Shown: one piece after another, positions 1 to 64,000 of the stretch
How the letters are laid out: the number at the start of each line of letters is the position of its first letter
How positions within the stretch are numbered: position 1 is the first letter of the stretch
Assembly (NCBI GenBank): GCA_965112155.1
Contig: OZ218107.1
Origin: Podarcis liolepis
Lineage: Eukaryota
DNA length: 64,000 bases
Reading direction: 5' to 3' (one strand)
The notes under the pieces: generated by a model
The model's database searches: none
What the model was told of the DNA's origin: nothing
Seen by the model: only the letters and a program-made list of their open reading frames with translations
Program-made: the position numbers and the translations under genes

Positions 1-152
1 CCGAGCCTGCTGTCCTCAAGGGTAAGAGACAGACCCTTCTGTTTATCGATGGCTAGCTGAGTTGTCACTCCCCGCTAAAATAAAAAATAAAAATCCAAAC
101 CCACACCATCACAACCCACTCTGGCACACGTGCCATAGGTTCTCCACCACTG
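1..152. mobile_element. Right end of a hAT-type non-autonomous DNA transposon (cut by the window edge)
   Basis: Ends in GGCACACGTGCCATAGGTTCTCCACCACTG, the reverse complement of a CAGTGGTGG.GAACCTATGGCAC terminus typical of squamate hAT MITEs; the other end is not visible. Confidence 0.55.
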
Positions 153-276
153 CAATAGAGGGAGTACATACCGTGTCACCCAGCCACTTTCTTCATTATT
201 ATTCTTGAAGGTGTGGTAATTTATTATTATTTATTTTTTTGCTTTTTTGCTCATAAATGTCTTCCTGCTTTTCCAG

Positions 277-433
277 GTTAAGGTAGAATCCATGTCTGAG
301 GAATGCAAATCTGAATCAACAGAGCAAGAAGAGAAAAAACCAGAAGTGAAGCAAGAAGTGAAGGAAGAGGAGGAAAGACCTAGTACTCCAGGTACTCAGT
401 CTTCACCAGCTTCAGGACAGTCAAAGAGGAAAA
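277..433 (+). CDS. EP300: EP300 exon (human exon 16 equivalent), acidic linker before the bromodomain
   Basis: ttccag|GTT...AAA A|gtaagt; VKVESMSEECK...QSSPASGQSKRK resembles p300 QSSPAPGQSKKK. Confidence 0.9.
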
Positions 434-825
434 GTAAGTTTACTGTTTCTTTTCAGCTACATAGAGAAGCTGTGTAGTTTTCTTAAGTTTGAGACTTGAA
501 CTTCACATGTTAACATTTCGGTAATAGGACAGCCATAGAAGGATGTGCCTTGTCTAACGAAACACTGGTTAGGAGACAGGCCTATGAAATTTAACTATTA
601 GCCAAACTTTACATTTACTGTGCACATTGGCTCTTGAGTAAAATATTTTTAATTCCTACTGTTGTTCCGTATCAAATTCCTGTTCTGACTATTGTAAATT
701 AGTCAGTGCCTAACACTTCACCATTGGATAATGAGTGGGGAAACTGGAAATGAAGCATTGTCTTGATGTTAATCAGATTTCTAATTCTCTTGGTTAATTT
801 TATGTTATGTGTCTCCTTTCACAAG

Positions 826-944
826 TTTTCAAGCCAGAAGAGTTGAGGCAGGCACTTATGCCAACTTTGGAGGCACTTTACCGTCAGGACCCAGAGTCCC
901 TTCCCTTCCGACAGCCTGTGGATCCCCAACTACTAGGAATTCCT
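826..944 (+). CDS. EP300: EP300 exon 17 equivalent, start of bromodomain
   Basis: aag|TT TTC AAG CCA...ATT CCT|gtaagt; IFKPEELRQALMPTLEALYRQDPESLPFRQPVDPQLLGIP; 119 nt. Confidence 0.97.
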
Positions 945-1238
945 GTAAGTGTATTGAAAAGAAACATTTCTCTCAATGCGTAACTACTTTTCCAGGGCTT
1001 TGGTGTGTAACAACAAAATCCTGTAGCTCCATCTTTTTCCTTTTTCTTTTTTTCAGATTAGTCTCCTTCAGAGCAAAGTTGTCTTCTGTATTGGGCATTT
1101 TTAAATTTGTCTGACCGAAAGCAAATGTCTTACCCATTACTTTCGGAGATGGGGTTTCAGGCTTTTGTAGATGAGATAAGCAAAGACATTCCAGGTCTGC
1201 ACCCAAGGGTTCAGAATTCTTATTTATTTATTTTTCAG

Positions 1239-1478
1239 GATTACTTTGATATAGTAAAGAACCCCATGGATCTTTCTACAATCAAGAGGAAGCTTGACAC
1301 AGGACAGTACCAGGAGCCCTGGCAGTATGTCGATGATATTTGGCTCATGTTCAACAATGCCTGGCTTTACAACCGCAAAACATCTAGAGTATATAAGTAC
1401 TGTTCCAAGCTGGCAGAGGTGTTTGAGCAGGAAATTGATCCAGTTATGCAGAGCCTTGGCTATTGTTGTGGACGAAAG
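1239..1478 (+). CDS. EP300: EP300 exon 18 equivalent, bromodomain
   Basis: ttcag|GAT...CGA AAG|gtaagg; DYFDIVKNPMDLSTIKRKLDTGQYQEPWQY...GYCCGRK; 240 nt. Confidence 0.98.
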
Positions 1479-1947
1479 GTAAGGAGAGTCATCTTAAGCT
1501 GAATTTCAGGAAATTACCCAAACACTTCAATGTCTAATTTTAAGGATCCTTTAAGTCTGTTTTGAATGCTAATATAGAAATCAAGTATGGTGAACTATTT
1601 TAGGATTGTCTTAAATTGTGTTCAGTACTTACTCCAGAGTCTTAATGTTCATCATTAAATACAACATTCAGTTGTTTTCCTACTGCATGTAAGCAATAAA
1701 GCAGATGGTCCTCCAAGGCTAAGAAGTTTATTGTCCCTGGTCTACCCCTACATGTAGTTGTGTACAAAATATTTTGATGGCAAGGTTTTCTTTGGGGTAA
1801 ACAGCATTCCAAATGGATAAAACTACTGCCTAATAAATGTTATGTTGTACAGGAATCATCATTAGCACCACAACATTTGTAGGTTGTGCTCTGATTCTAG
1901 GAGCTTGGGGAGGGGCGGACAGTGTTGATACTGAACTACCACCACTG

Positions 1948-2022
1948 ATACTTCATGAATACTTATTCATGAATAATACTTCATGAATACTTATTCATGA
2001 ATAATACTTCTTGAATACTTAT
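1948..2022. repeat. 28-bp tandem repeat, about 2.7 copies
   Basis: Unit ATACTTCATGAATACTTATTCATGAATA at 1948-1975 and 1976-2003, partial third copy; contains the palindrome TATTCATGAATA. Confidence 0.9.
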
Positions 2023-2263
2023 AAACAAAAACCTGAGGTTTCTGTGCAATCCCAAGTATGGGCTTTCTGCCTCTTCAGGACAGTGTCTGGAACCTTCTAT
2101 TAGGAAAATCTGGTGCCCAGCCTGCCCTCTGGAGATAGTGTGCATGCCCTCATTGGGTGGGATCTGTGCTTCTGCTGCTTTTGTAGCAGCTTTTGAAACT
2201 TTGCTTTAAAGTGTCTTATTTCTTGGATACCTGTAAGCAACCTGCGTTCCCCTCTCTTTTCAG

Positions 2264-2352
2264 TTGGAGTTTTCACCACAGACTTTATGTTGCTATGGCA
2301 AACAGTTATGCACAATCCCACGAGATGCTACATATTACAGTTACCAAAACAG
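2264..2352 (+). CDS. EP300: EP300 exon 19 equivalent, N-terminal half of RING
   Basis: tttcag|TTG GAG TTT TCA...CAA AAC AG|gtaag; LEFSPQTLCCYGKQLCTIPRDATYYSYQN; 89 nt; not shown in this frame in the ORF track. Confidence 0.97.
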
Positions 2353-4463
2353 GTAAGAAAATGCTTGGGCACAACATTGCACCTGCTGTGAAAAATTATA
2401 TTACATATAGGCAGGCATGCAGTTATATTTATAGCATACTCAGCAGATTACTTCCCATGCAAGCCAAGTGCCTTGTTGCATCAATTGACTTTTTCTTCCT
2501 GTTTCAGAAATTAGGATGTTAATATAAACTCTCCATATGCTTTAGATAAGTTCAAAGCTTCTGCAGTAAAGCCATCATTTTTTCCTATGTATGAAACAGT
2601 GCACAGAAAAGCATGCATGTTTGCATCTTGAGTTCACTGCATTTAACATTCAGTCTTGTCCTAAGGGAGACATATTTCCTGTTTTAGATCACAGTTATTT
2701 CAACCAAAGCTGTAGTTGTAAAGCTGTGTTTTGTTTGAGCTGCGTGAAAAGCAGGGTGCCTGCAAGGTCAGAGAGGGGCTGACTTGACTCTGCCATGGCC
2801 TCTTACAGTCTCTCACTCTCAGCTAGAATTTCTATGCTAGTAGCACTCCTGTGTGTGTGCTTGGGATCTCTTAACTATTGAGGCATAACTGTCAAGTGTT
2901 CCTGAGTATGTACTTTTGTTTAAGAAGGTAAATCTTGCACTGCATCAGACCAAGATTTACCTGGTCCGGCATCTTTTATGGGAATTTCAATAAACCAGCA
3001 ACTTCTCTGTACTCCACTGGACCTGCAGCCTTCAGTTTGTTCTCGATAGCCCTTTTCTGAAGTGGAAATTAACTGAGGAGTGAACTCTGGAGTTGTTTGA
3101 TTAAATAAGCATCACCGTGCATCTTAATTTTACCACCTGCACCTGCATGATGATGGCAGTCTTTCTGAAGACTTGCTTTCTGTGATAGCACGGGTCTATG
3201 TTCTGCTTTGGGGTCGGAAAACATCTGATAGGAAAAACTGTGTTTGGAGCTCTTCTAAGGGAGGAAAGAAAACTGAGAACACAACTTTTTCACGTTTTTT
3301 GTCAGGAGTATTGCTGCAAATCATGCTTTGGGGGGGGGTTGCTGAAGTAGACAACTAGTTCTTTAACAAATCTAAAGCTAAGCTTTCTATAACTTTACAG
3401 CTTCATGCCATAAGTCATTTTTATCACAAATGCCAACTTGAGTAAAGAAATCTTCATATGTATACATATGAGCTGGGATCCAAAGAACTGCTGTAGGTGT
3501 GTACATGGGCTAGGGCATTGCTACTGGATTTTTTTACCTTTAATCAGCAGACTGTCATGCCATATCACAGCTTTTGAAATTAAGAGGAGTTTCAAAAACA
3601 ATGTGGAATGGAAGGTTGCTGTCCAAAACATGCAAGGCAAAGCCCCCCCCCCAAGCAGATAACACTAAGTGGTTCTTTGGACACTGGTCTTTTGAATGTC
3701 CAAATCAATGTTTGTCATTGTATCAGTGTAATAAATAAACTAACCTGTTATAGATAGGAAACATAGGTGGTGAAGAAGTGATCCGTTCCTTAGCAATTAC
3801 ATTTCCTCTAGTGTTGGTTTTGCTTTGCTTTATAATACTGTCACAGTTTTGTTTTTTGTTTTTGTTTCTTTTTGTTGTATGTTTGCACTCAAATTAACTT
3901 GCTTAGCAATGGAAAGGCTGCAGTTTCTGTGCACTCTTGCGGGTAAAAAAACATCTTGAGTAAAGCATTCAACATTAATTTAGATGAAGATGGAATCCTT
4001 TTAATATGTCAATTATACATCAATTTGGAGGCATGGAACATCAGTACGTCACATATTAAGAACATACATATGCATGGCTGATTGTCAGATGCCTTAAAGC
4101 ACCTGTCATTTTGGCAGATCATGAACAATTGCATAGAAATTGTTTTGGGGATGGTTACTGCTGCTTTAAACAGATGTTGCAAACAAAAAATGCTTTGAGG
4201 GGAAGGACTGGCCTGTCAACATTTGAGCATTCTCAAGATGGATTGTTTTCACCCCTTTCCAGCCCTCTCCTGGCAGATGTTCTTGTGAAAAGAGTTGCTA
4301 CCCTGATGCAGATGTCAGAGCAGCAATTGCTCTTACCCTTTCTTCATTTTGATTCTCTGCTTTATTGTAGCATTGATTATTGAAATGAGGAGGGCATGGG
4401 CATACTAAAATGGAATACTCTTTTTATTTGCTATAATTTGCTGCTTGTGATCCCATTTGAGAG

Positions 4464-4812
4464 ATTTAATGCTAATCTGTGCTTTGCCTTGGCTTTCTGC
4501 TTTGTGTTGTCCTGTCTTGCTTCTGTGTTTTTGTTTTTCGTCCTGCAAATCCCTATTTCTTTGTTCGTGTGTGTGTGTTGTTTTTTTATTTCTCCTTCAT
4601 GCTTGTCGTTGTCTGCACTTGGCTTTGATTGCAAAAAAACCAACCCAAACAAAAAAACAAAACCAAACACAAACTCTGGGTCCCATAAATCTTCATCATT
4701 GAATGTCCCTGTCGCCGTTGATGACCTGCTCTCTGCTCCCGCCCCCCTCCTTGGCCTGCTGTGATTGGTGGCTCCGTTGCTTGGCTTGGGCTGTGTTGTG
4801 TGGACGGAACAG
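4464..4812 (+). promoter_or_regulatory. Extended AG-exclusion zone with candidate distant branch point (GCTAAT 4471-4476) and long pyrimidine/UG-rich tract
   Basis: No AG dinucleotide from 4464 to 4810; CTAAT branch motif at the 5' edge followed by a U-rich tract. Confidence 0.8.
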
Positions 4813-4842
4813 TTCACCCAAATATGGCCTTCTTGCCGACAG
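4813..4842 (+). CDS. EP300: Putative alternative 30-nt 5' extension of EP300 exon 20 (adds SSPKYGLLAD)
   Basis: First AG after the AG-free zone (aacag|T TCA CCC AAA TAT GGC CTT CTT GCC GAC AG); in frame with exons 19 and 20, no stop. Confidence 0.7.
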
Positions 4843-4923
4843 GTATCATTTCTGTGAGAAGTGCTTCAATGAAATCCAAGGAGAGAGCGTTTCTTTGGGG
4901 GACGACCCATCACAGCCTCAAAC
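4843..4923 (+). CDS. EP300: EP300 exon 20 equivalent, C-terminal half of RING
   Basis: gacag|G TAT CAT TTC...CAA AC|gtgagt; RYHFCEKCFNEIQGESVSLGDDPSQPQT; 81 nt. Confidence 0.97.
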
Positions 4924-5348
4924 GTGAGTAGCTATCTCCTTTCTAATTATTTTTAAATTTCTTACAACATTTATCATAGCATTAGTCAATCTCATACTCT
5001 AAATACTATTAAACAATTTACATCAAATTTATGGTAAAATTCCTTATTTAATGCTGAGGCCTTGTGCAATTATGGGAGGAACAGAGGACAGGAATATTAT
5101 TTGAAAACAAGACAAATCTTATGTTTCAGAATGAGCTTTAGCTTTTAAAACACTTTCATATTTTGGTGAGAATATGAAAAACCACTTTTGAAAAGTAGAA
5201 GCATTATTCCAGTTTATATGTTAGATTTAATAAAGACCTAATGTTTAAGAATTCCAGTCCCACCTGAGCCTGCAAATTTTTTTGTTGCTTCTGCTTGTAG
5301 AAAAGAGACTTCACAGCTTGCTTTAACTTTTAACTATTTTGTGCATGT

Positions 5349-5376
5349 GCACACACACACACACACACACACACAC
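5349..5376. repeat. (CA)n microsatellite
   Basis: Directly visible CA run. Confidence 0.9.
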
Positions 5377-5668
5377 CATGACTAGCTTTAACCTGTTGAG
5401 CAGGAGATCCAGTAAAGAATTGTTCAGGCAGGTACCTAACTGAAAGCAGGCCTAAATTTGAAAACACGGGTGACAGATTTTCCTGCTCAAAATAGGGTTA
5501 TGTTGGAGCAGAGTGTTCATAGGAATTGTTTGCTGGAGGTTGCAACCATGTTCTGACACTTAGAATATTTATGTGCCTTTACATATTGGCCATATTTGAA
5601 CGCCACATCCTCTTCTCCTTAGGCACAGCTACAAGGATGAGATGAGAACTGCATGTTGTCCAAACCCT

Positions 5669-5774
5669 AAACTGTGACTAACCTTAACTATGGCTTGCAA
5701 CAACTCAACTTCAAACCGTGTGTTATGAAGCATGCTTGTTTCAAACAACCCATAGTTAATGCTAGCCACAGTTT
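5669..5774. mobile_element. Old imperfect palindrome, probably a MITE remnant
   Basis: AAACTGTGACTAACCTTAACTATGG versus the inverted CCATAGTTAATGCTAGCCACAGTTT. Confidence 0.45.
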
Positions 5775-6994
5775 AAGTTACGTTCAGATGACATGATGTT
5801 GCAGTTAATCTAACCCAGAAGTGGAACCATTGGAACTCTCAGGAGGGGAGTGCAAAAGCTCAAGGCTTGTGGCTCACTCTTGTCATGCTGATGTGTGACT
5901 TGTCGTGAAATCTGGACTGGGTCAATGTGTAAGGCTCCCTTGCTTCAACTTCAATATTTGTAATGTTGTTCTGATAGTTCCATAATATATGAAATAGATT
6001 ATTTAATTGTAGTAAGTTGGGGTCCTTTGCCTGATGGATTCTGATTCCTAATGCCGAGGATTAAACAAGAAGCGCCTGGAAGGAGACTTAGCTAAAAACT
6101 TAGTCTTCAGTCTTGTCCACCACTGATTTAACCTACAGGAGAAAATATGTAGTAGATTTTTGGAGAATAAGTGCCTAAAATGCTTTAAAATACATTTTTA
6201 ATGCTAAAATACACAGGATCTCAAGAGACATAATTTTTAGTCTGGTTGGATTCTGAGGCAGCAGATGTCTTCCAGAAAAGGAAAGTTTCCTACCCTTTAA
6301 AAGGTGAAAGGGAACTAGCCAGGAAAAGCTTCTCTAGGCAACAATTTCATAACTGGAACATCACCACCAAGAACATCCTAGATGTTCAGATTTTTTTCCC
6401 CAGTCCAAGAGCACTCTTTGAAATCTGAGAAACTGCTATAGGCACTACAAAATATCCTTTCATATCCAGGCCAAGTTCAAGGCGTTACTATTGATATATT
6501 AATACAAAGCCCTCAACATCTTGGGATCCACTTACTTGTGAGATCACCTTACCTCATTATATGCACATTTGATCTTTGAACATTTTAAAGTACCTGTTTT
6601 AACTTTTTTTGTTGACATTACATTAACATTATGTCTTGTAAACCACTTAGAGATTTATTACAATCAAGCAGTATATAAACTTTGTTAAATAAACATCACA
6701 GAAGGTTAACAGGTAATGCTTAGATACACACACACTAAAGCAGGCAAAATATCTCTCCCCCACAAATAGTAATAATACAAAAATACAAACAATTGCCACT
6801 CCCCTGTCCTTCCCCAAACTTGACGTTTATTCATTTTGTATACTGCCCTTCATCCACAGATCTTAGGGCAGTTAGTTCACAACATTAAATTACAAGATAA
6901 AAACCACAAAATACATAGTAAAAAAGAACAACAACAACAACTTATAATGAAGGGGTTTGAGAAGTGGGGTCCCTAAGAATTTGGGTTAGTACTG

Positions 6995-7330
6995 GTGCTT
7001 TTTAATTTGTTCATAAATCACTTGAAATTAAGCACGAGCAGTGTATTAGCCAGTTTTACTGATGATACTGAATTGTTAAGGTGGTAAAACCAAAAGAGTA
7101 TTGTGAGAAGCTCCAAAAGAATCCAAACTGGATGAATGGGCATTAAAATAGCAATCCTTACTTCACATATATCCTTATAGAGTCTGACCTGATGGTTACT
7201 CACCAGGAATGAAATCTTGAAGTCATCATTGATAGCACAGTGAAAATGTTGACCTCTTGTGTGGCAGCTGTGCAAAAGGCAAACTCCATGTTTGGGATCT
7301 TTGGTAAAGAGACTGGGGAAAACTCTAAAT
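6995..7330 (+). mobile_element. Degenerate CR1 LINE reverse-transcriptase fragment
   Basis: Translates with frameshifts to LFNLFINHLK...ASFTDDTEL...CEKLQK, resembling the CR1 RT motif FNLFINDL...KFADDTKL...CEELQ; boundaries approximate. Confidence 0.7.
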
Positions 7331-7940
7331 ATCACAATGTGATTATACATATTTGTAGAGTGACCACAACTCCCCATTTAAAAGGGGGGCAGAGGGTCTT
7401 GGCTTGTACCAAGGTGGGTGCCTGGGGGCAATGTGATACTTTCAGGTGTCACACTGGGGACCCCAGCCTATATCTTACAGCTGCTGTCCATACCTCTTTG
7501 AGAGGATACAGTAATAGCACCACCTCCCAAAATTTCAGTTCCATATGGGGTACCTATGATATTCCTTCATGTTATGAGGGCCCAGATCAGGTAAGGCCTT
7601 AAAAGCTGAAACCAGAAATTTGAGTTTGTGGTTGGAAACAAACCAGTAATCAATCCTAGTAAGTGTAGCATAATTCTTATGGCCAGCAATAGTCTGCTAC
7701 ATTCTGGATCAACTTCTGAAAAAAAATCTAAAGCAGCTTTATAGACAGCACACTGCAGTAGTTCAGTGGTAGAAGTTACAAAAGCACGTGCTACAACAGT
7801 TATTAACAATAATTTCCTAACCTAATTTAATTAGTTTGCTATTGTTCTAAAAGGGTGCTTTTCAACAAAGCCTCTTTGGAATAGCTTACCATAGTAGAAA
7901 AGAATGAAACAGCTAGCAACATTGCGATAAACAAAATCAT

Positions 7941-8060
7941 GTATCTGATAAAGTAAGCTCTAGTCCGTGAAAGCACATGCCATAATAAAATGTGTTGGTC
8001 TTTAAGATGCCACAAGGCCCTGTTAATTTTGCTGTAACAGACTAACATGGCTCCTACCTG
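7941..8060 (+). mobile_element. Degenerate Penelope-like terminal repeat with a decayed hammerhead core
   Basis: GTATCTGATAAAG...GAAAGCACATGCCATAATAAA...GGTCTTTAAGATGCCAC...CAGACTAACATGGCTCCTACC is collinear with the younger copies at 39058 and 58480. Confidence 0.65.
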
Positions 8061-8339
8061 TCTGGTAACAATAAACCCAAGTAAGCAGCAAGGGGGGGGA
8101 AATATGACAGTCACTAAAATAATAGATCAGATTGCAGCAGCAATTCAATTAAAAGCCTTGGTAAAAAGGAAATTGAGCTGAATCAAGGTAGAAGTAACTG
8201 CCATATTTATGTCTAGAGAGACTATTCAAATACAAAGCACCATCACTGAATAGAGGCTCTCACTAAAAGAGTTGAGGGCACCTGGAAAAGGGTGTTGGAA
8301 GGTGGGCTGGGGCATATAAGAAAAGATGGTTCTTCTTAA

Positions 8340-8600
8340 GTACTCTAGTGTCAAGCTGTTCAGGGCTTTAAAGGTATAAAAATGACATTTGCATTGAACT
8401 TGGAAATATTGGGTAACTTTGTAGAACTATTAATACTGCAGAGGTGCTGAAACTAGTGTGTCCTGCTTAACAGTTTATCGGTTGTGCTTGGAACCAGATG
8501 AAGTTTCTGAACCAATTTTAAAGGCAACCCCATATACAACATATAACAGTAGTCAAACTCTGAAATTTCCAGAGGGTAGAAAACTATGTCCAGGCTATCA
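8340..8600 (-). mobile_element. L2-type LINE ORF2 C-terminal fragment (a similar older piece lies at about 7570-7800)
   Basis: Minus-strand ISEFDYCYMLYMGLPLKLVQKLHLVPSTTDKLL resembles the L2 motif SRLDYCNALY.GLP.K...KLQLVQNAAARLL. Confidence 0.65.
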
Positions 8601-9223
8601 TAGTAAAAGCAACTATTACAGTTGAGAGAAGATAATGAGGTCTCACTAACCCAAAAGCTAGTCATAAGTTGTATATTAATAAATGTCAGTCTTTAAAGAT
8701 GATGTGTTTTATAAAATGGGGTTTCATGATACGTCAAACTGTAGAATGTGTTTAAATAGTACGTTCTGTACTTCCTAGTAGCCTCTTTGTGCTTGTCTGC
8801 TCCCCCAATCTGTGGTGGAGGGTTGAATTTGGATGGTTATAAGCTGCATGGTGACTGCATGGTTCCTGTACCTAGTGAGGAAGAAATCATCTGTAGCTTC
8901 TGATGACACTGCTAAGCCCTAAGACTTTCTGGATTTTTAAGCATTTGCAGAGGGGGAGGAGTGCTTAAGTGTGTGGTCACAGGTTATGAATGGCAACTCT
9001 GGTGTCTTACAAGCTTTTAAGTAGCCACTACATTGCCCTAGATATTTGAATTCACCTGTAGTTTTCCTTCCTCTCAAAATTTTTAATTCTTAAGAAGCAG
9101 AATGCATATGGAGTTCTATTGGGCTGTGTAGCAGGGTTTCCTGTAGGTGCTAGGAAGATTTTTTATTATTATGAGCAGCTACTTATTTTTGTTACAACTG
9201 TGATTATCAATTTTTCTCCTCAG

Positions 9224-9280
9224 CACAATAAATAAAGACCAGTTTTCTAAAAGGAAAAATGATACACTGGACCCTGAACA
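9224..9280 (+). CDS. EP300: EP300 exon 21 equivalent
   Basis: ctcag|C ACA ATA AAT...GAA CA|gtaagt; TINKDQFSKRKNDTLDPEQ; 57 nt. Confidence 0.96.
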
Positions 9281-9960
9281 GTAAGTCATGCTTGAGCAGC
9301 TCAAATCACTTGTCATTTTAAAAATGAAAGTTTTTTTCACCATTTATTCATTTATTTTTGCAGGGGGTGGGAGGGGTGAGTGGAAGGCTTTAGGATTATT
9401 CTCTTAGTTTATCACCTTCAATATTGATGGTGTGTTGTACCTTAAGAAAGCAAATATTTGCCTGCCTAAGTATAGCCACATAATCTGAGTTTGGGGTAGA
9501 AAAGCCTTTGATTACTTTAGTCAGTATTACAAATTTATATTGAATATATTTGTTTTGAAGTATAAAAAATTGACTTCACTTTTTCAAAAGCCTCCCAATC
9601 CTCTTTGTAAACATTTAACTGTGCTTTGTCATGTACCTAGTTCTGCCTTCAGACTTAGATGTACAGGAATCTTAGTTGCTGTGAATTCTTTTAGTAGTGG
9701 AATGTAAGAAAAGAGAAGCTATATAATGCATAACTAAAATCAATGTAGACCATATGGGGAGTAGTGGTTTGCATTTGGGCATAGTACACTAGACTGTTGC
9801 TGAGAAAAGATACATGTACAGCAGATCAACAGGTTTGAAATTGTACAGTTCTGAATATTTTGTACTTGGGCTACCTAATCTTCAGTTCCAACACATTTTT
9901 TCTAAATCAGTTATCTTCAACAACTTCCTGTGTTGCTTATACTTTGATTCTCTCTTCCAG

Positions 9961-10038
9961 GTTTGTTGAATGTATAGAATGTGGAAGAAAAATGCATCAG
10001 ATTTGTGTGCTTCACAATGAGACAATCTGGCCATCTGG
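9961..10038 (+). CDS. EP300: EP300 exon 22 equivalent, PHD finger
   Basis: ttccag|G TTT GTT GAA...TCT GG|gtgggt; FVECIECGRKMHQICVLHNETIWPSG; 78 nt. Confidence 0.97.
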
Positions 10039-10868
10039 GTGGGTTGCTTCCTGCTTTTTCTTTCCTTTTTTCTTACAAAGATGGTAATTTGTTGATGATA
10101 TGCTTTTTGTGTACAATTAAAAAAATGACAAAATGACTACAGTTCTATCTGGAAAGAGTGCTGGTGGTCTAATTTAAAACAGCAACCATGCCAGCTTAAA
10201 ATTGTTTTTCTAAAACGCTTGCCATTAAGTTGCTATTTTCAAGTCAGTTGATAAACTTGCCCTCTTAATAGACATTTGTTAACATACTCCTATGTAATAT
10301 CAATGCTGCCTTTAGAGGGACTTTCTACAACTCAGATCCCAGGAAGCTTGATTTTCTAGTTCCAATAACCTTACTACTGCTGCCACAGATCACAGAATGC
10401 ACAGAGAGCATCATTTATATGGTCCATGATGCAGTATTTCAGAAGGCAGGCCAACATTCTCCACAGCATCCTCCATTCTGTCCATCCAGTATATTGTCCT
10501 AGTTGGGATTTATGCTCTCCTTTGAAGAAAGTGCTAAAGGGAAACGGCTGAAGTGGTAGTATAGTGTACATTAATCACTGGATCAACTTAAAATTAGTGC
10601 TCATCTTAAACCGGAAAAGGGAAGTTAATTGATAAAACATATTTTTGGCAATAAGACCTTTTAGTGATTTCCTAATTTATTGTTGATACATACTAAAACA
10701 TTGATCAAATCCAATATGCTATCCTTTTTTTAAAAAAATAAATAATGGTTGAAATAAGTACTGGGTATTAGGATGTTAGAAAATATCAAAGGAATATTTT
10801 TGGGGAGATTATTCGCCTTTTTGTTAAGAATATATTTTGAATTTCTTTTTTCCCCATTTCTATTTCAG

Positions 10869-10936
10869 CTTTGTTTGTGATGGTTGCCTAAAGAAAACTG
10901 GGCGAACCCGGAGAGAAAATAAATTTTGTGCTCGAA
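10869..10936 (+). CDS. EP300: EP300 exon 23 equivalent
   Basis: tttcag|C TTT GTT TGT...CGA A|gtaagt; FVCDGCLKKTGRTRRENKFCAR; 68 nt. Confidence 0.96.
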
Positions 10937-12352
10937 GTAAGTGAAGATATTCCTTGTCTTCCTCAACCCTTTGGTAGCTTTATTTCAAGCATTTTAATCC
11001 TGCCTTTCCTTCAAGATGGCTAACAACAACATTAAAAATCAATACAATAGAGAATTTCAAGTACAACAAAAATAAAATAGCAAGTTAAAATATCAGTCCC
11101 AATTGCCCACATAACTTTTTAGCAAAATTAAACCTCTAAAGTCCTAGAGCCTTCATAAAAAGAAGAGTTTCCCTTGGCAGGGAGTTCCAGAGGCTGGACA
11201 CAGAACCTGAGAAGGTCTCATGGACCCAACAAGATGCACTTCAGGGGTCAGAGCATCCACTTGATGCTCACTTAGCGATTAGGAAATAAATCTTACTAAT
11301 TTCAGAAGATCCTATAGCTAAGTGATACGTTAAGAACTGTTGTTATTACATGCTGTTTTTTCACTAAGCCACAGAAATTAACTTGAGGTAGTCTATTGAC
11401 CAGATCAGTTCCATTTGGGTACTGACAATATTCCTTTATCAGGAACATAATCCTAATGTTACTCTGCCTTTAAGGTGGAATTTTGAATCTTTGGTCATTT
11501 TTATAATAAGAAATTAGGCAAGTATAGAAGTCCTTGCCTATCAGTAACCGCCTGGTAACTTGCGCTGACAAGGTGCAATTAGGAGGCCCAGATCTCTGTA
11601 CATCCTTGAAATATGGAAGACATTAACTTGCAGCCAAACACTTGGAGTTTTCCCCATTATCCTAAAATGGAAACCAAGCCACTATATGAGCCTGATACTT
11701 GAAGTCTCAACATCTGTTTGCTTTTCCCCCATAATTAAAGCTGCCTGGATTTATTGGGATCATTGCTTGAGAATTGGGGTGGGGGTGGGGATGTTGTATT
11801 GTGCATGCTATTTGATTTCCCTTTCCTAATCATTCCCAATACTGTTTGCCTTTTTTCTATGCTGCTGCATGCAGTGTTTTTAGTGAGCTATACACAGATA
11901 ACTTTTTCCTAAGTAGTCCGTTCAGGAACTATCTTGCTAGTATGGTGAATAGTTTAAGATGTTGGAGATAGATCTTAAAAGAGCTCTAGTGCCCTGCTAG
12001 GGACATCCTGACAAGCATATGGCCAAAAAGTACTGGAATCATGTTTCTAGATGAATTCCATTTTCTTCATTTAGGCGATATATATGCCTGATGCTACCCT
12101 CTTTTCTTGGGGAGAACATTATGTAGATATTAATTACTAGCTTTATTGAAAACTGTTAGCAGGTTAGTCCAGGCAAGTCTACAGCATTCAGTTGGTAGAT
12201 TAATAGGCAGAAGTTTTAGATTAACATCAAGGGCAAAAGCATGCAAATTTTAATCAGTGGGCCTCAAGGTAAAGCTATACCTATTTATATTAGGCGATTT
12301 TGGTGTTGATGTTTACTGTAATAGTATGCTGAGAGTTCTTTGTTTTATACAG

Positions 12353-12503
12353 GGTTACCAGCCACAAGACTTGGTACATTCTTAGAGAACAGAGTGAATG
12401 AGTTCCTGAGAAGACAGAATCACCCTGAGTCAGGCGAAGTCATAGTTAGGGTGGTTCATACTTCAGAGAAAACTGTAGAGGTAAAGCCAGGGATGAAAGC
12501 AAG
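12353..12503 (+). CDS. EP300: EP300 exon 24 equivalent, HAT domain
   Basis: acag|GG TTA CCA...GCA AG|gtatgt; LPATRLGTFLENRVNEFLRRQNHPESGEV...VKPGMKAR; 151 nt. Confidence 0.97.
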
Positions 12504-13463
12504 GTATGTTTTTCCTCAAGTCTTTGAGTTATGTTTCCTTATGAATCCTCTAGTTGCACAGTTACTATGTGTGTTAAAGCAATGCATAATATATCATTTT
12601 CGTAATCAAAGAGCACTTGGCAATATCTTTGCCATCAATCGTATCTCGCATTTATGAGTTTCAAACTGTTATTTCTATGACTTTCCCATTATAACAGGTT
12701 TTTTTTTAAAGTAAGGTGAATTAATTCAAAAATGTTGATCATAGGGATTAAATAGAGTATTGGCTTTTCATAATTTATAGCTAAAAAATAAAATTTAAGG
12801 AGTAAAACATAATATTTCAGTAGGCTGTAGATACCCTGAACTGCTAAGTTTTCATTTGCAGGCTAAGGTGGTCAGATCTCTTCTAATGTTAAGATATTTC
12901 CTCGCTTCCCCACACTCCCCATGGAATGTCATAATGTGAAGTGTTTTTAATGCTGCTATTATAGTATGAATGATTATAACAATTAGGACATTCACTGTTG
13001 GTTGCATATGTTGTTACTTAGATTTCATACAATGAATTGTAAGGGTTAGGAGAAAAGGTATGTGGGAGATGTTGGGAAAGACTAGAAAATGAAGGGTAGT
13101 AAATTAATCACGTTAAGGAGACTGAACAGGCATCTCTTATTGTTAAATTCTAATCGGAGATGGCTCTAATTCTCTCCATAGTTACGGGTGTGCTCATTTA
13201 GGTTTTGTGTAGTTTATTAATTTGACACGCGGTTATGCTATCAAGACATTTAAAGCTGTTTTCATCATTAAGGTTAAACTACAACAGAACAAGGCAGTTA
13301 AAACAAATCCATTATAAAATAAATAGCAGTAGTTACAATTTTTTATTTGGGTACAATATCTGCATTTTTGAAACTGTACCACATGACTAGAATTTCTGTT
13401 ACCTTCGTTCTGTTGTGCTTGTCTTCAAAGAATGCCTTTAAATTATGTCTTTACATTTTGCAG

Positions 13464-13610
13464 GTTTGTAGATAGTGGAGAGATGGCAGAACAGTTCCCT
13501 TATCGAACAAAAGCCCTCTTTGCTTTTGAGGAGATTGATGGTGTCGATTTGTGCTTTTTTGGTATGCATGTTCAGGAGTATGGATCAGATTGCCCTCAAC
13601 CCAATCAGAG
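13464..13610 (+). CDS. EP300: EP300 exon 25 equivalent, HAT domain
   Basis: tgcag|G TTT GTA GAT...CAG AG|gtaaag; [49 protein letters not shown]; 147 nt. Confidence 0.97.
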
Positions 13611-14368
13611 GTAAAGAACTACACTGATGAAGTTTTATTATTTTGATGGTAGTTATGTTTGGATTGTTGCTAGATATGCCATTTTGAAGGTTTAAGAGAG
13701 GTTAAATTATTTGCCCCAAAGCAAACTGCAAGATTCGTTGTAAATGTCTACAGTTACCCTCTACTCCTGCTCCATCTCTGACTTTCCTTTCTGATGGTTG
13801 ATTTCCCCCCCCCCCCAAATGTGTTTACTTCATAGAAGCAACTGGAATGTTTTTATCTTTAAGCTTTTATGGTTTTTGGCTAGCTTTGCTAGCCAGGCCA
13901 AAAATTGTGGTTGCCAGGTTCGCTCTTCCCACCCTGTCCCATCCCCTCGTGGCTTGATGGAGGCAATCGCCTCCACTCAGCAGCAAAAGAAGTCCCGTGG
14001 GAAAGGCAGGCCAGGACCATTCTGGCTTCACCAGTGCTCAACAAAGGAGCTCAAAGTAATGGCCAAAGACTGCCCCCCTTCTATGGGAGAGAGGGAGTGT
14101 CACCACTGAGCAGACGCTGAAGAAGCCCCTAAAGCAGATCGGTGTTGGTTTTGAGCCCATATGTTCAAAGTGGGGGCTTTGAGCAATGAAGATGCTAACC
14201 AACCCACACCTTCTTCCTAACCTTAGAACTGGGGAGAGGGCAGGGATCATCAGAATGCTTCCAGGGGACAATCTCCACCCATCTTTGGAGCATCAGAGTT
14301 GGGCAGAAGACTCCCCATGGCACTCCCCATGGCAAGCATAATTGTTGAAGCTTGCTTATCTTTTATAT

Positions 14369-14369
<1 letters not shown>

Positions 14370-14417
<48 letters not shown>
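14370..14417. repeat. (AAT)n microsatellite
   Basis: About 15 perfect AAT units. Confidence 0.95.
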
Positions 14418-15751
14418 GGTTTCCCCCTTAAATTCAGTATTTTCTACAGAATTAAATGAATAAGCTCATCTGCTCATATTGGTCTTCTACTTGGGGATGG
14501 ATTGTTAAACTATTGCAATAATTGTTGGGAGATGTATCCTCAGACCATTGTGCTAGCCACATAATGTGCCCATATCTCTTGAATGGGGGAAAGTAGCCTA
14601 TGAGTGACCTATTTATAGAGGTCAAGTAATGCCTAAAGTCTTAATGCAAGCTAAGTACTCGGTATTTGAGAGATGTTAATACTTCTTAGAAGTGGCACCA
14701 TGTAAACCCAGTACCACATTTTTCTCTCCTGACATTATTTCTATTTATTATGCTGCATTGTTAATGAGACTATATATGTTTGTTACTGTAATAGACTTGC
14801 CTTACAAAACACTTGAGAACATCCAACGTTTGAGGCTTGCATGCCAGAGAGATGTCTAGCCCAACAAGTTTGCAGGACTGGTTTAAATATCAACTGTGAC
14901 TTGATACTATAAGTACAAACCTTCAAGGAGCTTTTGACTTGCATGTGCACTTTTTGCCCTACATTGCACAGGACAGTTCCCTCTCTGATCTGAGGCAAGT
15001 CAGAGTTAGTCATTTGTCTGAACTGTCAAACTATGGTTAGTACTTCACCTGCGAGCCAGTGTTGGAAACAAAAGTTTTATCCCGTTTTCTGGCCAAAGAC
15101 AAATCCTAGTTTTCCAGTTCACATAAAATCACAGCATGCAAGCCTAAAGCTTCTTGAAGGTTCATTCTAGTAGCACCAAACCTTGTGACTGAACCTTTCT
15201 GACATTAAAACTGTCATGGACACCCCAAGATATTCGTTTCAGAGAAGAAGAAAATAGTGATGCTCATAATACCCCCTCCCAACAGACAAAACACCTATAC
15301 ATCTCTGATAACAAATATTATATTAAAAAAGCAGTTAACATACCCTCTAAAATAGGCAATCTTCCCCAGAACAAATACAAGACAAGTAAGCCCCCCCAAA
15401 AGCTCATTTAAAAAAACAGAACTGAATGGCAAGGGGTATTGGTGGCCACTAAGGGGGTGTCTGAGGACACCATGGTGCCCACAGGTGCCATGTTGGTGAC
15501 CCAAAGTATAGAATATTACATGGCAAATAGAGAAAAAGTTTGGGCAGGGAAATGACAATGTAATTGAGATAGCTATGTAAACAAAACAAAAATGTGAAGG
15601 AAGACAAATTACTCAAATGTTGAAAGTACCTCAATTCAAACACCAACAGACATTTTTCCTTAGTAATGGGGGGGAAATGGAATGGTGAGGTATTTGAATA
15701 ATGTTTCTTGTTATGGCCTGGATTTATGAATGTTCTCTGTTCTTTATCTAG

Positions 15752-15865
15752 GAGAGTATACATATCTTACCTTGACAGTGTTCACTTCTTCCGCCCCAAA
15801 TGCCTGAGGACTGCTGTATATCATGAAATCCTAATAGGATACCTCGAATATGTTAAAAAGTTGGG
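15752..15865 (+). CDS. EP300: EP300 exon 26 equivalent, HAT domain
   Basis: tctag|G AGA GTA TAC...TTG GG|gtaag; [38 protein letters not shown]; 114 nt. Confidence 0.97.
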
Positions 15866-17792
15866 GTAAGCTTTCTGTTCTTCTGCAATAAACTCCATAC
15901 TATCCCAAATGATTGAAAATGATAGATCTTCAGAAGTAAATTGTGGGTATAGATGTGCCCACAATTAGTAATTAACCTTAATGAGCAAGAATATACAGTT
16001 AGGTTGCTTGTGGCAACTGTACAGTACATTTTGAGTCCCTTCAATGTATGGGCAGAAGTCAGTATATAGAGAAGATCAGCTTCAGCCTGATCTGAGTGGT
16101 TTTAAAGGAGAACAATTCCTGCAATGCTGACTTACAAAAATAAAGATAGTCTTAAATGTTGTTGTCTTTTATTGTATTGATCAGTGATGTGACAGTCTCT
16201 TGTAATTGCTGTCAAATAACCCATGTATGGTGTAAAACTTCTTTTCCATCTCTACCTTTTCCCTGAATTATTTTCTTTAATGTCTCTTTTTTAAAGTTTG
16301 TATATCTGAGGGCAGAGCCTTTGTCTCATTTTATGTAGTGATAGTCACCAGCACTGAGTAGAAATTTTGATGCATGAGGTGCTTCAGGAGATAATGTGTC
16401 TGGAGGGGGGGGGGGGAGAAAAGTAACCAGGGTGGATTGATTGAAAATAAATAAAACCAGCATGATGTGAGAGGTCTCATTTAAGTAGATTAACCTGAAT
16501 TAATTTAACCAAATTGTAGACAAAACTAAGTATATGACAAAGTGAAATAAGCCAGAGGAAGTGGGGTGGATTTGAAGAAAATGTAGAATAATTAGTGATA
16601 TGCTTATAAAAAGAGGTCCCACAAATATCTCTGATGTGAAAAAGGTGTCTGATTATACAAATTTTGAAATCTAAGCAAAGGGACAGTTTAGGATCTGTAT
16701 CAATGGGGTTTTGATGTTTCTCTCTGCTTTTTTTAATCATAGTTGCTACATAATTCTTGCCTGGGTAAAGTAACCCTTTTCTCTACTTAAATGTTCTTTG
16801 CTATCAAATGAAGCAGATAGAAGTTGGCTACCCAAAATAAACTGTCACAGATTTATAAGCTGCTGACCGCCACATATTGGTTGTTGAGAAGATAAGCTGT
16901 AGAAGACTGAGGAAAGGGTGCATTCTGCCATTAAATTGTAACCATAATGGTACAAATGGGCACACAAGCAAAAGCTAAAGTGGAAATTGGCTGATAAAGC
17001 AGCAGGAAATATTGGTCAAGTTGCTTCAAGGGGAAGAAGCATAAGTGGTAGATTCTGAACAACTTGACTTCAGGACCTAGCATTTCCTTGAGCACCCCAG
17101 AATCTCCTCCCATCTGGGGGAGTCATAAGTGTTGAAAGGGAGTGGTGCTGGCAGTGATTACCAGATAGTTCAGGTGCAATTGGTCTGCCTTACAAGGCTG
17201 TTGTGCAGCAGTTGCACAAGGAATTATAGATAAATGGAAGGGACAAAGAACTACCCAGCATCTGGTTGGGGAGGGTATATAGGGCAAAATAGTTTAGAAA
17301 GAATGGTGAGCATTCTAAATCTGACCTATTTTTCCATCCCCAAAGAAAAGGAGCCTAAATTCAATAAGACAGTATTAATAAAACCATTAAAAACTCAGAT
17401 TTCTCCCAGCTTTGCAAGTATTATTGAGCATAGCCTGTAACAGTTTTCAAACAGAGATTGGGTGGGTTGAGTTGGACAATAAGCTCTTTCCATTGGCTAC
17501 TGCATCAGGCTTCTGAATCCCTTAGAATAGTTTAAAGGTATATGAATCAGTTCTGCTTCTGAAACTAAGCAGTTTTGGGTCTGACCAGTTAACTTGGATG
17601 GAGAGGTCTTCTGCATCATTTATACATTGCTCCTTAGATGCAATATTTCTAGGCTGACCTTGGCTGTGCTTGGATGTTGTAAAAGAAACTCTTGCTCCTG
17701 AAAAGATGGATAAATGAAGTGGGCAACACAGTGAAACACTATAATGAATAACAGAACTAATGGTATTGACTTTTTCCTTTAATTCCTATTAG

Positions 17793-17958
17793 GTATACAA
17801 CGGGACATATATGGGCTTGCCCACCTAGTGAAGGTGATGATTATATTTTCCATTGCCATCCTCCTGACCAAAAGATACCCAAACCCAAACGACTGCAAGA
17901 GTGGTACAAAAAGATGCTGGATAAATCTGTGTCAGAGCGCATAGTGCATGATTACAAG
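17793..17958 (+). CDS. EP300: EP300 exon 27 equivalent, HAT catalytic core
   Basis: attag|G TAT ACA ACG...TAC AAG|gttggt; YTTGHIWACPPSEGDDYIFHCHPPDQKIPKPKRLQEWYKKMLDK with the catalytic W (HIWAC) and Y (EWYKK) intact; 166 nt. Confidence 0.98.
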
Positions 17959-18214
17959 GTTGGTTGTGAATTAGTTTAAATATCACCTTTTGTTCTTGCC
18001 CCTTACATATACTGGAACAGGAATTTATTTTGAGAAAAATGTCGAAATATAGTAGAATATTGCTTAGCTAACAGTACTTAAAAGGTAATGTCCAAGAAAC
18101 ATTTGGATCTTATGAAGCATTTCAGATTTGGTGGGTAGAAAAAAACTTGCACCGTAAACACCAGCACTATTTTTTAAAAGAATCCTGGAAGAAAAACAAC
18201 TTTGAAGAATTAAA

Positions 18215-18262
18215 GTGTCCCAGCATGGCTGGGGCAACCCAGTCAGATGGGCATGGTACAAA

Positions 18263-18317
<55 letters not shown>

Positions 18318-18318
18318 T
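18215..18318 (+). mobile_element. Short 3' end of an L2-type LINE with an (ATT)n tail
   Basis: TGGCTGGGGCAACCCAGTCAGATGGGC is shared with the copies at about 52330 (+) and 50180 (-), followed by about 18 ATT units. Confidence 0.75.
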
Positions 18319-18393
18319 ATATTCTGCATGAGAATTTTTGCTTTTGCTGCTGTCATCAATGTGATGTGTACTGAGAAACATTTTGTGTTGCAG

Positions 18394-18558
18394 GATATTT
18401 TTAAGCAGGCAACAGAAGACCGTCTGACAAGTGCAAAAGAGCTGCCTTACTTTGAAGGGGACTTCTGGCCTAATGTTTTAGAAGAGAGCATTAAGGAGCT
18501 AGAGCAAGAGGAAGAGGAGCGAAAGAGAGAAGAGAACACTAGCAATGAGAGCACTGAT
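18394..18558 (+). CDS. EP300: EP300 exon 28 equivalent
   Basis: tgcag|GAT ATT TTT...ACT GAT|gtaagg; DIFKQATEDRLTSAKELPYFEGDFWPNVLEES...NESTD; 165 nt. Confidence 0.97.
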
Positions 18559-18978
18559 GTAAGGAAGTCATGTTTTCCCAACAAATGTCATTCATCACTT
18601 TCTTTCCTAAAATCTACAAATGGCATATTAAACTGGACCCAGGATTCAGGAATCCCCTCTAGAATTAGTTATTAATTTCTAATAGGTTTGTTGGTGGAAA
18701 GGAATAAGGAACCAACCCCCAGCATTTTGTTTTCATTCAGGAATTACTTCTTAAAATTGCCTGAAGAACATTCTAGCTGCCATAGTTTTTGCCTCTTGTG
18801 TGAATAAGATCAAGACATGAATATGTGCCTTACCTGGCTTAAGTTGCCACCTTTGCTTTTGGGACTGATGGATAATTGATGTGTTGTAATGACTTCTTGG
18901 TGGTTGCATGTTTACTCTTGGGAACCAAATGTGTCTTGCCATTTTCAAATTAGACTCAATTCTCCATTCACATTGCAG

Positions 18979-19140
18979 GTCAGCAAAGGAGATAGCAAAA
19001 ACGCCAAAAAGAAAAATAATAAGAAGACCAGTAAAAATAAGAGCAGCTTGAGTCGTGGTAATAAAAAGAAACCTGGAATGCCTAATGTCTCCAACGACCT
19101 TTCCCAGAAACTGTATGCCACTATGGAAAAGCATAAGGAG
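18979..19140 (+). CDS. EP300: EP300 exon 29 equivalent, lysine-rich autoinhibitory loop
   Basis: tgcag|GTC AGC AAA...AAG GAG|gtaaga; VSKGDSKNAKKKNNKKTSKNKSSLSRGNKKKPG...EKHKE; 162 nt. Confidence 0.97.
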
Positions 19141-20414
19141 GTAAGAACAACATTTAAAGTGTCTGAATGGCTGCAGCATCTAAGTGCAAGTGAAATATAT
19201 CCTTGGACTGTAGAAGTAGGGGGTTTATTACTTCCATGTTGACTGAGGGAACTTTATGACCAAATAATAATCTTCTTTTCATTTGCCACACAAGTTAGAC
19301 GCTTGGTTAATTTAATCCAGTGGTCTGAGGCTTCTGACGGAATGTATTGAAATGAGCGGCAGGCTGCACACATACATTCTCTGTGGAACATTGTGGAAAG
19401 TAGTTGCATACATGTTTCTATTTGTGTTAAAAAGGTTTTTTAAAATCTTATTTCTCCTGGGTATTTAGATAATATACAAAAACAGAATCTTTTCGTATCT
19501 AATAAACCTATATAGATATTTTAAGGGCTGTATTGTAAATTGGAAAGTTGAGCATTTTTGCCAAATTCTAAGGCATACTGTAAACCTATGAGCATGTTAT
19601 AAAGCACATGTGAGAGTAAGGGGAAACTGTGAAAGAAAACAAGTGATTTTTTTTCTAGAAAAATAGGCACCAGTACTCACCATGAAGTTGTTACAGTAAG
19701 TGCCACACTTTTTAACAACAACAAAAGAGGTGCTGGTACTGCATACCCTTGAGGACCCCCTGGAAAAAAAACACTGAAGAAAATGGGACATGCAGTCAGG
19801 CTGACATTGTTGAGGCACCATTGTGGCCAAGTGATTTTGGGTTGGTTTTGTTGTGGTAAATGAAGTTAAACATACAAATTGGAGCATTATAAACCAAATA
19901 ATCTGAATTTGCTTTGTATAACACAAAGTATTATAACTAGGTGTTTTACTATTTCAGGTATCTTTTAGGGCAGGGGTGGAAAACGTTCTAGCCCAGAGAG
20001 CCAAATTGTTATCTCTCCAACTCCTTGTAGGCCAAGTTTGACAGCTAGTTGACAGCTGCTGGGCCTGGCCCCTGATATGTACAGCAGGGTGGGGCCCAGA
20101 GACACTGAGAATAAGGTTGATGGCACTTGTTGCCTAATGCCCAGCTCTTTTCTCTTTTCTTTGGGCCAAGGAAGTACAGGGGGGCTAGAGTTGGCACTGC
20201 TGCTGCTGCTGTTGCTGCTGTTGCTGCTCCCATCCTGCAATAAACTTGACAAAATACAGAACAGTTGTGGCTTGTTCCTGATGTTCGGAGCATGTTGACT
20301 ACTTCAGACTCCACAATGAGACTGAAAGACAGAGAACAGAAGGCATTGTATAGTTAAGGGTGATGAATCAAACCTCTTGGAATAAAGCCTAAAATCCACT
20401 ACTCTTTTTTTCAG

Positions 20415-20696
20415 GTATTCTTTGTGATTCGCCTCATTGCTGGTCCTCAAGCCAATTCCCTGCCTCCCATCATTGAACCTGACCCACTCATTCCGTGCGA
20501 CTTAATGGATGGGCGTGATGCCTTCCTCACCCTTGCTAGAGACAAGCACCTTGAGTTTTCCTCACTACGAAGGGCAATGTGGTCAACCATGTGCATGCTG
20601 GTAGAGCTTCATACTCAGAGCCAGGATCGTTTTGTTTATACCTGCAATGAGTGCAAACACCACGTGGAAACAAGGTGGCACTGCACAGTCTGTGAG
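20415..20696 (+). CDS. EP300: EP300 exon 30 equivalent, HAT end and ZZ finger
   Basis: ttcag|GTA TTC TTT...TGT GAG|gtatgt; VFFVIRLIAGP...YTCNECKHHVETRWHCTVCE; 282 nt. Confidence 0.97.
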
Positions 20697-22104
20697 GTAT
20701 GTCTCGCCACTGGTGAAATAATTTGTTATACAAATATTCAGAAGTTTATATCATGAAGAGGTTTTTGGAACTGAAGTGGAGGGTTTCATTAGTGTTGTCT
20801 ACTGCAATATTAGGCTTTATTTTAGGACATTTTAAAAGTAAATATTCCTTGCTATCCTACTCCAGTGTCTTGATATTTATGTTGTGACTACCAAAATACT
20901 TTATAGCTTACGCTTCCATTTTAACATTGCTCTGCTTCAGAGTAAAGAGCTTTCTTAGGATATTACAGCCAAAAAAAGTGACGAAAATGTATTCTCCTTA
21001 CGGCCCTTTTTTGTTAGGGTCCCTGTTTGCCTGAGGCAGGGATCATCAGCCATTTTGGAACAATGGACACATTTCAAATTTTGAGAGTGTTGTGGGTACC
21101 AGTGACAAAATGGCAGCCATGGGGGCATGTCATAACACAAGATTAGAGAAAGTACAGTAATTGTGAAGTTTCTTATAATTGTATTTCCTGATGAATTTCT
21201 GCCTGCCCATAAAGCTATTAAAGACACAATAGTGCTCCCTCGCCCCATTTTTCAACCCTAGACCAAAGCCTAGGCTGCCTTCCTATACCAACTTACCTGG
21301 GAGTAAAGCCTATTAAACACAAAGGGACTCAAACTTCTGACTCTGCCATTCTTAGTAGGTGCTTGTTCTTTAGCTCCTGCAAAGCAGAAGACATACTTAA
21401 GCCACTTTGCAAAGATTTCAGATTTTCCTTTTGGAGACGGGGATTCTTCAACATCTACCCACATTCATTGTGTAGTAGTATTTGAGAAAATAACTTTTAG
21501 GGATTACGTGATCTCAGATGAATTCACCATAGGAAAGATGCATTGTGGTTGCTAGGGAAAAAGAAATGGCAAATTACAGAGATTCCAAGGACTACTAGAA
21601 AATAAGCATGAAGAGTGCTCTGAGGGAGGGGGGAAACAACAGCTCTTCAGAACCCAAGTAGTTCTTGTTACCTAACTTACTAATCACAGCTGGCTTCACT
21701 TATTGGCTAAAAAATAAAAACATAAATAAATATATGAAAACTTAGGACCTTTTTATGGGGCTATCAGTCACTGGTTGGTGACTCCTGGCCTCTTTCAAGT
21801 CTGCATCTGTCTGAGATGGGAGCAACCTTTCACTTTTGTTGCTCACCATATCAGTCTTGCTGTTCTTCCCCTGAGAACTGACACTTGAGCCACTTTGGCT
21901 GATAGTCATTGCATAGTTTTCAGTGAATGCTTGTTTATGCCTTTCCAAGTTTCATGATTTTTTTTTCTTGGACAGGTCATCATTAGCATTTTGAGATTGC
22001 ATTGTTAATTAAGACTATCTTTTATCAGCTATTTAATTTTTTAGAGATGTGTGCCTCTGTCAGGGAATAAGGCAAGTTATCTGACTGATCATTTCTGTTT
22101 TTAG

Positions 22105-24345
22105 GATTATGACTTATGTATCACCTGCTATAACTCTAAAAACCATGAGCACAAGATGGAGAAACTGGGCCTTGGTATTGACGATGAAAGCAACAACCAA
22201 CAGACAGCCACTACGCAGAGTCCTGGTGATTCACGTCGCCTGAGCATCCAGCGCTGCATCCAGTCTTTGGTCCATGCCTGCCAGTGCCGCAATGCCAACT
22301 GCTCATTGCCGTCTTGTCAGAAGATGAAGAGGGTCGTCCAGCACACCAAAGGTTGCAAGCGCAAAACCAATGGAGGGTGCCCAATTTGCAAGCAGCTCAT
22401 TGCTCTTTGCTGCTACCATGCTAAGCACTGCCAGGAGAACAAGTGCCCAGTGCCCTTTTGCCTCAACATCAAACACAAGCTTCGTCAGCAGCAGCTTCAG
22501 CACCGCCTGCAGCAGGCCCAGATGCTCCGGAGGAGGGTGGCAAGCATGCAGAGGACCGGCATAGTAGGCCAGCAGCAAGGGTTGCCCTCGCCAACACCAG
22601 CCACACCAACAACTCCGACAGGCCAGCAGCCACCAACTCCTCAGACCCCACAGCCGCAGCCTCCACCCCAGCATGCCTCGCAGCCACAACCCGTACCTCC
22701 CAATAACATGCCTCCATATAGCATGTCAAGAACTCAGCCTCCTGGTGCTGTCTCCCAAGGCAAGGCAGGTGGCCAGGTAACTCCTCCAACAACTCCTCAG
22801 GCTACTCAGCCACCTATGCCGGGGCCCCCTGCAGCTGCTGTGGAAATAGCCATGCAGATCCAGCGAGTAGCTGACCACCAGCGGCAGATGGCCCATCCAA
22901 TTTTCCAGAGGCCAATTCAACACCAGATGCCCCAGATGAATCAAATACAGCCTATGAGTGTAACACCCCCTCAGATGGCCAGAGGTCCCGGGGGCCATAT
23001 AGATCAAGGGATGGGACCATCAGGAATTCAGCAGCAGCCCGCATGGGCCCAGGGAGGCTTGCCTCAACCTCAGCAGCTGCAGCCAGGAATGCAGAGACCA
23101 ATGATGTCAATGGGCCAGGCTGGGCAGCAGATGAGTATGTCACCGCAGCAGCCAGGAATGGGTCAGGTCCCTGGCGCTGCTCCGTCAAAGCAAAGCTCTG
23201 TGCCCCAGGCAGCCTTACAAAACCTGCTGCGGACTCTCAGGTCCCCCAGCTCTCCCATGCAGCAGCAGCAGGTGCTTAACATCCTGCACTCCAACCCTCA
23301 GCTGTTAGCTGCTTTCATCAAGCAGAGGGCTGCCAAGTATGTTGGGAACCAGAATCCACAGGGCATGCCGGGACAGCCCGGAATGCCTCAAGGGCAACCA
23401 GGGATGCAGCAGCAGGCCATGCCAGGACAGCAAGGTGTGCATCCCAATCAAGGCATGCAAAATATGAATCCGATGCAAGCAGGCGTCCAGAGGCCCAGCA
23501 TGCCCCAGCAGTCGCCACCCCAGCAGCCACCACCCCAGCAGGCCATGGGCGGGATGAATCCTCAGGCACAGCAAATGAACATGAATCCTGCAGCAACCAT
23601 GTCTCCCCAGTTTCGGGAAATCCTAATGAGACGGCAGCTGATGGAGCAGCAGCGTCAGGGAGCAGGACCAGGGCTGGGGCCTGGCATGGCCAACCATAAT
23701 CAGTTCCAGCAGCCCCAGGGAGTTGGGTACTCTCAGCAGCAGCAGCAGCAGCAGCAACAACAACAACAGCAGCGGATGCAGCATCACATGCAGCAAATGC
23801 AACAAGGGAATATGGGACAAATGAGCCAGCTTCCACAAGCAATGAGTGCAGAGACGGGATCCAGTTTGCAGCAGGTGTTCCAGCAGAGGCTACTTCAGCA
23901 GCAGATGGGATCACCAGCTCAGCCCAATCCTATGAGTCCCCAACAGCACATGCTCCCTAGCCAGGCCCAGTCCCCACACTTACAAGGCCAGCAGATTCCG
24001 TCATCGCTCACCAATCAAGTGCGTTCTCCACAGCCTGTCCCTTCACCACGTCCCCAGTCCCAGCCACCCCACTCCAGTCCGTCCCCTAGGATGCAGCCAC
24101 AACCTTCTCCACATCACGTCTCCCCGCAGACCAGCTCCCCTCATCCAGGACTGGTAGCTGCCCAGGCTAACCCCATGGATCAAGGGCACTTTGCCAGCCC
24201 GGACCAGAGTGCAATGCTTTCTCAGCTTGCTAGCAATCCAGGCATGGCAGGCCTCCATGGTGCAAGTGCCACAGAACTGGGACTCGGCTCAGATAATTCA
24301 GACTTGAATTCAAACCTTTCACAGAGTACACTAGACATACACTAA
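22105..24345 (+). CDS. EP300: EP300 terminal exon coding part (ZZ end, TAZ2, Q/P-rich region, NCBD)
   Basis: tttag|GAT TAT GAC TTA TGT; ends [16 protein letters not shown], the p300-type C-terminus rather than CBP. Confidence 0.98.
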
Positions 24346-25470
24346 GACACACTGTAGCATTTTGGGAGCAAAAAAAAAACTTATTTTCTCAAGACTTTTT
24401 GTACTGAAGACAATTTTTTTTGAATCTTTCTTAGCAGAACATTTTTCCCTGGAATACATCTGAACTCTGCAGCAGTAGTTTGTGGTTTTAAAAATGAGAA
24501 ACCAACAAAATGAACCTGAGGGACAATAGAATACAAAGAAAATATATTTTTGTTATGGCTGGGGTCATAACCAGTCCTTTTACTTGTTTTTGTTTTCCCT
24601 TCGCGTGCGTTGGGGAGGTGCTTGGGAGGGGATAGTTATTTGGCTGCTGACCAAATGGCTTCCTTCTCTAGCCTCCAATAGGTTTTATTTTTTTTTTAAA
24701 TTAATGAAAATATGTAATATTGATAGTTATAATTTACTGAGGCAGATGGTTAACTTTTTTCCCTATTCTGGTTTTTCTCATGCCTACTGCAAAAAAGAAA
24801 AAAAGAAAAACAGAAAAAACAGAACATTTCCTAAAACTGGAGGACAAAAAGGGTGAATGTTGCTTTAAAATACAGTGCATATATATAAATATATAAAAAT
24901 ATATATTAAAGATAAATACCAATTTTTCCTCTTTGGTTGGAAAGATGTCAATTCTTTTAAAAACTGTAAAAATTATTAAGTAACCCAGTCTCCCTCCTGA
25001 AGTCTACTTTTGTCCTCCAAGAATTTTCTATACCAGAGTCTGAGCTTAAACTTCAAGTATTAAAATTTGTACATGTAGAGAGAAGACAACTTTTTGCAAA
25101 TACACGGGGCAGCTGCCAAATGGATGTAGTATATATATTGTGGTTTTGTTTTCTTGAAAGAATTTTTTTCGTTATTTTTACATCTAACAAAGGAAAAAAT
25201 AAAGAGGGTAAGAAACTATTCCAAGGGTATAATTTTAACCTGAGAGTAAATCCCTGGGGTTTCTTCTTTATGCTTGCTTTCTCTATCCCTCCCCTCCCAT
25301 TTCCTCCTCTTCCATTTTCTGTAAAACTTGAAAATAGAAAGCAAAAAACCCTCAAATGTTGTAAATCATGCAATTAAAGTTGATTACTTATAAATATGAA
25401 CTTTCGATCACTGTATAGACTGTTAATTGATTTCTTATTACCTATTGTTAAATAAACTGTGTGAGACAGA
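24346..25470 (+). other. EP300: EP300 3'UTR with seed matches for miR-150 (TTGGGAG 24362), miR-22 (GGCAGCT 25108) and miR-132/212 (8mer GACTGTTA 25418-25425)
   Basis: AU-rich UTR; seed complements read directly; p300 is a reported miR-132 target in mammals, and function here is inferred. Confidence 0.75.
25451..25456 (+). terminator. EP300 poly(A) signal
   Basis: AATAAA in CCTATTGTTAAATAAACTGTGTGAGACAG, followed by a U-rich downstream tract. Confidence 0.85.
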
Positions 25471-28171
25471 CTGATTTTTTTATGCTTCCCTTCTTCTTTT
25501 CCCCTTCAATTGGTGCTTATTTTAAACTGGGGAAAGAAGATGGTATGCTTTTGCAAAACAAAAAACTACGGCGATCAATTTGATGTATAGTAACATACCA
25601 TTATGTGTGTTTTTGAAACATGCGTATTTTGGGCTGTAATGAAGATGATCAATGTCCATTTTGCTGTGACACTATATTCGCTTCTACTTGTGCTATGGAA
25701 ACTTTTCTTCATATCTAGGTGGGATGCTGTCTGCATATTTGATCTGGACAGCACTTGATCCTCAAAAGAACCTCCAGAGTCCAGAATACTGCCCAGGGTT
25801 TAACTATCGGAACAGAAGTGTCAAGACACCATTCCACAATTCAGTGGGTTGGCATGCAAGGCGACCTGAGGAATTTGTGGTGATTGCAGGCAAATTATAA
25901 GCATGGCAGTCTGCTCTGACACCAGCAGTTCTAATTTAATTAGATGAGTGCTGTGAAGACTGAGCCTCCCTCTATAAATGAGTGCCATCCAGGGGCAGCA
26001 ATTTGGTGGTCCGATTTTGGTCATGCCCACAAGCTTAGATGGAGAAATAGTTAGCTACACATACAGTGTTTTGTGTAGTTAACATTTAACTACTGTAGAT
26101 GCATCTTTGTTTCTGCTGAAGCGGATGGTCCTGAGAGTTTGAGGAAGGTTTTGCATTATTAAGTACTATAGAATTCCTGTCAGTTTGGTGCTTATCTGAG
26201 CTACTACATACAAGGTCTTCTAAATGTTTCTCCGCCTGTTATAGCCCTTTCTGGATTGGCTTAGTTTCAAAGTCAGGCTCTAGCCTTAGCCCTGACAAAC
26301 TCTATTTTAGAACAGTAAATACACAGGGCAATGCAGGCTGGATGGAAAGTACAGTGAAAGAAGTAAAATTTAATACATATTATCACAGATGATAAAACTC
26401 CAGGGTAATGTACAATTATTTGTGTTGCAAAAATACAATAAAAGTGGCTCTTAGAAAATTGTTGTAGGTAATAACGTTGCCAGAGGCTTTAGTTTTAGGA
26501 TGAACTCTGCATCTACAGTCCTATGAGTATTTAGAGTGTTTCCTGTCTGGGTGAAGGTGCAAAGTTGCAATGCGCTCAGTGTGATAAATTTGAAATTGTA
26601 GTTCTTCAGTAGATTTTGGAGATACAAAATTCCATTTTTAAATTGCAATTGTTGATGACACATCACCAGCTACAGCTTTTATTTTAATCTTCTATGAATT
26701 TTCATAATCATTGCGTTTTTGTACTGTCACTCTATGCATCATTCTTTGTCTCCTTGTTAGGTTGTTTTAAATTTATTAGCTTAAATCCTTTTCCCACAAG
26801 CATGCTCACACACATACATATATCGCACACATACATGTAAAATGAAATTGCTTTCCAGTTCTTGAGCCAAATGCTCATTCAAAACTGATGAATTAGAACT
26901 AACACTCACTTACAGCATTTATAACAGATGCTTGCAAACAAAATATTAAGTATAATGAAATCCAGCCAGGATTTTATAAAAACAGTGAGCAGATTTCTGC
27001 GTAAGAATTGAAGCGCAGAGTAAAATGACAGAGAAACACAGTGTCCCTAAAGCCATATAGCAGCTCCACAGTTCAGTGGATTGAAAAAGATCCCTCTTAA
27101 TTTTAGGATAGAAATTACATCAAGTTTCTATAGACTGACTTGCCTCATCCTTTCTTTTAAAAAAAGGGGGTGAGTTAATCTGACACTCAGTGCATTCTTC
27201 GGTAGCGAACTTGCAGTGCCTTTACAGGAAATAAGAGCTTACAGCTCTGCAAATCAGTGGAGGTGTACTGCCATTAAAAGATACTTTGGGTCTAAATCTT
27301 ATTAAAACAGAAAATTCTCATATCTATCTGGTATGCAGATGGGTCTAGCTTTCACAACATGCAGCTTGTCATGTTTTATTTGTAATCTGCAATGATAAAC
27401 ACTATCCCAGAATTTAAAATGTTGTGTCCTGTAGTTAGGCAGAATGAGGTTACTATCTCTTAGGCAGAAAAGGGTGAAGAAGTAGGAAGGTGATTACTAA
27501 ATGTGAAGTTCTTTCTTGGGGGAAAACCTAAGCAAAGCCAGAAGCCCACTCCCTGTCTCCAGTGTGCACCTCTGACTGACTTCAGCTCTCTTCTTGCCAT
27601 GCAGAAATATAAAGTGCATTTTCCTTCTCTTCTGCAATAATGTCAGGAATGCAACTTCCCTACCTCAGAAATGCATATGCTTCCACCATAGACATCATCT
27701 TGGTCTACAAGCCATTTGACCATACCAAGACTGTTCTTTTCTAATTTTATTTCCTTCAACTATTAGCCCCCACAAGTATGGCCAATGGGCAGGGATGATG
27801 GGAGCTGTAGTTTAGCAACAGCTGGAGGGCCAGAAGGTCCTTTCACCTAGGCTGCAAGCTTGGAAATCTTGAAATTATTCTGCAATGCCTCATCCATGAC
27901 AGCAACACTCAGAGAAGCCATCATTAAAAGAAAAAAGGCAAACCTACATTGGAGATTGAACTATAGGTGGTTTCTGTAGCAATAACTTCAAATGTTAAAA
28001 ATATATGAAACAGGCTTTTCCCTAACCATCCAGCCTGCCTTAATTCTCGTGCTTTTGCTAGTTACCATGAGCAAAATAACCACAGCTTCTAATCTTGAAT
28101 TCTCATTGTGTACAAGAATGCAAAATCCATAATAGGGATATCATAAATTCTCATATGTATGAAAATTATTG

Positions 28172-28292
28172 ATAGGTAGCCGTGTTGGTCTGCCATAGTC
28201 AAAATAAAAAAATTCCTTCCAGTAGCACCTTAAAGACCAACTAAGTTAGTTCTTGGTATGAGCTTTCGTGTGCATGGAAGGAATTTTTTTAT
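28172..28292 (-). mobile_element. Truncated Penelope-like terminal insertion with a short inverted tail and 14-bp TSD
   Basis: Nearly identical to 58486-58589; flanked by TATGAAAATTATTG at 28158-28171 and 28293-28306. Confidence 0.85.
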
Positions 28293-30608
28293 TATGAAAA
28301 TTATTGTACACCTGGGCTGCAGAGCAGGAGTACCACCTCCACCTGGTTTTCAAGGACTCCTTCAACCTTAACTATACCTACTCACGTGGGAATCTGTTTG
28401 ACATGCAGAGCTGCCATTTTTTAACTTGTTGCAGTTTTCTTGTGATGGGGGGGTGTACATGTAACAAGAGGCATTCTTTGTATCAGGTTCTTAAAAGGTG
28501 AATGAGCAAGGGCAGTACAAAGATGGCAACAGTAGACAATCATGGTCATCACTTCAAAAGTTACCTCTGATTGTTGGTACAAAAAAAATCAGAATGCACT
28601 CATTCCTTCTGATAATAGAAGCTTGACATGCAGGAAATAACACAGGAACCTAGGAAGGTGCCTTAAACAGGGTCAGACCATTGTAGCATGAGTTCCAGGT
28701 GGGGTCCTCTCCCAGCCCTATCAGTAGATGTTGGGGATTGAAACTGCCTGCATACAAAATGAATGCTCCAATTGAGCTCTGATTCTTCCTAAAGAGCACA
28801 AGACAGGGCAGGTTTTTTTCTTTCACTGGGTCTGTTGATGATTGTAGGACTACAGTACAAAGTTATGACTGACCTGCTCAAGCTATGATACAATTGAGAT
28901 ACTTGGAGACAAAAGAGAGAATAGGATAAACAAACAAACAAACAAACAAAACAATGCTTAGTGGCCCTTAGGGGGGGAAATACCCTAATTTGGATTTAGG
29001 AATAACAGAGTACAAAACTGTGAAACTCACATTTTACAAGCTTTGCATTATATGCTCACTTATTTAAAAGTTAACCCTACTAATTGCATTGGGATCATTA
29101 AACATAACGGGGTGATTACATGTTACTTTCAGTGAGTGTATAATCTCTGTAAATAGCTGGGCGGCATGAATCAACGCAAACACTTGTACCTGTGTAGACA
29201 GACAACTTGTACCTGTGTTTAGAGTACTATGAATAACCTTAATGGGATCAAGTTTCAAAGGCATTCATTTATTGCAAACTTGCATTATAGCCAATGAGAC
29301 CACTTAGCTGAAGAACCAGCTGTGTTTTGAACTTTAATGCTGCTTGGCAGAGCAATACTGTGCATGTCTTCTCAGTCATAAACTAAATGGGACCGGCAGG
29401 GAAGTATATATATGATTGTAGTCTTTGTGGATTACCTTGGAACTAATGGGGATTAAAACAAGGCAAGTAATGTGTAGCCAGAAATATATCATTTGGTTAC
29501 GGTAATTTATATCCATGCATTTTGCATAATTTAAGCTGCAATCCCATACACATTTATTTACCTGCAACTGAACTTGGTGAGGCTTCTAAATTGACAAATT
29601 TAGGATTGTACTATTCTCACTGTTGCAGCTAGTAAAGTGGAGGGCCTGTCTTTTTTTATTTCATTTCATTTTCCCAAATCGGAACTGAAATAGTATTAAC
29701 AAATGAAAATGTCCCTTTAAACTTGAATTGAGTGCCTCAGCCTCCCTCCTGTGAAAGGAACTGTTTTGTACCCCTCATTAGATGGGAGTGGAAGGGCACA
29801 AACAGCTTTCAGACAAAGGTGAGTTCCAGCATCTTTTATTTAGAAATTAATTATGGAATAATTAAATTAAGGCACATTTATTGGAACACATCCATTCAGT
29901 GCCAAAAATCAAAACCTTACATGCCAGGAAACACACTTCTCAAAACCAAGGATTGCTTTCAGCTTGGTTCTATTCAGAGCAGACTTGCTGAAATTGGTTA
30001 ATATTGTTAATGTAGGTGCATTGATTTTAATGTCTTAAGTAGAAGCTGGAAACAACCTCAAGTCCCTTTCCTCCTATAAAACCCAAAAAGCTAATTATTT
30101 TAGCTCTATAGACAAAATATAGGAGTTTAAGAGAAAGCCCACCACATCTTAGCAGTGGAACCTATTTTCAACTCAATGGCTCAACCTCAGATATTTGAAG
30201 GGGGAAAAACAAAAAGTTAGACCATATGCACCAGAAAATAATTACAACCATCTCCACATATCTAAAATTAGGAATAATGTCTTCCAGATTTTGACACATC
30301 AGTCGATGTGACAGGCAAACCATTTTGAGACCCCACATTACATATTTTATAAATCCACTGACAAAATGGACCCTAAAACAGGATCACCGGCATTGCTAAG
30401 CAAGCTAAAAAGTCTACCTTGCTTGCCATCACTGCAAAAAAGAGTATGTTGAATCACTCCCTACTTGTATTTCCCAACCAGTGGGTCAGAAAACCTGTGG
30501 CATCTACACATCAGAGGCAAATTGTAATACTCAAAACAACAACTTGTATGAGCACCTTATGGTGAACCATCATCAGATCTACCACCAGAGTTGACTAATA
30601 GTTTAGCC

Positions 30609-31443
30609 CAGTGTTTCCCAACCGGTGTTCTGCGGCACACTAGTGTGCCGCGAGACGTTGCCTGGTGTGCCGTGGGAGGGAGGCGGGCGAGTCGGGCGGC
30701 GAGAGGCGGGGTGGCGGCGGCGAGGAGAGGCCGCCCAGCGCGGTGCTCTCGCCGTCTGCCTGCCTGGCTGCCTTCGTGGCGCTGACGTCACGGGGCTGTA
30801 ACGTGCCCCACATAGGCACACGCGGGGCGGCGAGCGAGCTCCCTCCCACATCCCATCGCCGCTCGCTTCAGCCGGCCTACTGGGCTGTCGCAGGCGGAAG
30901 GCCTGCGCATGCGCGAGGTTTTCGCGCCTTCAGGATTCCCTTCATGCCTTCCTCCTCCCAGGTCCTTGAGAGCGCGGGAAGCGGCAGCGCGAGACCGGCG
31001 TTGAGCCTGGTAGGTATTGCGCTTGCCAAGGCAGTCATTTGGGAAATGAAAACTTGCAAAGCAAGCAACCAGTTCAATCTGAAGTACGTGTATGCTTAAT
31101 ATCCCGTATCTGAAACCTGTTCTGCCCCCTCCCCCGCACTTGGTGCCATTTTCATCTACACATGCAGCAGAGTAAGTTGACCCAGAATAGTACCAATTCA
31201 GATGGCAGATGGGAGAATGACAGTGCTGAATGCTTTCCCATGTAGAACAGTCCCTGCAAATAAAAACCTAGCATATTTGGAAGAGGGATGCTAGCCTAAC
31301 CATTACCTTCTATGCTGTTACTATTTTTTATTTTTTTTTACATAAGTAAAAAGTGACCTTTCCCCATCTGGCATGGTGGTGTGCCTCGAGATTTTTTTCA
31401 TGAAACAAGTGTGCCTTTGCCCAAAAAAGGTTGGGAAACACTG
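30609..31443. mobile_element. Non-autonomous hAT transposon (835 bp) with CpG-rich internal cargo
   Basis: Perfect 15-bp TIR CAGTGTTTCCCAACC; perfect 8-bp TSD GTTTAGCC (30601-30608 and 31444-31451). Confidence 0.93.
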
Positions 31444-31574
31444 GTTTAGCCAAAGGTATTTGAGTTTGCTTAGCCAACATTTGTCCACAAATTGTCTGCT
31501 GAAGAATCAGAAGTGTGAATGTGTGTGAAACACATTTGCAACTGATATCACAAAGTTGTATTTAGCTGTGTAAA

Positions 31575-31740
31575 TACTATACATTTAAGGCACATTTAAA
31601 GCACACACACTACCCCAAAGAATAATAGAAACTAGTTTTCTCCTCACAGAGCTATAATTCCCAGCAACCTTAACAAACTACAGTTACCGGGATTCTTTTT
31701 GTGAACATGCTTTAAATGTGCTTTAAAATTCTATGGTGTT
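31575..31740. mobile_element. Palindromic MITE (related copy at about 48605-48812)
   Basis: Inverted ends CATTTAAGGCACATTTAAAGCA / TGCTTTAAATGTGCTTTAAA; shared core CCTCACAGAGCTA.AA.TCCCAG...CCTTAACAAAC.ACAGTT. Confidence 0.65.
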
Positions 31741-31857
31741 TGCAGACACTGCAAAAAGGATAACTTCTTGAACTGTCATATGATAGGACACTCAACAATA
31801 TTTTTTGGGAACTGAAATTAACTGGATGTTGGCTTCATATCACCAAATTACTCACTA

Positions 31858-32083
31858 CAGTGGTACCTCGGGTTAAGTATTTAATTCGTTCCGGAGGTCC
31901 GTACTTAACCTGAAACTGTTCTTAACCTGAAGCACCACTTTAGCTAATGGGGCCTCCTGCTGCTGCTGCACCGCCGGAGCCCGATTTCTGTTCTCATCCT
32001 GAAGCAAAGTTCTTAACCTGAAGCACTATTTCTGGGTTAGCGGAGTCTGTAACCTGAAGCGTATGTAACCCAAGGTACCACTG
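31858..32083. mobile_element. Tc1/mariner-type MITE
   Basis: TA|CAGTGGTACCTCGGGTTA...TAACCCAAGGTACCACTG|TA; same family as 58443-58883, opposite orientation. Confidence 0.92.
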
Positions 32084-33423
32084 TACTGAGTATCCTGAGC
32101 TTGCTAATGAAGCAGTACCGTTGCTGCTGCAATTTGGTAGCCGATACCTTTGCTGGAGGTTTTCATGCAATGACTGCTATGAAGATAAAATCTCAGATCC
32201 CACACTGAGTACACATTGGCAAAACACAAGCTTTAGGGATCCCACCAATACTTGCCAAAACAGACTTGACCATGAATGAAAAGATGACAAACTGAAAATT
32301 GTTAATAGTTTCATCTAACACCACTTTGGTATATTTATAGAATACATTTTTATGGCTTATGAAGCAATATTCTGAAGTCATGACTGGTGTTCTTACATTC
32401 TCATAAAAAAAAAACCTGATTGAATTTGTAAGTACTATAAATAGTTCAACAATTCCACATTAATGGGGGCATCAAGAACAATTTTTGCTTGGATGGTTAT
32501 AAAGTCGGCAAAGCTTCACTTAAAATGCATAAAACTGATGGCTGCCAAAGAGCTAAGGTCCAAAATTCATGTGACAATAAATCACTGGGTCAGTAAATAC
32601 AAAGTAAATTTGGACCTGTGGATCATACTAAAAAGGTTGAAAAGCACTACCCTACCTCATGCAGCTTTCTGGAAAACTTAAGGAAGCTGGCAAGATACTA
32701 CTCCTGCTTCCCCCTTCCTTCACATTAATTCCATTGCAAGCTGATGCTGCTCCCTCAAGACACAGTTTAAATAAGAAATTGTAATTATTTTTAAGGAGCA
32801 TACATAGGTTAGAAATTTATCTCAGTACTTTTCATTCAAGAAAGAGTGAGAGTTCGGCTGCTCAGACTACAAAAGAGAGCAGTATCCAAAAAGTACAAAG
32901 CCCTGTTATGCAATTCAAACACAGGCTGTTGGGAATGAGAGTCTGAATCAGCCAGAAGTTGGGAACCTTTGACTCTTCAGTTGATGTTGGACTCTGTCAC
33001 CCATCATCCTTGATCATTAGCCATGGGAGTTGAAGTCTACAACATCTGGAAGGCCTCAGGGTCCCATAATTGAAATAAATCAGGTGGTGACCGTGATTCT
33101 TGGCTGCCTTTTATCGAGAATGGTGCTGGATAACAAGTTTGTCCTCATACAGTGAGATCTACTGAGCAAGCATTAGGTTGTTTTCTATCTGTGTTGTGGC
33201 AAGAAGCAAGCATTTCGCTATTTTTACAGGGGGAGGGAGGCGCTAACAGGCAACCATAGGCAGCTGCAATTCTAGGTGTAACGCTTTAACTGAGAGAAAA
33301 CACCCCAATTATGTGGGGGAGGGATGTCTGGCTATCTTCCCAAAAATCGGAATTTGGGGGGAGGTGGAGAATGCAGCCTGAATCAGCTGCTGAATTTAGT
33401 TTAACTTGAGGTGTAGGCTACAC

Positions 33424-33605
33424 CAGTGCTTTTTTCTAAAAAAAAAAAAAAAAGTTTAGGGGTTCTCTCATTTTGACTCAAGAAAAACACCATTTTATAG
33501 TTCAAATCATGAAAAATAAATACAGTAAATTGACAAAAGTACAAAGATTCACAAAATGTTTAGGGGGCATGCGTACCCCTGCATACCCCCAGAAAAAAAG
33601 CACTG
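33424..33605. mobile_element. hAT-like MITE
   Basis: TIRs CAGTGCTTTTTTCT / AGAAAAAAAGCACTG; no matching TSD seen. Confidence 0.65.
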
Positions 33606-34539
33606 GGAAAGAAAGAATGATTAAGATGACATAATTGTCTTTCAGAGTTCCTCAAACTAAACATTTTATTTGTTTAAAAGATAAATAATAAATGAGACCA
33701 AAAAACATACATTTAAAACACTTTTGATTCTGTAGTGCTCCACCCTTCTGTCAGTGAGCGGCTGCCCCAGCCCGCTTTTAGGGTTCTATTTTTCTAAATA
33801 TTGTTTCTGCTTATGCAAACCTCCCAGTTTCCTCAGCCCTTATGTTAGGTCCTTGTGTGAGGATAATGCCATATTTTCTACATAAGGATTCACACTCAAG
33901 AGAATGAGTTCACTGTTAGTAATGTAAGTTAGTAATAGATATAGATATAGATGTATTAGTATAGTAATAGATATTAGTAATATATGTACAGTATATTTTA
34001 TACTCTGAGCATTTTGCTAAAGCTATCAACAACAAGCGTCCTGTTATACCATTTAGATATTTGTGCAATATCTAATTTGTGCAAACTAGTGTGAGAGCTG
34101 TCATTTCTGAGCCCACAACCCAGGAATTTGTTCTGAGTGTAAGTATAGAACTGAACTCACAGTCCTTCTACACAAAACTCCAGGTTTTCCCCGCACACAG
34201 CTTTCTTATTTCAGTAGATATGTATGTATGTATTTTGGAGGGAGAGAGTAATTTTGTTGCTGCCATTGTTATCAACGAGTCAAAAACCCTTGCGACCTGC
34301 TTCAAATCACCCAGAGATCTATCAGTAAAATCCCGGTCCACTTTCTGCCTAGCTCTGTAGTCGAAGGTGGCCGCTTGCTTGCTTGCTTGCAGCCCTTAGG
34401 GGCATTTTCCAAATATTACTTAGCAAGCTCCACTGAATCCCCCTGGATAGACTGAGGAGGAGTTGCTGTCTGCTCTAGCAGTGATCAGCCCCACATTCAA
34501 AGGGCTGTGGGAGGCAATATAGAGGGCTACGTGCTCGCT

Positions 34540-35460
34540 ACGTGCCAGAACGCGAGCGGTCGGGAATGCAAAATGCAGGCGGCGCTTCGCTTTTCAGGCA
34601 CAATCCTTATAACGCAGGGCGAGCGTGGCCTTTACTAAGGATTGCCTGGCGGGCAGCTGCTGGCGCAGGAGAGCGGGTAGCGTCGAGCGCTCCTTTGCCA
34701 AATAATGTCAGCGGGTTGGAGGGCTTCCCTCAGGGACGGCTGCTGCCTGCAGGGCCGACTGACAATGGCCTGGGAGGCGGTGCCTTTTTCCCTGCAAGGA
34801 ACGGACTGGGCACATGGTCTGCATTCTCTGCACAGTAAACACCCCACTGAGAACATGAAGAGAGTGTGTTGTCGTTTTTCTCCCCAACGGGTCTACAGCC
34901 TGAGTTAAACTTCGTCGCGCCCCATAAGAACTACAACTCCCAGAACCGCGCGCGCTGTGGAGCGAAGGCTGTTTACACGCCGCTCGCCTCCCTCTCTGGC
35001 TCTTCCGGCGCCGCGTCTTCTCTCTCTGCCCATTGGGCGCGGCGGGAGCGCGAACGATTCCATGCGCTTTGGAGGTGCGCGCGGAGGCGGCGCGGCTATT
35101 GGCGACTCGTGCGCTCGGTAGGGGGAAAGGGAGCGCGCGCCGCCCGGCCGCGTCTTGTCGCTGGTGGTGTTGCTCGGCGTCTGCATGGGCAAGAGGAGAG
35201 CCATGGAGCGGGAAGGAGGCCCGGTAAGTCGGTGGTGGTGGTGGTTGCTTTGCTCGGTTAGCGGCGCGGCGGCAGTGAGGAAGGGCTCCCAAGCTCCTTG
35301 CTGTGGTGCCGTAATAACGTCCCACCTGCCTGCCTTCCGCTTATGGCGAGGGGCGGGGAGGGGGTGTTCCATGTGAAAACGGAATACAGTATATTTCCCT
35401 CATAGATGGTGCGTGCCCCCTTCCCACTAAAAGGAGCTCGCCCCACAACCCGTGCCTCTC
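34540..35460 (+). promoter_or_regulatory. CpG-island promoter of L3MBTL2
   Basis: High GC and CpG content; ZNF143/THAP11-type ACTACAACTCCCAGAA at 34930-34945; inverted CCAAT boxes (ATTGG) at about 35033 and 35098; GC box GGGGCGGGG at about 35350; spans coding exon 1. Confidence 0.88.
35203..35223 (+). CDS. L3MBTL2: L3MBTL2 exon 1 coding part (MEREGGP)
   Basis: Strong Kozak GCCATGG and strong donor CCG|gtaagt; phase 0 matches exon 2; an in-frame upstream ATG at 35185 would add MGKRRA. Confidence 0.8.
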
Positions 35461-36371
35461 TTTCTCCACTGCCCTTCTTGCTGGACCCCTGTGTGCAACG
35501 AAAGGCACTTTTCTTTAGCCCTAAACGGTATCAAATAAGCTTCCTTGAAAGTTAACTCGCTTGTCTTTTTCTCTCTTTTACTTTCAAAGACAGTTGCTCC
35601 TAGTCTAGATAGATAGATAGATGGATAGATATGGATATTGGAAGCAATTCATTGAATACTTGTTACTTCCTCAATCAAAAGGTGGTTTTTGTAATGCTAT
35701 GTCTATTTTTTTTACAAATCAGATTATATATAGTGTATTATATGAGTCGATACACAAGTGTATTTTAGGTTATAGAGGTTCTTTTTTCTAGGCGTTTTAT
35801 ATTTTCTTTATTGGTTATAATTATAAATAATAATAAATATAGGTTTTCCTTTAGGGAAAATATTTTTTTTGATGGGAGCCTTAATGTTACTTAAATATAC
35901 TGTTATTTACCTTTTTAGAAAACCAACATGTGGGACAAAGCTCACTCCCTCCCCAAAATGCATTTTACTCCTTCTGTGCTCTCCTCAGTATGCCTTGTTT
36001 CCAGTATCAATGCTATATTTACTTTGTATTGCTGCCCTTGACAAAAAATAAAAATAGACTGAAATTTTTGAGTGTTGAAAGTGTTGCCCCCCCCCACTGA
36101 ATCCATGTGACTGATGCTCCCAACTATATTATTATGTGAATGATCCTGCACACATGTAAGTTTCCTTTAAGTATTGAAAGATGTATGTGGGACAGCGCTA
36201 GCATATTGGCTAATTACCGTACCTCCTGGCTTTGCTTTGTGTGCAATTCGCTGCTTCTTGCTTATCAAACAGCTTATTAAATTTGTAACTGGCTGCTATT
36301 AAAACTAAATGACAGGTTTCAAAGTGAACAGTTAAATATCAGTAGAATAAGAGTAACATCCAGCTGCTGTT

Positions 36372-36489
36372 TACAGGTAGGTAGCCGTGTTTGTCTGCCG
36401 TAGTCGAAACAAAACAAAAAAAATTCCTTCCAGTAGCACCTTAGAGACCAACTAAGTTTGTTATTGGTATGAGCTTTCGTGTGCATGCA
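36372..36489 (-). mobile_element. Truncated Penelope-like terminal fragment in L3MBTL2 intron 1
   Basis: Reverse complement of 36421-36489 matches 39073-39141 with 3 mismatches in 69 nt; possible TSD CATCCAGCT (36357 and 36488). Confidence 0.85.
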
Positions 36490-38431
36490 TCCAGCTATTG
36501 ATATTTGTTTGAGCACCATCAGTATGGTTCAGGAGTCACCAGTTTTGTGCCCATGGCTGGAGCGGGATAGGTCTTCCTTGGCCCCATCCTTCTGCTGAAA
36601 TTACTGTAGTCAGTAGAATTAGTTTTGGTGTGTGCTTTGTTGCATGTTGCCCATTGACAGTTTCTCCAGATTGGGCCCAAAGGTTGGTGAGTTCACTAGT
36701 CCGCAATCCTGTGCAAATTTAAGAGCAAGTTCCCCTGAATACAGTGGGGCAACTTACAATTTAAATGTATTTTAGGATCTGATCACACAATAGATGGTAA
36801 TAAGGATTGGATTTGCTAATGCAACATTGATTGGAAGATGCTAATTGGTTAGGAGTGTAGAACTGGAGATTCTTGGGATTAAAGGAATGCTTTGTGGAAG
36901 AGGGTGGAGCTCAGACAGGAAATGGAATTTGATATTTATGGTGTGGTGGTTCCAGCTGTAGGGCGCATTATGGCTGGATGAGTAGTCGTAGGCAAAGAAC
37001 TTCATGAACTCAGTAGTGATTTGGTGGCTTGCTGGGTAAATGGACTTAATCAATACAGCATATTGCTTGATCCCTCACAACAAATATGCAAAAAATAATA
37101 ATACATGTCCTTCCTGTTGAATAACTACTTAGTCTATAATAGCTATTTGCTGGGGTTTTATATTCAAAAGCTGTAGCTTAGATTATTTTTTTATTCTCCC
37201 ATAAACATGCATTGAACATTAGGTGGGAAATGTCCTGATGGTTATACTTGCAAAAAGTGGTTAAAATTAGACTAGTCTGCTTGAAGTAATCTCTACTGGA
37301 TGTGGCCAGATTTTTTTCACCCCAAATTGTAGTGGGCTACTATGGGTATCTGCTGCCTGCTTGACATTGCAATCTTCTTGAATTAGAAAGAAAAGCCAAG
37401 GTGGTAGGATGTTTGACTGCACTGGCTTCCTCAGTATGTTGCTAAACGCACAAAGGTACTTAACAACTCTTTCTTCTTCACTGTTTACCTCATGTCTTTA
37501 CAGAGCTGGGCTATAGTCATGGCCACTTACCCCCAAAGTCTTCTTAACTCACTTGTTTGCTTTGCTGGGGTTCTCCACATACATTTCTGCCTACAGTGTC
37601 CTAACATTGCTTGAAACCAGCAAGTAGGAGGGGGAACTAGATGTACAGTTATCTCTCTCTCTCTCTTTTTGCCAACTGTGTTTAACATCCTGTCTGCTTT
37701 GCCCCTAAATTTCCGATGTGTAGAAGGATTGCACAAGTCAGTGGGTTTAAAAGCGTGTTCTGGCCCTCCAGGCAATTCTGGCAATCCTGAAAGGTAACAT
37801 GTCTGCACTTATGGATTATCTCATATAATGCACTCCCAGTAACAGGAGAGAGGCAGGTGCAGGGCATGTTTCATGTGGTCAGTTGAGTCAGGGTGACGTC
37901 TAGGCCCAGTGGACCAGGGTATAGCTTCAAATGGACTTGAGACAAGCTATTGAGAATTCCCCAGAATCCTCTGCAATATGCAGAAATTCCACAGCAGATG
38001 CTCAGGAGTTCCCTGGAGAAGGTGCATCAACATAGACAGTGTTCCCTGAAAGAAAAAAAAAATGGAAAATGCTAGCAAAGATTGAAGTTATGAAACGTCA
38101 AAGAAGACTGAAATGATATACAGTTATATCACCCCCCCCATTATTCTAGCTTGATTTTGTGTACTCCTTAGGATGTACATCAGTTTTACTTTTTCTTCTT
38201 CTTTTTGTGCAATTGCCCACTACTACCACATCACTGTTTTCTGATTGTGCCTATTGTAATTTATGTGGTGCTCACTAAAGACCTCAAAAAGTCAATCCTA
38301 TTCTGACCTTGGAAAAAAGCAATAAAAAATTATTATAAAAAAAAACAAAAAACAAAAAGTCAATCCTAAAATTTTGAGAGTTATCATGACTTCAGGATTA
38401 AACATTTTAAAGCACAGGATAAATGAACAGA

Positions 38432-39147
38432 GAAATTCCTTTGTAGTAAAACACCTACTTTGAGATCTTGTATAGAATGTCCTGGGAGATTGAAGTGTTC
38501 TCCTACTGGTTTCTCTATTTTGTGATTCTTGATGTCAGATTTATGTCCGTTTATTCTTTGGCGTAAGGTTTGGCCTGTTTGTCCAATATAGAGAGCTGAA
38601 GGACACTGTTGGCATTTGATGGCATACACAATACTATACTAGCTACTATGGACGTGGAATCTCTGTATACCAACATCCCACACAACGATGGTTTACAAGC
38701 TATAAGGAACACCATTTCAGATAAAACCACAGCAGACCTTGCCACCAAACTCTGCAAAGGAATTTCAGAAATAGACTGGAAAGAGAAGCTGCTGAATTGC
38801 AACTCATTACCAAACTTAAAACCATGGAGAGACCTGGTCTGAACAGAGACATTGGATTCTTATCTCATTATACATGACTAAGCCATTTCTCACCTTCTCA
38901 CCCCTTGCCTTTTCCTGTAAGACCTATTACAGTCGTTAAGAGTCGTCAACAGGCTCATCTCAGCTATCTGCCAATCTCCCATTCCCACCACCCTTCTGAG
39001 TAATACCCCTCCCCACCTTCTCACTATATAGAAGGATCTGGCAACTTCTGTTTCAGTGTATCTGAAGAAGTGTGCATGCACACGAAAGCTCATACCAAGA
39101 ACTAACTTAGTTGGTCTTTAAGGTGCTACTGGAAGGAATTTTTTTAT
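38432..39147 (+). mobile_element. Rearranged Penelope-like retroelement: inverted GIY-YIG N-part, RT fragment, GIY-YIG C-part and terminal repeat
   Basis: Minus 38432-38632 VYAIKCQQCPSALYIGQTGQTLRQRINGHKSDI...VGEHFNLPGHS; plus 38628-38755 ILATMDVESLYTNIPH (PLE RT motif); plus 38755-38877 QRNFRNRLEREAAELQLITKLKTMERPGLNRDIGFLSHYT*. Confidence 0.93.
39058..39095 (+). ncRNA. Minimal type I hammerhead ribozyme motif (Penelope-associated)
   Basis: GUAU-CUGAAGA-A-GUGUG(CAUG)CACAC-GAAA-GC-UC^AUAC: stem I GUAU/AUAC, complete core, 5-bp stem II, palindromic AGCU stem III, predicted cut after 39091. Confidence 0.8.
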
Positions 39148-39402
39148 TTAAATTGTTCTAGTTTGTTGTTGTTAGCTGCTTGGCTTAAAGGAAACAACAC
39201 AGTATTTTAAATGAATATGTAATATTTTAAGGGGAGCATATTGAGGGAGTATGGGACCTCGTCATTAGTGGAAGTACCGACACTTCCTTGGCTAATAGCC
39301 TGCTCAAATGATGCTGCCTCTGATATATGTGAACTGAGTGCCTCTTTCCCACCAATCATGCCTGTGGGTGTTTCAAATATACTCGGTCTGTTTTGCTGTT
39401 AG

Positions 39403-39661
39403 TTGGAGTCTCCAGCCCATTGCAAGTCCTCATCCTTGGAGCAGAAGAATGAGGAGCAAGTGGATGATGACTTGGACCTCTTTGGGGGTTATGATAGCTG
39501 CCGGCGTTACAGCAGCAGTGGAGAGAGTGGCAGTACCTCCTTCCTGGAAGACTCTAGTGAGAATGAAGCAGCAGATCGAGAAGCTGGGGAACTGCCTACA
39601 TTGCCTCCACAGGCCCAAAAACCTACCAGCCGATTGCCAGATGAAAGTGGTTCTGAGCCAG
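39403..39661 (+). CDS. L3MBTL2: L3MBTL2 exon 2
   Basis: gttag|TTG GAG TCT...CCA G|gtactg; DDDLDLFGGYDS...DREAGELPT...SGSEP. Confidence 0.92.
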
Positions 39662-41180
39662 GTACTGGTGTTTTGTGGCAAAGGAAGGCTGTAAATGATT
39701 GAATACAAAGCAGCTTTATTCTTTCTAGAGTGGGGGGGGGGGTAGAGATAGTTGATGGAATACACTACATTTGGAGGATGAGCCAAAAATAAATATAATA
39801 TCAGCTTTTTAATAGGGAGAGTGTGATATATTATCTCATACAGACATGGTGAGGGAGTATTGCATATACGGAGTATGCCTAGCCATATGGTATTGCATGA
39901 AAAAACAGTGGTGTGTAAAGATGGAAGAATTCAAAATTTCACTATCATGCAGTTCTGTCCACTTTTTAAATTTACAGGGGCCTTTCCCCCAAGAAAACAA
40001 TTTCAAACAAGCTTTTTTTAAAAAAATAATAATGTTTGGTTAAAGATTTTGACATACATTTTCCATGAATTCAGTGCAGTTATGGAAACTTGTATGTAGA
40101 AATACTGTATGTTATAATTTGAACATAAAATTGTGTTTGAATTTTTACACTTGTTTTTAGTGGTAGCTTTAAAACAATACAGCCTGAAAATATATGTCTT
40201 ATTAAAAAACATGAAATTAAACAATTCAGTTATTCTATACTGTTTCACAAGCAAAGCTTCTGCCCAGAAAAAAATCAAATTTTGTTCTCAAAATCCATTT
40301 GAGAAATAAACATTTTTTTTAAAAAACGTACAATCTTTATAATTTGTTCTTATCGTATTCCTGGTGTTAAGCTTCCTTAGTAAGAAGGTTTGTGTTGAGA
40401 GGAGACGTGTGCAGGGCCAGACTTGTACATTTGGGGGTAGTGTGTCTGAAAATCATGAAATAGGACCAGTGCAACTCCCACAAGGTGGGTTATATGTACA
40501 CAGCTGAGTGTACCAGCCATATCTAGCAATTCCTCATGATGAGCTACAAACCTTTCTTGAAAATTGTGGAATGGTGATATCACAATGGAGCTAGATACAG
40601 TTAGGGTTACCAGCATGGTGCCCAAGGGTGCTGCTCTCTGCTCCTTTCATCATGAGGTGGCTTAGATGCTTTCTGGTTTCCCCTTTGAAAAGTACATAGA
40701 AGCAAAGGAGGAAGTTGAAAGAATGACAATCTTTTTCACTTTCTCTTTCTACTCTGTGCATTTCAAGGCTCAGGTTGACAAATGAGAAGCTGAACAGAAA
40801 GTAGAGTGGCCTACACAAAAATAAAACCCCTTATCATTTCTCTAAAATATCTGTTACTCAAATGAAGTTGCGAAAGGATACGATAAATAAAACTAAATAA
40901 ATAACTCAGCAGAGGGGGAGTTGAGGGAGGTCCAGAGGAGGGGACGGAGAATAATTGTAAATAACATGATGAATGAGATTTGTATCATTAATTGTTATGA
41001 AATTCAATAAATATTTAAAAGAATTAGAAAGTAGAGTGACCAGGTGGGTAGGAAGGAAGGGGAAGTGAGCTATGGGGCTGTGCTTGTAGTAAAACGGAAT
41101 GGCCAGGAGAGAAAGTGGGGTGCCCCAGGAGAGAGAGAGAAGATGGTGGCAGAGAGAGAGAGGGGGGGAGAGAAAGAGAA

Positions 41181-41211
<31 letters not shown>

Positions 41212-41212
41212 A
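41181..41212. repeat. (TG)n(CG)n alternating purine-pyrimidine tract
   Basis: TGTGTG...TGCGCGCGCGTA; potential Z-DNA. Confidence 0.85.
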
Positions 41213-42003
41213 TACCCAGAGGACCCAAAAGCTAGCCATCCTTTGTGTCCAAAATGAGAGGGTGGAGTAGAGGCTCTTTCCAGTCCATTAGGTTGCAGCT
41301 TTTGTGGTGGAATTTATTTAAGTTAACAGATTCTGGCTTCAAGAAAAAACTGCAATCAGGAGTCTATCTGCATTGTAACACATTTCCTATGTTGGAGCAC
41401 TGCCATACAGAGGTGCTTTTGGGCAGCCTCATAGGGTGTGCTTGTGTGATGTTTGGGTCAACCCATGCAATTGCTATTGGAGGTACAGGTTCCCTCTTGA
41501 GCGCCATGCCCCCAGCTAATGGAAGTAGTTTATCTCTCAGCTTTATAGTCAATACTATGCAATGCAATGCAGTACTGTCAGCTTTGTGCTTTTTATCCAA
41601 CTTGGTTGATGCTCCTAGTGGCCAGTGCAATAACTGGCACTCTCTAACTCCTTCAGGTGTCTCTCTTTGGGATCCTAAAGCCCACTATGGGCTCTGCTCT
41701 CTCCTTCTGATCCGCTAGTTGAAATGCCAGAATGAGCAGTTTGCGTCAGTAGCAACAAGTAACCCTTTACTTCCCCCTTTGTTGCTACCTACCCTTCTTA
41801 TATGCCAGCTGGCTTTAGAATTCCCCCTAGGTTCACCCCTTGTTTTGGGGGTGGGTGAGACATAAACAATTCCTCCTGGCTTGGAGGAGGAGGTGGCCCC
41901 CAGTCAACCTAAGTTTAATCATTCCCGTTGGTAGCCCTGGGCTTTTCTGGTGGAACTGAATTGCTTCCTGCTGCTGAGGCCTATTGTATTTGTGCCCCCT
42001 CAG

Positions 42004-42137
42004 CTGTCTGTGAGATGTGTGGGATTGTGGGCACAAAAGATGCCTTCTTCTCCAAGACCAAACGTTTCTGCAGTGTCTCCTGCTCCAGAAGCTACTCTTC
42101 AAATTCCAAGAAGGCCAGCATCCTGGCAAGGCTGCAG
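42004..42137 (+). CDS. L3MBTL2: L3MBTL2 exon 3, FCS zinc finger
   Basis: ctcag|CT GTC TGT...CTG CAG|gtgagc; AVCEMCGIVGTKDAFFSKTKRFCSVSCSRSYSSNSKKASILARLQ. Confidence 0.97.
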
Positions 42138-43414
42138 GTGAGCAAGGCCCACTTAACGAGACTGCTGTTTGCTAAACGAGGCATGAAAATAACAGTAAGC
42201 AGTGCTGGATGCCTGCCAGGGATATTCAAAAAGCCATTCTCCCATGAAGCAGGGACTTCAGGTGCTAGGAGGCACCTAGCAGACAGCCACACTTGATAAC
42301 TCATTATTTGGAAGCAGCTTTTGGCAGGGGAGGGGAGAGTTGAGGTTGGAAAAGCCATGCTTTCCCCATAGAATTGCACACCCACATGCACCAGCATATT
42401 AAAGATCACTTAGCACAGAACAGTTGCCCTTGTAACTGCTGTTTCATATTTGCAAACAGGTTACTGAAGAGGCCCTTTCCAATGCTTGCTTTTGTGGAGT
42501 GTGATTTAAAAAGCAAACATTGTCAATGATTGTAATGAAAATAACCACAGAGTGGTGGTTATTCCAGATTGACTAATCTCTCAAAAACACACAATCTTGT
42601 ATAAGTAAGCCTTATTTGGAATCTAATATTGTACAATTAAGAAATTGTGAATATGACACCAGGAGTGGTGGTTTATTTCAAATTTAGAATAAAAAGAGTG
42701 TGATCTTTTGCGTTGCATTTCCTGTATGAGAGGAGGCACCAGAAGGGAGAAAAAGGACAGCTCCACTAGTTGACAGGACACAGCATAGTTCAAAGATAAG
42801 GGAGTGAGTTGGAGGAGAAGAGGGATTCCTCAAAAGAAAATGAAGGAATTGGGTAGGTTTTAGGAAATAAGTTAGTTCTTTCTGTTCTTGATATCATTTC
42901 CTTCTCCATAACTTGGAGTGAGCCTTTCAGGGACAGAGTTCCATATTTTCCAATCATGTCAACCACTCTGAGCATGTGTATAAAAGGCAAGGGAAAGATT
43001 AATAGTTGTTTTTGTCATCATCTTGTGAAAGTAGCAGAAAGTTCTGCATTGCGCTCCTTTTCTGTTTGAATGGCAAAAAGAATTCTCTGGCACCTTTGGA
43101 AAACTGCAAAACATACAGCTAGGAGTAATTTTGTCAGATACATCTGATGAGAGAAGCAACAGTCTTTGAAATATCATGCCACATCTCTTCAGATACAGAT
43201 AACAAAGTTACTTCTTATTTAGGAAAGCTACTTGTAAGCTGTTTCGCTGCCACAAAACTTTCTTGTACTCGTTAAAGCTGCCCTTCTGGTTTGATCCATT
43301 TAACCTGCAAACCCATCACAGGCAGCAAGATTTGTCTGTCCCTTGTGTCACTGGAAGGCTATTGGGAATTAACATCTCCTTATCGTTTTGTTTTGTCTTG
43401 TCACACTTTCACAG

Positions 43415-43538
43415 GGCAAACCACCTACGAAAAAAGCCAAAGTCTTGCACAAGGCAGCCTGGTCTGCAAAAATCGGGGCTTTTCTCCATACGCAGGGGAC
43501 AGGGCAACTGGCAGATGGAACGCCAACTGGCCAGGATG
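43415..43538 (+). CDS. L3MBTL2: L3MBTL2 exon 4
   Basis: acag|GGC AAA CCA...GAT G|gtaagt; GKPPTKKAKVLHKAAWSAKIGAFLHTQGTGQLADGTPTGQD. Confidence 0.97.
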
Positions 43539-44018
43539 GTAAGTGCTGGCAAGTGGGCAGAGGAAGTAAGAGGCTGTTGCTTGCTTCAAACCTCAAGGCG
43601 AATAGAAAGTTCATCAGAACCATGCACAAAAGTATTTCTGGTTGAATAGAATATGCCAGCTGAAAGAGAAGAATAAATGTATAACCACTATAGATGTGGA
43701 TGCAAGGTGAAGGAGTGCCTGCATGGCAGAGAGAGAGAGAGAGAGAGATTTCCTGGTTTTTGGCGATGTGTTTCAGACTTGTTGGCCTTGTAAACTAGTC
43801 TCTGTTTTTGGATAAGTCTAAAAACGTCTAGACTGTTCTGCGCTCTTTATAATAGATCTAGCTATTTTCTCCTTTCTGCTGGATAAAGATGTCTGAGCTC
43901 TTCGGAAACTCCCAGTGTCTTACACCAAGAGGAAGATGCTCCAATAGAAGATGTCCCCATATCTGCCCTTGTCCTGTTGTGGTGAATCTGTTTGCCAACC
44001 TTGAACCTTCTGTGTTGA

Positions 44019-44177
<159 letters not shown>

Positions 44178-44340
44178 TAGGCTCCTGATAAGATAAGAAG
44201 GGTCCCCAGGAAAGTGCTCAGGGTAGCTTAAATTTTGTTTTTAAACAAGGATATCAAATCAAGATGACTTTGAATATCCATATTGTAAACTGTGTGCTAT
44301 GATTTCCAAATGATAAAAATCTTAATAGTATCCTGCAAAT

Positions 44341-44690
44341 GGGATGCGGGTAGTGCTGTGGGTTAAACCACAGAGCCTAGGGCTTGCCGATCAGAAGGTC
44401 GGTGGTTTGAATCCCCGCAACAGGATAAGCTCCCGTTGTTGGGTCCCAGCTCCTGCCAACCTAGCAGTTCGAAAGCACGTCAAAGTGCAAGTAGATAAAT
44501 AGGTACCGCTCCAGCGGGAAGGTAAACGGCGTTTCCGTGTGCTGCTCTGGTTCACCAGAAGCGGCTTAGTCATGCTGGCCACATGACCTGGAAGCTGTAC
44601 GTCGGCTCCCTCGGCCAATAAAGCGAGATGAGCGCCGCAGCCCCAGAGTCGGCCACGACTAGACCTAATGGTCAGGGGTCCCTTTACCTT
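44341..44690 (+). mobile_element. Full-length Sauria SINE (lacertid/POM-like subfamily)
   Basis: tRNA-like head with a B box (GGTTTGAATCC), core TCCTGCCAACCTAGCAGTTCGAAAGCA, (ACCTTT)n tail, TSD TATCCTGCAAAT (44329 and 44691). Confidence 0.93.
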
Positions 44691-45128
44691 TATCCTGCAA
44701 ATGGATCCCAATTAGATTTGGCAATCAGCTTAAAAATATGTGAACAATTAAATTTAGTGTTGCTAGAAAGGAGAACATTTAAACAAATTGTTAGCTAACA
44801 TTAAAACTAGTGCAAACTGCTATGTCCGTAAAATAAGTATAAGCTGTTCTACAATAATGAGAAACCTACACTGTATGATTAACAATGCTCTATTCATGGC
44901 TGTGAAGATGAACAGGAGAACTTCAGACTCTCCATCTGGTGTTGGAGGTAATTCCCCTTTTCTCCCACAATCACATTTTTACCTAGAATGGTGCTAGAGA
45001 AACGGATGCTAACAGAGTTAAGGGCACAAAGCTCTTTGTTAAAAGCAATTCCCTCACCTGCTCATCACACGTGTGCACAATAGCACATCCATACACACAC
45101 ACACACAAGCAAATATAAATTATTCTGA

Positions 45129-45344
<216 letters not shown>

Positions 45345-45842
45345 TAATTTACTTTCCTTATTGTTATTTGAATGTACATCTGCTTCCATCTGGAGACTTG
45401 AGGCAGGCAACATATTTAAAAGGGAATAAAAGCAACACCATTATAAAACGTTATGTACAGTACTTACTTTTTAACACTGATATGCAGCTATTCAAACAGG
45501 TTTCAGATCTATTGCGCAAAAAAATTGAAAACTTACATTAAAAGCATTATTGATAAAAGCAGCCCAAGAGAAGTAACAGAACAGAGAATTAGCAACACAG
45601 CAAAAGCTCTCTTTTCCTTTTCAAAAGGGGAGGTTTTAGCTTGTCTTTTAAAAGGACAGCAGAGAGGAGGCTGCATGCACCTCTTGTGGGAGAGCATTCC
45701 AAAGAATTGAGGCTGCAACAGAGAAGGCCCTGCTTATTGTAGAGAGTAAGCTCACCTCCACAGTAGTTGGAATCTGTACCAAGGCCTTATTAGTAGATCT
45801 CAGTTTGCTAGGGAAGTTCATTTGGCAGTGCAAGAGCTAGAG

Positions 45843-46226
45843 CAGTGGTTTCCCAACCTTTTTGGTATGGCAACTCACAAGCCCAAATTTACCTGGCATG
45901 GTAGGTGACCCATTGATTTATTGTCAAATGAATTTTGGACCTCAGGTCTTCGGCAGCCATCAGTTTCATGCATTTTAACTGCATGTTTGCCTATTTTATT
46001 ACCACTGCTTAAGACAGGCATAGGCAAACTCGGCCCTCCAGATGTTTTAAGACTACAATTCCCATCATTCCTGACCACTGGTCCTGTTAGCTACGGATGA
46101 TGGGAGTTGTAATCCCAAAACATCTGGAGGGCCGAGTTTGCCTGTGCCTGGCTTAAGACATCCCAGAAAAAATAATAAAGCCTGTGACTCACTTGCAGGT
46201 CATAACCCACAGTTTGAGAAGCATTC
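45843..46226. mobile_element. Older hAT MITE interrupted by a younger MITE
   Basis: Starts CAGTGGTTTCCCAACC, ends CAGTTTGAGAAGCATTC; 7/8 TSD match AGCTAGAG / TGCTAGAG. Confidence 0.6.
46015..46150. mobile_element. 136-bp near-palindromic hAT MITE
   Basis: CAGGCATAGGCAAACTCGGCCCTCCAGATGTTTT with the inverted copy at the other end; perfect 8-bp TSD GCTTAAGA. Confidence 0.92.
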
Positions 46227-46505
46227 TGCTAGAGCACTGGTGGAATAGGCTTCCAGACTTGCCATGCTGTGCTGTGTCCCAACCCGGGGTTCCAGATGGG
46301 CCTTGAGAGCATTATTGGTAACAGGGCATAACTGTAAAAGATTTGGGGAGCTGAATTAGGACACTTGGCTATCTTTCCAGCTGGCAAAGTTATTCAGGCT
46401 GTAGAGCAGCTTTCTAAAACAAGTGGTAGAAGCCCTGTGGTTGGGGGCATCCAGTGGTCCATACGCTGAGAACAGAGTTTGTCTTGAAGGAACTTAGTGC
46501 TATAG

Positions 46506-46739
<234 letters not shown>

Positions 46740-47463
46740 TGAGTCTTGCCCAGCTTTGGGGGTTTATTTAACTCACAGTTTGCATCATTGCCTTTTCTCA
46801 AGTTGGATCATGCCCATTAATCCTAAATGCTGCAGGTTGGAATACATTGGGAACATTAGCAAAAAGTTATCAAATTACATGTATACTTGTAAATTTGAGA
46901 GTTCTTACAATATGACAATTTTTGTTTAGGGGACTGAGAAAGCAGAGATGAACGAGAAACAGGTGTATTGGGGAGCGGGGCTTTCTAGGCCAAAAAGTAC
47001 AACCCCTTGTTCTAGATGACTGTCCCACTAGGATGTGTCATTTTAGGGGGTAAATTTTTTTGCAAAAGAAAGCAGTCTTAAAAATATGTTTTTGAGTGTG
47101 AGGAATTCAAATCTGCTATTATTTTTGTGATTGGACAACATTTAGCTTGGTGTGTATGTTTGATGAAAAAACACATAAACTGCTTTTAAGAAAACCTTCT
47201 GAATTTTACCTTCTGAAAGTGTGAGGTAATGCCTAATAATAATGATGATGACAATAAAAAATATTAACGTATAACCACAAGTACTGGGCAATCATTTTAA
47301 ATTACCTCTGTGCAATTTTATACACATTCTATGTACCATGCAAAACTAAATTATATTAATTTAACCAAAATGTCTTTTGAATTACCAAGTCATGTTACAA
47401 CTTTTTAGCACCCCTCATTTTTGAAAAGTTGGGTGGCCATTTGTCGTGGGTGCTTTTGTTGAA

Positions 47464-47537
47464 ATTCCTGCATTGCGGGGGGTTGGACTAGATGACGGTG
47501 AGGATCCCTTCCAACTTTACAATTCTATGATTCTATG
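47464..47537 (+). mobile_element. CR1 LINE 3' end
   Basis: GGGTTGGACTAGATGAC...CCCTTCCAAC...ATTCTATGATTCTATG, the CR1 octamer tail. Confidence 0.85.
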
Positions 47538-48143
47538 ACCTTTAAAGCCCTTTATGGCTCAGGACCGCAATGCCTCAAGGACCATTTCTCCCCATATGAA
47601 GCAGCCTGGACCCTACAAACTTTTGAGACATTTTACTGTAAAAGCAACTGGTAAATGAAATAAATAAAAATAAGTAGTTATTGCAGGTCGGATAATTTAA
47701 CGGCTTGTAGTGCAGAACTTTCCCTTCAAAATGTAAAGAAATTTACTGCGCTTCAAGGTGATCTGTAGTCGCCTCTAAAGTTTCCATCAAAAATCTAGAG
47801 CCTGTTCAGGGTGGTAGTATGTTGAGACTTAGATGTTGCTGATGCTTTTGTTGAGAGACTACAGTGTTTTGAAGGAGCAAAGCAAGTTGCTGCAGGTAAT
47901 TTTTGGGGTGAGTGTAAACTGAAAGGAGGCTTTAAGTTTAACCAGAGAAGAAGAAAAATGAGGAAATCCCTGCTTTTCATTCTTCTGCAGGAATGAAAGG
48001 CGTGCTGAGTTTATTTTTTAATTATATGAAGATCATTATCCCAGCCTTCAACCACATATGTAATGCTGAGGGCAATTTATAGCGGTTAAAAATCACACTT
48101 TCATAATAAAACAACAGTACAGATACAACCAAGACAGTCATAA

Positions 48144-48413
<270 letters not shown>

Positions 48414-49103
48414 TAGAAATACACCACCCATCATCCTTGACCATTGCTCATGCTGGCTGGGGCGGATGTGAATTGTAGTCCAAACATCCAGAGAACACAG
48501 TCAGAGGCCACAGTAGCCCATTCAGATTTAATATGGGCTGCAAGCCATGCTGGAGCTCACCTCTGTCTGGAAGGCCTGGTGATAAGGGAAACCCTTCTAC
48601 AAGTTCCACACCATACATTTATAGCACTCTTATAGCATTTCAACACTCACGGCTTCCCCCACAGAATTTGGGTGCTGAGAGTTGTTAGGATATTTACCCC
48701 TCACAGAGCTACAACTCCCAGACCCCTTAACAAACAACAGTTCCCATGAACCCCTGGGAGAAGTTACTGTTAAAGTGGTATGACAGTGCTTTAAATGCAT
48801 AGTGTGGATGTGAATGCAGTGCATTGAAACACACAATGTGTTTCAGGACTGAGCCGTGTCTGGGATAAGCAGCATAGCATAAAGTTGGTAGAATTTTCTT
48901 CAGAGTGTTTGGGTTCTGCCCAGTGCATTGTTTGATAGACATGAACAGAATGCGTTAGCTGTAATCTCCCACATTCGTGACATGATGTCCTTCAGTTTAA
49001 AAGACTAAATAAAGAGCAATTAAAACCCTGCTGTTTGGTCTGTTGCCTTCACTAGCTCACCTAAAAACTCAGTTTAGCTGTATTTGCTGCTGGAGGGAGA
49101 GGG

Positions 49104-49118
49104 GCGCCCCCTGCTGGC
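49104..49118 (-). promoter_or_regulatory. Consensus CTCF core motif in L3MBTL2 intron 8
   Basis: Minus strand GCCAGCAGGGGGCGC matches CCASYAGRKGGCR. Confidence 0.6.
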
Positions 49119-49842
49119 ACATTATAGAAAGGGATCTTTGGCCAGACGGGATTTTTCTTCATAATCTGTGCCTCTGAATAGTGAGATGGCGGATTGAGGA
49201 AGAGCTTTTGCAGTTTTAGCTTCCACATTTAAACAGGCAAACAGGCACGAACCAGTGATACAGGGTTGGAATCACTAAGCAGTGTTGATTAGTCTCTTCA
49301 GAATGTTCATTGTGAGAGGGTAATTAGTGTTATACTTCATTATGCCTTCTTCTCCCTCCCCCTTTTACAAGGCTGCCTTGGCTAGAGATGGTATATTAGG
49401 CTGTTAGGGGCAAGGAGACTTCCTTTTTGGGGGAGACCCAGTGAGTTACCGCTTCTAGGTGATATCAAGGTGGCAATTATTTGCACCTGTGTTTCTACTG
49501 CAGTCTGTTGGATCTGCTTTGAATAAATATGGGTAGGATCAGGCAGAAGGTCATTGTTTAATAATAATTCTTTTCATATATTTTTTCCCTCTAGAGCTTT
49601 TTTAAAGTTCAGAGTACTTCTCATATATTATCTCAGTAATCTTTACAACAAATAATACCGAATGTTAGCCATGTTCAGAGGAGAGCCACTGAAAACAATG
49701 GACTTAGGTCCATTTGTTTCAGTAGGTCCACTCTGGGTATGAGTTAGTTGGGTATTCCCCCCCAGTCACATTGTATTTTTATTATTAAATGATTTTATTA
49801 ATTTTCAAGAAGCCAGTAGCATTGTAAAGTAGGTCAGTTATA

Positions 49843-50080
49843 CAGTGGTACCTCTGGATACGAACGGGATCCGTTCTGGAGCCCCGTTTGCATCCTGAAG
49901 TAAACGCAACCCGGGTCTGTACGTGTGGGTCACGATTTGTCGCTTCTGCGCATGACGTCATTTTGACCGTCTGCGCGAGCAGCGAAACCCGGAAGTAACA
50001 CGTTCCATTACTTCCGGGTCACCACGGAGCGCAACCCAAAAGCGCTCAACCTGAAGCAACTTCAACCCGAGGTGTGACTG
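49843..50080. mobile_element. Tc1/mariner (Tigger-like) MITE with CpG-rich interior
   Basis: TA|CAGTGGTACCTC...GAGGTGTGACTG|TA; internal TGACGTCA and an inverted CCCGGAAGTAA / TTACTTCCGGG pair. Confidence 0.8.
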
Positions 50081-50149
50081 TATCCACATATGGCAGATTT
50101 GTGCAGGGGACACGAGAGTCTGGTTTGCCAGAGTTCATGCCAGAGTTGC

Positions 50150-50292
50150 GATTTTATTATTTATTTATTTATACCCCGCCCATCTGGCTGGGCTTCCCCA
50201 GCCACTCTGGGCGGCTTCCAACAAAATATTAAAATACAGTAATGCATCAAACATTAAAAGTTTCCCTAAACAGGGCTGCCTTCAGGTGTCTT
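50150..50292 (-). mobile_element. L2-type LINE 3' end
   Basis: (TTTA)n tail then CCCATCTGGCTGGGCTTCCCCAGCCACTCTGGGCGGCTTCCAACA, the inverse of the 52310-52370 copy. Confidence 0.75.
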
Positions 50293-50444
50293 CCTGGTTC
50301 ATAGCTCCACCTCCTGGTTTACAGCACTTCATTGGCTAAATCTGCTTCTGCCAGAGATGTGGGGCATGAGCCCTTAACACAGAATATGAACCCAAGGAAG
50401 GTTCTGGAATTTTGACTGAGACTCTCCCCACAACAAATCAGTCA

Positions 50445-50595
50445 GTGTGGTATTAGGGTACCTTGGGCAAGCCTCTCTCTCTCTCTGTCAGCCTAGCCTG
50501 CCTCATTGGGTGGTTGTGAGGATAAAGGGAGGAAGAACCATGTATGCTGCCCTGAGCTTCTTGAAGAAAGGGCAGGATACAAATGTAATAAATCA
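50445..50595 (+). mobile_element. Internally deleted tRNA-derived SINE (Squam3-like)
   Basis: CCTTGGGCAAG...CAGCCTAGCCTGCCTCA...GGTTGTGAGGATAAA...ATGTATGCTGCCCTGAGCT...AAATGTAATAAAT. Confidence 0.6.
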
Positions 50596-50999
50596 GGTTA
50601 GATTGTGGTTTTATTTATCTAAATGCTCTGGGTGACACAAAAGTGGCAATGGCAGCATTCACATTTCATGGTAAATAATAGTTAATGGTTTAGCATGAAT
50701 GCAGAGAAGGCGCCTGCTTTACTGCTTCTTGAGCAGGGCCAACAAACCCTGGCCCCTGGCTTAATACTGCATCGGAACTGGGGATTCAATCAAATTAGTC
50801 CAGAAGCCAAAATTTATTCAGATGTATTACTAAACCAAGGCCAATGGTTCATGACTCCCACTCGAGCTAGAGAAGGAGTGAAGTGGGAGCCATGTCTGCA
50901 GTCATGCTAAACCAGTAACTATGGGTGTATGACCTGGGCTACTGAAAGTGTTTGGAAAAAAATCCAATCTGAATGGATGGCCGAACGCTTTTTTGTTGA

Positions 51000-51524
<525 letters not shown>

Positions 51525-51625
51525 TGACGGTTTTTAAGATGATGAGAATGTTTGAAATGTATGCTGTGGCAAATAAACTATTTTTAAATGGAAGAAGAAG
51601 AAGAATTTTCCTTGCCAAAAGATGA

Positions 51626-51868
<243 letters not shown>

Positions 51869-52072
51869 TGAAATCTCTCTCCTGCCTTGCAAGGGACTAG
51901 CTGTTGTAGCGCCCAAGGAGCTCAGTGTTGAATCAACCAGTCAGGGGTGGCTCTCCATAGAATCACTTTGTCCTGGAACCGAGACTGGCACCAGTACTGT
52001 TGGTGTTTCAGCACCTTCTGAAGTACCTCTTCCCAGGCTGATGTTTAGTTCTTTATATATAGTTTAGTTCTG

Positions 52073-52375
52073 TATACCTGCAGGAGCATCTTCACCCCCA
52101 TTGTTCATCCCAGACATTGAGGTCCAGCTCTGAGGGCCTTCTGGTGGTTCCCTCACTGCAAGAAGTGAAGTTACAAGGAACCTAGCAGAGGGGCTTCTTG
52201 GTAGTGGCACCCACCCTGTGGAATTCCCTCTTGTCAGAGGTCAAGGAAATAAACAGGCACCATGTATAGGGAAGTTTTTAATGCTTGGTGTTTTACTGTG
52301 GTTTTATAATTTGTTGGAAGTCGCCCAGAGTGGCTGGGGCAACCCAGTCAGATGGGCAGCAAATAAATAAAGTAT
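52073..52375 (+). mobile_element. L2-type LINE 3' fragment
   Basis: GAGGGCCTTCTGGTGGTTCCCTCACTG...CTGTGGAATTCCCTC...GTTGGAAGTCGCCCAGAGTGGCTGGGGCAACCCAGTCAGATGGGC plus an (AAAT)n tail. Confidence 0.75.
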
Positions 52376-52781
52376 TAGTAGTAGTAGTGGAGGTATTATT
52401 GTTAATTTGCCCTCAATTGCTGCTGCATTTTATTTTTCAAAGATTTAACACTGTTTTACTTTAATGGATTGCTGTCTTTTTTCTGTTGTGCTTTGAGATG
52501 CTCTTTAAAAGACAATACATAAACAAATCACAATGTTGAGCTATTGGGGATAGGATACAGGACCTACGTGAGTTGAAAGCAAAACAGGGATGGCTTGCAG
52601 CAAGAATATGGGGAAGACTTTCTGTGGTTGGAAAGAGTCATTCCACTATTGAAGGACTAGACCTTGGAGGAAGCTTAAGCGATGGGAGATGTTGTCTTTC
52701 CCTTTATCGTGCTTATCCTACTTGGCCTTGCAACCATGCTGTGACGTAGGTCACTGCTGTTCTCGTGTATCAGATAATTAA

Positions 52782-53150
<369 letters not shown>

Positions 53151-53529
53151 TAGGGTTGTTGTTTTTTTACAAGGAAGCGGTGTATAAATTTTTACGAAAT
53201 AAAAAAAAAGCCTCTAGAGCCAACTGATTTGGGCCAGTGGGCAGATTTCGAATTTTGAGAAAACGTTGGAGGCAACAGTCACAAAATAGCGGCTATGTGC
53301 TATGAGTCTGCTTTTTAAAAAATCTAGTAATGCTTGTACAGTGTTGATGGGATGTTCAAATCACACACATGTGAGTGCAGATCTTGGTTTTTGAAAGAAA
53401 AGCAAGTTATAAATATTTTAGAAATAAATGAGTGAGAAAATTAAGAGGCAAGTATGTTATATTTAGGCACTTAACACCATAGAGTGCTCCAGCTCTTCTC
53501 TCTGTTGAGTTTAGAAGCTGCTATTATGA

Positions 53530-53778
<249 letters not shown>

Positions 53779-54268
53779 TGAGCTCCTTCCCTGCAAAATA
53801 GAATGCTAAGAAAGCCTTGCTTATGTTAGACTATAAGTGTGAAACCGACATACTCTGTTTCTTTTTTGCCACTGAGATGGCGATCTCTCTTGTTGTTCCT
53901 GCCCAAGAAAATTGGGAGTTTGGCTGGAATTCAGTTTCTGCCTTGCTATCCTCCTGCGTTTGCTCTGAATAGAATGCCTGCCTCTGAATCTTGCCGTTTC
54001 CATGCTTCTCTTTTGGGGGCATCGGAGGGCTATACAAAAGCTGGTGTTCATCCTTTCCTGCCTCTGCACTCTTCTGGAAACAAGAACCACTTGGTTTTCT
54101 GAATAGCTATTGCATTGTGTTCTGTCTGATCTCCACTCTGGAAAGCAAACTTTGTTTTTGCTTTGCCCCACTGTAGTTGGCATTGGCTGCTTCTTGGGCA
54201 AATATGTGCGAGGGGATAGACCATAACTTGCATGCTTCTCCTGCTACTTCTGGTTGTGGTGTTTATGA

Positions 54269-54487
<219 letters not shown>

Positions 54488-55076
54488 TGAGAAATGCCAT
54501 TATATACAGTGCAGATGCAAGCATACTTACGAAATATTGTGTAAAGTGTTTCCCTGAAGCTACAGAAAATGGCAATCAGATTTATCAAGGGTTGTGAATG
54601 GCTTCCCTAAGTGGAAAGGTCCAAGTGTCTGGGATATTTTAGTCATGATAGGGAAGTAAGTTTCTTTTCGTACGTAGAATTTCAATGATCACCCTTGACA
54701 GTGTGCTTTGCTGAAAAGAGATCAAGAAGACTGCACTCTGCAGCAGAGTCAAATCTCTCATTTATAACCTTGGCATTGGTACTGCTAACTTAAATGTGTA
54801 GGGCTGCCCCCCCCCCCGGTTTAAATTCCTTCCTTACCTCATTACAAATATCATTTCTGGACACTCTTACTGTCCCTCAACTTGAACTGCTAAGCTTCCC
54901 CAGTAGAATTAGCTATTTATTTATTAAAATATTTATTTAATAAAAAAAATTACAGCTCTGTGTGTGTGCGCGTGTGTGTGCGCGTGCGTGCATACACTTA
55001 AAAAATTTAAATCGGAGAGCAGCATGCAGAATTTGGATTTCTGAGAACAAGAACGTTGAGTGCCTTCAATAAATAA

Positions 55077-55508
<432 letters not shown>

Positions 55509-56049
55509 TGACCCACACTATGTCTTAATTGCATAGCAAACCTGGACATGTTAAAGGCTGGGAACCAGAATGGGCAGGTTCAGTAGCTGATGAGGAGCTG
55601 AAGCTGAAATCAAAACAACAGGAGCCCCCTATTTTGAGGGAGGGAGGATGTTTTCAAGCAGAAATGGTCGTTAAACTGATTCTGCTCTCAATACCAGCTC
55701 CATATACATGCAGCTCATTCAGTGAGGACTAGAGCAGCCTTTTGGCTTTGTTCCTCTACCTTTGAATTACCTTACTCTGAGCCACTGACGTTCTTTACAA
55801 GATGAAATCATTGTGAGGACTCAGAATAAAATGTACAAAGGTAGCAAACTTGGGGGCTTGTGGGAGACTAGACAGAAAACTGTCCTTCTCTGTCGTCTCT
55901 ACCTTTTTATACAAAGTATTCTGAGCCTCTTAAACTGGGAACTAATCATGAACCCTCCTGCTTGGAAACCTTATGCAGCTGTGTCTACTGCTTAACGTCT
56001 CCTGTGTCCTGTGTAGCTTCTGATTGTAGATCTATTTCCTCGGTGGCAG

Positions 56050-56115
56050 AGCCTATGTCACCAGTGCCAACTAAGGAGGTGCCAAAGAAGAAGCGAAAGC
56101 CATATGGAAGGAAAA
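56050..56115 (+). CDS. L3MBTL2: L3MBTL2 exon 15 (basic, NLS-like)
   Basis: ggcag|AG CCT ATG...AAA A|gtgagt; EPMSPVPTKEVPKKKRKPYGRK. Confidence 0.88.
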
Positions 56116-56916
56116 GTGAGTGGCAATTGGAACAACCTTGTCTCTGTGATTCATCTTAGTAACAAAGAAAATATTGCAAGGTTTGATACTAAGGCATAAG
56201 CCTGCTGCAGATAGTATGCTGCCCAGAACTACCAGTGCACATGCAAGGAACATTAAGGTACAGAAGATGAGGGTGGAACATTTGCCTGGACTATCTTCTG
56301 TGAGGATGGCATCGCAAAATGGAGTAGCTTGAAATGTGGATGGTGGGACTGTCTGACAGGGCATGAAATGGACTTCCTCATCATTAGCTTGTGCCTTGGT
56401 CCCATGCATTCTTGTGAATCACTGTAAGCTGTCACTATTGGAATTGGGATTCTTGATTGGATGGACCACATATATGACTTGGCTCTATGACAGGGATGAT
56501 GAACCTGTGATTCTTCCAATTTTGTTGCACTACAATTCCCACCATCCCTTTTATCATCCCATTGTCCTTCTGTCACCCAACCTGAGCCTTAAAGGAGCAT
56601 GCCTTTCTTATGCTGCCGGTGAGGTTGGCTTGCTGTGAGGTAACGCCGAATAGGGCCCTTCTCTGTAATACCAAAGATCATTCTACGAGGAGGTGCTAGG
56701 TGACCGAATCTGGGACCTTGTTTGTGCAGAACATGAGCTATGGCTCTTCAAGAATTGTGGCTACAACAATTGTGTTTGAAACCCTGAACATCTCTTACTA
56801 AAAGGGCCTCTGTTAACATGGTGGGAAATGAGCTCTGGCTGAATATCAGGTGACTGTAGTGGGCTAATTGAACCATTGGCCTGATGGCCAACGCCAGCTA
56901 AATATACTAAACATAT

Positions 56917-57003
56917 GAGAGCCAGTGTGGTGTAATGGTTAGAGTGCTGAACTAAGATCTAGGAGACCGGGGTTCAAATCCTCACTCAGCTGTAAAGCTC
57001 ACC
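56917..57003 (+). mobile_element. 5' head of a tRNA-derived SINE (Squam3-like)
   Basis: A box TGGTGTAATGG and B box GGTTCAAATCC; no complete cloverleaf. Confidence 0.7.
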
Positions 57004-57349
57004 TTGTAGTTTAAACTAAACAAAAATGACGATCAGTAGCACTTGTGTCAGTGTTGTAACGGTGTGTTTAGAGAATTTTTTGATTGTTCAGCATCCTGCT
57101 CGGTTCACTGAGTGCCCTAACCTATCTTGCGAGATTCCTATGAGTCTTAATTCTAGCTCTCTTTGAAGTAGTCAGCCAGTGTCTTGAGTAATTTCAGCTC
57201 CACTGAGAGCTCACTTGACTGAATGCTGCTGCCATACCAAAATAACAACAACACACAAAACAACCCTTCACAACAAGATGTTAATATAAAAAGCAAAACA
57301 GTCCACAAAGGTGGGTTTTCTTCTAACTTCCTCTCTTCTGTATACAAAG

Positions 57350-57517
57350 GGAAGAAGATGACTGCTAAAGCCCGTTCCATCAAGCAAGCAGCAAAGAAGA
57401 CGGCTGCCCCCGAAGTAAAGAAGAAAGCACAGGCTGCCAAGAAAAGGGCTGCCCCTAAAGCAAAGGAGGGCACACAAACTGCAAGCAAGACCTCACTGAA
57501 ACCAGCTTCTGATGAAA
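57350..57517 (+). CDS. L3MBTL2: L3MBTL2 exon 16, K/A-rich
   Basis: CTAAC branch motif and pyrimidine tract, caaag|GG AAG AAG ATG...GAA A|gtaagt; phase 1 at both ends fits the neighbouring exons. Confidence 0.85.
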
Positions 57518-57813
57518 GTAAGTTAAAAGGGGTGTCACTTATTCCTACTTTTTTGCTGTCCCCCCTTATGTGGGATTGGAGATGGGAAGGTGGTGGTTGT
57601 GTAAATTAGCTATTTTCCTGCTCACCATTTCCAGTGCAGAATCTGCTTGCTGTTGTAGGAAACTCCAGTCACAGGTCTCCCAGCCTTGGTACATACATAT
57701 GGATGCAATTTACCACAAGCTTTTGCTATTGCTTATTTCTTACATGTGTATGTGCATGCTCTGAGGATTGTGTCCTGCGATGTAAATGGAGCCCCTCTCT
57801 CTGTTTCTTGCAG

Positions 57814-58094
57814 TTGTTGCTGTGGAGGTGAAAGAAGAAATTCTTGACGATTCAGCAATGGAACTTGAAGCCCCACTGCTACCAGTCCCAATCAGCTGCT
57901 TAAAGGATGAAGATATGGACACAGAATCCCCACTGAGTCCTATGCCGGGCGGCCGCTTAAAGGATAAGGAGATTGAACCAGAAGCTCCAGCAAGCTCTGT
58001 GTTGCTCAGCTGCTTAAAGGATGAAGTCATGGAACCAGAAGCTCCAGCAAGCCCAGTATTGATCAGTTGCTTGAAGGATGAAGATGTAGACTAA
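57814..58094 (+). CDS. L3MBTL2: L3MBTL2 terminal exon 17 coding part
   Basis: tgcag|TT GTT GCT GTG GAG GTG AAA GAA GAA; IVAVEVKEE resembles human IIAVRVKEE; stop TAA at 58092-58094. Confidence 0.9.
57858..58085 (+). repeat. Coding tandem repeat, 4 x 57 nt (19 aa)
   Basis: MELEAPLLPVPISCLKDED / MDTESPLSPMPGGRLKDKE / IEPEAPASSVLLSCLKDEV / MEPEAPASPVLISCLKDED. Confidence 0.92.
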
Positions 58095-58479
58095 AGCTTC
58101 ATGAGACAAAGTGACTTGATGTTCTTTTGCCACAGTCCTTGAAGAAATCAGGAAAATGCTGGCCTCATTTGCGGGGGCATGGACCACAGTTAATAAAGCT
58201 GTAGTTTTTTCATAGTTGATGGATCACCTCAAAATAAAAAAGGAAAAGCTCTCAAAACAAATTCCACTTAATTATGTAAAAAGGCAAGCCCACTATTCCT
58301 TTCTGACTGGCATGGCAGGAGCCAAGGATAAACTTCTCCATCTCTGTAGGGAGGTGCTTCCAAGTCATTCTAAACTTGCATCAATTGAGCCAGAATCTAG
58401 ATAAGTGCCAATCCAGTAGAGAACCACATCCATTACATGGTACAGTGGTACCTCAGGTTACAGACACTTCAGGTTACAG

Positions 58480-58689
58480 TAGTAGATAGGTAGCCGTGTT
58501 GGTCTGCCATAGTCAAAATAAAAAATTCCTTCCAGTAGCACCTTAAAGACCAACTAAGTTAGTTCTTGGTATGAGCTTTCGTGTGCATGCACACTTCTTC
58601 AGATAGTGTGCATGCACACGAAAGCTCATACCAAGAACTAACTTAGTTGGTCTTTAAGGTGCTACTGGAAGGAATTTTTTATTTTGACT
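58480..58689. mobile_element. Fold-back Penelope terminus: perfect 85-bp inverted repeat, 9-nt spacer, 14-bp TSD
   Basis: Arms 58511-58595 and 58605-58689 are exact reverse complements; TSD ACTTCAGGTTACAG at 58466-58479 and 58687-58700. Confidence 0.93.
58569..58605 (-). ncRNA. Second minimal hammerhead motif (minus strand, stem I shortened to 3 bp)
   Basis: Minus strand reads UAU-CUGAAGA-A-GUGUGCAUGCACAC-GAAAGCUC^AUAC. Confidence 0.6.
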
Positions 58690-60358
58690 TCAGGTTACAG
58701 ACTCCGCTAACCCAGAAATAGTACCTTGGGTTAAGAACTTTGCTTCAGGATGAGAACAGAAATTGAGTGGTGCGGCAGCAGCGGGAGGCCCCATTAGCTA
58801 AAGTGGTGCTTCAGGTTAAGAACAGTTTTAGGTTAAGAACAGACCTCCAGAACGAATTAAGTTCTTAACCTGAGGTACTACTGTATTGGGAACTGCTCTC
58901 CCAAATTATCTCTGTCTTCCTCTGTGCTGCATTGTTTCTTCCTGCCATTTTGCCATTTTGGCCACAGAGTCTAAGAAGGCACAGGACACATGAAATTACA
59001 TGTGAGCCCAATGCACTTTGGAGCATCACATTTTCCTCTGTGAGGAGTAGGAGTATGCACTTGCCCCCCCCCCTTTGTACTATGAACAGAATGAATCAAT
59101 TCTTTGACAATAATGAGAGGAGAAAAATGTATTGCAACCCTTTCTGTAAATAAAACTTCATGTGTTTATTTTGCCCTTTTGTTGAATAAACTCAGTCAGA
59201 ATACCTTGTGTTTGGAGTCTTTTCTGGTCTTCTCTGGTCAAGAAAATAGGGGTACCAAGGGCATACAGAAGCAACTTGTGCATGGTTTGCTGGTTCTAAA
59301 GTACATCTGTCTGCAAGGGGGATTGTTTTGCCTTTTGTCTTCTCAGACAGGTCATAACCACAACACCAAAAGTATAATCCTTTTTCACTTTTATAATACT
59401 ATATATTAGAGAAAGTGTTTCCAAACCAGAACACGCAAATCTTTTTAGACATATGCACTATAGACATGTGCTAGGAACATAATGCATGGAATGACATTTA
59501 GTTTTCCTTTTCTGACTCAACTCCTCTTTCTCTGCTGCCATTGCCCCCAAATTGTGTTTCTTCCATCCTTCCCCTTTCCTATTTGCATTTATTCCCAAAC
59601 TACCTAAAGTGTGACAGCTGGAATCTAAAGGGATTGGAATGTGCTATTATGGCATGTTGCATTTCTAAAGCAGGGTGGGTAGACTTACGGCTTGTCGGTT
59701 GTGCTGAGCCTTTTTCTTTCTGTTAGCTAGAACTCAAAAGACCTAACAACCATAGCCAGGTGCAAATGACAGATAGGAAGAATTAAAGAATAAGGTCCCT
59801 TTGAGCACATTTTGAGACTAGGAATGTGACCAGAACTGGGCTGAGCTCTTTACAGAAGCTTAATTTAGGTAGAAAAATTCATTTTGTTGTTGCCATTGTT
59901 AAACAATTGGGAGTCAGAATTCCATGTCAGTCTTCTGCAAATCAGCCAGAGATCTGTCTGTGGATTCTGATCTAACTTTTGCATTGCCCTAATGTAAACC
60001 ATCTTTATCAAGCATCCTTGTCACTCTTCTGACTGGACATTTTGATGGGCCCCAAAGTCAGCGTGTTTCTCCCACCTTGGCCAGAAATGAAAGAAGGCTG
60101 TTGGGTGGGGACTTGAAATAGTCCAGAAGTGTGGACCATCCCTGTCGGCCTCCTCATTCCCAAGCTTCTGGTGAGGTGGTTTTTCATTTCTTTCCACAAC
60201 AATAAATGTGTAGACTGTACGGGAAGAGTCCTGATCTAAGCGTATGTTTTTGTACAGACTCTACCCATCTTCTACCAACTTTCTCCTTGCAGAAAGTAAG
60301 TCTGTGCTTTTTAACATCAGGAATGAAAGTAAATCTCATTTTTATAAATGTAAAAAAG

Positions 60359-60419
60359 AATAAAAGTAAATCTACACACGCTAGAGCTGTAACTGAAGTG
60401 TTTATATTTTAGCTTTATT
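60359..60419. terminator. Facing poly(A) signals: AATAAA on + (60359-60364) and on - (TTTATT 60414-60419)
   Basis: Hexamers read directly in an AT-rich patch between convergent L3MBTL2 and CHADL; other + signals at 58192, 58233, 59149, 59185 and 60201. Confidence 0.45.
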
Positions 60420-62327
60420 GTTTATGATACTTATATAGCCATATAAAAAGAGCTTGCTTCTAATTGTATTTCACATACAAATAATTATTTGTGCATTTAA
60501 TTACATGTAGGAAACAGCCCTGAAGCTATGGGGGAGTTTTCGTTTCGATTTCAATGTCATTAAGCTGTGGTACCTCCTGTTATTCTTTACTAGAGTGACA
60601 TTTAAGATTTGTCTCTTACATTGCACTGGCAATGCACTTCCGTCTAAGAATATGAATTCCTTCCTTGTTTTGTTGCTGTAGCTGCCAGCATCCCTGACCA
60701 TACAGATGACAGCCATAGTCCAGCACTGGTCCCTGGTGAGGTTAAAAGTGGCCTAAGCCTGTGAGAATCTATTCTGAGAAGTGAAGCAACAACTACCCGA
60801 TTTACATTCACAGGAGCAGCCACATTGCCACTATGAACCAGTCTTAAAATTCTCACCACGAGAGCAGATGGGCCGTGGTATATCTCCAGAAGAGGGTTGC
60901 CATTTGATAAAATATTAATAATGACGCTTTTAATCCTGCTAAGCTGTTACCTTGTGAAATAATGGTTGGAATAAATACTGGCCAGCCCCTGCAATGGCAG
61001 CTTCCTGGGATTTAAATCATGCCCATTACTTAAGCGTGTGTTTCCATCATCCTGGTGTTTTGAAAAGCTCCTAGGAGGAAATCTCACTACTTCCCTGGGC
61101 AACTTGTTCCATTGTCTGATGCTTCTTACAGTGAAAAGGTGCTTCCTGATATGCGGCTTTCAGCTGCTAACTTTAGCATGGACGCTTAGAAAGAAGTCAT
61201 TTTGCAAGCAAAGGAACTTGCTTTTGAAAAAAGCATGGTTGGGATAAGGCTGTAAATCTGCTGTGCTACAACTTGCCCCCACGGCTGCTTTTGTTTCCTG
61301 CTGTGAAACGCTTGATTTCATTTTTGTTTGGAGACATCTTGGTTCTTTGGAACAGTCTTATCCCATGGTTCTTTCAATGCACATTCTTTTGCTATTGCGT
61401 CAAATCCCCCATATTTTGTCTCTTGTAGAATGTTTGTCGCCTCCAGAGATAACTCCAGAACACACCAGAGATAAGAGGCAGTTTAACCTTGGGAAGAGCA
61501 TTGGTTGCTTACAGATGGTGAGCTCCTAGCACTACCCAATTATTGCTCTTCTGTGGTAAGCTATGCTAGAATTCACAACAAATTCCTCAATTCTGAATTG
61601 CAAAATTCTGTAAATGGTGCCAAAAGCTATTGGCATGTAGAACATCAATGCGTAAATTTGGCAAACTGAATACAATGAGTAGCAGAAGACAAAGACTTAG
61701 CCAAATTGTAGCTTAGCCCAAATATTTCAATGTTTAGAAAAAGCATCATAAGAGCATTGACTTTAATAACTAATATACTTCACAAAGTCAACTTTCTAAC
61801 TATCTCCTCTAACAGAAACTGCTGTTTCTACTTCAACAAAATGCTCCTGGTTGAGACTGTGGGTTCTTTTACAATTTAGCAAAGATGCAGAAACAGCACA
61901 CAGTTCAGCTGTGGGCAAAAAATTCAGCAACCTTGAGAAAGCTTTACATTACGTATGTATGTATGGCAAGCTCTTAATACTTTTTAAGCCCTTGTTAAAT
62001 ACAAACAGACTGGAAAGTGTGCAGGACATGTCTGGCTAAATCATGGTGACAAGAGGAGCACTCGGTACCTGCCACTACTTCCAGACTAGCAGAATAAACT
62101 ATAGAATATTTAAGTGTGCACATTTGCCTATACAGTACAAGCATCTTGGAGATTTCAACCATGCTCAGTGCATGATTGTACAGGCAGACAGCTATAGCAT
62201 ACCGCTCCGCTTGCCTGCCTCTTTAACATCCAAGATTGACTTTTAGTATAATTATCAAGTATTCCTTTGAAAATGCACCTTTTGTAGTATGGAGGGATTT
62301 ACAGGCCATAAAAATGTGCCCCCCCCC

Positions 62328-62619
62328 TCAAGCCTTTCTCCCCCTATTAATGGAGAAGCGCATTTTCAGCAACTTGCTTTTCCTGCTTCTGCTTTTCCTG
62401 CTTTTCTTGACTCGTATATTCCCAGCTTGCTGCTGCCTCTTCTTACTGGAGCTCCTTCCAGCCTTGGCTTTGGCTTTAGTGGAACTGGTTCTTTTTGTCT
62501 TCTTGGTATTCCAGCCTGGGCAGCTTTGGAAGATAGTGACGAGCTTCACCTTCTGGCCACGTACCTCTGCTGGGGAGCCACAGGTGGCTCCTACTCTCAG
62601 ATTCAGCTTGTCAAGCCAC
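62328..62619 (-). CDS. CHADL: CHADL C-terminal coding exon (LRRCT end and basic tail)
   Basis: ccttttcag|G TGG CTT GAC; WLDKLNLRVGATCGSPAEVRGQKVK...FQSCPGW resembles human WLTGLNLRVGATCATP...FEDCPGW; the 3' end assumes no further splice. Confidence 0.85.
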
Positions 62620-63309
62620 CTGAAAAGGAGGAAGAAGCGAGGCAATATAATCAGCCTAAGTACTAAGCCTTTGTATCTTCACAGTCACACACTTTCCTAC
62701 ATTTCTGAAAGCTTGCTTCTTGATACAAGAGGATCTTCAGTTATTGTGAAACACAGAGGAGGAGAAAGGAAGGTATGGAGACTTGATGATTTCATTAATT
62801 TAATGAATTAATTTAAATTTTAAAAAAAATTCTAAGTCAGCCTAGGCAGCTATGGAGCTCAGCTTATCAGCTTGATGCGTAAACGAATGACCCACCTTTT
62901 CAAATTGTGTTGGGCTGCCTATCTCTTACCTAGCTTTAGTCTAGATACACTGCAGCATTTGAGTCAGCTTAAAGCATATTGGCTTGAAAGCAGATGCAAT
63001 AGCATTTGAAGTGAGTTGGTATAATGAAAGAGTTGCTTCGTATTTGCTGCTCTTGGGCCTTCCCCATCCCTTACTTGGTTTATTGGCAATAAAGAGGAAC
63101 ATGTTGAATTACTGTACAATTTTGTGACTAGGCAACAGAAACTAGAACAGTGCCCATAATCACTTTGCTGAGATGGCTGGCAAGAGTGCTAGTCTGAGCA
63201 TGTTAATAGGATGCGTTTGAAGCCCTGCCAAAGAAGAAAGAGAGACAAACGTTCTCCCCAAACTGCTGTTCTACAAGCCCTTGTGCAGTAGTGGGAACTA
63301 GCAGCTCAC

Positions 63310-63476
63310 TTGCGTAGCGGGAGAAGTTGGCAGTCGCAAGAGAAAGGAACATCACTCAGGCTGATGACCTCCAGAGCTGTAAAGCTGTGTAAGTTCGGCA
63401 GACTGCGCACTTTGTTTTTCTCAAGATACAGGCTTCGTATCTGTGGGCCCAAGCCAGTGAAGGCACCAGAGGAAAT
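63310..63476 (-). CDS. CHADL: CHADL internal exon (last LRRs and start of LRRCT)
   Basis: tttgcag|ATT TCC TCT GGT GCC...CGC AA|gtgagc; ISSGAFTGLGPQIRSLYLEKNKVRSLPNLHSFTALEVISLSDVPFSCDCQLLPLRK; synteny with L3MBTL2. Confidence 0.92.
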
Positions 63477-64000
63477 CTGCAAACACAGAACGAGTTTGGC
63501 TGTCAGACGCTTAATGACATCAGCAGCAAATTCTACGTTAGCCAGTTATCTGAAACTTCTGGTGACCTTGACCCACTTGGCGTGTCCCACCAGAACCCTT
63601 TGGAAGGTCTCTTCTACTTATCCAGGCACTTTAGCTTCCACATCCCACCCCAGACTGATCAAATTATGGTCGTTCCATATTACTTTAAGGAAAAAAACTT
63701 GGATGGGGAAATGGAATTGCTCTACCAGATCTGAGCATCTTCAACCTATAGCTATAAGGGTGCCGGAATAAAGGAAATAATAGTTCTAGCTTTTAAATTT
63801 GCTCATCTGCCATGGTTTCAGGCTTTGTACCTTCTCCCAGCCCCTTTGAAAAGTATCCAATTGATGGCAGCTTTTAAGCAAAGGAAAAACAGCAATAACC
63901 CCCGAGATCATATTTATACATTGTGCAGGTAGTTTGGATGCAAGCTGTTTAAAAAACTGACACAGTGAGTCAGACCCCTGGTTCATTTAGCTGCGCTCTG

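Follow-up and report, generated by a model that had tools for sequence, protein, structure and literature searches.

A conserved AG-free zone upstream of the EP300 RING-domain exon ends at an alternative acceptor and suggests a distal branch point

EP300 exon 20 and its tandem acceptors

The stretch of DNA analysed here (hereafter the window; all coordinates are window positions) comprises 64,000 nt of the Podarcis liolepis assembly GCA_965112155.1, contig OZ218107.1, and includes, on its plus strand, the EP300 exons from the bromodomain onward (the 3' half of the gene, with its stop codon at 24345) and then L3MBTL2. Among the proteins compared, the closest match to the last EP300 exon is snake p300 (89%). 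Translation and a tblastn comparison with full-length p300 place the equivalent of exon 19 (LEFSPQTLCCYGKQLCTIPRDATYYSYQN + AG) at 2264-2353 on the plus strand; the peptide LEFSPQ...YYSYQN is the product of the exon whose 3' end lies at 2353, and a 5' splice site, GTAAGA, follows directly at 2354. The intron between the two RING-domain exons occupies 2354-4842 (+), or 2,489 nt if spliced to the canonical acceptor. Exon 20 itself (RYHFCEKCFNEIQGESVSLGDDPSQPQT; 81 nt, 27 aa, RING domain) spans 4843-4923 (+), boundaries that were corrected by reading them from the sequence: the exon begins after the AG at 4841-4842 and ends at 4923, with GT at 4924-4925 opening GTGAGT. In human EP300, exon 20 encodes 27 aa of the RING domain, and its loss or skipping alone leads to a severe Rubinstein-Taybi-like syndrome (PMC11790522).

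Two acceptors are available to this exon. Splicing at the canonical AG (4841-4842, +) yields YQN/RYHFCEKC, as in most annotated p300 proteins. Splicing at an upstream AG (4811-4812, +) retains the frame and extends the exon by 30 nt (4813-4842, +; SSPKYGLLAD + AG), placing SSPKYGLLAD between the N and the R of YQN/RYHFC. An AG stands at exactly -30 relative to the canonical acceptor in all related loci (six loci), and the insert is present in annotated full-length proteins. When the ORF spanning the exon was used in a word search, three ORF fragments from other vertebrates were recovered, all containing SSPKYGL[LIV]AD, and a search of the extension plus exon against 1.8 billion cluster representatives yielded about 20 genomic ORFs of vertebrates in which the extension remains in frame, as well as full-length CBP proteins of invertebrates with a homologous segment. 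Two fish ORFs, P0021 and P0023, lack the extension. In full-length p300 and CBP the annotated long form reads YQN-SSPK[YF]GL[LIV]A[DN]-RYHFC, and is represented for p300 by many teleosts, two frogs, the snake Pseudonaja, polar bear and tamandua, and for CBP by skates, sharks, a sea turtle and a bat. Insect CBP has a counterpart of 10 or 11 residues (SLKAYGLGSD and similar), so that the inserted loop is apparently as old as the bilaterians. At least 30 vertebrate protein clusters contain an annotated long form, all of them models from annotation pipelines, and a single Myripristis murdjan gene has both kinds of protein, the short P0027 and the long P0161, which differ in nothing other than the 10-aa insert. 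Judged by these annotation-pipeline models, acceptors of the 4812 type are used in vertebrates. The literature that we searched contained no paper on the intronic zone described below, on a distal branch point in EP300, or on the 10-aa peptide, and no lariat data.

For comparison at the DNA level we used six metagenome contigs that represent five independent loci, three EP300-type, one CREBBP-type and one divergent homologue, all of uncertain species. L001 is the EP300 of a distant sauropsid, with coding exons 88-90% identical to those of the window. L002 and L005 are two fish-type EP300 genes from one sample, the latter matching teleost ep300, and L003 and L004 are the same CREBBP-type locus (..FTEIQGENVTL..), with 1 base different in 7,956; the sample of L004 is also that of L001. 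L006 is the divergent homologue. A human origin of the six contigs was considered and rejected, given that Alu-marker matches are absent, L001 encodes non-mammalian residues and L006 is divergent.

The extension is almost unchanged among the vertebrate loci, with 27-29 of its 30 nt identical between the window and L001, L002, L003 and L005, and the differences fall mostly at third codon positions. Three synonymous sites do not vary at all: A4816, which completes the Ser codon TCA; the T's of CTT CTT; and the A of AAA, a codon whose change to AAG would make an AG. A4816 belongs to TTCAC (4813-4817, +), a candidate proximal branch site located 4 nt after G4812 and 26 nt before G4842. This motif is invariant in five vertebrate loci, even though its A is a synonymous third position of the Ser codon; it is absent from L006, and scores only moderately as a branch site. 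In these few sequences, the invariant synonymous sites suggest that the extension, besides coding for protein, may supply the canonical acceptor with its branch site and pyrimidine tract.

The AG-free zone and its counterparts in related loci

The 347 nt upstream of the 4812 acceptor (4464-4810, +) contain no AG. An earlier note on this DNA had reported that the dinucleotide is missing between 4462-4463 and 4811-4812, and this is correct: AGs occur at 4460 and 4462, and then not until 4811. The resulting AG-to-AG gap of 349 nt is the longest of 4,536 in the 64-kb window, the second longest being 115 nt. AG density is normal immediately 5' of the zone (20 AG in the 350 nt at 4114-4463), including an intronic block with normal AG content (4209-4463, +) that blastn finds conserved between the window and L001. 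A published measure of AG exclusion takes the acceptor as its starting point and runs upstream as far as the nearest AG beyond -12 (PMC1431707). By this definition the zone is 349 nt for 4812 and only 30 nt for the canonical 4842, such that 4812 has the AG exclusion of a distant-branch-point exon and 4842 does not; at the 13 other EP300 acceptors in the window, AG-free zones are 17-62 nt.

Some caution is needed in judging how improbable such a zone is. It is purine-poor (37% purine) and partly low-complexity or microsatellite-like, with TA and CG also depleted, and for this reason bases were shuffled in small blocks that keep the local composition. Shuffling in 25-nt blocks gives 7.6 AG expected and P(0) = 5e-5, and 10-nt blocks give 4.7 AG expected and P(0) = 2-3e-3, where the observed counts in the zone are AG 0, GA 7 and CT 37. 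The probability of about 2e-10 offered in the earlier note was thus, as the note itself suspected, an underestimate. The AG-free zone is real and improbable by chance, and far less extreme than the naive figure.

The zone is kept in all loci compared. Upstream of the AG at -30, the AG-free stretch measures 347 nt in L001, at least 351 nt in L002 (to the contig end), 246 nt in L003/L004, 414 nt in L005 and 252 nt in L006, and in each case where the contig spans the whole zone, no other AG gap in the locus is as long, the zone being about 2-3 times the next longest. The earlier note had held that orthologous introns freely containing AGs in this interval would count against its reading, and none of the loci compared is of that kind. 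Most of these zones can no longer be aligned with one another. Blastn of the window against L002, L003, L005 and L006 finds no similarity upstream of 4752. Against L001 it returns 4209-4929 at 83% identity (about 90% from 4354 onward), and the two introns are otherwise unalignable (about 45% identity) except for their last ~630 nt (83-90%). Between the zones of the window and L001 there are 34 substitutions, from which about 3.3 new AG would be expected and one is seen, 3 nt from the acceptor.

Within the zone lie a GU-rich block (4563-4592, +), an A/C-rich block (4630-4675, +) with A/C-rich counterparts mid-zone in L001, L002 and L005 and a shorter one in L003, and a conserved box, TGTGATTGGTGGCTC (4759-4773, +), 44-59 nt before the upstream acceptor in the window, L001, L002, L003 and L005. 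It had been proposed that the GU-rich and A/C-rich blocks pair in a stem. The pairing is indeed present in the minimum-energy fold but is no better than expected (z = 0.15; 103 of 200 shuffles fold at least as well), and from branch site to acceptor the six loci are not unusually structured (z from -1.2 to +1.9). A hairpin around the 4812 AG, predicted in the window and L001, was rejected as evidence (z = -1.41; alignment fold only -1.9 kcal/mol), and an Rfam search of 2354-4443 and 4523-5400 gave no hit near the gathering score, the best being mir-3613 at 18.6 against 91 bits. The reading frame of exon 20 is open across much of the zone in several species, a by-product of the depletion of AG, TA and GA; a coding role was rejected, as the peptides are not conserved and the window has a stop at 4700-4702.

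TGCTAAT at the 5' edge of the zone

The earlier note interpreted the zone as the signature of a distant branch point for exon 20. This reading is supported in kind, with A4475 the best candidate for the branch nucleotide, and was attached to the wrong acceptor, as the zone ends at 4812 and not at the canonical acceptor. The sequences TTTAAT and GCTAAT are present at 4465-4476 as described, and had been put forward as alternative sites, with the branch A at 4469 or 4475. The former is not conserved beyond L001; the latter lies in the heptamer TGCTAAT (4470-4476, +), 337 nt from G4812 and 367 nt from G4842, which is invariant in the window, L001, L003/L004, L005 and L006, that is, in every locus whose contig reaches as far as the zone's 5' edge. 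In a U2-pairing scan, a simple and crude count, TGCTAAT scores highest in the window and L001 and near the top elsewhere.

The heptamer sits at the 5' boundary of the zone or, in one case, 79 nt within it. The last AG precedes the branch A by 12-13 nt in the window, L001 and L003, and by 79 nt in L005, and in L006 it follows the branch A by 4 nt. An AG very near the branch A is too close for use (PMC1431707, PMC5378181), a rule that we apply to the +4 AG of L006. In four of the five lineages the edge of the zone is thus within 13 nt of TGCTAAT. The heptamer lies 337 nt from the upstream acceptor in the window and L001, 236 nt in L003/L004, 338 nt in L005 and 259 nt in L006; the near-identity of the values for the window, L001 and L005 (337, 337 and 338 nt) might hint at a fixed branch-to-acceptor length, an idea that we rejected because the distance ranges from ~100 to 440 nt in other species.

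Downstream of the heptamer is the U/UG-rich tract that the earlier note had also described (4477-4606, +; 55% T, 20% G, 20% C and 5% A over 130 nt). Its first 40 nt are 75% pyrimidine and 50% T in the window, and with its many G residues it is not a clean pyrimidine tract. The acceptors themselves have weak adjacent pyrimidine tracts, again as previously noted (36% Y at 4812; 59% Y and 27% T at 4842): the 22 nt before 4812 have the lowest pyrimidine share of 15 acceptors, and pyrimidines make up 50-91% at the other 13 EP300 acceptors, whose tracts are ordinary. In the window, the same crude scoring of the 100 nt next to 4812 finds no heptamer above threshold, and one moderate candidate, GTGAT (A4766).

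TGCTAAT also opens an element of about 45 nt (TGCTAATCTGTGCTTTGCCTTGGCTTTCTGC..TGTGTTGTC; 4470-4515, +) that is nearly identical between EP300 and CREBBP loci, being present in the window, L001, L003/L004 and L005. L006 keeps only the heptamer and a U-rich tract. Translated as ..ANLCFALA.. or ..LICALP.., the element recurs in ORF fragments of 7 further species or paralogues, at ~100 to 440 nt from the extension. Near-identity over about 45 nt exceeds what a branch site needs, and so the element must have another role too. It may be that the region is a platform for splicing regulators that has no single fixed distal branch point, its U/UG-rich, C-rich and A/C-rich stretches binding proteins of the PTB, CELF, MBNL or hnRNP L type, while weak branch sites lie scattered through it, AG is excluded as a cryptic acceptor, and TGCTAAT is either the most upstream of those sites or a protein-binding site. 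The extent of the ~45-nt element fits such a platform, as do the four YGCY motifs counted within it, the recurrence of the A/C-rich blocks and the TGATTGG box in several loci, and other branch-like heptamers inside some zones; most introns use several branch points (PMC5959240). Against this, in those four lineages the start of the zone stays within 13 nt of TGCTAAT, L006 included, where the heptamer is kept and the rest of the element is not, and internal branch candidates are not conserved between loci. We regard such a platform as unlikely, though it deserves to be kept in mind.

The zone could instead be a by-product of composition or conservation, that is, a purine-poor, low-complexity element lacking AG by chance or ancestry, with splicing left to proximal branch points. 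The biased composition described above lends itself to this explanation; moreover, the window and L001 share their zone by descent, and one published AG-free zone of 369 nt is due to a repeat (PMC1431707). The comparison across loci argues otherwise. Over the five independent zones AG = 0 against GA = 36 at equal composition (binomial P = 1.5e-11), where the AG/GA ratio of whole loci is 1.03-1.24. Fisher's combination of 10-nt-block shuffles over five lineages gives 3e-11, and 3e-7 when only zone interiors are counted and the shared elements at both ends are excluded; the CREBBP-type zone alone is marginal (P = 0.065) when the strictest null is applied. Blastn cannot align the zone interiors of the window, L002, L003, L005 and L006 with one another, and all are nonetheless devoid of AG. 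Depletion is strand-specific, with CT occurring 26-43 times per zone, and stretches of equal length upstream of the heptamer contain 17, 19, 10 and 13 AG in the window, L001, L003 and L006, respectively. Nor does either acceptor have a good adjacent pyrimidine tract. We therefore disfavour a by-product as quite improbable, and consider the sequence comparisons to support the AG-free zone as a selected and deeply conserved feature of EP300 and CREBBP. An element acting at the DNA level, either an intronic enhancer or an alternative promoter with repeated ATTGG (reverse CCAAT) and an incidental lack of AG, would account for the four RTTGG boxes in the zone of L002, the two in that of L005 and the one TGATTGG box conserved in all EP300 and CREBBP loci, and is nevertheless highly improbable, given that the window has only one such box and that transcription-factor sites predict no strand- and dinucleotide-specific depletion ending exactly at a splice acceptor.

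A proposed branch-point choice and the RING isoform

We hypothesize that a distal branch point serves 4812, that the proximal TTCAC (A4816) probably serves 4842, and that the choice between them sets the isoform, a scheme that we hold to be reasonably probable. U2 snRNP would pair with TGCTAAT about 340 nt upstream (A4475), aided by the U/UG-rich tract, and after the first catalytic step the first AG downstream would be taken, which is 4812, giving a long p300 with SSPKYGLLAD in its RING domain. AG would be excluded from 4475-4811 because any AG there would be used instead. The canonical 4842 would most likely be reached via TTCAC and the short CCTTCTTGCC tract inside the 30-nt extension; since A4816 lies downstream of the first AG, it could not use 4812, and branch-point choice would decide which isoform results. 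Both the use of A4475 and A4816 as branch points and the control of the isoform ratio by the choice between them are, in this scheme, inferred from sequence.

A distal branch point would explain the +10-aa form directly, and for 4842 to be used there would have to be a proximal branch point, or else the first AG would have to be bypassed. Under the first-AG rule, splicing from a distal branch point should arrive at 4812, and yet annotated p300 entries of tetrapods are mostly of the short form. It may be that the distal branch point serves only a minor isoform, or that several branch points are in use. A single distal branch point serving both AGs, with the first bypassed, is also possible, though the evidence for it, the poorly supported hairpin around the 4812 AG, is weak. 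In exon 3 of Drosophila Sxl, tandem AGs are subject to a switch involving U2AF and SPF45. As in EP300, two nearby AGs are present there, and in Sxl they have distinct roles in recognition and catalysis, which provides an analogy for first-AG bypass only; Sxl differs from EP300 in gene, spacing and factors.

The proposed distal arrangement would belong to a class that is already known. Exons with distant branch points are recognized by a long AG-free interval whose 5' end holds a branch site and a pyrimidine tract. PTBP1 exon 11 has a zone of 381 nt that is common to its paralogue nPTB, where it measures 438 nt (PMC1431707). The EP300 exon resembles those described by Gooding et al. 2006 in that its zone opens with a branch consensus and a U-rich tract and is preceded by sequence of normal AG content; and, like PTBP1 and nPTB, it keeps its zone in orthologues and across a paralogue pair, in connection with alternative splicing (PMC1431707). 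The zone of EP300 differs from theirs in stopping at an alternative acceptor, 30 nt before the annotated one, so that the published algorithm (PMC1431707), applied to the canonical acceptor, would return 30 nt and miss the exon. The alternatives in EP300 are moreover two tandem acceptors, where the published cases involve exon skipping or mutually exclusive exons, and the EP300 branch point is a predicted one. Alpha-tropomyosin exon 2/3 and alpha-actinin (cited in PMC1431707) similarly have a branch point far upstream, use of the first downstream AG and regulatory sequence in between. Their branch points were mapped experimentally and enforce mutually exclusive exons, whereas the distance in EP300 is larger (337 nt) and the branch point a candidate deduced from sequence features.

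For the proximal site, the relevant precedent is genome-wide. In human cell lines, the downstream one of two AGs tends to be used where the branch point lies past the upstream AG or not far enough before it (PMC5378181). A branch site past or too near an upstream AG that forces use of the downstream one is the role that we propose for A4816. The work of Taggart et al. 2017 is a genome-wide association that does not feature EP300 or CREBBP, and the pairing of distal and proximal branch points suggested here is our own extension of it (PMC5378181). What sets EP300 apart is a candidate distant-branch-point zone conserved in both p300 and CBP, with a near-identical element at the putative branch site, and tied to a very old, apparently unstudied RING isoform.

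It is possible, if doubtful, that TGCTAAT, the ~45-nt element and the AG-free zone together constitute one regulatory module, predating the split of EP300 and CREBBP, that switches the branch point and with it the insertion of the RING loop. In more practical terms, algorithms that measure AG-free zones from annotated acceptors only will miss the zones of alternative upstream acceptors, and intronic variants well beyond the usual diagnostic window, such as a new AG in the zone or changes to TGCTAAT, could disturb splicing of the exon. The locus also offers a clean natural case for how distal and proximal branch points share two acceptors.

Few chromatin regulators have been studied as much as p300 and CBP. 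The present findings add to them an intronic interval of 250-400 nt under strict selection against AG, headed by an element common to both paralogues, and a conserved +10-aa RING isoform that is probably regulated. The 10-residue loop is positioned beside the zinc-binding cysteines of the RING domain, a domain that restrains the acetyltransferase site in the p300 core structure. If that restraint holds here, a switch of this kind would, through an isoform absent from the p300/CBP literature searched, tune the activity of p300 and CBP by tissue or state.

Spacing and conserved elements around the AG-free zone

The candidate distal branch site TGCTAAT (window 4470-4476, branch A 4475) lies at nearly the same distance from the upstream acceptor of exon 20 in three EP300 loci: 337 nt in the window (4475-4812), 337 nt in the distant sauropsid locus L001 (4737-5074) and 338 nt in the fish-type locus L005 (130-468). 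This near-equality holds despite 14 gapped columns between the window and L001, and even though the interior of the L005 zone cannot be aligned. A length constraint on this spacing is nevertheless doubtful, because in other species the same distance ranges from about 100 to 440 nt.

Conservation between the window and L001 also continues beyond the 5' edge of the AG-free zone for some 250 nt, as an intronic block (4209-4463) of normal AG content; within it the window carries TACTAAA (A4408), for which the L001 counterpart is TGCTAAA. Towards the other end of the zone, one conserved TGTGATTGGTGGCTC box (window 4759-4773; 44-59 nt before the upstream acceptor) is present in all EP300 and CREBBP loci. 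RTTGG (reverse CCAAT) boxes are repeated in the fish-type zones, with four in L002 (120-330) and two in L005 (241-415). A weak Rfam match to mir-3613 on the minus strand (4564-4674; 18.6 bits vs a gathering score of 91) has its source in the GU/AC low-complexity hairpin, and was taken as chance.

The open frame across the zone

In several species the AG-free zone is wholly or largely open in the frame of exon 20, for up to 146 codons (window 4457-4927; ORF fragments P0009-P0016), and in the window the sole break in this frame across the zone is a TGA at 4700-4702. As the peptides from this frame show no conservation between species, it looks like a by-product of depletion in AG, TA and GA. Such zone-spanning frames are still called as ORFs by gene callers run on raw contigs.

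Possible age and possible loss of the ten-residue insert

Additional AGs occur near the tandem acceptors in two loci, one 3 nt 5' of the upstream acceptor in L001 (5070-5074; gAGcAG, NAGNAG-like), the other in frame at -21 within the extension of the divergent homologue L006 (1409-1411). Two vertebrate-type genomic ORFs, P0021 and P0023, lack the SSPKYG extension and enter RYHFCEKC directly (junctions ..GCFCR|YHFC.. and ..LFFCR|YHFC..); these may be paralogues that have lost the upstream acceptor. Annotated insect CBP proteins (P0025, P0259-P0283) contain counterparts of the ten-residue insert (window 4813-4842), for example YQN-SLKAYGLGSD-RYTFC in beetles and SLKEYGVASN in one Drosophila CBP, and other invertebrate models (P0075, P0079) are without it. 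Given these insect homologues, bilaterian age is possible for the tandem-acceptor event or for its coding segment.

Follow-up and report, generated by a model that had tools for sequence, protein, structure and literature searches.

Tandem in-frame acceptors conserved between EP300 and CREBBP, and a probable minor isoform with ten extra residues in the RING domain

Introduction

Two CAG trinucleotides in the same reading frame precede an exon of the p300 RING domain in the lizard Podarcis liolepis: are both of them acceptors, so that the RING exists with and without a ten-residue insert, and what would decide between the two? Both p300 and CBP act as central coactivators, and their importance extends to disease genetics and to drug targeting. 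The DNA analysed here (the window) is a stretch of 64,000 nt that holds the 3′ two-thirds of EP300 (G000:C11), and its exon-by-exon best matches are squamate p300 proteins. The CREBBP paralogue occupies a separate locus of G000 (G000:C15), where both AGs are also present. A metagenome scan returned eight further loci, of which L011–L013 were excluded (40–50% identity, unrelated context). The seven DNA loci compared below are the window, lizard CREBBP and L006 to L010. By similarity, we label L006 as amniote-type EP300, L008 as amniote-type CREBBP, and L007 and L009 as p300 loci whose upstream frames resemble fish-type records; L010 is a divergent, unplaced CBP-like gene with the insert SKQSNGLLCD.

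Two acceptors in front of one exon

The exons and acceptors concerned lie in the window as follows.

2264–2352, plus strand: upstream exon, equivalent to human exon 19; ends AAC AG, followed by a GT donor at 2353 and a phase-2 intron
4810–4812, plus strand: upstream CAG acceptor of the long form; its AG is present in seven of seven loci
4813–4842, plus strand: optional 30-nt segment encoding SSPKYGLLAD
4840–4842, plus strand: downstream CAG acceptor of the canonical short form, equal to human EP300 c.3591-1
4843–4923, plus strand: constitutive exon part, 81 nt (RYHFCEKC...PQT), with a GT donor at 4924

The available text of PMC12674597 numbers the human equivalent of the upstream exon as exon 19 and equates c.3604 with Glu1202, which places the downstream CAG at c.3591-1. 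A preliminary description of this DNA had reported CAGs at 4812 and 4842, exactly 30 nt apart, in frame and without a stop, and this is confirmed for both readings: splicing from the donor after 2352 yields YYSYQN-SSPKYGLLAD-RYHFCEKC or YYSYQN-RYHFCEKC, each free of stops. One donor is common to both AGs and the frame is kept, as seen in the window and in L006. A separate 30-nt microexon was considered and rejected: the segment is contiguous with the exon in all seven loci (none of them insect), and the insert was spliced straight to the next exon in none of 492 proteins.

Directly 5′ of the upstream CAG the pyrimidine tract is missing. A predicted branch A lies at 4816 (TTCAC), inside the 30 nt and 26 nt before 4842, and the pyrimidine tract of the short form, at 4828–4837, is likewise inside the optional segment. 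Judged by the order of these motifs, TTCAC, pyrimidine run and CAG would together make the 30 nt a full ordinary acceptor for the short form.

Elsewhere in this part of the gene, two in-frame AGs lie 6 nt apart at the acceptor of the upstream exon (2263 and 2269; window 2261–2269), and the intron 5′ of that exon contains a tandem repeat (window 1948–2022; 28-nt unit, 2.7 copies, 97% matches). No RNA run covering window 23000–26000 was found among the indexed runs.

An AG-free zone upstream of the first acceptor

The intron in front of the upstream CAG has the following elements.

4464–4810, plus strand: AG-free zone, 349 nt from AG to AG (4463 to 4812)
4471–4492, plus strand: distal conserved element of 22 nt, with a predicted branch A4475 (CTAAT)
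4480–4619, plus strand: pyrimidine- and UG-rich tract 3′ of the distal element, with 13–17 pyrimidines per 20 nt
4762–4775, plus strand: second conserved intron block, TGATTGGTGGCTCC, shared with CREBBP by alignment

The AG-free zone is three times as long as the next longest AG gap on the plus strand of the window (115 nt), and the AG-free stretch at 14 other EP300 acceptors measures 17–67 nt. Shuffling the zone gave no AG-free sequence in 20,000 trials, with 11.7 AGs expected. In the six other loci the corresponding zone spans 248–416 nt (one is open-ended at 353), and 0–10 of 5,000 shuffles were AG-free; the 268-nt zone of lizard CREBBP is the longest in 20 kb. The upstream CAG is thus the first AG after a distal branch-point-like element, as had been proposed, the branch itself being a prediction. 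Both marks of an intron with a distant branch point are found here, namely an AG-free zone well over 100 nt and, at its 5′ end, a branch motif with a pyrimidine tract.

A4475 lies 337 nt before the upstream AG and 12 nt behind the first AG of the zone. The exact 22-nt element occurs in four of the seven loci (the window, L006, the CREBBP locus L008 and the fish-type p300 locus L009), at 236–338 nt from the upstream AG, and is single-copy in G000; it is missing from L007 and L010. Lizard CREBBP (L002:1255-1300, G000:C15) has lost the CTAAT that L008 keeps, yet retains its AG-free zone and shares with L008 a CTGAC motif about 110 nt before the upstream AG, so that more than one upstream branch site may serve. 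From its sequence, A4764 in the TGATTGGTGGCTCC block is a possible intermediate branch site.

Several other explanations for the zone were tried. An ATG overlaps the distal element, and a hidden upstream reading frame starting from it was rejected: among the four loci with the element the frame is open to it in one and the ATG is out of frame in two, with open upstream lengths of 2–120 codons. An RNA structure bridging branch point and AG was also set aside, as the fold of 4455–4860 is no better than that of shuffled sequences (z 0.38; 65 of 100 as good). The motifs YGCY, TGC, TGTG and TCTT show no excess in the zone over dinucleotide shuffles (694, 901, 149 and 861 of 1,000, respectively).

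Two further observations concern the same region. An A/C-rich, G-free spacer (window 4632–4673) lies within the zone and is present in L006 and in neither CREBBP locus. About 46 short proteins (P0001–P0046; 79–361 residues) read from the intron end (window 4464–4812) into the exon; they look like gene-caller read-through artefacts, because their frames are not conserved and the region is AG-poor and hence TAG-free.

These elements suggest how the choice could be made. In the short form, U2 would bind at A4816, which is followed by its own pyrimidine tract and by a CAG at the usual distance; with a branch 3′ of the upstream AG, that AG would be excluded. Section 8 of PMC5378181 associates use of a downstream AG with branch sites that are too near, or 3′ of, the upstream AG. 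In the long form, U2 would instead bind at the distal A4475, or at A4764, and the search for the second step would run through the AG-free zone to the first AG, at 4812. Only this distal route needs an AG-free zone, and conservation of the zone therefore speaks for selection on the long form or, at any rate, on distal branching. We regard this two-branch-point route, whose branch sites are predicted, as slightly favoured.

One human observation touches on the distal site. The 3′ splice site at chr16:3801807 is likely that of this CREBBP intron. A single lariat read places a branch at chr16:3802055, 246 nt before that splice site, at a C, without mutation and with quality 'UB' (PMC5378181, entry in Table S1). 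Its eight letters are similar to sequence found 25 nt into the distal block of L008. Table S5 of PMC5378181 and the listed rows of File S2 of PMC5959240 hold no branch point for the EP300 intron, and the mouse branch-point table has no row assignable to it. In the three minigenes described in the accessible part of PMC5378181, distal branch points contribute modestly.

Constraint on the optional segment

Both AGs are present in all seven loci, which bears out the proposal of a conserved alternative acceptor. They are 30 nt apart throughout, and in none of the seven is the insert interrupted by a stop or an indel or the upstream AG lost. Within one genome, EP300 and CREBBP are identical at 29 of 30 positions of the insert versus 62 of 81 in the constitutive exon part. 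Across six loci (without L010), 3 of 10 third codon positions vary in the insert versus 19 of 27 in the constitutive part. A test for a codon-like pattern of substitution had been proposed, and the four variable sites of the insert in these six loci are three synonymous changes and one Tyr-to-Phe exchange. Sequence constraint on the 30 nt hence exceeds that on the constitutive exon part.

Two loci offer additional acceptors. L010 (L010:1403-1432) has both AGs and a 254-nt AG-free zone; a further AG, also in frame, lies 21 nt 5′ of its short acceptor and would give a seven-residue insert. A NAGNAG with AGs at −33 and −30 forms the upstream acceptor of L006 (L006:4030-4035) and could yield an 11-residue form.

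Conservation of the DNA alone is no proof that the peptide matters, because the 30 nt are constrained as a splice signal anyway. The long form might accordingly be a by-product: the distal element and the AG-free zone would slow the intron or control skipping of the 81-nt exon, the long form would be leakage, and the apparent conservation of the peptide would only reflect the signals of the normal acceptor (branch point, pyrimidine tract and AG) that make up the 30 nt. The overlap of splice signals and insert agrees with this reading. So do the available texts of PMC2991248 and PMC5378181, in which exons that are skipped or spliced late tend to have long AG-free zones and distal branch points.

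Long and short proteins in vertebrates and insects

Homologue searches and cluster look-ups gave 546 proteins among the matches listed. The 430 that could be scored comprise 226 short forms, 166 with ten extra residues, 20 with 11, 13 with eight and five others; these counts are not frequencies, because the queries favoured long forms. A hand tabulation found species with annotations of both forms in 12 of 13 vertebrate groups and in 8 of 10 insect groups, whereas horseshoe crab is short-only; the pair of Drosophila novamexicana, for instance, has 3126 aa (X1) and 3116 aa (X2). Long models include mammalian p300 (SSPQYGLLAD) and CBP (such as the orangutan CREBBP model PNJ16719.1) and extend to birds, turtles, a snake, frogs, sharks, skates and teleosts. 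Predicted vertebrate p300 isoforms with the insert, which the preliminary description had mentioned, do exist in databases. Isoform pairs that differ by exactly this segment recur in fish, sharks, a frog, bats and insects.

The long form looks minor, since all 11 scorable vertebrate multi-exon proteins derived from assemblies (of 21 examined) are short. This result would also fit leakage; assembled contigs drop minor variants, however, so that short-only assemblies suggest that the long form is minor rather than absent. Moth-like proteins from assemblies include long (P0386) as well as short forms (P0419 and P0420). In vertebrates, the long form is documented by automatic gene models, and such models can be transferred from one species to another.

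Three observations weigh against a mere by-product. In teleost models, Leu is exchanged for Ile or Val and so stays hydrophobic, while by codon logic a pyrimidine of the tract is necessarily altered. Insect versions keep S, Y-G-L and D in the same positions, and two beetle groups are long-only (15/15 and 10/10 scorable models). Finally, no exon-skipped form was found among 344 proteins with the upstream motif, a sample that is biased because the queries held the exon; exon-skipped or microexon-only products were likewise absent from a biased sample of 492 proteins. We consider the by-product reading unlikely, and a conserved in-frame acceptor pair in EP300 and CREBBP, giving a minor but selected RING isoform with ten added residues and probably decided by the choice of branch point, the probable one.

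At the same site, insects have SLKAYGLGSD, SLKEYGVASN or the eight-residue RGYGVSCD; a clam has eight residues (RSSTLLSD), an ostracod copy ten, and marine crustacean-like assemblies KNPTPSLFSD. The insect segments were compared as proteins, and insects may use a microexon in place of tandem AGs. The downstream AG is part of an Arg codon, and in the ladybird and marine-group long forms P0356, P0096 and P0115 this Arg is replaced by Lys, which would fit a loss of the short form there.

Since both forms are annotated in vertebrate and insect groups, the optional segment probably predates the protostome–deuterostome split. The alternative is that the vertebrate switch is real and independent of the invertebrate inserts, the hairpin turn at this intron tolerating insertions. 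It would account for the divergent crustacean-like and clam inserts and for chelicerates, Artemia, Orchesella and amphioxus, in which short models alone were seen; the proteins compared are moreover bilaterian, with the insects represented by proteins alone. Set against this, the short-only groups are thinly sampled, site and (mostly) length are the same, and beetle SLKAYGLGSD matches vertebrate SSPKYGLLAD at 5 of 10 positions, with S, Y-G-L and D in register. In addition, the insert begins with Ser or Arg and is followed by Arg in 169 of 185 long forms, as a phase-2 AG join demands. Independent origins therefore appear quite unlikely, and we retain a shared optional segment.

Which residues persist bears on what the insert might do. 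Variants in the insert are mostly conservative (L/I/V, Y/F, D/N, K/Q), and the motif that persists is [YF]-G-[LV]-x-[SA]-[DN]. The preliminary description had instead envisaged an RBFOX-controlled switch that adds an S-P-K phosphorylation or acetylation site and thereby tunes autoinhibition of the HAT domain. An autoinhibitory RING, S-P in nearly all vertebrate long forms and five TGCATG motifs near the exon are in keeping with that idea. The motifs do lie where they had been reported (2614, 3144, 4071, 5342 and 5650), but they are not enriched: TGCATG is at background density, with 37 sense versus 39 antisense occurrences in the window and 5 versus 4 in about 4 kb around the exon, and its positions are not common to the six other loci, two of which have no TGCATG at all. 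The S-P-K switch fares no better, as the Lys is Gln in all four mammalian p300 models counted and in salmonid p300, while in medaka it is Thr; the insect inserts carry S-L-K, S-M-K or R-G in place of S-P. With [YF]-G-[LV]-x-[SA]-[DN] kept and S-P-K not, the pattern is more suggestive of a packing contact than of a modification site, and the RBFOX and S-P-K reading is improbable.

Uniformly short vertebrate assemblies might suggest an annotation artefact, in which splicing never reaches the upstream AG and gene prediction has merely propagated the long models. This is very improbable given the recurrence of exact-segment isoform pairs from fish to insects, the long forms among assembly-derived invertebrate proteins and the conserved AG-free zone. 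On the basis of sequence anatomy, conservation and annotated isoform pairs, we are highly confident that the long isoform is real.

The insert in the RING domain

The insertion point had been placed between the two Cys pairs of the RING, and a predicted structure of a snake long-form RING-PHD-HAT module (54 sequences, mean pLDDT 68.8, pTM 0.65) agrees, with Cys24/Cys30 on one side and Cys58/Cys61 on the other. These two pairs reportedly bind one zinc (Delvecchio 2013). In the model the insert forms a turn between strands 37–42 and 54–58, with pLDDT values of 68 and 77 over residues 41–60, so the insert is predicted to extend a β-hairpin turn of the RING while leaving the strands intact. The model departs by ~7–19 Å rmsd from RING-containing p300 structures, which makes its RING-to-HAT orientation unreliable; because its domain arrangement differs from the solved cores, it gives neither the position of the loop with respect to the active site nor the contacts of the loop.

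All 16 distinct PDB sequences matching the exon align only from query residue 7, and the two PDB alignments shown and the cores checked are of the short form. None of the solved structures that match this exon thus seems to contain the long form.

The RING is autoinhibitory, and perturbing it activates p300 (accessible part of PMC9755262); an outward-rotated RING goes with substrate access (accessible part of PMC10352329). A longer loop could alter packing of the RING on the HAT domain, or its release, and the conserved hydrophobic Y-G-L would be the most plausible part of the loop to do so. That the loop affects HAT regulation is, in our estimate, possible, at somewhat less than even chances.

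Discussion

The class of mechanism is known, both for distant branch points and for alternative acceptors. Gooding reportedly described, in 2006, introns in which a distant branch point is followed by a long AG exclusion zone. NAGNAG tandem acceptors and neural microexons make small in-frame insertions into structured domains. Unlike NAGNAG sites, the EP300 AGs are spaced by 30 nt and not by 3, and unlike microexons the segment adjoins its exon directly, with no separate donor used in any of the proteins compared.

Long AG exclusion zones with a distant branch point are documented for MBNL1 exons 6 and 9, CLK1/CLK3 exon 4 and HTR4 (available text of PMC2991248). The EP300 intron resembles these in its AG-free length (250–400 nt), the branch-like motif at the 5′ end, the long pyrimidine tract and deep intron conservation. 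Those zones mostly govern skipping of a cassette exon, whereas the EP300 zone ends at an AG that extends a constitutive exon in frame, and the EP300 distal branch site is a predicted one. There is also a likeness to the alternative 3′ splice sites set by branch points in section 8 of PMC5378181, in that a proximal branch at or behind the upstream AG would force use of the downstream AG; unlike in the cases of that section, the competing site in EP300 is ~340 nt away and conserved between two paralogues.

RefSeq, UniRef and GenBank models of EP300, CREBBP and nejire already hold exactly this segment as an isoform difference (for example, the pairs XP_030564506.1/XP_030564507.1 and XP_073429091.1/XP_073429093.1 and the single long PNJ16719.1), and they are silent on regulation, mechanism, cross-phylum homology and function. 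The p300/CBP cores 4BHW, 6GYR, 5U7G and 8HAG comprise the same RING-PHD-HAT core, but are short where checked. We found no description of the isoform in the full-text literature, mostly open-access journals, and the EP300 instance, its sharing by both paralogues and the insect match appear to be undescribed.

A broader scenario can be offered tentatively, and we hold it to be rather doubtful as a whole: a regulated RING loop that arose before the protostome–deuterostome split, controlled by competition between distal and proximal branch sites, would have become fixed in some beetles while staying optional in many other insects and in vertebrates, and would tune activation of the acetyltransferase by tissue, with a structural record that covers the short form only.

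A human allele bears on the acceptor pair. In a patient with Rubinstein–Taybi syndrome, EP300 c.3591-2A>G was scored as PVS1 (null) without an RNA test, according to the available text of PMC12674597. The substitution removes exactly the downstream AG (window 4840–4842). If the human layout matches that of the lizard, its likely outcomes include the form with ten extra residues or loss of the 81-nt exon, both in frame, and the allele may then be a natural test of the long isoform. Should the Gln of the mammalian p300 insert be encoded by CAG, its codon would supply a third AG, out of frame. An optional RING loop in both paralogues, mirrored in insects, would offer a direct test of how the brake on these acetyltransferases is naturally tuned.

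Follow-up and report, generated by a model that had tools for sequence, protein, structure and literature searches.

The locus and its host gene

We analysed a 64,000-nucleotide stretch of Podarcis liolepis DNA (contig OZ218107.1), referred to below as the window. Its plus strand contains the 3' part of EP300 (1062-24342), followed downstream by L3MBTL2, and we take this gene order to be the same as in human. The identity of the second gene comes from its later exons. The MBT exon has L3MBTL2 as its best PDB match (215 bits vs 174 for MBTD1), and the FCS finger exon has a PDB match to L3MBTL2 alone. At the 5' end, the coding part of exon 1 is placed at 35203..35223 (+) from the ATG at 35203, the donor and the phase. 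Intron 1 would then cover 35224-39402 (+), from the donor CCG/GTAAGT to an in-frame acceptor at 39403, and the presumed exon 2 is found at 39403..39661 (+). According to this gene model, the hammerhead motif described below is located in sense orientation in intron 1 of L3MBTL2, as an earlier note on this DNA had stated, and the distance from its predicted cut site to the presumed exon 2 is 311 nt, in agreement with the value of about 310 nt given there.

Two other features of the surroundings were observed. The last coding stretch of L3MBTL2 (57867-58083) contains an imperfect in-frame repeat of three "ELEAP/EPEAP...ISCLKDED"-like units. A 150-bp inverted-repeat element at 46008-46157 and a related copy at 32494-32663 are likely a small DNA transposon.

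A minimal hammerhead motif in the presumed intron 1

The 38-nt segment 39058-39095 (+) has the layout of a minimal type I hammerhead. The 5' strand of stem I, GUAU (39058-61), is followed by the core CUGAAGA (39062-68), an extra A (39069), the 5-bp stem II (GUGUG at 39070-74 and CACAC at 39079-83) with the loop CAUG, then GAAA (39084-87), GC (39088-89), U (39090), C17 (39091) and the 3' strand of stem I, AUAC (39092-95). All nucleotides of the conserved core are present (C3 U4 G5 A6 N7 G8 A9, G12 A13 A14, A15.1, U16.1, H17), and the predicted cut is after C39091 (39091/39092). The motif also has the features of minimal hammerheads: the extra base before stem II (A39069; a feature from PMC4209133), the G10.1-C11.1 pair (G39070-C39083) in a helix II of 5 bp, where at least 4 bp are typical, and a helix I of 4 bp (GUAU/AUAC; 4-5 bp are typical) in type I topology. 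AGCU is its own reverse complement, i.e. positions 15.2-16.2 are palindromic, and helix III is loopless and cannot close in a monomer. On all these points, including the stem lengths, the earlier description agrees with the sequence. It missed that stem II together with its loop (39070-39083) is a perfect 14-nt palindrome.

A descriptor or covariance-model check had been proposed for the motif, and the two gave different answers. We used a minimal-hammerhead descriptor consisting of a stem I of at least 4 bp, CUGANGA, an optional extra base, stem II, GAAA, a short helix III region and UH. When both strands of the window were scanned a single site was found, with the cut after 39091, while 150 first-order Markov sequences of 64 kb, also scanned on both strands, gave 0 matches. 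A second, unchanged copy of the 34-mer 39062-39095 is present in the window at 58569-58602 (-), and any match to it was found in 0 of 100 shuffles. Given these two controls, we reject a chance origin of the motif. The copy at 58569-58602 escapes the descriptor, as its stem I is no longer than 3 bp. A looser pattern, CTGANGA-N5-30-GAAA, gave 11 matches vs 5.2 expected and was discarded as too loose.

Rfam, in turn, returned 0 gathering hits in the whole 64-kb window and five weak, chance-level hits in 38500-39500, none of them a hammerhead. The motif, with its loopless helix III, differs from the canonical fold with a closable helix III and loop-loop contacts that the Rfam hammerhead models match, and we attribute their silence to a limit of these models and do not count it against the motif. 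By fold stability alone the motif does not stand out either, with neutral z-scores (-0.01 for 39040-39115 and -0.44 for the 38-mer).

The motif belongs to a rearranged Penelope-like insertion

The hammerhead is part of an insertion of ~715 bp at 38432..39149 (+; the ends are approximate by a few bases), which is 5'-truncated and rearranged. The first piece, at 38432..38635 (-), is an inverted part of a GIY-YIG endonuclease, found by Pfam (E 8.3e-6, above the cut-off), by protein search and by tblastn. A protein search with this piece gave 26 proteins among 35 candidates. The best match, P0001, is a protein of 585 aa with a reverse transcriptase (RT) domain together with a C-terminal GIY-YIG endonuclease in one ORF; the inverted piece corresponds approximately to its residues 483-549, with 96% identity in the protein search and 86% when P0001 is aligned to the window. 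After P0001 come Zootoca and Podarcis proteins at 79-91% identity, and then mostly turtle proteins at 65-76%, a ranking that by itself makes a lacertid lizard the likely host.

The second piece, at 38630..38755 (+), corresponds to approximately residues 127-168 of P0001 in the RT (tblastn, 91% identity over 45 aa, E 2e-20); the Pfam RVT_1 match is weak here, E 0.19. The third piece, at 38752..38877 (+), contains the last 41 residues of the ORF and the stop codon, with 98% identity to residues 545-585 of P0001. The inverted piece and this last forward piece have 12 nt in common at the inversion point. The 3' untranslated region, or pseudo-LTR, follows at 38878..39149 (+) and ends at a common end point of the family, without the optional tail. 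The hammerhead is located in this pseudo-LTR, ~180 nt downstream of the stop codon of the ORF for RT and GIY-YIG. A Penelope-type hammerhead had been proposed from the motif itself, and the RT and endonuclease debris in the same insertion bears this out. The longest match between the flanks is 6 nt and A/T-rich; it was rejected as a target-site duplication, and no other was found in the flanks of the 39-kb insertion.

The full-length architecture is known from P0001, of which the window keeps only pieces. A CX2-5CxxC linker is present in all three proteins checked (P0001, at residues 445-453, P0015 and P0018). In the available text of Craig et al. 2021 (PMC8557442), this linker marks the Neptune and Nematis clades, and the class anatomy is given as 5' truncation, an adjacent inverted piece and an optional tail of 30-40 bp. 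P0001 and the 39-kb copy resemble the Neptune elements described there in the RT followed by a C-terminal GIY-YIG, in the linker, in the 5' truncation with an adjacent inverted copy, in the optional 30-40 bp tail and in the hammerhead within the pseudo-LTR. Unlike them, the 39-kb copy is a dead fragment with an additional RT piece at the inversion point. Judged by these protein features the element is likely Penelope-like of the Neptune type; we say likely only, because the linker is also found in Nematis.

Pieces of the family also appear inside annotated genes. Among the proteins P0002-P0006, P0008, P0009, P0011 and P0012, Zootoca vivipara gene models fuse its GIY-YIG piece to a protein with PF00619 (CARD), and turtle gene models fuse it to endothelin, zinc-finger, RRM and kinase domains. 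These fusions could be exon capture or annotation noise.

Copies of the family and their end points

In the window there are four insertions of this family, at 28171-28276, 36375-36489, 38432-39149 and 58485-58689. Over the shared part, the identity to the 39-kb copy is 75/75 for the 28-kb copy, 70/73 for the 36-kb copy and 90/90 for the 58-kb copy. The CUGAAGA core is retained only in the 39-kb and 58-kb copies. The core-less copy at 28171..28276 (-) is located between EP300 and L3MBTL2, and the stretch 28171-28297 shows it with an 18-nt inverted stub and a target-site duplication of 13-14 bp. The other core-less copy, at 36375..36489 (-), is in the presumed intron 1 of L3MBTL2, antisense to the pre-mRNA; it is complementary to 39073-39145 and has an exact 9-bp flank duplication.

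The fourth copy (58485..58689, -), with the identical core at 58569-58602 and an inverted arm, is antisense to L3MBTL2 and close to its 3' end, ~400 nt past the presumed stop and near AATAAA signals. It forms a near-perfect 180-bp inverted repeat within an older repeat. An uninterrupted paralog of that older repeat, at 31853-32086, reveals a 13-bp target-site duplication.

To compare the region 36000-39400 with sequencing data of related organisms we used 4 of the 24 listed runs (X1, X3, X8 and X11). In each of the four, between 11,637 and 24,891 contigs match this region, and the summed depth over the hammerhead is 2.6-6.2 x 10^4 times that of the flank, a value to be read as an order of magnitude and not as a copy number. 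Very roughly, the family would have tens of thousands of insertions genome-wide. This estimate is consistent with four insertions per 64 kb (Poisson 95% range 1.1-10.2).

The contigs also show where copies begin and end. Contigs with unrelated flanks start at 39058 (50-61 per run) and stop at 39149 (52-79 per run) in the four runs, and a second end lies ~40 nt past this point, at what corresponds to 36371 at the antisense copy (66-80 contigs per run). The end clusters at 39149 and ~40 nt beyond are the two-end "tail" signature of Penelope elements, as described in the available parts of PMC11167929 and PMC8557442; the former explains the two 3' ends of the anole element by two RT start points. 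At the other side, many family copies and inverted joints begin at 39056-39063, at the 5' edge of stem I, and not at the cut site 39092. Such starts could represent an intron end of the element, a transcript start or a stop of the RT at a hairpin.

Age of the insertion

In run X8 a single contig of 1,219 nt, with the depth of the flank, matches 37887-38295 and 39147-39400; the two parts are separated by 374 letters, vs 851 in the window. As this one contig bridges the flanks with the shorter sequence, the site is empty in X8, and the element and its hammerhead are absent. In X3 and X11 single contigs extend 414 letters (374 + 40) past 38295, which brings them to the next contig listed, while the window enters high-copy sequence after 136 letters. 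By this arithmetic both runs fit the same empty allele; the pieces listed for them, a small part of the total, include no bridging one. In X1, the run closest to the window, the assembled sequence is interrupted in an A-rich repeat and resumes at 39163. A half-depth bubble of 3 letters at 39162, also found in the empty allele of X8, is a weak hint that X1 is heterozygous for the insertion.

The empty site in X8, the X3 and X11 contigs that fit the empty allele and the 90/90 identity with the 58-kb copy together make the 39-kb insertion likely young, where young is relative to the organisms compared. The empty allele is ~240 nt longer in the flank than the window, which suggests that the insertion was accompanied by a target deletion of this length. 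At the 36-kb antisense copy, on the other hand, contigs break in all four runs; we take it to be present in each of them, and this copy is for that reason likely older than the one with the hammerhead.

Relation to known hammerheads and Penelope-like elements

The class of element, the motif, its dimer requirement and the scattered truncated copies are already published (PMC4209133, PMC8557442, PMC11167929, PMC6765202 and bioRxiv 10.64898/2026.07.22.740005, as far as their available parts go). Our literature search found no publication on the hammerhead locus in L3MBTL2 intron 1 and nothing that links L3MBTL2 with a ribozyme. For lizard intronic hammerheads, PMC11167929 was the only relevant paper by title, and no title among the matches listed concerned the lizard family. 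The family is also absent from the two supplementary files of PMC4209133 that were searched, which cover part of the supplement.

The closest comparison is a minimal hammerhead of the turtle Chrysemys picta bellii in that supplement. It shares with the lizard copy the core CUGAAGAA, the extra base before stem II, the G10.1-C11.1 pair, a stem I of 4 bp, a stem II of 5 bp and the loopless palindromic G-C at 15.2/16.2, and the endonuclease piece of the lizard family is 71-75% identical to Chrysemys proteins. From turtle to lizard, stem I changes from GCAU/AUGC to GUAU/AUAC and stem II from GUGGG/CCCAC to GUGUG/CACAC, that is, two compensatory pairs, one per stem, in this one comparison. The cut-site base is C in the lizard copy and U in the turtle row, and the 4-nt loop II and 14-nt palindrome of stem II and loop are seen in the lizard copy, while the turtle relative is without the palindrome. 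Because of the two compensatory pairs between the turtle and lizard families, the hammerhead structure appears to have been kept for the element; although a single comparison, this points to selection that acts for the element.

Poseidon PAc of Anolis carolinensis (Frangieh et al. 2024, PMC11167929) is likewise a Penelope-like element from a lizard; it has a minimal hammerhead, its 3' ends are of two kinds (the tail), and its targets are AT-rich. It differs in belonging to another clade, Penelope/Poseidon, described as lacking the Cys linker; the start codon of its ORF is placed at stem II.

The hammerheads of RECK, CTCL and DTNB are, like 39058-39095, of type I and located within a host intron. 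The accessible part of PMC6155905 describes them as domesticated, conserved across amniotes and equipped with tertiary contacts. Unlike these, the motif at 39058-39095 has a helix III that cannot close, is surrounded by transposon debris and occupies a site that is empty in related organisms.

These differences bear on the main proposal of the earlier note, taken here in the form of a kept regulatory site at which dimerisation in trans would couple Penelope expression to the processing of a Polycomb pre-mRNA. The sense orientation, a core that is complete at the sequence level, the position 311 nt before the presumed exon 2 and the existence of domesticated amniote examples speak for it. Conservation at the orthologous intron position is, however, not what we find, as the site is empty in X8 directly and in X3 and X11 by arithmetic, and a host-conserved ribozyme in L3MBTL2 intron 1 is rejected on this ground. 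The motif sits among the debris of its own RT and endonuclease and is identical to that of another copy, and selection specific to the host is thus not apparent. At the density seen in the window, about one copy per 16 kb, a landing in a notable gene is to be expected. Nothing in the analysis speaks for activation in trans, and the literature search adds no connection between this gene and a ribozyme. What we see instead is a likely young insertion of an abundant family, and the regulatory link to L3MBTL2 is very improbable.

Predicted folding and activity

The folding results are nearest-neighbour equilibrium predictions at 37 C that leave out Mg2+, tertiary contacts, proteins and co-transcriptional kinetics, and such models understate the stability of three-way junctions. 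The bare 38-mer is predicted to form stem I at 64-73% and stem II at 97-98%. When at least 18 upstream bases are included, the core bases are predicted to be 76-99% paired in all three native-context segments. The partner would be an element-encoded hairpin at 39045..39070 (+) that pairs the CUGAAGA core; it also contains an acceptor-like CAG, whose last base is 39056, shortly 5' of stem I. Forcing open the half-hammerhead past this hairpin would cost 2.5-5.5 kcal/mol. The motif had been called intact. This is right for the sequence, with all core nucleotides in place, while in the predicted folds the core is paired by the upstream hairpin.

Dimerisation is the known way around an open helix III. 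According to the available text of Cervera and de la Pena 2014 (PMC4209133), monomers of such hammerheads do not cut and dimers cut little, mostly at non-physiological Mg2+; the dimer need assumed in the earlier note is consistent with this report. For the lizard motif, a double hammerhead (bare pairs only) is predicted at -11.1 kcal/mol, two monomers at -13.6 and the best homodimer at -30.6. The active dimer would thus be 19.5 kcal/mol less stable than the best dimer, which is inactive, pairs the 14-nt palindrome of stem II between the two molecules and leaves helix III unformed. As stem II and its loop are a perfect palindrome, a strong competing dimer is possible, with a predicted -25.2 kcal/mol for its 14 bp compared with -2.5 for helix III.

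A second competitor would be the antisense copy, located 2.6 kb upstream in the same presumed intron and transcribed earlier. The 73-bp duplex of 39073-39145 with 36417-36489 is predicted at -89 kcal/mol net and would cover half of stem II, GAAA, AGCU and the cut site. The two copies, 2.6 kb apart, may not meet before splicing. Taken together, the paired core, the disfavoured active dimer and the antisense cover favour a silent passenger, and the cleavage activity of 39058-39095 in host RNA is predicted to be low.

The same calculations bear on whether the copy could do occasional damage, with protein or RNA of an expressed element activating it so that a small share of L3MBTL2 pre-mRNA is cut, a mild cost that every sense intronic copy would share. 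This copy and other young copies have an identical core, partner copies are in principle plentiful, and the predicted cost of opening the upstream hairpin is modest. The anole hammerhead cut only when the protein of the element was added (PMC11167929). That paper also reports that insertion in vitro did not depend on the hammerhead, and that none of the RNA-seq reads started or stopped at the anole cut site. Further, the 39-kb copy stops at 39149 without the tail and may lack the binding site of the protein, and the weak helix III and the inactive palindrome dimer are predicted to work against cutting. We consider such conditional damage unlikely.

An effect of the copy could also come about without cutting, through a cryptic acceptor at 39056/39057 or through the 73-bp duplex with the antisense copy, which might be edited. 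The acceptor-like CAG at 39057, with pyrimidines at 12 of 17 positions, has a crude score equal to that of the presumed exon 2 acceptor, and in Drosophila virilis a Penelope intron has been mapped to end at the 5' boundary of helix I (PMC4209133). The duplex with 36417-36489 is itself a prediction. On the other side, intron 1 contains 15 sites that get through the same crude filter for acceptors, and there is no donor-like site of at least 6/8 in 38400-39402, so no cryptic exon is evident. A candidate exon at 39057-39122, with a donor of only 5/8, was rejected. Effects of this kind have, in our estimate, hardly any probability.

Discussion

Very probably the motif is an ordinary passenger: the standard 3'-end hammerhead of a Penelope-like element, carried by a likely recent, truncated insertion, with little or no effect on the L3MBTL2 transcript. 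The endonuclease of the element would have nicked AT-rich DNA, and the RT would have begun synthesis at 39149, without the tail, which is one of two 3' positions where copying usually starts in the family. It would then have stopped early and switched template once; a second priming would have written the inverted piece, with the loss of ~240 nt of the target. In the tandem transcripts of the element itself, the hammerhead would cut as a dimer in cis or with the protein of the element. In the intron of L3MBTL2 it stands alone and its helix III would be unable to close; the prediction is that either the element's upstream hairpin or the antisense copy, located 2.6 kb upstream, pairs with it, and the intron would likely be spliced out uncut. 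As there are four family insertions in 64 kb, sense intronic copies are expected by chance in many genes.

A wider version can be imagined, in which thousands of lacertid introns contain sense copies with an intact core and an element that is switched on (in the germ line, in hybrids or under stress) cuts host pre-mRNAs in trans, including that of L3MBTL2, while host sequence such as the older antisense copy acts as a lock under which a sense copy can persist. We regard this as a long shot. If host pre-mRNA were indeed cut in trans, retroelement activity would carry a new cost; the L3MBTL2 locus gives no support for it.

As it stands, the finding matters little: both the motif and its class of retroelements have been described before, and this is a further copy. 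The 39-kb copy is a tidy example of the anatomy of a Penelope insertion, with an inversion, a template switch, a tail-less end and a target deletion, and it displays two compensatory base pairs relative to its turtle relative. It bears on the question whether minimal hammerheads cut inside cells at all, and the abundance of this family permits copies in introns to be counted by orientation, sense or antisense, and by core, intact or missing.

Follow-up and report, generated by a model that had tools for sequence, protein, structure and literature searches.

A perfect 85-bp hairpin behind the L3MBTL2 stop codon of the lizard Podarcis liolepis as a head-to-head Penelope-like insertion

Results

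Gene context and anatomy of the insert

The 64,000-nt stretch of Podarcis liolepis contig OZ218107.1 (assembly GCA_965112155.1) that we analysed, referred to below as the window, carries in this order a p300-like gene (bromodomain, ZZ, TAZ), which we take to be EP300, L3MBTL2 on the plus strand, and a chondroadherin-like gene on the minus strand, presumably CHADL by human synteny. The identity of L3MBTL2, proposed in a first-pass annotation of the sequence, was supported by its last exon, which is 93-96% identical to Podarcis L3MBTL2 (best of 17 matches among 2134 candidates). The C-terminal residues are the same in 8/8 squamate proteins inspected from those 17 matches, and the TAA at 58092-58094 is therefore the L3MBTL2 stop, 417 nt ahead of the left arm of the hairpin. 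Exons encoding an FCS zinc finger and MBT lie further upstream, and Pfam returned no family for the last exon of either L3MBTL2 or the chondroadherin-like gene. Within the last L3MBTL2 exon, residues encoded by 57850-58091 form imperfect repeats of ~22 residues that are also seen in other squamate orthologues.

The two arms of the hairpin (Table 1) are exact reverse complements of 85 nt each around a 9-nt loop, an arrangement with a chance expectation of ~1e-44; the next-longest perfect inverted repeat with a loop of up to 50 nt in the whole 64-kb window is 14 bp. The insert is flanked by a 14-nt direct repeat, the first 3 nt of whose right copy are also the end of the arm, and it includes a 31-nt tail that lies beyond the palindrome on one arm only. 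Arms, loop and duplication were thus recovered exactly as first described.

Table 1. Features of the hairpin locus and related elements in the window (strand: +, plus; -, minus;., unstranded).
Feature	Position	Strand	Basis or remark
L3MBTL2 last coding exon to stop TAA	57814-58094	+	identity to Podarcis L3MBTL2, same C-terminus
Two proximal AATAAA (58192, 58233), weak downstream context	58192-58238	+	
MITE hosting the PLE insertion and split by it; 226-nt type with TA flanks and terminal inverted repeats of 18 nt	58443-58883	.	
Target-site duplication, left copy, 14 nt	58466-58479	+	
PLE 'tail', 31-nt 3' extension on one arm	58480-58510	-	common to copies at 28172-28196, 36366-36402
Left arm, PLE pLTR 3' end, sense on minus	58511-58595	-	identity to 39059-39149
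AATAAA brought by the left arm	58517-58522	+	mirror at 58678-58683, minus
Minimal hammerhead motif with 3 bp left in stem I	58570-58605	-	descriptor match
9-nt loop, native PLE sequence with hammerhead core	58596-58604	.	
Right arm, PLE pLTR 3' end lacking both tail and hammerhead core, sense on plus	58605-58689	+	identity to 39069-39149
Target-site duplication, right copy, 14 nt	58687-58700	+	
Top candidates for L3MBTL2 poly(A) signals (59149, 59185)	59149-59190	+	
Facing AATAAA at 60359 (+) and 60419 (-)	60359-60419	.	latter a possible end signal of the chondroadherin-like gene
Sister MITE without an insert, standing for the empty site	31858-32083	-	
Second head-to-head insertion: tailed arm, 17-nt tail-less arm, 14-nt duplication	28158-28306	.	
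Simple copy without inverted arm, tailed and 5'-truncated, with a 9-nt duplication	36357-36496	-	
Longer PLE copy: inverted GIY-YIG, RT piece, ORF end and 3' pLTR whose minimal hammerhead (39058-39095) is intact	38432-39149	+	

The insert interrupts a MITE whose terminal repeats match at 17/18 positions. This element has the features of its class, namely a TA duplication, short terminal inverted repeats, no ORF and dispersed copies, and we provisionally assign it to Tc1/mariner from the TA flanks, by convention. Its sister copy holds the duplicated segment once (13/14 nt match) and is collinear with it on both sides of the insert, which bears out the order of events given in the first-pass annotation, a Penelope-like element (PLE) landing in an older MITE. 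The two MITE copies differ by 4+17 mismatches and a 6-nt indel (~91% identity, against 99% among the PLE copies); judged by this comparison, the PLE insertion is recent and the MITE older. Two further small inverted-repeat elements were seen in the window, one at 45990-46160 with 61-nt arms that are 90% complementary, and one at 49841-50030 with a terminal repeat related to that of the host MITE.

A Penelope-like family with a hammerhead motif

The hairpin arms match three other young PLE copies in the window. Against the longest of these (38432-39149), the left arm plus loop is identical at 90/91 positions (39059-39149) and the right arm at 80/81 (39069-39149); in that copy the 3' end represented in the hairpin is contiguous with an ORF end, a reverse transcriptase (RT) piece and an inverted GIY-YIG piece. 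The Penelope origin that had been claimed for the arms is therefore confirmed through this 99%-identical relative, in which RT and GIY-YIG occur as fragments; the hairpin insert itself is without them. The GIY-YIG piece scored 26.9 bits in Pfam (cutoff 22.6), and no Pfam family was returned for the RT piece or the ORF end. The ~40 aa of RT available in the window are 71-76% identical to turtle proteins, the pieces together align at 58-68-71% with the turtle RT+GIY-YIG protein P0048, and overall the GIY-YIG and RT pieces reach 58-76% with turtle proteins and 80-91% with lacertid records. Among 71 candidates, 64 were homologues of the GIY-YIG piece, nearly all of them turtle or lizard records and many with both RT and GIY-YIG. 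As a separate observation, several Zootoca gene models (P0003-P0007, P0009, P0010, P0012, P0013) join a PF00619 (CARD) domain to a stretch 85-91% identical to the family's GIY-YIG region, reflecting either mis-annotation or exonisation.

RT and GIY-YIG, a hammerhead motif in the pLTR, a 31-nt tail and a truncated inverted copy with a target duplication were all found, and by these sequence features we class the family as an endonuclease-positive (EN+) PLE. A full-length copy in the tandem pLTR-ORF-pLTR order is absent from the window. It is probably of the Neptune type, because the turtle homologue P0048 has a zinc-finger linker between RT and EN. The likeness to Neptune-type elements of turtles and lacertids lies in the GIY-YIG and RT identities and in a hammerhead layout like that of the Chrysemys motif (PMC4209133 supplement), whereas the defining linker is seen in P0048 and its region is missing from the fragment in the window.

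The hammerhead was located with a minimal descriptor, which gave two matches on both strands of the window, at 39062 (+) and 58602 (-). Stem I has 4 bp in the native motif at 39062 and 3 bp at 58602 (PLE type, 4-5 bp). By-eye comparison with PMC4209133 showed the conserved core, an extra base before stem II, G10.1-C11.1 and the palindromic 15.2/16.2 positions; the supplement of that paper gives a Chrysemys hammerhead with a 4-bp stem I, the same core, a 5-bp stem II and GC at 15.2/16.2. Rfam gave no matches in the window at gathering thresholds, and at E values up to 10 no hammerhead family appeared among 24 and 2 matches, the native hammerhead being missed as well; folding in isolation gave no hammerhead structure either. 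The motif call therefore rests on the descriptor and the published comparison. In the Rfam microRNA search the gathering threshold was not reached, the best match being to mir-559 (61.6 versus 95 bits) and driven by structure.

Both outer ends of the insert are native 3' ends of the PLE family, one with the 31-nt tail and the other without, and towards the centre each arm is 5'-truncated at the hammerhead, the two meeting at 58605 with 1-nt microhomology. On these alignments, the insert reads as two 5'-truncated PLE 3' ends joined head to head, one of them tailed. Three of the four young copies in the window carry an inversion, and two of the four are head-to-head with 14-nt duplications. Since the second of these, at 28158-28306 (2-nt microhomology at its junction), is built in the same way, the hairpin shape is routine for the family.

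The longer copy, which sits in the L3MBTL2 upstream region or an early intron, is arranged differently: a stretch of 12 nt is shared, at the same position, by its inverted GIY-YIG piece and its sense ORF end, which is a twin-priming pattern, and a 120-nt RT piece from far upstream lies between the two. A search for its target-site duplication found none, the best candidates being 6-mers, and no convincing duplication was found for an old copy near 7940-8065. The latter (7939-8065, plus strand) is an old relative of the PLE end, ~72% identical, with a decayed hammerhead.

This anatomy agrees with published PLE insertions, described as an inverted 5'-truncated copy with one end bearing a tail of 30-40 bp (PMC8557442) or as head-to-head arrangements with a 31-bp tail, junction palindromes and 8-10 bp duplications (PMC3846280); PMC8969392 is also cited for it. 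Like the head-to-head PLEs of Adineta (Pen2a), Drosophila (Penelope) and the Naiads, the insert combines an inverted 5'-truncated copy, a 31-nt tail on one arm, a short duplication and a junction palindrome (PMC3846280, PMC8557442); it differs in lacking an ORF and in the shortness of its arms, which reduces the entire insert to a 179-nt hairpin and the tail. By every feature testable the hairpin is an ordinary head-to-head PLE insertion. Searches of open-access PMC and bioRxiv for papers describing the locus, the structure of Penelope in lacertids or twin priming in PLEs came back empty.

How the insert may have arisen

The ends of the young copies fall at recurrent sites. The three tailed PLE ends have the tail in common, and the three tail-less ends (28293, 39149 and the right arm) lie within ~8 nt of each other. 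Of the five short arms, four break off between element positions 39059 and 39075, a segment occupied by the hammerhead core and stem II, beyond the cleavage site at 39091; the fifth maps at 39130. In window coordinates, the truncation points 28276, 36489, 58605 and 58606 place 4/5 short arms within 17 nt, at the core and the 14-nt palindromic stem II. This cluster suggests that the hammerhead acts as a strong stop for reverse transcription; more speculatively, the stem II palindrome might dimerise the RNA.

In the sequence of events that we consider to have about an even chance of being correct, a staggered cut at the target, the step read directly from the 14-nt duplication, would have been followed by priming of reverse transcription from both target strands, one at the start site of the tail and the other at an inner start site, on RNA that the hammerhead had left uncleaved. 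Both cDNAs would then have stalled at stem II and been end-joined over 1-2 nt of microhomology. We favour this course because of the shared end sites, the clustered truncations and the two start sites of the anole enzyme. That enzyme, from the Poseidon element of Anolis carolinensis (PAc), is described as cutting and extending both strands with uncleaved RNA as template, and as having two start sites that bound the tail (PMC11167929); these data were obtained in vitro on an element of a different clade from the hairpin family, one whose hammerhead overlaps the ORF start (PMC11167929).

A tentative but substantial possibility is fold-back self-priming, in which the first cDNA would have folded on itself and copied 85 nt, its end being set by endonuclease resolution or by 3-nt target microhomology. 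It fits the junctions about as well as two-end priming does: the loop can form 2+1 pairs (a 3-bp mini-hairpin), a 6-A run is present in both arms and two other young copies have 7, palindromes at inverted junctions are read as self-priming in PMC3846280, and the tail is ascribed to EN resolution in PMC8557442. It accounts less readily for the fact that both second arms in the window end at the tail boundary, which is also the primary end of the long copy. A fold-back stopping at random would hit this boundary twice with a chance of ~8/116 x 8/51, or ~1% (a post hoc figure from run lengths, n=2), and fold-back requires a site-specific step just as two-end priming does. L1-type twin priming, the pattern of which fits 38432-39149, was rejected for the hairpin because its two arms are identical in sequence. 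Our preferred account remains priming from both ends of the target.

Polyadenylation signals around the hairpin

The six AATAAA hexamers on which the first-pass annotation based its proposal of alternative polyadenylation (58192, 58233, 59149, 59185, 60201 and 60359) are all present, and others had been overlooked, at 58517 in the left arm, 60970 and 62093. We scored their context by a crude count of downstream U/GU motifs (window median 3, 90th percentile 6.1, n=150 hexamers). The proximal sites at 58192 and 58233 scored 0 and 1, the weakest context of the nine plus-strand sites scored, with only 62093 as low. Beyond the hairpin, the counts were 10 at 59149, which also has 2 upstream UGUA, 2 at 59185, 6 at 60201 and 7 at 60359. 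The last of these faces a minus-strand AATAAA at 60419 (9 motifs), each lying within the other's U-rich downstream region (50% and 52% U, respectively), and L3MBTL2 and the convergent chondroadherin-like gene may share an end at 60359-60419.

Signals thus exist on both sides of the hairpin, as proposed, but their context leans towards its inclusion rather than its exclusion. Since the downstream signals have the stronger context, we think it quite likely that L3MBTL2 mRNAs ending at 59149 or later exist and carry the hairpin in their 3' UTR.

That the hairpin never reaches mature mRNA, with transcripts ending at 58192/58233 or at 58517 in the left arm before the right arm is made, seems unlikely to us, although three canonical hexamers do precede the right arm. 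Of these, the proximal two have the poor context noted above, while 58517 has 5 downstream motifs (75th percentile) and would stay single-stranded until ~160 more nt had been transcribed; at equilibrium it is predicted to be fully paired (unpaired probability 0.00). Use of 58517 would yield a hairpin-free isoform.

Predicted folding and possible fates of the duplex

An earlier statement that the arms would form stable dsRNA if transcribed was upheld by prediction: in a 1081-nt candidate UTR, 85/85 pairs formed with probability >0.9. The predicted stability of the hairpin is -104 kcal/mol, and that of the MITE region -241 kcal/mol (z -21.6; 0/100 shuffles as good). The stem includes 53 adenosines, and an 85-bp duplex with that content is a suitable substrate for ADAR and PKR.

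Given inclusion in the mRNA, transcripts ending at 59149 or later would fold the 85-bp duplex, which would most likely be A-to-I edited and bound by dsRNA proteins, and which perhaps slightly lowers the output of the long isoform. Parsimony makes a young neutral passenger in the 3' UTR the most likely status of the duplex, and the locus as a whole is likely to represent a recent Neptune-like PLE insertion in an older MITE behind the L3MBTL2 stop, without evolved function.

A regulatory role had also been suggested, in which Dicer would process long-UTR L3MBTL2 mRNA into siRNAs silencing the PLE family, with alternative polyadenylation as the gate. We regard this as improbable. The duplex is perfect and 98-100% identical to young copies, the distal poly(A) signals are the stronger ones, and rearranged Penelope copies in Drosophila have siRNAs that map to their inverted regions (PMC3681739); however, according to the same source, those siRNAs failed to silence Penelope efficiently. 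The duplex here is moreover internal, with no free end, and mammalian somatic Dicer is described as inefficient on long dsRNA, mouse Dicer turning it into siRNA poorly outside oocytes (PMC6391682). Many similar hairpins must, we infer, exist genome-wide, so the one behind L3MBTL2 need not be special.

The siRNA-trigger model is an already known concept. Inverted Alus form a duplex of ~300 bp (the Alu length) that is imperfect and takes two insertions, whereas the perfect 85 bp here come from one. They resemble the present case in placing a transposon duplex between poly(A) sites of a 3' UTR, so that alternative polyadenylation gates it, and such gated Alus lower gene output (10.1101/2023.11.30.569399). 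The Drosophila Penelope siRNA sources are likewise rearranged copies whose inverted arms can pair into dsRNA (PMC3681739); the lizard locus differs in having a vertebrate host and a siRNA output that is hypothetical, and its promoter would be that of a host gene. A search of open-access PMC and bioRxiv found no paper on reptile endo-siRNAs.

The broadest version of this idea, to which we attach a still lower probability, is a form of self-vaccination: an active lizard PLE would routinely make 3'-end hairpins, one of which, landing in a host 3' UTR, would give poly(A)-gated siRNAs matching every young copy, with the imported AATAAA serving as a kinetic isoform switch.

At the DNA level the hairpin had been put forward as a potential fragile site. 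The hairpin is stable by prediction, but for much longer Alu arms in yeast a spacer of 9 bp, just past the threshold for fork arrest, lowered breaks by 80% and left forks without pausing (PMC8053094). Because the yeast arms are longer and the loop here is partly self-complementary, modest instability by analogy is possible.

The hammerhead motif on the minus strand

The claim that the loop and left arm encode a hammerhead on the minus strand held for the motif itself, whose core, stem II and cleavage triplet are intact, with the refinements that stem I is down to 3 bp and that the motif is recognised by the descriptor and not by Rfam. Forcing the ribozyme fold costs a predicted 45.6 kcal/mol relative to the hairpin. 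Modelled in this way, the hammerhead is probably an inert relic, because it lies on the strand that is not the mRNA, its stem I is shortened and the hairpin out-competes its fold. A comparison with retrozymes was set aside, as the preprint consulted (10.64898/2026.07.22.740005) concerns tandem units and the insert is not tandem.

An active ribozyme that cuts RNA made antisense or by read-through from the chondroadherin-like gene, which does lie downstream in convergent orientation and would transcribe the strand with the intact core, is very improbable, since stem I has only 3 bp, the favoured hairpin would have its opposite arm transcribed first, single minimal motifs showed no cleavage in vitro in the material of PMC4209133 (which notes opposite-strand motif pairs), and the strong minus-strand signal at 60419 would end the convergent gene ~1.7 kb earlier. 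Equally hard to credit is an assembly artefact by read fold-back: perfect palindromes are a known failure mode, noted for PLEs too (PMC8557442), but fold-back of a read would yield neither the 14-nt duplication, nor the one-sided tail, nor a native family end, and the MITE resumes in register with its sister beyond the insert, a second copy in the window is built to the same design, and the window contains no N.

Discussion

Read as a recent PLE insertion, the hairpin bears on how the family inserts. The four young copies suggest that second arms end where an inner start site lies and that the hammerhead stalls reverse transcription. Counted across the genome, such ends could test in vivo the two-start-site model, which so far comes from in vitro work in another clade.

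The hairpin would also serve as a natural reporter of how reptile cells handle a perfect 85-bp duplex in an mRNA, through editing, retention, PKR or Dicer; since its loop junction is locus-specific, reads could be assigned to it. Should siRNA output and repression of the family prove true, the locus would be a compact case of a transposon making its own silencer via a host gene. Self-vaccination, if true, would amount to a one-step trap outside piRNA clusters, in a vertebrate lineage whose endogenous RNAi has hardly been examined.
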